Made by a program: the position numbers and the translations under genes. Below the pieces are notes generated by a model. That model was not told the DNA's origin, did no database searches, and saw nothing but the letters and a program-made list of their open reading frames with translations. 64,000 nt of DNA from Octopus vulgaris (lineage: Eukaryota), in NCBI GenBank assembly GCA_951406725.2, contig OX597828.1, positions 44,268,001 through 44,332,000 of the forward strand, read 5' to 3'. This document shows positions 1 to 64,000 of the stretch, piece after piece. Within the stretch, counting starts at the first letter, position 1. Each line of letters starts with the position of its first letter.

Positions 1-20
1 ATAATAATAATAATAATAAT

Positions 21-54
<34 letters not shown>

Positions 55-60
55 TCGAAA

Positions 61-255
61 AATAAAGAAATAAGAAACGTTAGCATGCCGGGCGAAATGC
101 TTCGCAGTATTTCGTCTGCCGGTACGTTCCTTTCGGGGTCGATTAAATAAGTACTAGTTACGCACTGGGGTTGGTATAATCGACTTAATCCGTTTGTCTA
201 CCCTTGTTTGTCCTCCCTGTGTTTAGCCCCTTGTGGGTAGTAAAGAAATAGGTAT
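61..255 (+). mobile_element. tRNA-derived SINE family M (internally deleted copy)
   Basis: Shares cctttcggggtcga...aagtac.agttacgcactgggg and the 3' tail ...ccccttgtgggtagtaaagaaata with copies at 7.4-8.0 kb, 25.1-25.5 kb and 36.15 kb. Confidence 0.8.
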
Positions 256-380
256 TATCGACCCCGAAAGGCTGAAAGGCAAAGTCGACCTCGGCCGAAT
301 TTGAACTCAGCACGTAACGGCAGCCGAAATGCCTGCTAAACATTTCGTCCTGCGTGCTAACGGTTCTGCCAGCTCGCCCA
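256..380 (-). mobile_element. SINE family M, 5' half
   Basis: Reverse complement reads ggcgagctggcagaa...gagttcaaattc (Pol III A/B-box-like), then gtcgactttgcctttca.cctttcggggtcgat. Confidence 0.8.
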
Positions 381-467
381 CCATAGTAAAAAGAAGTATA
401 GTGATGATGATTTCAGCAACAAAAACCATAACTACAACAACGGCAACATCAATAACAACAGGAAAGA

Positions 468-646
468 GAAGAAGAAGAAGAAGAAGAAGAAGAAGAAGAA
501 GAAGAAGAAGAAGAAGAAGAAGAAGAAGAAGAAGAAGAAGAAGAAAAAGAAGAAGAAGAAGAAGAAGAAGAAGAAGAAGGAAAAGAAGAAGAAGAAGAAG
601 AAGAAGAAGAAGAAGAAGAAGAAGAAGAAGAAGAAGAAGAAGAAGA
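468..646. repeat. (GAA)n microsatellite
   Basis: About 60 nearly pure GAA units. Confidence 0.97.
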
Positions 647-1238
647 TTCTATCATCATCACTTTCAACAACAACGATGACAACAGAAACAAGCTCAGCTA
701 CAATTACAACAACAACAACAACAACAATAAGAATAACAATAATAGCGACAGCAGCCTTAATAATATTAACTACAGTAACAACAACAACCACATCAACAAC
801 AACAACAACAACAACATGGTCAATGCTATATAAGAAGGAAAGAACGAGAGAGAGAAAAAAGAATCAAGACCCAAGCGAAAGGTCAGGAAACGTAAGAAAA
901 GGTGATATCTGTCCAAGAGATTGGAAATATTGGAAAAATCCAAAGAAGTAAATACACAGGAAGAGAGCAAAGATCGTTGGTTTCTTTAGTTGACCTTTGG
1001 CCTTTGAACTTTTCCCTTGCCGAAATAATCTATCCCATACTCCTTCCGTTCCACTAGCAGATAGGGTTTCTTCAAAGATTTTATTCCACTCTCTTAATTT
1101 GGCTCACTGTTTTTCCAATATGTAAGACATGTTGAAGATTATGTATGTCAGTGTGTTTGTGATTTCTGCATGTGTGTATATATATATATCTATATCTGTA
1201 TGTATGTATGTATGTATGTATGTATGTATGTATGTATG

Positions 1239-1269
<31 letters not shown>

Positions 1270-1380
1270 GTATTATGTATGTATGAATGTATAAATGTAC
1301 GCATGTGGTGGAAACACGTATATGCGTAAGGTTGTGTATATATATATAAATAAATATATGTATATATGTATATATATTTA

Positions 1381-1438
<58 letters not shown>

Positions 1439-1469
1439 TACATATACTTATACATATATATATTTATTA

Positions 1470-1544
<75 letters not shown>

Positions 1545-2815
1545 GATTGTGTTTCTGGATAGACATATTAACCTAAATACGCTTTCCTATAGATTTTTGC
1601 GAATCTGTAAATGGAAAACTTGGAATGTATCTATATTTCTATCTATCAGTATCCTCGTCTACTTATCAATCTATCTATCTATCAATGCACCAATTTGTCT
1701 GCCTAGCTATCTACCTATATTTTGTATATAAAAGTATATTATATCATTTCATACTATATTGTATATTTTATATGTACACACATACACGCACACATATATA
1801 TACATATACATATATATATACATAAATGTATGTATATAGATAGATATGCTTGCATATCTATATCTTTATCGATCTATTGTTTTATTGATCTAATAACCAA
1901 TAAAAGGATTTGTATTAATATATTTTTCTCCATAGAATAACATATCTTTATATACTGTATACAAATGCATATATGATATATCTATACTTTTGTATGTATG
2001 TATTTAGGTTTGTATATATTGGTTACCTACGTGCATGCATTCACTCACACAATATATATATATACACACACACATCTATATATATATAGTGGCAAACAAA
2101 TTCACATATATTCAAAATTTAAAATTTAACCGAATTTGGAAGTTTCTAAGCGAGAGACTAGATTTCGAACTAAGAAATATTTGATTTTAGTAATACAGAT
2201 GTAAATATATCGATATATATTCAGATGTCTCGAGTGGCTAACTCCCGTTTAAAGTTACTTCAACTATATTTAATAATATTGTAGAACTCAAGGTACTGAG
2301 TACTTTATTTAAATTTGTGCACATTGTCATACATTCCGTCAATATATATACATACACACACACACACACACACACACATGCACACACATATATATATATG
2401 TATGTATGCGTGTATATATATATATATATATACGTAACAACCACGTGAGTTTATGAACAATCTTACATATGCTTTTTTAGAAGCGTCGAATGTGTATCAT
2501 AAGATACGTTTGTATCTATGTATGTATATATCCCTATAAAAAATATATATTTACACGCATATCTATATATGTGTTTATATATGAAACTGTACGTGGACTA
2601 TTGGTGGCATTTTTACTCCTTTTTTTTGACTTTGGACTTTCCCGTTTTACCTTTTTTAAAAGAGGGTCCATGCTCGAAATATAAAGCAACTTCTCTTTTC
2701 CTTCCCCGTGCGTCTTAATAATTTGCTTGTGATATGTCCTTACATTGTTTTTTTATTCTTGCTGGATTTTTCTCTGTTTTTTCTTTTTTTTAATTATATA
2801 TATATATATATATAT

Positions 2816-3070
2816 AATTCATAATAAAGGGCAAACGAAAAAATTTCTATTGCCAGATATGCCGAAAAATTGGACATATTGTCCATTAACTATATAATTT
2901 TTCATGGGTATGAGTAAGTATCTCATTTATTTCTTCTGCCACATGTATCACTGACGAAGGGAGGGCTGTTATAAGCTAACCCTGAAATCGGTCCGATATG
3001 GTAATAATGGAATGTTTTAGAAATTTCTGTCGACCTTTTTTCGAATAGCGTGCATATTGTGAAAAATAAT
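2816..3070 (+). mobile_element. Small HHR-bearing element family A (Penelope-like/retrozyme-like), next to (TA)n
   Basis: Homologous to 39895-40147; first ~90 bp is the reverse complement of the distal part of that copy; contains an HHR motif. Confidence 0.7.
2946..3003 (+). ncRNA. Type I hammerhead ribozyme motif (family A, intact core)
   Basis: Stem I TATCA/TGGTA; CTGACGA 2951-2957; stem II AGGG...CCCT; GAAA 2984-2987; stem III ATCG-gtc-CGAT; predicted cleavage after AUA at 2998. Confidence 0.75.
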
Positions 3071-3139
3071 AATACCAATAATCATTTCTAATTTTGACTG
3101 AAAGCCAATAATTTTTGTGATCAGACGGTTAGTTAATTA

Positions 3140-3300
3140 CAGCTATCCCAATAATCAACTAGTACATAATTCATCTAACGCTAAAGGATGAAAAGCAAAC
3201 ATGACGTCGGCAGAAATTGAACTCAGAACCTAAAGACGGACGAAATGTAGCTAAGTATGCTACCCGGCGTGCCAACGATTCTGCCAGCTCCCCGCCCTTA
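3140..3300 (-). mobile_element. SINE family M, diverged copy
   Basis: aaaggatgaaaagcaaa...gaactcagaac...ttctgccagctc. Confidence 0.7.
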
Positions 3301-3353
3301 CATGTCATAACATACTAACTCCGGTTAGTCCAAAGAATACACTGTGTGTTACA

Positions 3354-3620
3354 TCTATTATATAAAATTCGTTCTGTCTGTCTATCTGTCTGTTTGTCTG
3401 CGTCTTCTAGGGTCTCGGGCATCCTCCATCCGATTGCGCTCAAATTTGATATGTAGATACCGACAGTATCAGGGCGTGTATAAGTCTTGAAAAAATTACA
3501 AAAATCGAATCCAGGTGAGAATGCGATCGATAAAGCCGTGGGAACGTGCATTTGTACGCGCAAGTACATCAGCTGTTGCGATTGATACTACGTACGCGAG
3601 AAAAATGCAACTGTGGTTGG
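3354..3620 (+). mobile_element. Probable non-autonomous Helitron 5' portion (3' end not found)
   Basis: A|TCtattatataaaa start followed by (CTGT)n, resembling the 5' end of the Helitron at 61909. Confidence 0.45.
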
Positions 3621-4095
3621 CGCAAAAAAGCCGGCTGGCTTGACATAATGTCACAAAATGGGACGGTCGGACATGTAGCTTTGAGAAAATTTGGTTTAAA
3701 TATTTGACAACTCAGCACTGTCCATTGCTCGTACATATATTACACTGCGCAAAGATTCTTCGCAACAAAACGAAAATTATTCTCATTCGCCCATATAGAA
3801 TGCTACATGATTAACTCACTACCGTAATCCAAAGAAGCTAAAGCTTCTCAAATTCACACCAGTCACACCTCGTAACATTAAACTCGCGATCTTCAAACAA
3901 AGACGTGTATAAAAGCCAGAAAGGATAGCATCAATTATTCTTTCCCTTTCTTTCAAGATTTATATATTTTAATTACTTTACAACACATGACTGTGCTCAG
4001 TTCTTCCCTGAACTGTGAATTTATAAATAATTATTACAAAACGTTGGTGGTGGGCTGGGTGAATCTTCAACACTACATCGCCTACATCATGTTCT

Positions 4096-4182
<87 letters not shown>

Positions 4183-4273
4183 CATACATATATATATATG
4201 CATATATAAGTGTGTGTGTGTGTAGATAGGTAGATAGATAGATATACATATATAAATATATATACTTATACGT

Positions 4274-4325
<52 letters not shown>

Positions 4326-4617
4326 ATGTTTGTACGTATATAGATTTACATGCGTATATATACATATATATGTGTATGCACGTATGTATATATCATATAT
4401 ATACCCACAGATTTAATACGTATATATACAAATATACATATCTATATACATGGTATATATATATACATATATGCATACATACATACACACGTATGTATAC
4501 GTGTATATATATATATATATATCAAAAGAGAATGAGAGAGCGAGATGTAATATATATGTACGTATGCATTATATATATATATACAAGCATCGATATGTAT
4601 GCACCGATGTGGTATAG

Positions 4618-4649
<32 letters not shown>

Positions 4650-4714
4650 ATAAATCAGCATCCGTGTGCGTATTCGAGTACCTGCTTCTTTATACTATAT
4701 ATAATAAAATATAG

Positions 4715-4748
<34 letters not shown>

Positions 4749-4774
4749 TATATGTTTATATATATGTACGTGTG

Positions 4775-4805
<31 letters not shown>

Positions 4806-4849
4806 GTTTATATATTTATGAATGTGTGTACGTATATGTGTATGTATAC

Positions 4850-4904
<55 letters not shown>

Positions 4905-5615
4905 GAGAGAGGTGGAGAGAGGGAGACAGGGGGAGAAAGGGAGAAATGTCTTGGAATCGGCAATGCTTCGCATAAGACTATTTACTCACACACAAAAAAG
5001 CTAGATACGTGTTCCATGAACCGAGACCCATAATTCTAAGCGGAAGTGTGTATAATGAAGAGCGGGAAAGAGAAGGGAGACTACCAAGTTAAAGGATATG
5101 GCGGAGAATTTGCTGTATGGTAGAGGAGTTTTTGGTTCGCGTCTTGCGCACGTTCCGCGTTACGGTCACATTCGTTGTTAATCCAAGTCACAGCACATGC
5201 TCCGTAAGGAAGCCATTCTGTTACGGACGAAAGATAAATTAGCCCCTTCCCTCGCTAGTTGCTTTTAATTCTATGGTTATGGAAGCATCTTCGACATGGT
5301 TAGTATTTCGAGGAAGGAAGAACGAAGAAATATGTTAGAAAAGGTATTGAAAATTGGGGGGAAAGAGAAGACAAGAATAAAACTTAAAGAGAAAGAGAAA
5401 ACAACAAAGAGAATGCGAGAGAAAGAGAGACAGACAGATACAGAGACAGAGAGGCAGAGAGGGAGAGAGGGAGAGGGAGCGAGGGAGAGGAATAAGAAGA
5501 AAGAACATAGAAAGAGCGAGGGAGAAGAATAAGAAGCAAGAATATATGAAAGATGGGAAAGAGAAAGTTATAAAGCACAAATGAATAAATACAGGTATAT
5601 TGCGCGAGATATGCA

Positions 5616-5646
<31 letters not shown>

Positions 5647-5834
5647 TGTATGTATGTATGTATGTATGTATGTATGTATGTATGTATGTATGTATGTATG
5701 TATGTATGTTCGTATGTATGTATGTATGTATGTATGTATGAATATATGTATGAATATATGTATATATGCATGTTGTATGCGTGTGGGCATGTGCTGTATT
5801 TTATCAGTTGTGAGCATGTTCAAATATAAACATG

Positions 5835-5867
<33 letters not shown>

Positions 5868-5994
5868 CACACGTATACACATATGTACACACAAGCATAC
5901 ACACACATACATGCAGATATACAGAGGACATGGTAGTGAGCGGTCAAGAGACGAAGGGGTTGTGTTATCTATCTATATATGCATGTATGTATGT

Positions 5995-6053
<59 letters not shown>

Positions 6054-6134
6054 CAATCTAACTATCGATCTATCTACCTACATACCTACGTACCTTTCCG
6101 TTTGTGTATTTATCTATCTATCTACCTACCTACC

Positions 6135-6176
<42 letters not shown>

Positions 6177-6879
6177 ACTATCTATCTATTTATCAATATG
6201 TCTGTCTGTTTATCTATTTAGCTATCTGTCAGTCTATCTAGCTGTCTATTTTATTTATTTATCTATCTAGCTACCTCTCTACCTACCTATCTATCTGCCT
6301 GCCTGTCAGACTGTCTGACTATCTCTAGTTTTGCAAGCTAATTTACTAGATAGATAAATAGATAGATAGATAGATAGATAAGTATGTGTGCGTGTGTGTG
6401 TTTCATGTATACACATAGAGGTTATTGCCTTTTATCTGTCTAAATCTATCTCTATATAAACATCAGTATGTATGTACGTACGTACGTACGCATGTACGTG
6501 TGTGTGTATGCATTATGCATGTATGTATACATATGTGCATGTATATATGTAATGTTTGCATGTATGTACGCATGCATGTATTTATGTATGTATGCATGTG
6601 TGTATGTATGTATGTATGTATGTATGTATGTATGAATGTATGTATGTATGTATGTATGTATCTATGCGTATATGGGTACAGGACATCGCCAATGGTGCAA
6701 ATGATATGTAATACCTAAACAATGAAATACCTAAACAACGAAAAAAATGGAAAACAAGACAAGTAAACACAGAGAAAGGACCTTTCATTAGTTGTCGACT
6801 GTCTACACACTCATACACACACACACACACACACAACTTGCACACACATACACACAGAGTCGCGCGCGCATATATGTCA

Positions 6880-7030
6880 TATGCACTCTCCGTCTACCAA
6901 ATCCATTCGCAAAGCTTTGGTTTGCCCGAAGCTATAGTAGAAGGCAATTGCCTAAGATGTCACACAACGATCCTGAAACCGAAACCGTACGGTTGCGAAG
7001 GAAGCAAACTTCTTACCTGGGAGCCACAAC
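6880..7030 (-). mobile_element. SINE family C (CORE-like), 5' half, diverged
   Basis: ccgtctaccaaatcca...gctatagtagaag matches the full copy at 49905-50301. Confidence 0.7.
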
Positions 7031-7234
7031 TGTACCTATATATACTGAAAAATACTTTAGTCACATATGGAATCACAAAATTTTTGCTCCATAGGTATGT
7101 GGTTTCCTTCTGAATAAAAGAGTACAAAGCCACTCTATTCCCAGTCTAAAGTATGTGGAATTTTTGCCAATTCTTTCATATAAGGCGAAGGAAAGCAATG
7201 AGGCAGGCGAAAGGTGTTTCGCCAGATATCCGTT

Positions 7235-8020
7235 ATAATTTATTTTCTACTCTAGTCACAAGGCCCGAAATTTTGGGGGAGGACATCCAGTCGATTACAT
7301 CTACTCCAGTACGCAACCGGTGCTTAATTTATCGATCCCGAAAGGATGAAAGGCTAAGTCGAATTCAAAACGTAAAGACCGCTAAGTGTTTCGCCCAGCA
7401 TGCTAACGTTTATTATTAGGGGCTAAACACATAGAGGATAAACAAGGACAGACAAAGGGATTAAGTCGATTACATCGACCCCAGTGTGTAACTCGTACTT
7501 AATTTATCGACTCCGAAAGGATGAAGGACAGAGTTGACCTCGGCGGAATTTGAACTCAGAGCATTAAAACAGACGAAATACTGCTAAGCGTTTCGCCCGG
7601 CATGCTAACGTTTCTTATTTCATTACTGCCCACAAGGGGATAAACACAGAGGGGACAAACAAAGGACAGACAAACGGATTAAGTAAAATATATCGACCCC
7701 AGTGCGTGACTGGTACTTATTTCATCGACCTCGAAAGGATGAAAGGCAAAGTCGACCTCGGCAGAATTTGAACTCAGAACGTAACGGCAGACGAAATACT
7801 GCTAAGCATTCCGCCCGGAGCGCTAACGATTTTGCCAGCTCGCCGCCTTACAGGTGATCAATAGATTAATAATCCTTTCTACTATAGGAACAAAGCTTGG
7901 ATTATGTGGGGAAGGGGACAGTCGATCCGATCACTTCGACCCCAGTGCTCAACCGGTACTTAGTTTATCGAACCCGAAAGGATGAAAGGCAAAGTCGACC
8001 TCCGCGGAATTGGAACTCAC
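7235..8020 (-). mobile_element. Cluster of four same-orientation SINE family M copies
   Basis: Four occurrences of atcga..ccgaaaggatgaaggc-like cores near 7330, 7505, 7725 and 7965. Confidence 0.85.
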
Positions 8021-8278
8021 GAGATGATTAATAATAATAATAATAAAATACTGATACAAATGATGAAGGGTTAAGAAACCTCTCCCATAAATCAATAACA
8101 GAGTTTGAGTTTGCAAAAGCCTGACTCACGAACTTAGAGACGCCTAAAAGATAAGTTACGTTTTTGATAATCGACTTTTTAGAAAGAGGCCCGGCCTTAA
8201 CAAATGCGGTGGCCGGACCATGAATCTTTCTATAAGGACAAATTAATTAAATTGTATATTTTCTTTTCTCCGACAAAC

Positions 8279-8695
8279 ATGACCATAACGAGAGCTGTGT
8301 TCGTAGTCACCAGGATTTATCAACGAAGCACAGTCGCTTCCTGGAGAACCTCTTGTCCCTAGACATAAATGCGGGAATCAACAGCGACACCGGGATCTCT
8401 GGCTTGGATGCACCACCACGTAGTTCTGACGATAATAAAAAATTCGCATTTCGGGATATGTCTGGATCAGGTGAAGGTATATGAAATTCTTTGATTTCAA
8501 GGAACGAGCCATATTCATGGCCCGAACTGAACGTAGGTAGATGCGAATGGCATAGAAAATATTAACTTCAGCTCTATATGCTGTCTATGTTCCGACAGCT
8601 GAAGGAAAGCCTGATTTCTTTAGACAATTAAATTTTCTAAGAAAATCTCGATCTCGACTATTACTGGGCGATTGGAACTGTATTTCAGACGTGCG
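8279..8695 (+). pseudogene. Decayed LINE APE endonuclease fragment (L1/Tx1-like)
   Basis: About 8570-8685 translates to [37 protein letters not shown], matching APE motifs VYAP and GD(F/W)N; upstream part is disrupted. Confidence 0.65.
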
Positions 8696-8807
8696 GTGAA
8701 AGTGATTGGGCTAAAGCCCTGAGTAGGGTTGTAATAGGTCATACAGAAGAAAATAAACGGAATGATGGTATTAAATAGATAGATAGAAGGATAGATAGAT
8801 AGGTAGG

Positions 8808-8893
<86 letters not shown>

Positions 8894-8915
8894 CAAGGAT
8901 AGATAGATAGGTAAG

Positions 8916-8970
<55 letters not shown>

Positions 8971-9209
8971 GTAGATATAGATGGTTAGAGAGGGATGGGT
9001 ATGTAGGTAGATAGATGCTTAAATGGACAGATGAAATAAACAAAATTGGACAGAGACAGAGAGAAAGAAAGAGAGAGGAAGAAACAGAGAGAGAGAGGGA
9101 AAGAGAGAGAAGGAGAGAAACCGACAGACAGAGAGAGAGGGAGAATGAGAAAGAGAGAGGGAGAGAGAACAAGCGAGAGGAAAGAGAAAGAGAGAAAAAC
9201 ACCCATTAG

Positions 9210-10636
9210 CGGTGACTTAGATAAGTTTCTTTATTGGCCACACGGGGCTGCACATAGATGGGACAAGTTATAAGGTAGAGCTTTTCTTTTGGGGGATGAA
9301 AAAAACAAAAAACAAAAGAAAAAAAAAGGGGTGGCGTAGGTTTTCGATCAAGAGGGATCGTAAAAGGGAAGAAAAGAACAAAAAAATAAATAAAAAATAA
9401 AAGAAAAAAGAAAAAAAAGAAAAAGAAAAAAAAAGAAAAGGAAAAGGAACAAAAGAGATCTCTGGAAGATGTCCATGGGCCCTGGCCCGAAAGTCTTCTC
9501 GAACAGGCGGGTCAGGTACTCCTCGTCGATGTCCAGGTTCGCCCCGAGCTCGTCGTCGTACCTCCCCTCCACTAATCCCCTATAGAATGCTTTGGTTGTG
9601 ATGAAGTCACTCAAGGTCGACCCAGGACGGCAGAGTTGCCTGAGAGCAATGCGACACTCGCGGTGCTATTCGCCCTTCCTCGGCCTCTTTTTGATCCACG
9701 ACTGCAGTTCGGTAATGGAGACGAGCTGCGGGAAAGCGAGCCTCACAAACGGCGACCACACCTGTTCACCGTCGTCTACATAGAGCCTGAGATGTCGCAG
9801 TCTCAGCGCGTGTCTGCGCATCATCAACCACGGCATGCCCAGTCCTCCTTTTAACGGGTGTTGACAGCAAATGGATCGCCTGACCATCGGGACGCATCCT
9901 TTCCACAAGAAGCGAAAGAGAATGCGTTCTAGTTTGGTGATGGTAGGGTCGGGACAAGGCACGACGGTCAGGCGGTAGTAGATGACGGACGCGATGTACG
10001 TGTTCGGCCACCTCCGCCCGACCTTTTAGGGACAGTTTCCTCTCGGCCCACTGCCGGGCGAGAGTGACCACCCTACTCGTTATCTCGTTCCAGTTCTTCT
10101 CCACTTGGAGGTCCGAACCAAACCAGACCCCGAGCAACTCGACCGGACCGTCGGTCCAGCGTCCCACGACGGAGGCGCTGGTGGACGGCATAGGCTTGCT
10201 TCTCCAGGTGCCTAGTCGCAAGCCCACTGACTTTTCCCGGTTGATTTTCGCTCCTGTCACCGCTTCGTAGTTTTTCAGTGTCTCGCCGACCTGCTCGATG
10301 TGCTCGTGGCTAGACACTATGACGGTGACGTCGTCCTCGTATGCAGACACGCTCGTCCCGCATCCCAGTTCTCGCGGGATGCCCCTCAAGGTTGCCAGCT
10401 TCCGCAATAATGACTCAAGAGTCAATACGTATAGAAGCGACGAGAGGGGGCATCCCTGACGGACCGAACGTGCGATATCGAAGAGTCTCGATAGATGTCC
10501 ATTTACGCGAATTACCGAACGGATGCCTCTGAACAAAGCGGCTATCCAGCCGCGGAAGACGGGACCGAAGCCAGCCGCTCTGAGGACTGCCTCCAAGTAT
10601 CGATGGTCCACCCTATCGAAAGCTTTCGATTGATCA
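9210..10636 (-). mobile_element. 5'-truncated, frameshifted Tx1/L1-clade LINE (RT domain plus 3' UTR)
   Basis: DQSKAFDRVDH, VRQGCPLSSLLY, AYEDD (YADD mutated), GAKINREKS, LSLKGR and KGGLGMP across ORFs 9766-10611, 9666-9962 and 9348-9614; T-rich 3' UTR with AATAAA near 9230; 5' end abuts (GATA)n. Confidence 0.92.
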
Positions 10637-10669
10637 ATATAGATAGATAGATATATAGATAGGTAGGTG

Positions 10670-10799
<130 letters not shown>

Positions 10800-11148
10800 A
10801 AGACAGACAGACAGACAGATAGATGCATTTTCACTTCCCAGTCTGCTATCGAATACTCTGCCTCGTTTTACGTTTCCCCTCTTCACTTCACTTCAGTGTA
10901 AACTATTCAATAATTTATTCCACCTCGTTATTAATATACTTGTGTATTTATTTACTTTATACTTTCCACTTATTCTGATTCCTATTATGTTTCATATTCT
11001 TAACTTCACTCTTTTATCCATTCTCTGGCATTCATATTTTTTCCCCTCTCTTCCAGATGCGTTTTTGGGTGTTCTATTCTTTAACGAACAATGACTATGC
11101 ATACGTATATATATATGAGCATGTGTATCTAAGTATGTATGTATGGCA

Positions 11149-11376
<228 letters not shown>

Positions 11377-11377
11377 A

Positions 11378-11414
<37 letters not shown>

Positions 11415-11501
11415 TTATGGGCGGGGTGAGTGCGTTGGAATGTGCACATATGTATTTATATGTCACCATTTATCCATACACACACGCACACATGCACATG
11501 C

Positions 11502-11546
<45 letters not shown>

Positions 11547-11846
11547 ACCGCCTTTCACGAATCTAAGTAGGCAGTGAAATACTCAGTTTTTGTTACAACA
11601 GTGACTGTTCTTACAATAGCCTCGTATCTTTGCATCTCTTTGCAATGGAATCTCGTCTTAATATCTTCCCCAAACCTCAAACCTCCACCATTTTCTGCCA
11701 TTCTGACGTCAACATCTCATTTCTATCCAATATGGCTGCCTGTCGTCTGCTTTTCGATTCTTTCCGTATCACGAACACGTTATTTTCAAGAGTACAAGTT
11801 TCTCTTCTTTTTTTTTTCACTGACTCTTTCTCTCTTGTTCCAGTTT

Positions 11847-11942
<96 letters not shown>

Positions 11943-12179
11943 ATTCATTGCATATCTATCTGGCATTTCTTTTCCGTCTCTCTTTACAACTTCCTCCATT
12001 GTAGCTATCTGTTGTATCATTCCGCTTGTTATTTTTATTATTTTTCTATCGATTTAACCGTCCATCCATCAATCCGTCCATTCATCCATTTATAATCCTC
12101 CACCAACCTCACTACAAATAGAGATCTCACGCTTCCCCCTTTCTCCCTTACTATCTTCCTCTTTCTCACACCTATCCAC

Positions 12180-12267
<88 letters not shown>

Positions 12268-12457
12268 ATTTCTATCGCTCTTTCTATCTCGTGCTCATGT
12301 TCTCTTTGTTCCGGACTCTCTCTATCACTCTCTCAATTTTCACCTTTCTATCTTCTTCTTTAACTAATTGTATTTTCCCCTCCCTTCACTCTTTATATGT
12401 GTCTGTTTATGCGTGAGTATACAGTACGTAAAGTCGCATATAAGATAGACATGTATT

Positions 12458-12561
<104 letters not shown>

Positions 12562-13151
12562 CATATATATACATACGTGTGTCTGCATGTGCGTGTAAGT
12601 GTACATAATTATAGGTATATGTATGAATGCATATATGAGAGAAAGAGAAAGAGAAAAAGAGAGAGAGAGAGAGAGAGAGAGAAATAGGGAGAGAGAGGGA
12701 GAGTAAGTTCTACTACGGACAGAGATATAGAGCATTCTCTTGCACGTTTTCTACATTTCAATGACACTCTGAAGTTAGAAGCTTATAACGAGAAATACAT
12801 CAATAAATCTGTGTATACACACATTTAAATATATATATATGTATGTATTTATGTATGTATGTATGAATATATATGCGCGTACACACTCAGTCATATATAT
12901 ATATTCATATATCTACACAGGCATGCACTTTCTCTCATACACACGTGAATGTTCTTATGTCGATCTATTTGCTAGCTATCTCTTACTCTTTTGATCCTTG
13001 TCTCTTTCCTTTTAATTCTCTCAAAGATTTTCTCGGTAACTCCACATTGAAGTCCCCCGCTCTTTTATTTTATCATAATTTCCTTTATACCTCCGTGTCA
13101 TTCTTATACGAATAAAGACAAACACACACTTTACCATATATCTATGTACGT

Positions 13152-13186
<35 letters not shown>

Positions 13187-13238
13187 TACACACATATGCA
13201 CACACATACACACACACTCACACAAACACACACACACA

Positions 13239-13295
<57 letters not shown>

Positions 13296-13618
13296 ACACA
13301 GATACCTATATATGTACATATATATATGCATGTGTATATCTATACGTACATATATTCATAAATACTTGCATATATATATTTATACACAGACATAGATCCA
13401 CAAATACATACACACACACACATATATATACACATATACACACATACATTGACATACATATATACGTGTGTGTGTGTGTGTGCGTGTGTGTGTGTGTGCG
13501 TGTGTGTGTGTGTATTTATGTGTGTGGGCGTGTCTGTATATGCGTGTGTATACACATATATATGCAAGTATATATACACACACAGCTTTGGTGGACGACA
13601 AACAGTAACACATACATA

Positions 13619-13713
<95 letters not shown>

Positions 13714-13842
13714 CTATAATCACGCTATGCTTTTAAGCTTCAGTCTTTCCTGCCCTATTCCCATGTTTCTCTGTTCAAGCTTTAAAACTTCCTCTCTTTC
13801 ATCTACTTACACTCTCTGTCTGTCTGTCACTCTCTCACTCTT

Positions 13843-13874
<32 letters not shown>

Positions 13875-14029
13875 CCTGCTTTCTTTCTCCGTAACTCACC
13901 TCCCACCACCCCAAACACTCATACATGCTTTCATGAAACCACTTTTAAATCTCACCCACTTTCCATCGAACTGTCTCTGTCATCCTCTATCCGCCATGTT
14001 ATCTTCAAAATTTTCATCGAATACCACCC

Positions 14030-16360
<2,331 letters not shown>

Positions 16361-16549
16361 CAACAAGAACATCCTCTTGCCTGCCGTTCAAGCTCAATTC
16401 TAATGGACACGTTTATGCATTTCAGCTTTTCCGGCGCTAATGTTTCTTGATGTTGCGCATTTCAATCCCACTAAGTGAGGTCAGAGTTGACGGTGTCTCG
16501 CCGATCAAAAGCTAGCATTTTTCACTTGTAATGCTAAGGCGAATGTCTC

Positions 16550-16635
16550 GTATATTCACACGTGACTGGCTTTTTGGTCAGCGCAAGAGGTCAGCCATTT
16601 CGAAGCCGCCATTTTCTGAAATCAGCCAATGGTAA
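16550..16635. promoter_or_regulatory. Candidate cis-regulatory island (E-box, YY1-like site, CCAAT box)
   Basis: CACGTG 16559-16564, GCCGCCATTT 16605-16614 and CCAAT 16626-16630 within ~75 bp of non-repeat DNA. Confidence 0.4.
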
Positions 16636-16932
16636 AGCTTTGATTTGATAGAGCATCTTAAATGTGTACTCGATAAAAATTCAAAGAAAGCTTGATATTT
16701 CCATGTATATGTACGTGCGTGTGATCGTGTGTGCGTGTGAGTATTGGCGTATGTGTGTGTGGAGGTGTGTATACAGATTTACATACGTGTGTGTGTATGC
16801 ATGTGTGTGCAGCCGTGCAACGTATACTTCCATGTTTCTTTAGATGTATGTGTACGTTAGTGCTTGCGGGTGTAACAGTGTGTAAGCCTTCATATTAGTA
16901 TATTCATAATGGTATACGTGCATGTGTGCATG

Positions 16933-16988
<56 letters not shown>

Positions 16989-17053
16989 GTATATATGTAT
17001 ATGTATATAAATGTATACATATATAAATATATATACATATATCATATTTATAT

Positions 17054-17089
<36 letters not shown>

Positions 17090-17314
17090 AGTGTGTGTGT
17101 CTGTGTGTGTATGTGCGTATATGTATGTATATATGAATAGTTGTGTGAATGCATTTGTATATGAGAGCATGCGTCTATATACACACGCACAAACATAATC
17201 TCTCGCACATGCAGTAGATTATGTCGTTATAATTTCGTATGTCTATGTGTGTGTATTTGTGGTAATACATGGGAGTCTGCATATGGTATCCGTACATGTG
17301 ATGGTGTGTGTGTG

Positions 17315-17369
<55 letters not shown>

Positions 17370-17446
17370 ATGCGTATACAAATATATATACATATATGTC
17401 TGTATTTATGTATTTATGTACCTATCAATTTATATATATATATATG

Positions 17447-17501
<55 letters not shown>

Positions 17502-17526
17502 ATATGTATATATATATATGTATATG

Positions 17527-17613
<87 letters not shown>

Positions 17614-17786
17614 GCATATGTATACATAAGTATACAAATATTGTGTGTATATATGTGTGTGTGTGTGAAATACATTCTTTCGATAATTTTGCTTAGTTTT
17701 AATGAGAGAATCCTAGATTGTTACTCAGTGTGTAGTTGTCTCCCTTTGGAAGCAGAAAACTACATGCAAATACTTGTATTCCCCTT

Positions 17787-17801
17787 CCAATAGGGGGCGC
17801 T
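17787..17801 (+). promoter_or_regulatory. CTCF-like motif
   Basis: CCAATAGGGGGCGCT against the CCASYAGRKGGCRS consensus (one mismatch). Confidence 0.35.
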
Positions 17802-18123
17802 GTGAATTCAGTATGACGTTTAATACCTTTTTTGCCTCCAATACGAATACTTTCCAATGACCAAATATGGGGCAAACCCTTTTCACAGGTTAAAATATCT
17901 CAGAATCGTATGCGAATTTATAATAAGTTCACACACATTGGTATATACATATGTATGTGTGTGTGTGTCTATTCAGCTATTACGTAATTAGGTAGAATCA
18001 TCCGAAGAGTATTCTCTCTAGCGAGAAATAAATATCATTTAATGTGTACATTTTAAAAATAAGAGTTCCTAATGGTCTCATGCAATGGAGACACGTTAAT
18101 TCGGTAGGTTTATATACATACAT

Positions 18124-18170
<47 letters not shown>

Positions 18171-18184
18171 AATGTATGTATGTC

Positions 18185-18219
<35 letters not shown>

Positions 18220-18329
18220 GTATATATATACATACATATACATACACATCTATATATATGTATATATATGTATGTGTGTATATGTATATATATATATACA
18301 TAGATAGATATATATATATATTATGTATG

Positions 18330-18413
<84 letters not shown>

Positions 18414-19113
18414 GTGTGTGTTTGTGTGTGTTCGTATATGTATATATTACTGTATGACTCAATTATTTCTCGCAATTTCGTATTCTTCATACTGTTGAGA
18501 AAGAGAGGTGCAGGCCATCTATATATACGGAACGTGTTGACAAACAGGTCGAACTATTTTGAGTCAAATGTGCATCGCGATTTGATTGGTAAACGAAAAA
18601 TAACAACGGAAAAGAGGTCGCGCATTAATCTATTCCGTACTATTTACAGATTTACGTCAGAAGTTCATCACCTGACATGGAATACGCGTGCTGTATGTAT
18701 ATTTTGTTAAAACCCTGCCCAAACGAAATGGAGCACATTTAAGAAGAAAATTGTCTTTGAACTATTAAGAATTTTGAATAAAAATATGCAATTTAAAACC
18801 ACGGACTACATTACTGGGTACGAGAAATTAATTGAATATACGTACGCCCACCTCCGCCGCGCTTCAAAAGGAGTCGCTTTGTTCATAGGTTACAAATCAT
18901 TATCGAGCAAGGCATTCGTATGACTACGCAGCTAAGTACTTCAGTCTGCAACCACGTCGTCGCGGTTTCAGTTCCACTACGCGACACCTCAGACGTGTTA
19001 TTTACTGTAACCTTGATGCGATCTAAACCCTCAGAAAGACTATGGTAAATGAGAACTACGTTAGAATGTCGTTTTATGTATCAGAATGTATGCATACATA
19101 CACTCATATATAC

Positions 19114-19153
<40 letters not shown>

Positions 19154-19519
19154 ATTTATACATATATACAAGTGTGTATGTATGTGTGTGTGTTTGTGTG
19201 TAGCGATATGTTTGTGCACAAACGTGTTTGTGCACAATATATATACTACCTGAATATTTGTATACAGTCTATATTTATAAAAATGTGTTATAACATACAT
19301 ACATACATACATATATAGAGAGATAGATAGATATATGTACACATATATATACATATATATATATTAATTGTATATCATCTTAAAACATATACACTTACAC
19401 AAATATATATATATTTATATACAAATATATACATATATATACACATATATATACCCATATCATGTATATGTGTGTGCGTGTGTATAGTTAGGTATATATA
19501 CACACACTTACACACATCA

Positions 19520-19551
<32 letters not shown>

Positions 19552-19561
19552 GATAGATAGG

Positions 19562-19593
<32 letters not shown>

Positions 19594-19620
19594 AAGATCG
19601 ATAGATAGATAGATAGGTAG

Positions 19621-19673
<53 letters not shown>

Positions 19674-20493
19674 AAGATAGATAGATAGATATATAGATAG
19701 ATAGAATAATAGAGAGAGAGAGAGACAGAGAGAGAGACAGAGAGGTGCATATACAGTGAAAGATCGGTAAACCGGTCAATAGATGGACAGATACGCACAC
19801 ATATGCAAAGCACAACAGCCAAAACTCTCTCCTCCTCTACCTACCCCTTTCTACCTCCACCTCTCTCCCTCTCTCTCTCACTCTTACTCTTTATATCTAT
19901 ATGCGTGTATCTGTGTGTGACCATATCAATATATATTTGTACATTGTTTTCGATATGCATTCGTATATGTATATCTACTTTCGACATACTACCATATTCG
20001 TAAATATATTCTCATAGAATAACGCTGTTTATATATCTTCATTAATCAGCCAACCGTGATGCGTGTATAGCACGTAGTATCTGCCCTATGTCTGTATATA
20101 TAATTGGTAAATTTAGTTAACATAATATCGCAATAGAAAAGGGCATTCTTGAAAATTGAGTTCGTGATATGGAATCATATTGCCATTAATTCATCTTCCT
20201 CCATTTTGATTCCATCAGCTGAGCTACATCAAAATGAAGACTTAGCGTATGTCGTATTTTAACCAATTGAAATGTGTAGTTCACTCCCTTGTATTAGAGC
20301 TCTTCAAATTTCCTCTTCTGTTTCTCTTAAGTCATTTATTTCTTGCTCCTTACTCTCCTTTCTATTTCTCCATGTAATATCTATATGTGAATATTTATAG
20401 GTGTGAAAGATGTTTAGCGTTATATTTATCTTGCCGCTTGTGTGTGTGTGTGTGTATGTATGTGTGTATATATACATGCGTGTGAGTGTGTGT

Positions 20494-20541
<48 letters not shown>

Positions 20542-20904
20542 CGATAACTCAGCCACCTAGAAAGCAATATATTTGGTAGGAGATATCGTTGTCTCTGGAT
20601 GACACATTTCGTAATTCTCAGTATTTCTCACTTTCTCTCTCTTTCTCTCTTTCTTTTTCCTATCTCTTTCTCTTTCTTTCTCTCCTGCTCCCTTTTCCTC
20701 TAGTTTTCTCTGCCTATCTACATACATATATACATAATTACAAAATATCTTTATCTAAGTACACACACACTCACACACACACACGCACACACAAACACGC
20801 ACTTGGTCCATCCTCAACATAATAATAATAATGAGGATGATTATGATGAGGAGGATGATGATGATGATGATTCATGATAATAATGATAATAATAATAATT
20901 CTTT

Positions 20905-21085
20905 TATTTGTTTTAGTCATGTTGACTGCGGCCATGCTGGAACACCACCTTTAGTCGAACACATCGACCCCAGGATTTGACTTATTCTTTGTAAGCCTAG
21001 TACTTATTCTCTCGGTCTCTCAGCCGAACTGCTAAATTACGGGGACGTAAACACACCAACGTCGGCTGTCAAGCGATGGTGGATG
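20905..21085 (-). mobile_element. SINE family C, 3' half
   Basis: gactgcggccatgctgg.acaccacctttagtcga...ggggacgtaaacacacca. Confidence 0.8.
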
Positions 21086-21404
21086 GAGCATCATGGCCAT
21101 ATGCTGAGAGGAAATATTTGGGGTTTGAATAATTCAGCTCTGGACACACGAGTGTTTCGCTCACCATCTTAAAACAACCCTTATTCAGGGTCCTTTTAAA
21201 CGGGATGCGCTACGTGGCCCAACGAAAATTCTAACTTTGTCCCACCAGCAAGGCCATGTGCTGTTTAACTTGATATGAGCTTACCACCTCACACACATAT
21301 GGTTGCTATGCATGTGCCTGTTGTGCTCTCATCAGTCAGGATGTAAATATAGGGTTTCGTATATTTGTACCCCAGTGTCACTACGATGGCATGCACTGCT
21401 AAAA

Positions 21405-21845
21405 ATAAAAGATACAATCTCTCAAAATTTCCAATTGCAAGAATTTGGAATATGGAAATTGTTAAGGTTGTGTCTATAATAATTGGTGCATTGGGACAGT
21501 AGCAAAAATAAAATAAAATAAATGCGCCCTTTTAAAGCCTAGCCAGGCTCATGGGCCAGGTTTCCCGGTTTCTATGGCGTATGTTTTCCCCAGCTGGATG
21601 GGACGCAAGTCCATCGCAGCGTTACTCATTTTTGCCAGCTGGGTGGACTGGAGCAACGTGAAATGAAGTGTTTTGCTCAAGAGCACAACGCGTCACCCGG
21701 TCCAGGAATCGAAACCACAATCTTACGATCATGATGCTGACATCCTAACCACTAAGCCACGCGCCCCCACACAGTAAGTGAAGATATAGATAAATGGTTG
21801 AAGGAGATTGGAATAGAATGTCCTGTAAAGCTTCTACAGGAAGAT
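21405..21845 (+). pseudogene. C-terminal fragment of an RLE-type non-LTR retrotransposon ORF (R4/Dong-like), split by a SINE
   Basis: IARIWNMEIVKVVSIIIGALG | TVSEDIDKWLKEIGIECPVKLLQE rejoins in frame after removing 21502-21776. Confidence 0.7.
21502..21770 (-). mobile_element. Full-length tRNA-derived SINE family V with 6-bp target-site duplication
   Basis: A box gtggcttagtgg, B box ggtttcgattcc, (ATTTT)n tail; ACAGTA at 21496-21501 and 21771-21776; sister copy at 56533. Confidence 0.9.
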
Positions 21846-22427
21846 CAACAGGGCATTCTATTTCTGCGTGGACATTAATTTGTACTAATACTAAAGTGGA
21901 ATTTCGAAATAAGTGTATCACTATAAATTTGAGGGTAGACCATTGAATAGTGAGGGGAGGGCAGTGCCGTCCAGTGCATCTCTTTGGCGATGGGCATGCT
22001 TCAATGTGACAAGAGAGTGTGAGGGATTCATGTATAGACTAGGGATCCGCGTCTACATTAAAATTGAAATTGTGTTCCGCACTGCCATCAAAGAAGCCCT
22101 CTTTCGTCTCACCGGCGTGTCTTTCATGTGCCCCTACCCCCATTATCGGAGCCCCTTTCTTGGTGGCAAAACTCTTCACCTACCTATAAATCTTCCTGTA
22201 GCATGTTTAAATGACGTGTCACTTCTACATTGGCGGTACGAAGAAAATTTGAAAATCCTAAATGAGTGGCAAGTTTTCTCTTTGAGCTGTTTACTCACTT
22301 TCGCCAGCATCCTTAGGTTCATTTTTTCGATTTGTTCTTTTATTTTATTTTATTTTATTTTTTCGAATCGCTTCCGAGAGTTTTGCCATCGCGACTGCCG
22401 CTGCCGCTACCCCCGCTGCAGCCGTTG

Positions 22428-22481
22428 TCATCGTCATCATCATCGTCATCATCATCATCATCATCATCATCAACGTCGTCG

Positions 22482-22543
<62 letters not shown>

Positions 22544-22763
22544 GTCGTCGTCGTCGTCGTCATCATCATCATCATTATCAACATCATCATTAAAGTCATC
22601 ACCATAACCACCACCACCGATAACATCATCATCATTATTATCGTCATCATCATCATCACGGCAACCATTATCACCACCCATCGACATCGTCATTATCATC
22701 ACCACCAACATCATCATTATTATCGTCATCGTCATCGTCATCGACGTCATCATCATCATCAAT

Positions 22764-22807
<44 letters not shown>

Positions 22808-22857
22808 TATCATCATCAATATCACCATCATCATCATCATCATCGTCATCGTCATCG

Positions 22858-22898
<41 letters not shown>

Positions 22899-22921
22899 TT
22901 CATCATCATCTTCATCATCAT

Positions 22922-22952
<31 letters not shown>

Positions 22953-22960
22953 GTCATCAT
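22428..22960. repeat. (CAT)n/(CGT)n microsatellite tract
   Basis: Direct reading. Confidence 0.95.
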
Positions 22961-23534
22961 AGCAGTAGCCTTAGCAGTTAAAATTATCAACATCACTAAC
23001 ATTAGTATGCAACACTAGTCCCATGAATAACAACAACTTGTACAATAAAAACAACAACAACTTCAACGAAAATACCAACGAGGACGACAGTGAAGACAGA
23101 TCTACCAACATCACCACCACCACCACCACCACCATTAATAATAACAAAAACAACAACATCAACAAGAACAGAAATAATAACAACATCAACAAACGGAATC
23201 AAGAAACAAAAAACTAGAAGAAAAATGGTGTTTGTGGTGAATGAATTGATGGAAGTTTATGGCAGACTTAAGGAATATGGATTAAAAGATTTCTTCAGAA
23301 TCCTTGTCATTACAGCTTTAAAACAACGTCAGTGTGGAGAGGAGGCGATTACATGGTACCGTAGAGAATATTATGGTAAAGACTTCTCTTGGAGAGCTGT
23401 CAGCAAAGATCACATTTGAATGGTTAACCTGTGAATAAAAATTCCGACAATGTTACAAATGAAATGAAATCGATGCGGGAAGAGAGAGAGAGAGAGAGAT
23501 GAGACGCGTGCGGAAGGGAGGGAGGAGATGAAAG

Positions 23535-23560
23535 AAAGAAGAGAGAGAGAGAGGAGATGA

Positions 23561-23599
<39 letters not shown>

Positions 23600-23750
23600 G
23601 AAGGAAGAAAGGAAGGAAGAAAAAGAAAGGAAAGAAAGTCGGAAGGTGGGGATAAGGGGAGGGGGACGGTTGGAATGAGGGGAAGAAAGGAAGGGGAGAA
23701 TGTGTGAGTGGCAGTGAGAGTTGGGTATAGATGAGAGAAAGAAGAGAGAG

Positions 23751-23788
<38 letters not shown>

Positions 23789-23955
23789 GAAGGAAGGAAG
23801 AAAGGAAGGAAGAAAAAAGAAAGGAAAGAAAGTCGGAAGGTGGGGATAAGGGGAGGGGGTACGGTTGGAATGAGGGGAAGAAAGGAAGGGGAGAATGTGT
23901 GAGTGGCAGTGAGAGTTGGGTATAGATGAGAGAAAGAAGAGAGAGAGAGGGGGAG

Positions 23956-23989
<34 letters not shown>

Positions 23990-24140
23990 GAAGGAAGGAA
24001 GAAAGGAAGGAAGAAAAAAGAGAGGAAAGAAAGTCGGAAGGTGGGGATAAGGGGAGGGGGTACGGTTGGAATGAGGGGAAGAAAGGAAGGGGAGAATGTG
24101 TGAGTGGTAGTGAGAGTTGGGTATAGGTGAGAGAAAGAGG
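23535..24140. repeat. Purine-rich minisatellite, 3 copies of ~195-201 bp
   Basis: gaaagtcggaaggtggggataagggg...gagagttgggtatag three times, with variable (GAAA)n. Confidence 0.92.
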
Positions 24141-25069
24141 GGAAATAAGAGAAAGGAAGAGTAGAGGAGGTAGGTGTGCATCGGACGTGTGTTTGTGCGT
24201 GTGTGCGTGTGTGTGTGTGCGTGTATGTGTGTGTGTGTACGTGTGTATGTGTTCGTGTGTGCATGCGGTGGATGAATTAGAAATGAGAGCTGTCACGACA
24301 ACCACCACCGCCACAACTGCCTATACCACCGCCTATACCGCACCCATGCTATATTTACACCACACCGGAGTCACTATCTCTCTCCTACATAGACATCCGC
24401 CCTAACTACTTTTATTGTTATTAGCTAAACGATTTTTTAAATGATGACGACGGCGAAGGCGGGATCACCGGTACCGACGCCACCATCACCACCACCGCCA
24501 CCACCGACATTACCACCACTATCATCACCACTATCATCACCACTACCACCACCATCATCATCTCTCATTCCCACCATCACCACCATTACCATCTCCATTA
24601 TCATGACCAACACCATCACCAACACCATCAGCACCAACACCATCACCACCACCAACATCACCATCACGACTACGATATCCCCCATTCCTACCATCAACAC
24701 CATCACCACCACCTTCACCACCACCGTCACCACCACCATAACCATCACCATCACCACAACCATATCCCCCATTCCTACCATCAACACCATTACCATCTCT
24801 ATTATCACAACGACCACCATTACTACCACCAACACCATCATCATCACCACCACCACCATCATCATCACCATCACCACAGCCATCATCACTGCCACTACCT
24901 ACACCACCACCACCAACAACAACAACACAACCACCCATCAGCACATAACCAATGCCAACACAATCATCACCACTACCCACATAACCAACACCACCACAAC
25001 CAACTCCACTACCACCGACGGTAGCCTTTTCAAAGAAGCCAACATTACTGTAAGCAATTACACCAATAG

Positions 25070-25560
25070 TTATTTCTTTATTGCCCACATACATAGAGGG
25101 GGCAAACAAGGACAGACAAACAGATTAAGTCGATTACATCGACCCCAGGGCGTAACTGGTACTTAATTTATCGACCCCGAAAGGATGAAAGGCAAAGTCG
25201 ATCTCGGCGGAATTTGAACTTCGAACGTAACGGCAGCCAAAATACCTATTTCTTTACTACCCACAAGGGGCTAAACACAGAGAGGACAAACTAGGACAGA
25301 CACACGGATTAAGTCGATTATATCGACACCAGTGCGTAACTGGTACTTATTTAATCGACCCCGAAAGTATGGAGGGCAAAGTCAACCTCGGCGGAATTCG
25401 AACTCAGAACGTAGCGGCAGATGAAATACCTATTTCTTTACTACCCTCAAGGGTAGTAAAGATGGTCAAATTGATGACATTAGTCCTGGTGCTCAAAGGC
25501 TTCTTATCTCATCGATGCCGAAAATACGAAAGGTAAAGTCAACAGAAGTTGACTCCACGT
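25070..25560 (-). mobile_element. Tandem/nested SINE family M copies
   Basis: Two ~185-bp units joined at aaatacc|tatttctttactaccc, a third tail start, and a decayed copy. Confidence 0.85.
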
Positions 25561-25679
25561 AAAGATCCCAAACAATGTTGTTAATCATTTAGCTCTATGC
25601 AGTAATGTTATGACGTGGGCAAACACGTTTGGTGGAAAGTGGTATAACACAAATAAATAGTTGGTTCTGGTTATCTAGA

Positions 25680-26280
25680 AGAACAACAAGCCTCCTGTGA
25701 GCGACGAAAAATGGAACGGCTACTGGGAGGTGGCTGCAGATTTACCAGGGTGCCAGCGACTCTTTCCCATCCCAGTTACAAAAATCCGGATATTTTAATG
25801 TGGTGTGAAAGAAAGAAAGTTGTGAACCTGGTCGGGTTCACGGTTCCTCATGAAGATAACATGGACGCCGCTCGGTCTCGAAAGATTGACCGTTTTGTAA
25901 ACCTCCTCGAGGAATATGAAGACGCAGGCTGGAAAGCGGAGCATTTTTCAATCGAAGTCGGATGTAGAGAGATTTTTGGACGCAGTGAGACCACTGTTGT
26001 TATCGTTAAATCGTAAAATGAATACCACCATGACCGATATCCAAAGTAAAGTGGCGAAGGCTAGCCACTGGATTTGGTTAAAAAGAGACGATGAGCGATG
26101 GCTGGGGGAATATTGAGCTTTATTTGATAACCAGTTGATCTAGCAAGTGGGGCTCTCATTTCAGTGGGGGTTGGGGTCGGCGATGCACATTGATGCAGTC
26201 GAGAGGTAGGCCCCGAAACGGCATGGATTCTCTCCTGGTGACCTCATACATTTGCTGGCTTCCGGTGTGAGGAGCTCTCG
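25680..26280 (+). mobile_element. 3' end of an RLE-type non-LTR retrotransposon (HERO/NeSL-like) with 3' UTR
   Basis: PDILMW...KVVNLVGFTVPHEDN...RK...GWKAEHFSIEVGCR (PD-(D/E)xK RLE region), then frameshifted KASHWIWLKR, stop at 26116. Confidence 0.8.
26173..26241 (+). ncRNA. Rearranged (non-circularly permuted) hammerhead-like motif, core A6>G
   Basis: GGGGTC(26173-78)/GGCCCC(26209-14); ATGCAGT(26193-99)/ACGGCAT(26218-24); GAGAGG(26201-06)/TCTCTC(26229-34); GTC triplet, GAAA and CTGGTGA each sit next to the correct helix. Confidence 0.6.
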
Positions 26281-27332
26281 ACTTTTAGTACTCGCATGTG
26301 CAAGTTGTTTGCAAAACATCAAAATAATCTATTGCAGAAATATTTGTTAACACAGAATGCACTCCATACTACTCGAACATAGGTATGATACACAGTATTC
26401 ACCGTTCAACTCTCGACTATTAAACCAACACAAGACGAACTGACACGGTAAACCGACACGGTCGAACTAACATCATTAGCTACGTTCCTGATAGTTTATT
26501 CAGTTCTTGTTTATTGTAATCGGTTAGTCCACCTTGATCAAGTAGGAGTGTTCAGGATTCTCTCATAACAAGTAACCGTTCTGATAGCTCGTAGCCTTAT
26601 ATTTCCTTCAAATTTCAAAACAAGCCGGCTGTTTGGAAGTGGTAGGAATTTGTCGATTATACCATTCTAGGTATTTGGCTGGAACTATATTTTATCGACG
26701 CTGGGTGAATAAAATGAAAAGTGGTCTTCGATGAGATTAGATCACGGAATGTAAAGAACTAGAACAAATTGTGAAAGCCATTTTTTAACGCTTTAATGGA
26801 TTCTAATAGTTACAAAAACTGCAGGAAAGACAGGGAGATTTAGTTTACGATAATGTCAACAAACAGACAATCACCATCTGACCAACTTCAAGGACAATAT
26901 ATTATCAACAACGGCTAACATACCACTCCATCACACTTCCAACTCTTCCCACAGCCCATCTATCTCAATTACAATACACTGTTTAATCGCAACTCCTGGG
27001 ATCAAATTGCAGTGAAAAAACCAAGTGTAAATATAAATCTCAAACAGAAACAAGCCACAAAAAATAATAAAGAAATCATCCAAATATTTGCTTTTCTGTT
27101 CTTTTCTTTTTTTTCTTCTCTTTTTTTTGTTGTTGTTGTTGTTGTTGTTACAGTGAAAGCTGCGGTGGCGGAAGTGAAATATAATGGCGGTGTTGTGAGG
27201 AAGAAATGAAATGACACGAAGTAGCCCGGATGTAGAGAGAATGTTTTAATAATATAAATACATAACCTCAAAGAACTCATTGTATTCTATTATATTTTCT
27301 TCATATTAATTCTGTCATATACATATATATAT

Positions 27333-27406
<74 letters not shown>

Positions 27407-27928
27407 CATATATATATGTGCATATATATATTTATGTATATATACACATGTGTGTATGTATGTGTGTTTTTGTGTTTCTTTATTGTTTATTCTTTGTTCG
27501 TGTATTGTTATTTGCATATTGATTTGAATGGAATATAAATGAATATGAAATAAATAGCCGCTATCAAATATCTTTATATTAGCATTATCTAATGCTCTGA
27601 CGACAGATGGCACTTTGTGATAAACTGTATTATATACAATAAATTCACTTTCTATTTTGTTTTCTATCATTTTTGCATTCAGTTTTTGGTAAATGCTTCG
27701 TTACTTGTATTTCATTCATAATTTTATATTTTTGTCTATTTTGATTTTTGTTTTTGTTTCAATTTCATTTTGTCATTTTTAGGTCAAGTTTGACAGTTGA
27801 CACCTTTCACTCGCAATGTCATCATTGTATTTCTTAAAGAAGAAAATTTTGTAAATATATATACGTATGGATGTGTAGGAGAGAGAATATATTTATACAT
27901 ACACATATATATATAGGAGAGAGAGAGA

Positions 27929-27970
<42 letters not shown>

Positions 27971-28164
27971 GAATATACATAAACGTGTGTATACATAAAG
28001 TCAATTATATATATATATTATGTTGACATAAAATTTGTAAAATTCTAGGGAATGTAAAATAACTTTCTTTTTATGAAATTTTAGAACTCCAAGTACAAAA
28101 TGCTATTAATAATAGCGCATAAATATTGTATCAAAAATAATACACTTTACAGAGAACAAGTCAA

Positions 28165-28240
28165 AGGTTGCCCAAGGGACTGAAGCCCAATTTTGCCTGC
28201 AATAACGAGAGGCGCTCAACCACTGGGCCTAAGCAAACTT
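28165..28240 (-). mobile_element. tRNA-like SINE head, decayed
   Basis: Reverse complement has taggcccagtggttgagcgc (A-box-like) and gggcttcagtccc (B-box-like). Confidence 0.4.
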
Positions 28241-28429
28241 CCATATTCCTATGTCAATTTTAGAAGCTATCTTCTTGTCAGTGAGAATTGTATGTTGTTG
28301 ACGTCACAAGAATTGGTTGTTGGTCAAAAGATCCTGAATTAATTCTTTTCTGGAAACGGTGGATCTCGAAGCAGATAAAGCTATAGATAATAGCATGTAT
28401 GTATATGTATGTATATATATATATATTAC

Positions 28430-28652
28430 TCTTTTAATTGTTTCAGTCATTTACAGTCAAGCTGGAGCACTGCCCTGAGAGCTTTTAGTCGAAATTTCGA
28501 CTCCACGATATTTTCTAAAGCCTAGTACTCTTACTATCGATCGCTTTTGCTGAACCGCTAGCTTACGGGGACGTAAACACACTAACCCCAGTTGTCAAGC
28601 AGTGATGCGGGGAGACAAATATAGATACAAAGACATATATATACACACAGCT

Positions 28653-28696
<44 letters not shown>

Positions 28697-28845
28697 GACA
28701 AGCTTCTTTCAGTTTCCAACTTCATTCACTAGGTTTTGGTCGGCTCGTGAGTATAGTATAAGAAAGTTGCTCAAGGTGCAATGCAGTGAGACTGAACCTA
28801 GAACCATGTGGTTGGGAAGCAAGCTTGATACCACACAGCCCCGCA
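28430..28845 (-). mobile_element. SINE family C, diverged full-length copy
   Basis: Colinear with 49905-50301, including the internal (TA)/(CA) tract. Confidence 0.8.
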
Positions 28846-29006
28846 TGCACACACAAATACACACAGACGCACACACGCACACAGGCACACACACAAACAC
28901 GCACGCATACGCATAGACACACACACACACACATATATACACACACACACACACATATGATATGTATATGATCAATCCCTAAGAAAGACGTCAGTGCTGG
29001 TACCAA

Positions 29007-29360
29007 CAGTGCCGGATTAAGACCCATCGAGGCCCTAACGACTTACAAGATTTTGGTGCCCTCAACCCCATTTATAAGTAAGTTAAAATATAATCATTAA
29101 TAAACTATGTAACCAATTTTTATTTTTCAAAAGGAAACAAAACTAACAATAAGAGGCAAAATAATGTTTATTTTTGTATACTCCTACTTTATTTATATTT
29201 GAAAAGTTTTCTAATTTTTTTGATTAGAAAGTTCCAAACTATGTATCCATGAACCCTACGAAATTAAATTTCCGATTGTATAATATTATCTTAGCAAGTT
29301 TAAAGTGATTTCTTTCATGCCGTAATTTTTGTGGTGGCCTTTTCTCTTCATGCTCCAAGC
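29007..29360. mobile_element. Possible hAT-type non-autonomous DNA transposon remnant
   Basis: Starts cagtgccggattaagaccc...ggccct, resembling hAT termini; matching right TIR not found. Confidence 0.3.
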
Positions 29361-30658
29361 ATATGCTAAATGTGAATGTGAGAAAACTTCAATAATCAAA
29401 AATTTTACAACGTTGACACCTTATTAAAGTAAAGAGGTTTAGATTGTCTGAACACAACAGTAGAGCTCTTGATAGTCGTTGTCAGCCCCGCAGTTATCCT
29501 ACTTTCTTCTCAGCACTTAAAATATTTAGACATTCGAAAAAGGAACATGTTGATGGGCTATGCAATTTCTACAAATTAAACAAACATATGCTACGGTAAA
29601 TACCTCAGACACTCCGGCGACAAGTATTTGAGCAACAACGAGAAATAAATGTACATTTAATAGCATACAAAACACATTTTTAGTCTGTTGAAATTATCTC
29701 CCTTTCCAGTGAATATAGACCAAAAACTGACTTAAAACATGTGTATACTAAACGCCATGCGTTTAGGTATGTAGTGTCACAATTAAAAGAACATTTTAGT
29801 GATTGAAACAAGTAAAAGATAAAACACACACACACACATATATACGCTCATACAAACACATATACGCACATACTCACATACATACAAATATATACACACA
29901 TATATATGTGTGTATCTGTGCGTACGAGACAGTATTACAACAACGCCGCTATGTCAAGACCAGAACAAAAACAGCACTACTACAACGAGAACGACACCAG
30001 TACAACAATACTCATCACCACCTGCACTACAACAGACAATGACAATACTACTATATCAAAACTACCACAACACCATTGGAACATCACAACAACAACGAAA
30101 GCAATACAACAGTAGAACCACATTTCCATTATATTACTAGCACAGCAACACCAATATATCAACACTACAACAGCAAAACACCGCAACAACCAAAATGCAT
30201 AATTTTATCAACGCGCCAACAGAACCAAGACCACTATTTAAACAGTACAACAACTACAAAAAACACTACAGAGGCACCTTTTTTTAATCAACATTACAAT
30301 TTTATCACGAAGAGCACTTCAATATAATCACAACAACGTTATATCAACAGGGCAACAGCCACACTACAATGTAACCAGATTCTATGAATCAATCAACCTT
30401 GAATCGAACACAAAAGATGTTTCAATGGCGTCAATATGTTGCATAACAACTGAAGGGTTAATGTCTTATAACTTGTTTTAATAAAATGTGCAATCATGAA
30501 AAGGAACGGGATAAACATTGATATATCCAGCAAGAATGTTATATACTTAAGTGGCGTACAATGTATACTGATTTCGTATATATATTCAGAGAGAGAGAGA
30601 GAGAGAGAGAGCAGTAGAGAGAGAGACAGAGAGAAAGAGGGAGACATAGATATCTATT

Positions 30659-30779
<121 letters not shown>

Positions 30780-31205
30780 ATAAATATATATATATATACA
30801 TACATACATACTTGCAAGCATTTTATATATAGGCGTAGAAGTTTACTTCTATAACTATATAAGTACGTGTGTGTGTGTATGCATGCATATATACATACAT
30901 TCACGTACGCACATAGAGAAATAGAAAAGCACAGACACACACATACGCACACACGTTTCGCATGCACATATGGCGTTCATAATTAAAAATAAGACATCAA
31001 TTTTTATTGTTGCTAGGCACCAAAGAACAAATTAGTAACGAATGTATATATAGGAAGTATACACATCAATATATTTATATATGTGTGTATGTGCATAAGT
31101 GCCTTCTCCTCTCACGCACCCTATAAGTGCATGTATGCATACAAACATACACACATATTTATACATCCATATATCTAGGTGTGTGTGTATACACGCACAC
31201 ACACT

Positions 31206-31250
<45 letters not shown>

Positions 31251-31383
31251 GTATATGTCTATATACGCACACATACACACAGGCATACACATATATGAAG
31301 TGAAACATCTGTTTCTGTAATAAAAACGTTAGTAAAATCATTTCAGACAATGTAAGCCTCTCCTTAGTCCCTAAGATATTCCG

Positions 31384-31451
<68 letters not shown>

Positions 31452-31591
31452 ACTCACACTCTCTTCCCCATCTCTCCCACTCCCTCTAATCGTGTCATAT
31501 ATTTGTCATTCTGCGAATCGCCTTCACGTGCACACATGCATACGCACGCTGGAGCACAAAATCATAAAACCTACTCAAATAAACTCACCGA

Positions 31592-31657
<66 letters not shown>

Positions 31658-31721
31658 AATATACCTACATATATGCATATATATGTACACAGGTGTAAAC
31701 TTTAATATATATATATATATA

Positions 31722-31976
31722 TAAATAATGAGGGCGATAAATTGAATATTAATTTAATTAACATCAATTTAAAACCAGTAGCCTAGCATATAGAAAAGTC
31801 GGGAAATTAAGAAAAATTGTATTACATGCGTATAAGAAGGGATGACCGCTAAGTTGACATCCAATATGCTAGAAGTAGATCACCTACGATCTAACCAAAA
31901 AGAAAAGAATGATCTCTAGAAAAATTCAGCAAACACTGGTTGTCTTACACGCCTATGTTCTGGTGTTTGCTGAATA
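31722..31976 (-). mobile_element. Diverged relative of the 546-bp repeat unit, flanked by (TA)n, with a terminal fold-back
   Basis: gaggg.gataaatt..atattaattt...atcaatttaaaaccagtag...atgctagaag.agatca...aattcagc.aacac shared with 57335-57545; attcagcaaacac...gtgtttgctgaat inverted repeat at 31924-31975. Confidence 0.75.
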
Positions 31977-32079
31977 TATATATATATATATGTATGTATG
32001 TATGTATAAAAATACATATACATATATACATAAATATATGTATAGAATATATATATCTGTAGATGTATATATAAATATA

Positions 32080-32166
<87 letters not shown>

Positions 32167-32188
32167 CTGTGTCTGTGTGTGTGTGTCT

Positions 32189-32227
<39 letters not shown>

Positions 32228-32370
32228 TCCAATCTAATTAAATTCTATATTTTTGTGCAGCTGAAGATTGCTGTACATTTTGAATTGATGTAATGATTGC
32301 ATTGTTCAATTAAATGGAGTCGCATGAAACGATCGTCCTGCATTACCTCTGGATATCCTTGTTGCTTACT

Positions 32371-32411
<41 letters not shown>

Positions 32412-32730
32412 AATTGAATAAATGTTTCCATACAACAGTTCTTTAGATAGACAAGTATTTGTCGGCATTGAAGTGGCTGTATTCTCCACATCGAGCAACT
32501 GCTGTATCGCTTGCGGCGGCGGTGGAGAGAGCGGAGTTTTAATGTACCAGTAATCTAGATATGTCATGCCCTTATGTCGCCCCCACCTGATTCGGAAATC
32601 GAAACCGCGATCTCGTGATAAGCAAGCAGGTAATAAGGTCAGGAAAAGACGAAGAGTAAGTATATATTAAATGGTGCTAGGTAGGATTTTAGAGTTACGT
32701 CAGCTTGTAAACGAATATTTCAGTTTATTC

Positions 32731-32825
<95 letters not shown>

Positions 32826-33721
32826 TTATGCTCAACATATATGTGAGTGTGTGTAAGATGAGCTTAGAGATATAGAGACGAAGTGAGCCGGATTGACGGA
32901 AACAGATAAACAAGGATAAATGGACAGAGAAAGAAACAGATAGAAAATGAGAGAGAGAGAGCGAGAGGAGGAGAGAACATGTGAAAGGCGGTGAGAGTGA
33001 GCAAGTGGGGAGGAATGACCACATTATTTTGCGGTTTCAACTTGTTCGATCCATCCATGAAGAAAAGAGGAAAAACAGAAGCATGAACACACACCTAGGC
33101 CTGTAAACGTTTGTGTCTGTTTGACTTGGTTCTGTTGCATACATGTGTTATCGCGTGCAGCCACCAACAACTGCCCCGGTTTGTGAGTTGCGTACAATTG
33201 TGTGTGCCTAGGCGTACACACACGTACACACACATATACACACACACTCATATATATATTCGTTAGTATAGTTTTGTATATGTGTGTATGTGTGTTTGTG
33301 TATACATAAACATATAGAAACTGAGACGTATATGAAACATGCGCCGTGGATTGGTGAATATATATGCATGCAGTTGCACACACGTACAACCACACAAATA
33401 CAATATATATATATATATATTATACATATGCACATACATGCATATATACATATATATATACATATATACATACATATACATGCATATAATATATATATAT
33501 ACATACATATATTTACATATACATATATATATATAAACATAAAAATAAATTTACATATACATATATATATGTATGTATATGTATATATATGTATATATAC
33601 ATAGTCTGTGTGCAGTTGTACGTGTGCATCTGCATATATATATATATTTAGGTATGTATATATATATGTATATAAATATATAGGTATATGCATGTTTATA
33701 TATATATGCGTGTGTGTGTGT

Positions 33722-33767
<46 letters not shown>

Positions 33768-34794
33768 AATTTCCTTTAATGCCCAAATCGGCAAGGATTT
33801 TTATTTTAGACTTTTTTATAGTTCTACTTATTTTTGTTTCTTTTCCTTTTGCTTTTTTTTTTAGGCATCTCTTGCTTCGTTTCTCTTTTGTTTAAAAAAA
33901 TACGATTTAACGCATGCTCGAGTTAGCAGAGGCTACCTGCAAGCCCTGTGCGCATGCGTTTGTTTTGTTGCAATAAGCGTATCGAATGCATTTGGTGTAA
34001 AGAGTTCTACTGTTTGTCAATCTATGCATCAACACACATTCTCTAATTCCTTCATTCATTTATTCAACCATTCGTCCATTTGTCCATTCTAGTGGAAGAG
34101 AGAGAGAGAGAGAAACAGACAGACAGACAGACAGACAGACAAACCGAGATACAGAGAGAGAGAGACAAGGTTTCGATCTCGCTAGAGTAGGATACAGGGG
34201 AGGACGTACAAAAAAGTTCAAACAAGATAAACAAAAAATATTAGGTGCATATAAAAACGAGAATGATGATGATATCCCCATGCACATTATATACACCATC
34301 GCCATTTTGTTCGAACTAGTTCGGCGGCGATTTACCGTTGACATAGTCTCCTAATTTCCTACCCATCTGTTTTCCGTCTCTCTCATTCAGTCTCTCTCCT
34401 TCTCCTTCTTACTTTTAACCAATTTTCTTTACGCCATTTTTGTTTGCTTTTATTTCCCTCTTCTTCTCTTCTACTTCTACCTCTTCATTTTTCTTTCTCA
34501 ACCCTTCATTTCAAACATATTCCCGTTTTATTTCTAGGGTCTCTCTATCTCTGTCTGTGCGTGTTTCTCTCTCTCTCTCTCTCTCTCTCTATTGTTTTCT
34601 TTGTCTTCTTTGTGTATTTCTTTCTCCGTCCTATTTTTTCCCTTTCTTTCCTCTCTCTCTCTGCTTCTTTCTCTCATTTTCTTTTCCATTTCCTATATTA
34701 CACCGGCATACTTTTGCACCAAATCTTTCTTTCACTAACACCGTTCCTATCGTTTACTTGCTGACTTCCTTTACACACTTACCGTTCATTCTTA

Positions 34795-34829
<35 letters not shown>

Positions 34830-36150
34830 TCTCAGTTCTCTCAACCCCACTCTTTCACTCCCTTTCTTTCTCACGCACGCAAACACACACAACCGAATAC
34901 GCACATATAATCGTAACTTGGTACTTATTCCTAGCAGATTAGACGACCACGTAGACGTTCGATCGGTTTCCACTTCAGTATACTACTGATTCACGTAGAA
35001 GTTTCTTAGTATGTGTTGCCTCTGTATAATAATCCTTTCTACTAAAGGAACAAGGCCTGAAAATATTGTTAATGAGTCCTGCCATCTTTTAATATTCAAT
35101 GCAAATATTCACTCTTGTTCGTGTTCTCTGGCACCAGAAATCGGAGAGGCCTGCGCTATAATCTTGGACGTTGATATCTTTAAAGCAACTGTAGCTCAAT
35201 GTTATAATTTGATGTGAAGTATAACTGTTTCTATACAGTATAGCTATGGAGGTTGTAATGTTTTCTCTGCACTTGTAACTGACTTTTACGTTATGTTTGT
35301 TTAATGGCAGCGTTGTAGTTGCATGGCAGTCATCTTGAGATTGAAACAAGGAAGCTATGTTTGTATTGCTCTTCCAAATTGCTTATACTATAAGCCAATT
35401 GCAAGGCCTGGCAGAAAAATCACCGTTGTTCGGTGACAGGCTGCAATTGTGCTGGAACAGGGAACGTAAGATATTTTATCCGAGGCCTTGATAATTCTTA
35501 CATTTTATCGCCCTTCGCTTTTATCTTTACTTGTTTCAGTTATTCTATTGCGGCGTTATTGTGGCATCACCTTGAAGGATTTTGTTGAACAAATCGACAT
35601 ATATACATGTAATCTGAGTCCAGTACTTATTCTATCATCCTAATTTACCGAACCGGTACGTAACAGGTACGTAGAGGAACCAGCGCTAAACGCCAAGCGA
35701 TTACGGAGAGCGAACATAAACACACATACACACACACACACACACACAAACACACTCAGACACACATGCACACACATGCACATACAAACACATATATAAT
35801 ACGTCGGTTCAATTTCTCCCAGAATATACCTGCTGCTCTGTACGTACGTTGTTATGGTGTGCCTGAAGTTTAACAAAGTTGCTGTATAACAATACGAAAT
35901 AATAGCGGAAGCAGGCAAAACGTGGACAACACAAGAAGATCAAAATACACACATTATATGACCACACATAGACATAAATACAAAAACACACTCACACACT
36001 GATGAAAACACATTCACAGCTAAATGCAAAAAAAAAAAATGAAGTTTCATTGCTACAAACAGAAATTTAATTAATAACATAATACGCATTTGCATATTCT
36101 TACAATGTTTTGAAACCATAGACGTGAGCGTAGCTTTGTAGTAAGGAGTG

Positions 36151-36365
36151 TAAGGCGGCGAGCTGGCAGAGACGTTAACACGCTGGACAAAATACTTAAC
36201 GGCATTTCGCCTGTCGCTACGTTCTGAGTTCAAATTCCGCGGAAGTCGACTTTGACTTTCATCCTTTCAGGTTCGATAAATTAAGTGCCAGTTGCGTACT
36301 GGGGTCGATCTAATCGATTGCCCACTCACCCCAAATTTCGGGCATTGTGCCTAGAGTAGAAAAGA
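36151..36365 (+). mobile_element. SINE family M, full head and body
   Basis: ggcggcgagctggcaga...gagttcaaattccgc...gtcgactttgactttcatcctttc. Confidence 0.85.
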
Positions 36366-36439
36366 GAAGGGGTTTAAGATGTAATCGACTTCTTCCCTCC
36401 CCCAATGTTTCGGGCTCTGTGTCTATAATGGAAAGGATT

Positions 36440-37422
36440 TGTGGTAAGGAGTTTGTTTCCCAAGCAGGTAGTTTCAGGTTCTGTCCCACAGGGTAGCAAA
36501 TGACTTCTACTACAGCCCTGGGCCAATTAAAGCCTTGTGAGTGGATTTGGTAGAGGGAACCTCAAAAAAGCTCATCATATATACATATGTATATATGAGT
36601 GCGTATGTGCGTTTATGTGTGTGTGTGCGTGTGTGATTTTCTCTCCACCATTCTTGACAGGTGGTGTTGATTTGTTTACGTAGCGTAACTTAGAAATTCG
36701 TCATGCAGAGACTGATAGAATAGGTACCAGGCTTAAATAAGAGGAATAAATTCTGGAGATGATTTGTTGAGTTAAACATTGAAGTGGATGCCCCAGCATA
36801 GGCGCAGTCCAATAAATGAAACAAGTAAAAGTTTAAAAAAAGAGAAAGGATATACGCGCAGGCGTGGCTTTGTGGTAAGAATCTTGCTTCTCAAACTCAT
36901 GGTTCCAGGTTCAGTTCCACTGCATAGCACCTTGAGCAAGTATCGTTTACTCGGGCCGACAAAAGCCATATCATTGGATTTTGGTAGATGGAAACTGAGA
37001 GAAGCCCATCGTGTGTAATTCAAATTACAAGAATGTATATAACCAGAAGATACAAATATTACAGGCATCCCCCCCACACACACACTAAATAAACATAGAC
37101 GCACATAGTGATATAAGCATGCGCAAATGAAGACATACAATAGAAATACAAAATGGCTGACGGTTAGTAAGGAGAGACACAAGTAAGTGAGAAGAAAACA
37201 AAGGACCACTGATGCGGTCACAGGAGTGTGACGAAAGAACTTTGGCCGAAATAAGATTAAGATTAATGTAAAAAATAAATATCACTGAAGCAAAATAACA
37301 CCAAATATATAGTGCGTGTGTTTTTATTGGCTAAACTGGCAATATGACCATTCCGAAATATAACAATATCTGTTTCAACACACGACTTCACATAAAAAAT
37401 CTTGCACAACAAATATTTAAAC

Positions 37423-37485
<63 letters not shown>

Positions 37486-37670
37486 TACATATATATATAT
37501 GTTTGTGTGACTGTGTTTGTCCACCCCAACATCGCTTGAAAACAGATGTTGGTGTTTCCGTCCCTGTAACTTAGGGATTCAGCAGAAAAGCCTGATAGAA
37601 TAACTACTAGACTTACAAAGAATAAAAGGCAATGTTCCAGCATGACCCCAGTCAAATAAATAAGTAAAAG
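36440..37670 (+). mobile_element. Two diverged SINE family C copies (36440-36830; head 36857-37015 with tail 37505-37670)
   Basis: gccttgtgagtggatttggtaga, tgatagaata and ccagcat motifs. Confidence 0.7.
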
Positions 37671-37934
37671 AATAAAAAATTAAAAGAATAAGCACAAGGC
37701 CTGAAATTTTAGGTATGTTGGTGGGAACTAGTGGATTAGGTTGATTCAACTGCTCGGCTGGTACTTAGCTTATCGATTCCGAAAGGCAGAGAAGACTTCA
37801 GTTTCAAATTCAGTGGAAGTTGAATTTATAATATTGACACAAGTGTGACTATGCGACACTTCGCCGGGTGTCCGAGGCGGCCGGTACGTTCACTGTGAAA
37901 AAATTAGTGGCGAATATATACATATATATATATG

Positions 37935-37968
<34 letters not shown>

Positions 37969-38028
37969 TGTATGTATGTATGTATGTATGTATGTATATA
38001 TGTATGTATGTATATGTATGTATGTATA

Positions 38029-38071
<43 letters not shown>

Positions 38072-38152
38072 ATATATATATATAGTATATATATGTATAT
38101 ATGTATATGTGTGTATAGATATGTATATCTATCTATCTATGTATACACACAT

Positions 38153-38223
<71 letters not shown>

Positions 38224-38226
38224 ATA

Positions 38227-38400
38227 CTAGCTGGCGTATCCGGCAAGTACCGGGAAAGCGGGGCTTATCCCTTGGTTCCGTTCTCATAATTGTTTCGCTA
38301 ATCCAATAACAACGATACAAATTTTTTAGCGCTTAAAACGGTTTTATGCATTTACTGAGAATACCGAACTGTTTTACACAGGATCTTGTTTTTAGGAATT
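38227..38400 (-). mobile_element. Probable Helitron 3' end
   Basis: CTAG at 38227-38230 with a CCGG-caagta-CCGG hairpin about 10 bp inside; same layout as 61526. Confidence 0.45.
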
Positions 38401-38477
38401 CCCAATAAGTTATGAATACCCAAATTGTGAACTCAGGGCTGTTGGTGATATTTTTTTCCTTGGACTTTCAGTTTTTT

Positions 38478-38511
38478 TTTTCAGACGAAGAGCTATGCTC
38501 GAAACGTCAAA
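38478..38511 (+). ncRNA. Minimal HHR motif, family B (core U4>A, probably dead)
   Basis: ttt-CAGACGA-A-GAGC-tat-GCTC-GAAA-CG-TC-aaa. Confidence 0.55.
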
Positions 38512-38653
38512 GGCTTTCTCATTATACAGAACGTGAAACTAATACAATCCACATGCACGTCTTACTGTTGTTTTGCATGGTTGTTGTTAATGCTTGATTA
38601 TTCGGTTTGCTTACACATGTGTGTGTGTGCGTGTTTGTGCGTGTACGTGTGTT

Positions 38654-38709
<56 letters not shown>

Positions 38710-38754
38710 TTAGCATTTGTGCGTGTGTATACATACACACATACATGGTGTTTT

Positions 38755-39005
38755 CGATGCTCAGTAGTTATGGCGACGTTATGCCTCCATTCATCTTCCT
38801 GTGGTGATAGTGCTGCCCTGGGTCAAGATGATGGCAGCTGGAAGGCCCTATGTCTGGCAGCAGAACGGTGCATCATGCCACACAAGCAGGAGAACCCAGC
38901 CATGGCTGTCAGACAATTTCTGCGACCACATCAACACTAATATCTGGCCACTTAACTCCCAGACTGCGGCCCACTTGATTATTTTATATGGGGTGCAGTT
39001 GAGCC
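38755..39005 (+). pseudogene. Tc1/mariner-superfamily (DD37D/maT-like) transposase fragment
   Basis: VLPWVKMMAAGRPYVWQQNGASCHTSRRTQPWLSDNF...IWPLNS, then frameshifted PLDYFIWGAVE, matching QQDxAPxH...WPPxSPDxNPLDY. Confidence 0.85.
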
Positions 39006-39029
39006 CCACATATAATATATGTGTGTGCA

Positions 39030-39107
<78 letters not shown>

Positions 39108-39362
39108 TGTGTGTAATAGATACCATAAGAGTAATAAACGCATAATGTGAATTCCAAAGCTGCAATATTGTTATCGGCTACCTTATGCAATCATACGGTT
39201 GGATTACTAAGTTAACTTGATGTACATGTAGAAATCCGTTAGTGTATGGAGAATTTGTATAAAATTTTACAGCACTGCTCTCAAATCCACTCACCTGATG
39301 TTGTCCGATTACATAAAATGTTGTTGGATTATATTTATTTACATAATGTTTATGTAATAGTA

Positions 39363-39662
39363 GCGTGGAAATTGTTTATAAGCCATTTAAGAAACACACA
39401 AAACCGTTAGATTCACTTTAACATTTGAATTTAATTTGTCAAAATATTTTCTGAGATGCAGCACGAAATTTTGACAGTGAACAGGGCGCGGTCTCAAAGC
39501 GACGAAAATATTTTGACAAGTTAAATTTAAATGTTGAAGTGAATCTAACGGTTTTTGTGTGTATCTTAAATGGCTTATAAACACCTTCCACGCTGCAATT
39601 GATTTAGTTCCAAGCACACGATCACAGATCAAGTCACTCGCTGTGCAAGTACATCTCCGTAA
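39363..39662. mobile_element. Palindromic (fold-back) insert with 13-bp flanking direct repeat
   Basis: Imperfect ~88-bp arms at 39362-39450 and 39505-39594; TTATGTAATAGTA at 39350-39362 and 39663-39675. Confidence 0.75.
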
Positions 39663-39757
39663 TTATGTAATAGTATTTTATGGAAAACTCAGCTGTTACC
39701 AATGCACAGAAACAGTTGTTGTGATTCGTGATTAATGCCTGTTCATTCAATCATCCT

Positions 39758-39789
<32 letters not shown>

Positions 39790-39791
<2 letters not shown>

Positions 39792-40145
39792 ACTGTGAGG
39801 ATAAAATTCTTTTAGAAAAAAAGTATATTTTCTCGAAAAAAATTTTATCAATGGCCAGCATATTAAAAAATACCTTTAACGGTTAAATTTATAAACAATT
39901 CATAAATGAGGGCAAAGGAAAAAAATTTCTTTTGCCACATGTATCACTAACGAAGAGAGGGCTCTTAGTAGCTAACTCTGTAATCGGTCCGATATGGTAA
40001 TAATGGAATTTTTTAGAAATTTCTGTCGACCTTTTTTCGGGTAGCGTGCGTATTGTGAAAAAATTATATGGTTAATGGACAATATGTCCAATTTTTCGGC
40101 ATATTTGGCATTAGAAATTTTTTCCTTTGCCCTCATTTATGAATT

Positions 40146-40147
<2 letters not shown>
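39790..40147 (+). mobile_element. HHR-bearing element family A, second copy, with terminal inverted repeat, inside (TA)n
   Basis: Inverted repeat 39895-39930 / 40113-40147; degenerate HHR at 39942-39999 (CTAACGA, GTAA). Confidence 0.7.
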
Positions 40148-40186
<39 letters not shown>

Positions 40187-40809
40187 AATATATATATGCA
40201 CGTGTGGTGGCGAGAGGTGTATAAATGTATGTACGCATGTACCGTGCATTATATTTCTATCTCACACTTTAGTCGTTTTCTGTATCCCACATCCGTCACC
40301 TATATGTCTTTCACTATTTTATATTCGACGTTTCTCACAATCTCTCTTTATATCTATCTTTGTCTCTTTTTCAGTCAAAATTTAGTCTCTCTCTTTCTCT
40401 CTTCCTCTCTCTTCCTCTCTCTTTCTCTCCTCCCCCATCTCTTTCTACACTAGTACAATTCTGCCAATCATTTTTCAGGTTTTTTTTCTTTCCTCTCGTT
40501 CTTCCATTTTATTTTCTACAATTTCTCTTCACTTTCTCTCACATGCGTCTCACATCTCTCTCTCGCTCTTGCTCTCTGTCTCTTCCATTCCCTCTCTGTC
40601 CCCACCTCTCATTCCTTCCATTCCTCCCTTCTCTCTCTCTCTTTTCTTTCTTTCTTTCTCTTCTGCATGTATATTTGACTTTTTGCAATACCCAATTGGT
40701 TGCATATGCAAACGAATGTAAAATAAATAAACGTACATGTGGGTGTACGTGCGCATGTGAAAGTGCCTTCGTGTCTTCATATGCATCTACATATGCATAT
40801 ATACGGTTT

Positions 40810-40851
<42 letters not shown>

Positions 40852-40905
40852 CATACATACACATACACGCGAGTGTGTGTTTGTGTATATATACATATAC
40901 ATACA

Positions 40906-40964
<59 letters not shown>

Positions 40965-41097
40965 TATACATCTACGTTTATGTACATACATATATATATA
41001 TATACACACACATACATATATATATATATGTATATGCATATATATATATATACATATATATGTATATATATTTGTGTGTGTGTGTATATATATATAT

Positions 41098-41145
<48 letters not shown>

Positions 41146-42079
41146 AAACAGGTATATATATATATATATATATACATATATATACATAAATGCATGAGTG
41201 TATATATATGGTGTGTGCGTGTGTGTGTGTGTTTGTATGTATGTGTGTGTGTGTGTGTGAGCGCAATTACAGCACACGCAGGAAAAAAGACAAAGGAGCA
41301 CGTGGTAATGGCAGCAAATGCAGTTTGGGTGTGGTAAGGTGAGAGGAGAGAGAGAGAGGGAGAAAGAAAGAGAGAGAGAGAAAAGGAAGGTGTGAGGTAG
41401 AAACGGAGAGACTGTCGATAAGGGTGTACTGTCGTGCGGCTGCGTGGTCGAAAGCATGATCTGTGAGGAGAGAGAGAGAGAGGGGGGGATAGATAGTGGG
41501 ACGAGAGAGAGGGAGATAGGGGGACGAGCGAGAGAGAGAGAGAGAGAGGGAGGGAGGGAGAGGGAGTGAGAGACATAGGGGTGTGGATGGCTTGGCTAGC
41601 GATTGGGCGTGGTAGGGTTGTTAACTGACTTAGCGGTAGGCAGGGGGAATCCCCGGAGCGGAGCGATAACGGTGGCTTTGTCGGTGGTGAGTGTGGCGGA
41701 AAGACTTTAAGGGGTAGGGGGGAATCAAGATGAGGAATGATATTGACTGTGGCGAATTATAGGGACAGAGGTGGGTGAAGGGTTAGCTCTGGTGGTGGTG
41801 GTGGTGGTGGTGGTGGCGGGGGAGGCAATGGTGAAGTGTTGGATAAGAGACAGAGAGGTGGGAAATGGTTGGTAAGGGATGCTGAGCAGGGGGATGATGC
41901 GGTGGCCACTGCGATAATATAGGCTGTCGCAGCAGTAGCAGCAGTAGCAGCAGTAGCAGCAGTAGCAGCAGTAGCAGCATGCGGTATTGTTGTTGGGAAG
42001 ACAATCGGAAGTGGTTAAAAAGAGGAAACAATAAGACGGTGGCGATTATTAAGGGGAGGAGGAGGGGGAAGAGGAGGAA

Positions 42080-42082
42080 TGA

Positions 42083-42127
<45 letters not shown>

Positions 42128-42528
42128 GGCGATGTTGACGATGATGACGGTGATGATAATGACGATGATGATGACGATGATGACGGTGATGATGAGGATG
42201 TTCATGATGGATGATGATGACGACGAAGATGATGATGATGATGATGATGACGACGATGATGATGATGTTGATGATGATGGTGATGATAATGGTGATGATG
42301 GGGTAGGCGTGAGGGTGATGATGAGGGTGATAGTGGTGATGGTGATGAGGACAACAACGATGACAACGATGATGATGCCGACGACGACGACGATGATGAT
42401 AATGATCATGATGATGGGGGGGGGCATGAAGGTGATGATAAGGGTGAGGGTGACGATGTGTGTGATGTTGATGATGTTGATGAGAACGACGACGACGACG
42501 ATGATGGCGACGACGACGACGACGATGG

Positions 42529-42567
<39 letters not shown>

Positions 42568-42720
42568 GGATGATGATGACGACGACGACAAAGATGACTT
42601 CGACAACGAATATGACGTCCAAGTCGATGATAATTAGGGATGATAACGATGATTGTGATGATGATGATACTGACATCGTCGTCATTGTCATCTTCATGAT
42701 AACGATCATCATCGGCAGCT
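42080..42720. repeat. (GAT)n/(GAC)n low-complexity tract
   Basis: Direct reading. Confidence 0.93.
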
Positions 42721-42979
42721 GTAGCAGAAGAAGAAACAGTAGCAATAGCAGCAGCACCAACAGCATCTCAAGTCATCGTCATCAAAATGACTTAAACGAA
42801 GATGGAGAAAAAAATAAAGTCGATCCGGATATCAACGATGAAGATGCTGTGAAATGCCGATGACGATAAAGATGAAGATGAAGACGAAAGGCTTGTGTTA
42901 TAGAGGGATATATAGGAACACTAACACATGCACACTCACACACACACAAGTGTACACACACGCACACATGCATGTTCAG

Positions 42980-43046
<67 letters not shown>

Positions 43047-43064
43047 CTCTTTACTGTTTTAATA

Positions 43065-43253
43065 TTTTACTTGTTTCAGTCATTTGACTGTGGCCATGCT
43101 GGAGCACCGCATTTAATCGAGCAAATCGACCCCAGAACTTATTCTTTGTAAGCCTAGTACTTATTCTATCGGTCTCTTTTGCCGAACCGCAATACACACC
43201 AGCATCGGTTGTCAAACGATGTTGGTAGGAAAAGCACAAATGCACAAATACAC

Positions 43254-43328
<75 letters not shown>

Positions 43329-43499
43329 TACATATATACGACGGGCTTCTTTTCAGTTTCCGTCTAACAGATCCACTCACAAGGCTTTGGTCGGTCCGAG
43401 GCTATAGTAGAAGTCAGTTGCCCAAGATGCCACGCAGTGGGACTGAACCCAGAACCATGTGATTGGTAAGCAAGCTACATACCACACTGCCACTCCTGC

Positions 43500-43500
<1 letters not shown>
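43065..43500 (-). mobile_element. SINE family C, full-length
   Basis: Colinear with 49905-50301. Confidence 0.9.
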
Positions 43501-43544
<44 letters not shown>

Positions 43545-43769
43545 AGGTATATGGATATGTGTGTATGAATGCATGTATTTATGTATGTATGTATGTATGT
43601 ATGTATGTATGTATGTATGTATGTATGTATGTATGTATGTATGCATGTATATGTGTATGTATGCATGAATATGAAATATTAACACAGAAAAAACAATAAT
43701 TTCCACGGCCACTACCACCACTACAACAGAAGATGTAACCACGATCATGACAACGATGACATTTTTATC

Positions 43770-43800
<31 letters not shown>

Positions 43801-44222
43801 GCGCGCGCGTGTGTGTCTGTGTGTGTCTGTGTGTGTATTAAAAATGGAAGAAATAATAGCTATTAGCCGCAGCGTCCGACCACATTCACCGCAATTCTGT
43901 CACCGCAAACAAAATGGCCGCCGCTTTCCCTATCTCTGTTTTTACATATATATATATATATATATATATATTGTTATTTTTTTATCGTCAATTCTTTATT
44001 TTTACAGCTACGAATGCAACATCAACATCAAGACCGCAATCAACGTTGTGGTAAACATGGCTGCCGTACTCACTTAGAAATAAGGAGACAAAAAAAAACA
44101 CAAAACAATTTTGCGGGCAGGGGAGAGTAAAGTGACAATAAAAAAAACACTAACGCAACAAACATGGCTGCCTTGAAAACAAGAACGCGTATGCATGCAT
44201 GTGTATATGGTTATATGTATGG

Positions 44223-44315
<93 letters not shown>

Positions 44316-44618
44316 TATATGTATATATATATATGTATATATATATATGCATGTATGTATGTGTGTGTATATGTGTGTGCATATATGTATGTATGTGTGT
44401 GTGTATGTGTATATACATACATATACATATATACATACATATGCATATATATATATACACGCATTTACATATATATATATATGTGTGTGTGTACTTGTAC
44501 ATATATATATACATAAATGTATTTACACATACACACACATATATAGATATAGTACTCTTACAAATGTGTGCATATCTGTGTGTACGTGTGTGTGTACGAG
44601 TGTGCGTGTGCGTGCGCG

Positions 44619-44649
<31 letters not shown>

Positions 44650-46314
44650 TTGTGTGTTTAAACAATAACATTTCTCCTTTAAACGTCACCAATATCAACA
44701 CCGAAAAACAGTCACCATTTCGGTAAACAGCACACATTGTGTCAATAAAACAAACTCACTCAAAGCAAACAAATGAGACACAATGTCATCCCGCTCCGCC
44801 ACCTCCACCACCACCACCACCACCACCACCACCACCGCCGCCACCACCACTACCGCCACCGCCAGCACCACCACCGCCGCCGCCGCCACCACCGCCACTA
44901 CCCCCACCACCATCATCATCGTCATCATCATCATCATGTAGAGCACCATCGATATGATCTCCGATAGAATGGCATTCTCAGTTGATTCCATTCTACACTA
45001 TAGAGCAGTAACATTATTATCACCACCACCACCGCCAACGCTACCTGCCCTTCCTCCCTTCCTCCCTCCCTCCCTTCCCCCTGCTACAAACGCTACAAAT
45101 GTCACCACCAACCACCAACACGAACACCACCACCATCATATCTGTTTTCATTAACTCGCTCCGTCGTCGCCCCTCCCCCGCTTCCAATAGCGTCATTAAC
45201 TAAATCGGCAACGCCGCCATCACCCCGATCACTAGTTACCAGCAATGCATACCATCATCGCAACCTCAGACGAGTTCTGTAAATTCCCCACCACTGCCAT
45301 CAGCACCACTAACTACAATACGGCAACTAACAAGAGTACCATTATCACCCTCGTCGTGGTTATCGTCGTCGTTGTCTTCATCATCATCATCATCTTTCTC
45401 CTCCTCCTCCTCCTCATCATCATCATCATCGTCATCAACATCATTATCATCATCATCATCAACATCATCGTCATCATCATCATTGACAGCAGCAGCAGCA
45501 GCAGCATCGCCATCATGCCCTTCATCATCATCCTCATTCTCATCATCATCACCATAATCCTCATTATCATCATCATTATCATCATCAGCATCAAGATCAT
45601 CGTCATCAATATCATCGTCATCATCATCATTGACAGCAGCAGCAGCATCACCGCCATCATCCTCATCATCATCATCAACATCATCAGTACCATCATCGAA
45701 ATCTCGTCATCATCAACATCCAATCATCGTCGTTGTCGTCATCATCATCAGCAACAGCAACAGTAGCCGCATCACCACCACCACCACCATCGTCTCGTCG
45801 CCATCATCGTCATCGTCAAGCGCATCTTCAATATCGAAACATTGAGTTGCCAACACCATCACCGCCATTGCGGTCACCGATACCGTCATCCCCCCCCCCC
45901 ATGACCATCACTACAGATTCTATACTATCAAACTATCAATAACTACGCCATCGACAACCCCCATCTCGACAAACATTAAAACCATCACCAACAGCAACAA
46001 CATCAGCCTCATTACAAGGGAAAGGCACTCGAAAGATTGGGACTCCATCTCTAACGGATACCCCCCTCCAGTTACTGTCTCATAGCTGTGTTGCCGCCTC
46101 TCTCACACTCTCTCCCTCTTTCGCTTGCTCTCTCTCTCTTTCGCTCTCTCTCTCTCCCTCTCTCTCTCTCTCCCTTCTTTGGTGCTTTTCCTATCGCTAC
46201 TATTATCGCCTCAGCTTCTCAGAACTAGCTGGTTTCGAACCTCTACCACCTATCATCTCTCATCATAATCATCATTATCGTCGTTGTCATAATCATCATC
46301 ACCATCAACATCAC

Positions 46315-46362
<48 letters not shown>

Positions 46363-46399
46363 CTTCCTCATCATCATCATCATCATCCTCCTCCTCCTC

Positions 46400-46461
<62 letters not shown>

Positions 46462-46989
46462 CATCATCATCATCATCATCCTCTTCCTCATCATCATCAT
46501 CATCATCCTCTTCCTCCTCATCATCATCATCATCCTCTTCCCCCTCCTCCTCATCATCATCATCTTCCTCATCATCATCATCATCATCACATCGTCGTCG
46601 TCCTCCCCCTCCTCATCATCATCACATCGTCCTCCTCCTCCTCCTCCTCATCATCATCATCATCATCATCATCACATCCTCCTTCCCCTCCTTCTCATCA
46701 TCATCATCACCACCACCATCGCCATCCTCATCGTTGTTGTCAATTGTCGTCCTCGTCATAAACAACAAGTCGATTATATAACACTTTATTATGTTAGTTC
46801 GACAGAACGAGTTGGCGTAGTGGGGAGGGAGTATTTGTTTTAGAGAAAAGATGCCCCCCCACCCCCACCCACCCACCACAATACACTCCTACAGGGCGAT
46901 GTTGTCGTCACCGACATCGTATTAAGCCCGTGGAATCTGTGTTTGCATCATATAGAAAAAAAAAACGACAAAACAAAATGTGTTAAACT

Positions 46990-47062
46990 TTAACAAACAT
47001 GGCCGCAATCTTCCTTCATTCATCGCTATGCTGAACACGACCGGAAGTGCACTAGGGTGAGT
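46990..47062 (+). promoter_or_regulatory. Candidate promoter/first-exon end (YY1, ETS, splice donor)
   Basis: AAACATGGCCGC 46995-47006, ACCGGAAGTG 47040-47049, AGG|GTGAGT 47057-47062. Confidence 0.35.
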
Positions 47063-48296
47063 GCGCTTTCTTGCAAAGAAATTTCACTATTATGTTATTT
47101 ACTTGCAGCACCAAACCAACACCTTTACCAAAGTCATTATTTGGCACCATCACCACCATCACCACCACCACCACCACCACTAAAACCACTACCACCACCA
47201 GCTTCTTCTTTAAATGCGCTACCACCTTCTCCCAGCTACATTGTCACCTTCATGAATAGCCCCCGTTGCTTTTTACAATGGCTTTCGACAGCCAGGATTC
47301 TACGACTACAAATACCATCACTACCACTACCACTAATATCACCAACACTCCTACTTCCAGAGCCACCATTTACGTCATCATCATCAGCGCCAATATTTGT
47401 ATGAATAGACTTGTCACATGTTGTACTATCGCCGCCTGCAGAAATTACCGGCATAATCATCATCATTAACATGAACATTGCAACCATCAATACTACAACT
47501 ATTACACCCCATTCCCACAAGCACCATCACAACCACCAACACGAATACCACCACCACCACCACCACCACCACCACCACCACCACCACTACCACCAGAGCC
47601 ATCTTCAATATTATCGCCACCAACTTAACCATTATTAACACAAGCGCCACCAACAATAACAATTATAACCATCAATACTATCACTCCAACCACCACAAAC
47701 CTCAACACCACCAGCACCAACACCACTACCACCACCACCTACCACCATCACCACCATCACCACCAACACCACCAGCATCACCACCAACACCACCACCAAC
47801 ACCAACACCACCACTACCACCACCACCAACTTCAATCTTGCTTGCTTGCTTGCTTGCTTGTTTGCTTGCAGTGCTACACGACCAAACTGGCGCATAATGG
47901 GAAAATACTTTGAATGTAAAGCGCCCCTGAAATATGAATACAAACGGAATAAAACAATAAATCAGACCAGTGGTTCTTGCGATATTCGGGCGTTTTAGGT
48001 ATAAAAACCTAAATCGTTGCATAATGGGAAAATAACTTTACCTTTCCATTAGACACGGTATGATGGGCATATAAAGGACTCGAAATACCTGTTCCGTGGT
48101 AGCAGGGCATCCAATAAATATTAGCTAAATCTTACAGTTTTCTGGAGAGAGGAACCGTTTACCCGTGATTTCGATGTCACATTCGTTGAAAGCATGTGAA
48201 ATAACGTGGGAAAGAAAAAAAAATGACACTCATGAAACAAAACTCTGTTGCTACTAAACTCAGACTCTCCCGGTGACCCAGCGTGTCAGAGGTATA

Positions 48297-48334
<38 letters not shown>

Positions 48335-48337
<3 letters not shown>

Positions 48338-48523
48338 AGAGTTTACGAAAAACAAAACAAAAGACGAAGACAGGTGGTGTACAAAACATAGATGTATTAG
48401 TATAACTCTCAGGAATAGAAAAAGATTTTTACGTTTCGAGCCTACGCTCTTCTACAGAAAGGGACACAGAAAAAACAAGGAGAGAAAAAAATGTGTGTAG
48501 TGGCTGACGATCTATCATGGCGA
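48335..48523 (-). mobile_element. HHR-bearing element family B2 inside (TA)n
   Basis: Reverse-complement homolog of 58567-58765; HHR-like ttt-CTGTAGA-A-GAGC-gtag-GCTC-GAAA-CG-TA-aaa at 48427-48460. Confidence 0.7.
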
Positions 48524-48531
48524 TATCTATA

Positions 48532-48576
<45 letters not shown>

Positions 48577-48598
48577 TCATATATATATAAAGAGTCAG

Positions 48599-48637
<39 letters not shown>

Positions 48638-48639
48638 AA

Positions 48640-48826
48640 TGTGACAACGTGTGTATCGTTGGCGATTTTTTCCTCCGTCTTCCTTTCCTTGGATCTTTCA
48701 TTTTCCTATGTTTCTGACGAAGAGCTCTGCTCGAAACGTTAAATCCTCCTTCTTTCTTTCCTTTCCTGAGTGTTCAATAACACTATGCTTGTTCCACATC
48801 CTCGCGTTGTTGTGCTTTCTTGTTTA

Positions 48827-48898
<72 letters not shown>

Positions 48899-48944
48899 AT
48901 CCAAACAAGAAAGCACAACAACGCGAGGATGTGGAACAAGCATA
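48640..48944 (+). mobile_element. HHR-bearing element family B1 with inverted terminal duplication across (TA)n
   Basis: 48784-48825 is the exact reverse complement of 48903-48944; relatives at about 2600-2795 and 38410-38600. Confidence 0.7.
48711..48743 (+). ncRNA. Minimal type I HHR motif (palindromic stem III)
   Basis: TTT-CTGACGA-A-GAGC-tct-GCTC-GAAA-CG-TT-AAA. Confidence 0.7.
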
Positions 48945-49151
48945 TATATATATATATATAAACAGAAACAGACAGACAGATAACTAGATAGGTAGGTAGG
49001 TACATAAATAGATAGATAGAGAGACAGATAAATTATATACCAGTCTACCTACCTATCAATCTATCTATCTATCGTTGATTTGGGTGATACCGTTGTTTTC
49101 GAGGTAGCTACTGATACAGCCTTTGTTGCCGTTATATTCTGGTGGTGGTAA

Positions 49152-49214
<63 letters not shown>

Positions 49215-49515
49215 CAGCAGGGGAGGAGGAGGAGCGGTGGCAGTGCTGATGCTGGTGGTGAAGTAGTAGGTGTTGAAGTAGTGGAACTGGTAATTCTAGT
49301 AATAGTAGCAGAAATATTAGAAGTCTTGTTGTAGTTGGTCGTGGTCGTGGTGGTAGTGTCGGCTGTAATAGTAGTAGTAGCAGTAGTAGTAGTAGTAGTA
49401 GTAGTATTCTTTTAGTGTTGGTACAGCTTACTATTGGTTTCCTTGCTTAAGCAGGCGTTGTTGTTGAAAATGGTTGTTTTTGTTGTTGTTGTTGTTGTTG
49501 ATGATGATGATGATG

Positions 49516-49556
<41 letters not shown>

Positions 49557-49904
49557 AATGATGTTTTCTTTGTTCTTCTGGTCCTTCATTGTTGCTTTTT
49601 GTTGGTGTAACAGTTGGTGTTGCAGTCACATTTGGGCGAGTGCATCTATGATCCACTTAGGAATATTTAGCATTCTTTTATTTTCATATTCTAAAAAAAT
49701 TTTTTTCCATTTCATTCAATTTCATTCATTCTCATTCGCTTTCGCTGAATTTCATTCATTTTCATTTATATTCTTAAACATTTAAACAGTTCTATTCAAT
49801 TTCATTCGTTCTCTTTCATTCTCATTGATTTCTATTTATTTTCATTCATTTTTATTTTCATTCGTTCTCTTTCATTACTCTTTACTCTTTACTCTCTCTT
49901 TTAG

Positions 49905-50301
49905 TCATTTACTTGTTTCAGTCATTTGACTGCGGCCATGCTGGAGCACCGCCTTTAGTCGAGCAAATCGACCCCAGGACTTATTCTTTGTAAGCCCAGT
50001 ACTTATTCTATCGGTCTCTTTTGCCGAACCGCTAATTGACGGGGACGTAAACACACCAGCATCGGTTGTCAAGCAATGCTAGGGGGACAAACACAGACAC
50101 ACAAACATATACACACACACTCATATATATATACATATATACGACAGGCTTCTTTCAGTTTCCGTCTACCAAATCCACTCACAAGGCATTGGTCGGCCCG
50201 GGGCTATAGCAGAAGACACTTGCCCAAGATGCCACGCAGTGGGACTGAACCCGGAACCATGTGGTTGGTTAGCAAGCTACTTACCACACAGCCACTCCTG
50301 C
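49905..50301 (-). mobile_element. SINE family C (tRNA head, CORE-like ttgggcaagtgtctt), best-preserved copy
   Basis: Reverse complement reads gcaggagtggctgtgtggtaag (A box)...gggttcagtccc (B box)...internal (TA)/(TG)...gactgaaacaagtaaa plus short tandem tail. Confidence 0.92.
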
Positions 50302-50340
50302 ACCTCATTCTCATTCCTTTTTTATTAATTTCCATTTAAT

Positions 50341-51262
50341 TTCAATAATTTTCATTCATTTTCGTTCATTTTTATTAATTTTCATTCGTTCTCTTTCATT
50401 CTCATTCCTTTTAATTTCAATAATTTTCATTCATTTTCATTCATTTTTTAAAATTTTCATTCGTTCTCTTTCATTCTCATTCCTTTTAATTTCAATAATT
50501 TTCATTCATTTTCGTTCATTTTTATTAATTTTCATTCGTTCTCTTTCATTCTCATTCCTTTTAATTTCAATAATTTTCATTCATTTTCGTTCATTTTTAT
50601 TAATTTTCATTCGTTCTCTTTCATTCTCATTCCTTTTAATTTCAATAATTTTCATTCATTTTCATTCATTTTTTAAAATTTTCATTCGTTCTCTTTCATT
50701 CTCATTCCTTTTAATTTCAATAATTTTCATTCATTTTCATTCATTTTTTAAAATTTTCATTCGTTCTCTTTCATTCTCATTCCTTTTAATTTCAATAATT
50801 TTCATTCATTTTCATTCATTTTTATTAATTTTCGTTCGTTCTCTTTCATTCTCATTCCTTTTAATTTCAATAATTTTCATTCATTTTCATTCATTTTTAT
50901 TAATTTTCATTCGTTCTCTTTCATTCTCATTCCTTTTAATTTCAATAATTTTCATTCATTTTCATTCATTTTTATTAATTTTCATTCGTTCTCTTTCATT
51001 CTCATTCCTTTTAATTTCAATAATTTTCATTCATTTTCATTCATTTTTATTAATTTTCGTTCGTTCTCTTTCATTCTCATTCCTTTTAATTTCAAAAATT
51101 TTCATTCATTTTCATTCATTTTTATTAATTTTCATTCGTTCTCTTTCATTCTCATTCCTTTTAATTTCAATAATTTTCATTCATTTTTATTAATTTTCAT
51201 TCGTTCTCTTTCATTCTCATTCCTTTTAATTTCAATAATTTTCATTCATTTTCATTCATTTT
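50341..51262. repeat. 75-bp T-rich minisatellite, about 12 copies
   Basis: ttcaataattttcattcatt...ctcattccttttaat recurs at 50341, 50416, 50491 and onward. Confidence 0.95.
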
Positions 51263-51920
51263 CCTTCGAACATTCCCTCATAGTATATTTCATACTTTAT
51301 CCGCCATTATTTTAACATTTACTCTACAAAAATCATTTCCCTCTCTGAAAACGTAATTTTCTCACGTATGTAAACAAAATCACACATTAACACACACACA
51401 AACACACATACGCACATGTACACACGGACCATTACACATCAACGCATTCACACAATAAGTGCGCAGGTACACAAACACACGAGCGATTTTTATACAGACA
51501 CGTACGTACGTATCCTTGTTTTATTTTTCTTGTAATTTTGGTTTGATGGAGACTATATATTAGCGATGGCGATATCGATGATGATGATGATGACGCTGAT
51601 GATGATGATTATGGCGGCGATGAGGGTGATGAAAGAGTATGTTTGCCATTGTTGTTCTTACACTTGTTATTGCAAGGCATTTTCTCCTCTTCACTTCACA
51701 CTTGCCTTCCTACGAGTTGTTTCAACATGGCTGACAAACAAAAGTCTTGAGCATATCATAGCAGGTGTTGACGTAATACAAACATGCGTACATACATATA
51801 TACATACACACATACATACATACATACATACATACATACATACATACATACATACGTACATACATACATACATGCATACATACATACATACATACATACA
51901 TACATACATACATACATACA

Positions 51921-51953
<33 letters not shown>

Positions 51954-51989
51954 GCATACAAACATACGTAAATACGTATGCATACACAC

Positions 51990-52028
<39 letters not shown>

Positions 52029-52163
52029 TGTGTGTGTGTGTATACATATATATAAATATATATTCGTATGTGTGTGTGTATATATATATATTTATATATA
52101 TATATATATATGTGTGTGTATATATATGTTTGTGTGTGTACATATATGAGTGTGTATGTATAA

Positions 52164-52216
<53 letters not shown>

Positions 52217-52275
52217 AGCATAAACTCATGTATATGGACATACATCATACAAGAACGTAGTCATACAAATACGTG

Positions 52276-52352
<77 letters not shown>

Positions 52353-52783
52353 ATGTATGTATGTTTTATGTGTGTATGTATGTACGCATATATTACACAT
52401 TGTTGTTTTTGTGTAAGTCTGAGAAAAAATATAAGGCAAATACGGTTGGACATCAACGACAAAATCAACAACAGACCCCATCATCATAATCATCAGCATC
52501 ATCATCATCATCATAGGTTTTATTCACGCGCGCACACACATACGTATATACATATAACATATTATATACATATATATATGTTATATGTATATATACATAT
52601 ATATTTATGTGTCTATGTGTATATATGTATTCAAGTGTGTGCGTGCATGTATGTATACACATACAACAACTTGTAAATTAGACTACGTATGCATTCTTAT
52701 AGGCAAATATTTGTTACATTGTCGTATATACATACGTATAAGCACATATACATGTACACACACGCACACACAGGTATATCTAT

Positions 52784-52861
<78 letters not shown>

Positions 52862-52953
52862 ACATATATATATACACACACAAAATATATAATTATATAT
52901 ACATATATATATATGTATACATCGATACATAAATGCTTAGATATGCACACACA

Positions 52954-53001
<48 letters not shown>

Positions 53002-53109
53002 TGTATTTGTTATATGGTTGCATATTTGCCTGTAGAAATTTTTACGTGCATCCGCATCATTTTTCGTTTTTTTTCTCACTTTTTTTGTTTTAGATTGTCT
53101 TTTTTATTA

Positions 53110-53172
<63 letters not shown>

Positions 53173-53581
53173 CTTGTGTGTGTATTGGGAGGGGGTTCTG
53201 TTTGTACACACATTTTCTGAGTATGCATTTGTCTGTTTTCTTTATATTTCTGCATATTTCTATATTCATATTTTTTCACTGCGCATCCATTTTGTTTGCG
53301 GATGCTTAAAGTGTGTTATTAGCGTAGTTTTGTTGTTATGTATGTGTTCGTGAGCATATGGTATTATTTTTTCTTTCATTCCTTATGTGTATATACATTT
53401 GTATATATGCGTCTTATTGTCCTATGTACATTATATGTATGTTTTACTTTCTCCTATATATGTTTATATTTGTGTACACTTATAGGTGTAACGTTGTCTC
53501 GCTCTCTTTCGGACTTTCTCTTTCAATCACTTTATCCATATATATTTATATGCATATATACATTTACATGAATATATATAT

Positions 53582-53618
<37 letters not shown>

Positions 53619-53666
53619 GTATATGTATACATATATACATACACAAACACACACACACACATATAT

Positions 53667-53714
<48 letters not shown>

Positions 53715-54478
53715 GGATATCTCTCACTCTCTGCTGCCTGCACGTTTCATTGTATTATTTCTGTGTGTAGGAGGAGGTGATATTATTGGAAGGGGCGACT
53801 TTCTTTTACAAAAACATATAATAATAATAAAAACATAATAACTATAACGCTAAGATAGAGATAAGAATGCAATATGGCTGAAAAGTGAAATAGGCACTAA
53901 AAAAAAGGCAAAAAATATAGATACAAAGAACAGAATGCAGACGGATATAGGTGTGAAAGAGTGAAAAATAGAGCAGGGAGTGTAAAGAAAGAAGGACTGA
54001 AAGAAGTACAGAAGGAAAGAAAACCAGTAAAGAAAGAAAATTAAGAAAGATGAGAAAATTAAGAGAAGAAAAATGAAAAGGAAGCAACACAAAAATGGCG
54101 GAATATATAAAATGCGCCAAAATAAACGTTGCTGTATGTTTAGAAAAAATAGTAATGGATATGTTAGAGAGAGGTTTAGTATAGGAGTGTGGATATAATA
54201 GAACAGAGAGAGAGATTAAGATAGAGAGAGATAAAGGTAGAGAGAGAGAGAGAGAAATAAAGATAGAGATAGAGAGATGGGGGGTAAGAGATGGCGATGA
54301 ACAAGTTTGGAAAGAAATAGGAGAGAAAGCAGAAAAGAATGAAAGACGGGACTCACAAGGGAAGAGGATTTAAAACTAAGACATGAAAAATATATGAATT
54401 GAGAGGAAAGAAGGAGTAGGAAGTCAACAACGGAGAATTATAGATGCATAAGTACAGATGTATATGTATGTGCATACA

Positions 54479-54513
<35 letters not shown>

Positions 54514-54751
54514 GCACACATGTATATACATATATATATATCTATACATATACGCATATATGCATATATATATATATCTATACATATACGTATATATACA
54601 TATATACGTATATATATATATATACGTATATATATATATATATATGTATACGTATATATATATATACGTATATATATATATATATATGTGCATATGTACA
54701 CACACTCAGACACACACACACACACACACACGCACACACACACACATATCT

Positions 54752-54858
<107 letters not shown>

Positions 54859-54935
54859 CGTGGTTGTTTGCGTATGTTTATAGATATGTTTGTATGCGTG
54901 TATTAGTGTGTCGCTATAAATGCACTTGTGTAGGG

Positions 54936-54973
<38 letters not shown>

Positions 54974-55207
54974 TGTATGCATTAAGCGTACATATGTATG
55001 TGTTTTATACGTATATATTATATATAACATATATACACATATATTTATATATATATATATACATATATCTATATATATATACTTATATATACATATATAT
55101 ATATACATATATGTACGTATATATATATATATATACATATATGTGTGCCTATGCGCATGTGTGATTGTAAGTGTGTATATGCGTGTGTATGTGTGTGTAG
55201 ATGCGTG

Positions 55208-55253
<46 letters not shown>

Positions 55254-55323
55254 GAGAGAGATAACAAGAACGACGATTGCGAAGAGAAGAGTAGGCGGAA
55301 GAGTAAATGTTACGAAGGAAGAA

Positions 55324-55386
<63 letters not shown>

Positions 55387-55770
55387 GAAGAAAGAAACAG
55401 GTAATTCAGAGGTCAATATGACCCTTTCTTAACTTGGAGCTTTTCTAGAGATTTAAGCAGATTATAGCAAATTCAGTATCTCCCCAAAGATAAAACTATT
55501 ACAGGTGAATTTTTCCTGACCCATTTCACGATAGTCAGGTAAAAAGATGTAAACAGCACTACATGACCAGAAGCTGCTTAAAGTTTGATTTGAACTCCAG
55601 GATCAAGATGATAACTAAGTTGTTGTCATATCCGCCCCGATATTTTCCATCTCTAAAACATTGCTGCATGTATGTAGTCTGCACGTTCTAATAAATGCAT
55701 GAATTCCGGTATCCATGGGTGCATATTTTATGCAAATCTACACAAGCACACAAACTCACACACACACATA

Positions 55771-55837
<67 letters not shown>

Positions 55838-55931
55838 TACTGTTGTGTCTGTGGAGAGTCATTTTCTTTTTGTGCCTAATAATCTAACACACTCACCGGT
55901 AAAATTTCCACTTATTTCTTATTTTTATTTT

Positions 55932-55970
55932 CCTAAAATTTTCGTTGCATCTTGCAACCTTTTCAATAGA
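55932..55970 (-). ncRNA. Minimal HHR motif with U3-A8 core covariant, within a ~145-bp insert in (TA)n (55840-55987)
   Basis: Reverse complement TCTA-TTGAAAA-G-GTTGCA-aga-TGCAAC-GAAA-AT-TT-TAGG. Confidence 0.6.
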
Positions 55971-56010
55971 CTTGACTCCGTCCGTAATATATATATATAT
56001 ACATACATAC

Positions 56011-56041
<31 letters not shown>

Positions 56042-56312
56042 CATACATACATACATACATACATACATAAATGTCTTTTGCCGTCTATTTTTTAGTGCGC
56101 GGTGAGGTGCAAGCTAAACTCTTGTAACGATTATGTATATAATTATAAAATATTGGGAAAATTTGCATACTTATATATGTATATCCTTAAATCCTTAAAA
56201 ATGTTTTAGCCCGAAGGCCGCGGCCATGCTGGGGCACCACCGCTGAATGAGCTACACTAATTTGTGAATCCACCTCTGATACGTGGCACTTGATCAACAA
56301 GGGAGTTCGATA

Positions 56313-56365
<53 letters not shown>

Positions 56366-56370
56366 TTATA

Positions 56371-56404
<34 letters not shown>

Positions 56405-56532
56405 CAAATATATATACATATACATGTATGCATATGTATATATATACATATATGTATGCATATATACGTACATATATAAATATATATACATATATATAAA
56501 TATATATATATATACATATATAAACTTATATA

Positions 56533-56795
56533 TGTGGAGGCGCGTGGCTTAGTGATTAGGGTGTCAGCGTCATGATAGTAAGATTGGGGCTTCCATTCCT
56601 GGACTGGGCAACGCGTTGTGTTCTTGACCAAAACACTCCATTTCACGTTGCTTCAGTCCACTCAGCTTGCAAAAATCATTAACGCTGCGATGAAATAGTG
56701 TCCCGTCCAGCTGGGGAACGCATACGCCATTGAAACCGGCAAACCTGGCCCATGAGCCTGGCTAGGGTTGAAAAGGGCGCATTTATTATTTTTTG
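56533..56795 (+). mobile_element. SINE family V, full-length
   Basis: Colinear with the reverse complement of 21502-21770. Confidence 0.9.
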
Positions 56796-56806
56796 AAAAT
56801 ACATAT

Positions 56807-56892
<86 letters not shown>

Positions 56893-57049
56893 TGGCAGGG
56901 CTGGCCTGCTAGGTAGCCGGCCAGAATGCTAGAAGAAGATCATCAACGATCAAACTACAAGGGAAATTCTCTAGAGGAAGAATTCAGCGAACACCAGAAC
57001 CAACTTTGGCGGGCAGGACATATGAAAAATTAAATAAATAACAGACTTA

Positions 57050-57125
57050 AATGCATACCTCGGTTTCGGTCTTAACAAAAGAATTACTTGCATAATTCAA
57101 GTGTCCATGACTTCTTCAGTACATT
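57050..57125 (-). ncRNA. Type I HHR with long stem II (unit 1)
   Basis: Reverse complement AATGTA-CTGAAGA-AGTC...GAATTA-tgcaag-TAATTC...GACC-GAAA-CC-ga-GG-TA-TGCATT; GUA cleavage between 57056 and 57055. Confidence 0.8.
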
Positions 57126-57595
57126 CGGTCCTCGAGATGCAAACCGCAAGACTAACCCCAGCTCTCTGTGTCAAGACAGACACGTGCTTAGTCTTACTGA
57201 TTACATCGGGAATAAAATTTCAAATGTCTTGGTTCTGGCGCGCTGAGAGACTCTTGAAGCGAAGGGCTGCAGTGAATAATTCACTGCGGGTAGTGCTTAC
57301 AACTAGGGAACGTATTTATTTAAATATTTAAAAATTGAGGGAGATAAATTAATATTAATTTTAATATCAATTTAAAACCAGTAGTCCAGCATTCAAAAAA
57401 TCTGAGGAGTCAGAGAAAATTCAAATATATGTGTATATTGGCAGGGCTGGCCTGCTAGGTAGCCGGCCAGAATGCTAGAAGAAGATCATCAACGATCAAA
57501 CTACAAGGGAAATTCTCTAGAGGAAGAATTCAGCGAACACCAGAACCAACTTTGGCGGGCAGGACATATGAAAAATTAAATAAATAACAGACTTA

Positions 57596-57671
57596 AATGC
57601 ATACCTCGGTTTCGGTCTTAACAAAAGAATTACTTGCATAATTCAAGTGTCCATGACTTCTTCAGTACATT
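57596..57671 (-). ncRNA. Type I HHR (unit 2, same sequence as unit 1)
   Basis: Same motif at +546 bp. Confidence 0.8.
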
Positions 57672-58141
57672 CGGTCCTCGAGATGCAAACCGCAAGACTA
57701 ACCCCAGCTCTCTGTGTCAAGACAGACACGTGCTTAGTCTTACTGATTACATCGGGAATAAAATTTCAAATGTCTTGGTTCTGGCGCGCTGAGAGACTCT
57801 TGAAGCGAAGGGCTGCAGTGAATAATTCACTGCGGGTAGTGCTTACAACTAGGGAACGTATTTATTTAAATATTTAAAAATTGAGGGAGATAAATTAATA
57901 TTAATTTTAATATCAATTTAAAACCAGTAGTCCAGCATTCAAAAAATCTGAGGAGTCAGAGAAAATTCAAATATATGTGTATATTGGCAGGGCTGGCCTG
58001 CTAGGTAGCCGGCCAGAATGCTAGAAGAAGATCATCAACGATCAAACTACAAGAGAAATTCTCTAGAGGAAGAATTCAGCGAACACTAGAACCAACTTTG
58101 GCGGGCAGGACATATGAAAAATTAAATAAATAACAGACTTA

Positions 58142-58217
58142 AATGCCTACCTCGATTTCGGTCTTAACAAAAGAATTACTTGCATAATTCAAGTGTCCAT
58201 GACTTCTTCAGTACATT
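58142..58217 (-). ncRNA. Type I HHR (unit 3, two substitutions)
   Basis: Core intact; a stem III C-G becomes U-G, and the first stem I pair becomes a mismatch. Confidence 0.7.
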
Positions 58218-58248
58218 CGGTCCTCGAGATGCAAACTGAAAGACTAAC

Positions 58249-58295
<47 letters not shown>

Positions 58296-58358
58296 GGATA
58301 TATATACATATGCACACATACATACATACATGCATATATATGTGTGTGTGTGTGTATT

Positions 58359-58390
<32 letters not shown>

Positions 58391-58398
58391 TACATACA

Positions 58399-58533
58399 TA
58401 AATGGAACAAAAACGCAATAGAGGACATTCAAGCGTTTGGAAGCATAAACGACACACAGGCGAACAAGAGAAACAACAAGTGCTACATGTCACGACCATT
58501 TCGGACAGTTACACTTAAGATGGTTCGATCTGG

Positions 58534-58568
<35 letters not shown>

Positions 58569-58988
58569 TGATAGATCGCTAGCCACTTCACACATTTTTT
58601 TCACTTTGTTTTCTCTCCTTGTTTCTTTCTGTGTTCCTCTCTGTGGAAGAGCGTAGGCTCAAAACGTTAAAAACTTTTTCTATTCCTGAGCGTTATACTA
58701 ATGCATCTGTTTGTTTTCTACGCCACCTGTCTTCGTCATTTGTTTTTTCGTGAATTCTCACTATACATAATATATATATATATATATATATACATATATA
58801 TATGTACACACAAATAGGTTTAGTGCTCTTAGCTTAGACTGTTTGGGGAACAACCAGATCGAACCATCTTAAGTGTAACTGTCCGAAATGGTCGTGACAT
58901 GTAGCACTTGTTGTTTCTCTTGTTCGCCTGTGTGTCGTTTATGCTTCCAAACGCTTGAATGTCCTCTATTGCGTTTTTGTTCCATTTA
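58399..58988. repeat. ~137-bp near-perfect inverted repeat (58399-58535 / 58852-58988) enclosing (TA)n and a family B2 element (58567-58765)
   Basis: aaatggaacaaaaacgc...gttcgatctggtt against aaccagatcgaac...gcgtttttgttccattt. Confidence 0.93.
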
Positions 58989-59038
58989 TATATATATATT
59001 TTGTTCCATTTATATATATATATTTTGTTCCATTTATA

Positions 59039-59079
<41 letters not shown>

Positions 59080-59090
59080 TTCCATTTATA

Positions 59091-59205
<115 letters not shown>

Positions 59206-59569
59206 TATAATAGAGAAAGGTGCTTATTAATTATGTAACAATTACTAAAAGTACTACAAAATGCAATATTAAAAGCTTTACCGTGAAGAAATATTTTTTT
59301 ATAAATTCATGTTCTAAGAAATTTCCTAGAATTTCAACTTCTGGAGTTTATTGAATTTTTATAACTCCAAATTCTCGCAAATTTAAACATTCCTTGCGTT
59401 CACTACTACATCTAATTCTTCATAAATGTAGGTGCTCATAGTAATCGCTGCGGAGTAGATTTTAATGTTTAATAATCAACACTCGTAATTCGTTGCAGGT
59501 AACATTTTACATTTTTATTTACAACACTCTCCTTTTATCGCTCGCCTCTATTTTTATCAGTGATTATTT

Positions 59570-59830
59570 AATAATAGCTATATAACTTTGATATGAGACA
59601 CAATATCAAGAATATTAGCAGTTTCCGGAGTTTGTTAAATGAATAATCTTGAGAAAATGAAATTTTTTAATATACTGGTATAATTTTTAAATGATTTTTT
59701 TGTTGAATGAATGCACGCTATTACACAAAATAGCTGTATAACTTTGATACGAGGCACAATTTCTAGAATATTATCAGTTTCCGGATTTTGTTAAATGATT
59801 ATTTTTAATAAAATGAAAATTCTTGAATTC
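59570..59830. repeat. Diverged ~156-bp tandem duplication
   Basis: aatagct.tataactttgata.gag.cacaat...cagtttccgga.tttgttaaatga occurs twice. Confidence 0.75.
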
Positions 59831-60337
59831 ACAGGTATGTTATTTATTTATTTATTCATTTATTCATTCATTTTTTAGTGATTTTGTTTGTATTGCGAGA
59901 ATATCTTCCAATATCTTCCGACACAATTTTTCCCACGTGGTCAGTTGCATGTTGTATTATCTAGAGTTCGAAAGAAGGTAAAATTATTGGCTGAGTGAAA
60001 TGGAATCAGTACGATTACTGACAATTGCGTCTACAAGGAGATACTAGATTAAGACAAAAATATGCTTAGCAAGTTTCAATAAATAGTATTAACAAAGAAA
60101 TTATATGTAAAATAGCATATATTTGCGTGGAATTAAATTGTTTTGGCATATTTCAACGATATCCTCATATTAGATCATTTTAAATTTGGGTATATTTGAA
60201 AAAGTAAGAAAACGCCATTCCCATGTGTCCTCACAGCACCGGATTTTTATGTCTGTGTTTGTCTGCCTGTCTCCCTCCCTCCATCCATGCATCTATCCAT
60301 TTGTCTCGTTATCTATTTATCCATCTATCTATCTATC

Positions 60338-60491
60338 TATGCATACCTATGTAAGTTCTACCAATTATTAATGTAATTTCTGCCAATTATTAATGATAAA
60401 TATAGAGATTATGATATGCATACCTATGTAAGTTCTACCAATTATTAATGTAATTTCTGCCAATTATTAATGATAAAAACAGAGATTATGA
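60338..60491. repeat. 77-bp tandem duplication
   Basis: gcatacctatgtaagttctacc at 60341 and 60418. Confidence 0.92.
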
Positions 60492-60688
60492 CTGTGATAA
60501 AATAATGAAAGCAATAATTATTAAGCAACTGAGCACTATGATACAAAGAAATAATTAGATGTAAATATATATAAATTATTAGAATTAGGAATCAAATGAG
60601 GAAATGTTATCGGGTGGATAGCACTCGATATATATATATATTTATATATATATATGCAAAAAAATATATATATAGACATAGATAGATG

Positions 60689-60739
<51 letters not shown>

Positions 60740-60965
60740 GTATAGATGTATATATAAACATATATATATATATATATATGTATACATATATACACACACA
60801 CACTCATATAAATAAATATATATATATGTATGTATACATATATATGTTTATATATGTCTAGGGATATAGTGTTTATCTAGGGATATATGTATATATATAT
60901 ATATAAGGGTATCTATATCTATCTATATATATTTATGTATGAAAATGTATGCGTGTGTGTGTGTG

Positions 60966-61038
<73 letters not shown>

Positions 61039-61525
61039 CAAAGAAAGAGGGTGATTGACCGAAAGACAAATATTAGTTACTGGTAGCCAGAGTAGATGTT
61101 GACAGCCATGCCGAGTTAATACATTGAAGAACCAATGCAAGAAAGTCAATTAAATGAGAACAATATGTTGAGTTTAAACAAGATTAATAGGTGGTCATAG
61201 CATCATCATCATCATCATCATCATCATCTTCATTAAAACACAGGCTTCGTCACCAGTCAAATTCGATCGATGCGCGGTTAACGATCGGTGTGAACATTTC
61301 TTTTTCTGGTTTTCTTTCCCACTTTTATTTTGTATTCAGTTTTGATTTTCATTTCTTTTATTTTCTTTGTTCATATTTTTTTTATTAATATCTCAGTCAT
61401 TGCATCGATTATTGTAAGCGGATCATCCATGGATGACATTATGACTGGCCATACCGTTTATCTTATTTGTTACACGTGCGACAATACTTGCTCATTTTTC
61501 AACCATATTTTTCTTTTATTCATTA

Positions 61526-61909
61526 CTAGCAGTATCGCCCGACGTTGCTCGGGTTTGTAAGGGAAATAACTATATAAGCATTTTTAGAGAGTTATAGCCA
61601 AAAAATAGCAAAAAAAATGCATTAAAAATGGAAAAAAAAATTATGGTCAATTTTTTTTTAAATCGTTGACTCATCGTAGACATTTTTAGAGAGTTACTTC
61701 CCTTATATAATAGCGAAAAAATGCATTAAAATGGAAAAAAAATGATGGTAAATTTTTGTAGACGCGCGCTAATACCCAGAAGGGCTCGATATGAATCACG
61801 ACTATAAGATACCTGCTTTTGATTACACTGCACCGCAAAATGTGGGAGTAGTTAGGAATCTAAATCGTAGGAGACAGACAGCACACAACCTCACTTTTAT
61901 ATATAAAGA
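61526..61909 (-). mobile_element. Complete non-autonomous Helitron
   Basis: Minus strand A|TC...CTAG|T termini, subterminal hairpin CCCGA/TCGGG at 61538-61553, no TSD, internal ~100-bp duplication. Confidence 0.85.
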
Positions 61910-61956
61910 TATCTTTTCCTTTCCTCTCTATCACACTCGATTTTCCATCCATACAC

Positions 61957-61997
<41 letters not shown>

Positions 61998-62120
61998 AAC
62001 GCAAGCATACATATTTATGTATATCCGAATATACATACTTACATATATAATTGAACTTTCCAGGCGCCTACATGTTCCTCTTTGCGACAATGTCACGTTT
62101 CATTTAATCAGGATATCCTT

Positions 62121-62205
62121 GGCCTGAAGAGTAACCTGAGGTTTACACCTCGCTTGGATATTTATCACTTCTGAGGTTCCGTTCGCTATGAAACATATGT
62201 AACCC
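62121..62205 (+). ncRNA. Degenerate type I HHR-like motif with long stem II
   Basis: ggc-CTGAAGA-GTAAC...ACCTC...GAGGT...GCTAT-GAAA-CATATG-TA-acc; one mismatch each in stems I and II. Confidence 0.45.
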
Positions 62206-62234
62206 GGTTCTTATCTACCCTATTCCGTAACTCT

Positions 62235-62291
<57 letters not shown>

Positions 62292-62367
62292 TCTTAGGGT
62301 AGCAAGAATATTCATAGAAAAATTCTTAGTTACCAGTGGTCTAGCGAGAAAGAAAAAATTAGTCAAT

Positions 62368-62465
<98 letters not shown>

Positions 62466-62695
62466 TAAACAAAGGTATTTTAATATGCTACCACTTTGAT
62501 GAAATGTTTGGGGGAAAATTTTTTTATCCTATATTAGAAGTATATAGATAGACAGATACATATATATGTATATATATGTATGTATATATGGATATATATA
62601 TGCATACAAACATATATGCACATACATATGTATACATATATATATATATAATATAATGCAACAATATATATATAAACACATACACATACACACAC

Positions 62696-62728
<33 letters not shown>

Positions 62729-62736
62729 CACGCACG

Positions 62737-62803
<67 letters not shown>

Positions 62804-63699
62804 GTATGTGTGTATGTACGCGCAGGTGTATGTGTGTACTGGCACCCCATTGTTGATAGTCTACTGAGGAAACGGTTGCAAGTTTGCCGCAAACCAAACT
62901 AACCAATGAACGAAGATATGTCCTGCTAAAAGGGCTGGTTTTAAACCTGCATCGAGCCAATTTCTAACAATCTAGAGTTTGCGGGGGACCATAGAAATAC
63001 TTCCGGTTTTGATCTCCCACGCAGACAGACTTGTGCCCTTTACCAACGGTAAAAGCAGCTCGTTTTGTTAAAGGTCACTCGAATAAAAAGTCTAATACGT
63101 CAAGTCAGTAAAATCGTTGATACACCAGTATTAGATAATACTCATTCACCTTAATATTTACATTTCTGTTTGTTTCCTTCATTTTGCTCAGATCTAAGTT
63201 ATATTTTTATTATGTTTATCTAAGTCGTTTTTTTTATTATGTTTATTTTCCTCAGATCTAAGTTATATTTTTATCAGAAATAGCTTAGATCTTATCGATG
63301 CACAGATGTTGCTTGTTGACATATATGAGGCTTTGTCGCTCATTAACAAGAAAAAGTCATATTCAGAATCGGATCCTGGGAGCGTGTCCTAACATGCTCA
63401 CGGCAACACTGCACGCATCATCATAAGCCGTTCGACTGCTCTTCAGGCCGGGCATTTTCACCGTTATATGTCCAGTAGGGATGCAAAGCTTTACTGCAGC
63501 ATCGCTCGTTTTTGCTTTGTGTAGTCATCAACACGCCGTATCACAGTGCTGCATTATCTTTATTAAGGGTCGGTTGGGTCTTATGTTCCTTCATTGCCTG
63601 CATCGCTGCTGTTAGCGAGCTTCACACGGTTGCATGTTCTTGATTGGTTAATTAGTAAGCGATACGGAACAGCCGGTACGCGCTTCCAGCAAACGTCTA

Positions 63700-63756
<57 letters not shown>

Positions 63757-63767
63757 CAGATAGAGAC

Positions 63768-63907
<140 letters not shown>

Positions 63908-63921
63908 GTAGATATAAATAT

Positions 63922-64000
63922 GGGGACACATGTAGTTTAGTGGTGTGGTTAGGTTGTTGCACTCATGATCATATGGTTCTGGTTTCGATTCCTCGACTGG
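63922..64000 (+). mobile_element. SINE family V-like tRNA head, cut by the window end
   Basis: tagtgg...ggttagg...catgatc...ggtttcgattcct.gac. Confidence 0.6.

Follow-up and report, generated by a model that had tools for sequence, protein, structure and literature searches.

A conserved split-core hammerhead fold in HERO-like LINE 3' UTRs, predicted to self-cleave and likely to free a unit-length RNA

We found that HERO-like LINEs carry in their 3' UTR a conserved and covarying hammerhead fold, which is predicted to self-cleave and likely frees an RNA of unit length; this RNA would be joined into a circle and then, starting at an internal site, reverse transcribed for more than one round. 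We hold this account, taken as a whole, to be fairly probable. The motif is almost certainly a real hammerhead fold and very probably cleaves, and we infer cleavage and circles from the arrangement of genomic copies. This is a known kind of ribozyme in a new layout, with a likely unusual life cycle.

The window, that is, the whole 64-kb stretch of DNA that was analysed, contains a 5'-truncated copy of the element with 82.7% identity to a young natural copy. Its parts are as follows.

25677..26323, + strand: 5'-truncated LINE copy, ~650 bp, equal to positions 3087-3735 of the 3,738-nt unit
25677..26116, + strand: frameshifted C-terminal stretch of the LINE's single ORF, with the stop codon at 26114-26116
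26140..26152, + strand: helix P0, 5' strand
26152..26171, + strand: extra hairpin H, running into G10.1
26173..26178, + strand: stem II strand from G10.1, apart from CUGANGA
26194..26200, + strand: stem III strand with U16.1 (26199) and C17 (26200); cut predicted after 26200
26201..26208, + strand: stem I strand (26201-26206) and a 2-nt linker
26209..26223, + strand: stem II strand (26209-26214) up to C11.1, GAAA (26215-26218) and stem III strand (26218-26223)
26229..26241, + strand: stem I strand (26229-26234) and core CUGGUGA (26235-26241; CUGAUGA in the family)
26242..26258, + strand: helix P0, 3' strand, immediately 3' of A9
26259..26323, + strand: 3' tail of the element up to the common 3' boundary, ~120 nt past the predicted cut

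The ORF remnant at 25677..26116 presumably represents the restriction-like endonuclease region. The original prediction had claimed hammerhead elements in a scrambled order behind the LINE stop codon, and all of them are present at the positions it gave, the motif beginning 57 nt past the stop codon. In the window, stem II comprises 6 bp including one G-U (26173-26178 with 26209-26214), stem III pairs 26194-26199 with 26218-26223 with one A.G mismatch, and stem I pairs 26201-26206 with 26229-26234. With a descriptor permitting the A6>G core, 26200 was the only site in the 64 kb, on both strands, that scored at least 8 (10 of 12), and none of 2,000 shuffles of the 230-nt motif region reached 8. 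Upstream of the LINE fragment, positions 25100-25455 hold two head-to-tail copies of a ~175-bp repeat, probably a short interspersed repeat.

The family is large: preliminary candidates numbered 2,484 by DNA (40 scored) and 15,019 by protein (150 scored). An Octopus sinensis protein matched at 85% over one third of the query, and the host is probably an octopus. Intact natural motifs lie, for instance, at L061:9140-9260 and, in a distant relative, at L097:3608-3731. The hammerhead core consensus is C3 U4 G5 A6 N7 G8 A9, G12 A13 A14 A15 and U16 H17 (PMC3088659), and among 58 family copies CTGATGA was intact in 53, as predicted for the family consensus, GAAA in 55, GTC or GTT in 56 and the full core in 50. 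The window copy itself has A6>G in its core, which bears out the suspicion that it is decayed. The ACTGCAT that had been expected in the family was wrong: the mismatch stems from the 5' strand of stem III, where the family has GCCGT (45/58) pairing with ACGGC (45/58). Copies are dispersed, and their flanks appeared by inspection to be diverse and often TA-rich. One locus (L067) has two parts in inverted arrangement, resembling twin-priming products.

Young copies contain a single ORF of 1,115 aa with a reverse transcriptase domain (Pfam RVT_1), and R2 proteins were the best matches of the element protein in a PDB search. The C-terminal part of this ORF contains putative zinc-knuckle and restriction-like endonuclease motifs and gave no Pfam match there. 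The label HERO for the family is likewise a putative one, based on protein motifs. No relatives of the element were found in viral contigs. Two contigs titled as bacterial MAGs (L224, L225) contain both element and motif and are probably misbinned host DNA, though L225 sits in a 539-kb contig. The HERO clade is described as having little target specificity or a preference for microsatellites (PMC4640811).

The order of the motif is P0a, hairpin H, IIa, IIIa-UH, Ia, linker, IIb-GAAA-IIIb, Ib-CUGANGA and P0b. P0 and hairpin H are two conserved helices that the original prediction did not include, and they extend the motif to ~26140-26258. The motif does not form the nested three-way junction of types I, II and III, in which the block order is CGS, GSC or SCG. 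Its blocks run S, G, C, and its three stems cross; as had been claimed, it is no circular permutation of type I, II or III, and the backbone is open between A9 and stem II. A9 is not covalently adjacent to a stem II strand: it enters P0, and G10.1 comes only after hairpin H. P0, H and stem II together with the sheared G.A pairs would form a four-way junction that holds A9 stacked on G10.1, so that the core geometry would survive. When IIa was placed from P0 and H alone, it paired with IIb at 95 of 100 positions, and the G10.1-C11.1 pair occurred in 18 of 20 motifs, percentages that lean high because the sequences here and in the 13-sequence alignment below were chosen for having stems; strands swapped between families gave at most 74 paired positions. 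Only 2 of 74 related UTRs fit a true SGC reading, with the stem II strand adjoining A9.

An Rfam scan returned no ribozyme match in the window or in 21 related loci, and no hammerhead match in the window or 10 related loci, in line with the expectation that a standard search would miss the motif. Nested folding gave z values of -0.24 and -0.38, which is no stability signal from a method that cannot model pseudoknots.

Relatives were drawn from 80 metagenome loci that encode related proteins (25-63% identity), of which 74 extend at least 120 nt beyond the ORF match. Of these 74 related 3' UTRs, 23 fitted a strict descriptor and 27 a relaxed one, the descriptor ranges having been tuned on the same loci, and with either descriptor the controls gave 0/74 reverse strands, 0/64 ORF stretches and 0/1,480 shuffles. 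Four further stretches scored 11-12 of 12, two of them fetched later (L224, L225) and two outside the first scan windows (L081, L092). In a quickly built protein tree with many unresolved forks, motif-positive loci are spread over most of the branches. The remaining 47 of 74 UTRs failed the relaxed descriptor, and many of them appear decayed or truncated. Two loci (L109:535-700 and L135:421-590) keep CUGAGGA and the flanking stems but have no GAAA at its usual position; this is a decayed or modified form. The hammerhead motif is missing from one clade (L115-L132). Its members have another common 3' sequence with hairpins after the ORF match, which could be a different structured RNA; six scanned loci of the clade gave no Rfam match.

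The relatives yielded 20 non-redundant motifs. MAFFT misaligned the 5' half of the 20, so 13 were realigned by sequence only and 7 dropped. Across the 13 realigned relatives, 90% of 279 cells were paired. Of the 22 pairs, 17 had changed on both sides, and each of the three stems showed compensatory changes; none of 500 shuffles was as good, and slid controls reached 36-49%. Covariation, which the original prediction had proposed to look for across 3' UTRs, is present. The tertiary pair 3-8 was C-G in 18 of the 20 motifs, U-G in one and U-A in one. A swap from C3-G8 to U3-A8 occurs in L092 (with a 1,165-aa open frame), L105, L108, L120 and L154, and may have arisen only once or twice. Two sites with U3 and G8 (L078:2228-2237 and L081:2278-2287) are possible intermediates between the two states.

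We then turn to what precedes the copies. The unit measures 3,738 nt, and the predicted cut lies 126 nt before its end. The best 30 copies with a 5' UTR start, two of which resemble segmental twins, were all preceded by the element's own 3' end at the same fixed junction, without indel scatter. The 3' end in front was 31 to more than 1,500 nt long in 29 of them and 13 nt in the thirtieth. In 22 of the 30 the upstream part extended past the upstream cut, and in 18 it held a whole second ribozyme. Upstream and downstream parts of one locus have variants in common, namely 11 substitutions and one deletion in L062, four substitutions in L063 and one in L061, and different young loci have no substitution in common in their upstream parts. 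When 18 loci were compared at non-CpG markers, the upstream allele equalled the locus's own downstream allele in 62 of 72 minor cells and in 387 of 390 major cells. A nearest-neighbour test on the upstream part of the 18 loci (own downstream part closest in 4, tie in 6, another closer in 8) was indecisive because both parts mutate after insertion. The layout recurs in other species: the ORF starts again after the 3' UTR in L081, L096, L102, L108 and L111, a 3'-end piece stands ahead of the 5' UTR in L082, L097 and L105, and L092 was assembled with a terminal overlap. From the fixed junction, the common variants and the recurring layout, it follows that one unit-length template is copied more than once.

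Nine of the 30 junction-bearing loci (L169, L171, L173, L175, L176, L177, L182, L183 and L184) are short and internally deleted, with different breakpoints, and all nine retain the 5' UTR and the ribozyme. At L061:5620-5715 (fold z -2.39) the 5' UTR contains four or five small hairpins whose loops are of the GAAAGA type, and such hairpins also follow the 3' UTR in the distant relatives L079, L096, L102 and L108. They are possibly a protein-binding or cap-independent translation element.

The mechanism that we favour would run as follows. Cleavage would occur after N17. A copy preceded by a partial copy of ~205 nt or more has two ribozymes 3,738 nt apart, and a read-through transcript of it would be cut twice. 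The monomer thus released would carry a 5'-OH at one end and a cyclic phosphate at the other, and ligation would close it into a circle. Target-primed reverse transcription would begin ~115-125 nt from the seam and cross it, so that the two-ribozyme layout is regenerated. A monomer left unligated would instead yield a 120-nt copy starting at the cut. On a wider reading, to which we give an even chance, HERO-like LINEs would be autonomous retrotransposons with a circular RNA genome: a split-core, four-way-junction hammerhead would cut out the 3.7-kb unit, and the circle would be translated capless and primed internally, leaving the element with no true 5' or 3' end and with a need for more than one unit per insertion to remain mobile.

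Copies of the kind expected from a primed, unligated monomer were found. Two pattern searches identified five independent copies of 120-122 nt (L186-L189 and L192) that begin at the first base past the cut and differ in flanks and subfamilies. Seven control searches, at offsets +6 (twice), +10, +14, -19, +41 and -41, found no true 5' end, with control seeds of similar sensitivity (34-41 of 57). The control matches were rejected on inspection as one internal change, one rearrangement junction in L176 and 22 C-run expansions, these last judged from the matched letters. For the AT-flank set, four of five events fell at one of five offsets, giving p ~0.007 by our own arithmetic on small numbers. 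These five copies, small as their number is, would be a trace of cutting in vivo, as read from the genome.

None of the sequencing runs that contain the element is recorded as RNA. Contigs from four runs that we guessed to be RNA were searched as well; such contigs cannot show ends, strand or circles. The junction from 3' to 5' end was bridged in three of the four runs, and internally deleted forms were prominent; the deletion joint in contigs of runs X5 and X11 equals that of the genomic locus L169, which has two ribozymes. One contig crosses the cut, which fits religated RNA, uncleaved RNA or DNA, and an X1 contig of 1,283 nt overlaps itself by ~25 nt, which is no proof of a circle.

An active ribozyme acting on linear templates is the first alternative to be weighed. 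The upstream ribozyme would set the 5' end, the downstream one would often stay uncut, and the reverse transcriptase, on reaching the 5' end, would jump either onto the redundant 3' region or onto another RNA molecule. Most cDNAs pass through the cut, so uncleaved templates fit too; the short copies starting at the cut and the common variants agree with this alternative, and a template switch was seen in L176. The 5' end of R2 is made by a ribozyme, and the R2 reverse transcriptase is reported to copy across non-continuous templates (PMC6765202). Against it, 0 of the 30 long copies stop within 10 nt of the upstream cut, jumping would have to leave the junction free of indel scatter in all 30, and two identical ribozymes would need to behave differently. 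We regard linear templates as unlikely.

LINE proteins bind near the 3' end of their RNA, where this motif also lies, and it might be a hammerhead-like structure with a role in binding or regulation, as a protein landing site or a self-destruct switch, whose cleavage in vivo is slow or absent, with the tandems arising from uncleaved read-through or end-to-end template jumps. The crossing of the cut by RNA-like contigs would suit such a role, as would the detachment of stem II from A9, which the published permutation scheme assumes to be impossible (Eckert et al., PMC10085705). Yet the catalytic core is conserved in full, as are the NUH rule and the 3-8 pair, five copies start exactly at the cut, and in uncut tandems the two parts should drift apart as lineages of their own, which they do not. 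This second alternative appears distinctly improbable, and the self-cleaving, circle-forming mechanism remains the one that we prefer.

According to the original prediction, the ribozyme defines the 3' end of the retrotransposon RNA, which its position in the 3' UTR with a cut downstream of the ORF would allow. Of 59 boundaries read, in a read-out limited to copies that hold the site, 57 clustered to within 8 nt around a single position that lies ~120 nt past the predicted cut, and the other two continued into a tandem copy, and sibling loci from other species have 87, 133 and 197 nt in common past the cut. The claim failed on these boundaries, and we give it very little credence. Chance complementarity in a GC-rich UTR, for which the lack of an Rfam match and the ordinary folding energy could speak, is refuted by the shuffles (0/1,480 and 0/2,000) and by the compensatory changes at 17 of 22 pairs.

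Our literature search of openly available article texts found neither a description of hammerheads in HERO elements nor one of the split-block layout. Hammerhead variants with extra helices were reportedly described by Weinberg in 2015, and a similar extra-helix variant may be among them. If our reading is true, a hammerhead that is not circularly arranged exists in thousands of copies in animal genomes, in a layout assumed impossible by a recent scheme. In the standard picture of R2-related LINEs, priming takes place at the 3' end of the RNA; the circle model of Penelope elements would, if our reading is true, become a testable mechanism in an R2-related LINE. This has a bearing on how LINEs retain their 5' ends, and also on the elements that are being developed as tools for inserting genes.

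The closest published hammerheads are those of the scheme of six permutations, in which CUGANGA and its flanking strands ('block C') are taken as inseparable, and the examples given there were taken from metatranscriptomes and metagenomes and include no eukaryotic genome and no retrotransposon (Eckert et al. 2023, PMC10085705). A further trait of type SGC is an extra helix that links distal stems I and II. Like type SGC of that scheme, our motif has the order cleavage site, GAAA, CUGANGA, a short I-II linker, three crossing stems and a full core; unlike it, the stem II strand lies 5' of everything, whereas in SGC it comes after CUGANGA, and block C is split, with helices P0 and H filling the gap (PMC10085705). 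With block C split, the layout falls outside the six published permutations.

Among retroelements, Penelope-like elements resemble ours in having a hammerhead in an autonomous retroelement, a U3-A8 variant, the covariation of which is known there, and a partial tandem layout, and a circle with more-than-unit copying has been proposed for them (Cervera and De la Pena 2014, PMC4209133). The Penelope hammerheads belong to the minimal type I and sit in the terminal repeats of elements with a GIY-YIG endonuclease (PMC4209133), whereas here a full pseudoknotted fold lies in the 3' UTR of a LINE with reverse transcriptase and restriction-like endonuclease. The R2, L1Tc and RTE elements are likewise non-LTR elements with a self-cleaving RNA, but in their case an HDV-like fold lies at the 5' end and sets free a linear RNA (PMC6765202), and ours is a hammerhead within the 3' UTR. 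Retrozymes share the proposed path from two hammerheads through monomer and circle to reverse transcription; they are short and non-coding, with type I or III hammerheads, in contrast to a 3.7-kb unit encoding its own 1,115-aa protein (PMC6765202; bioRxiv 10.64898/2026.07.22.740005). The internally deleted derivatives found at 9 of the 30 loci are retrozyme-like.
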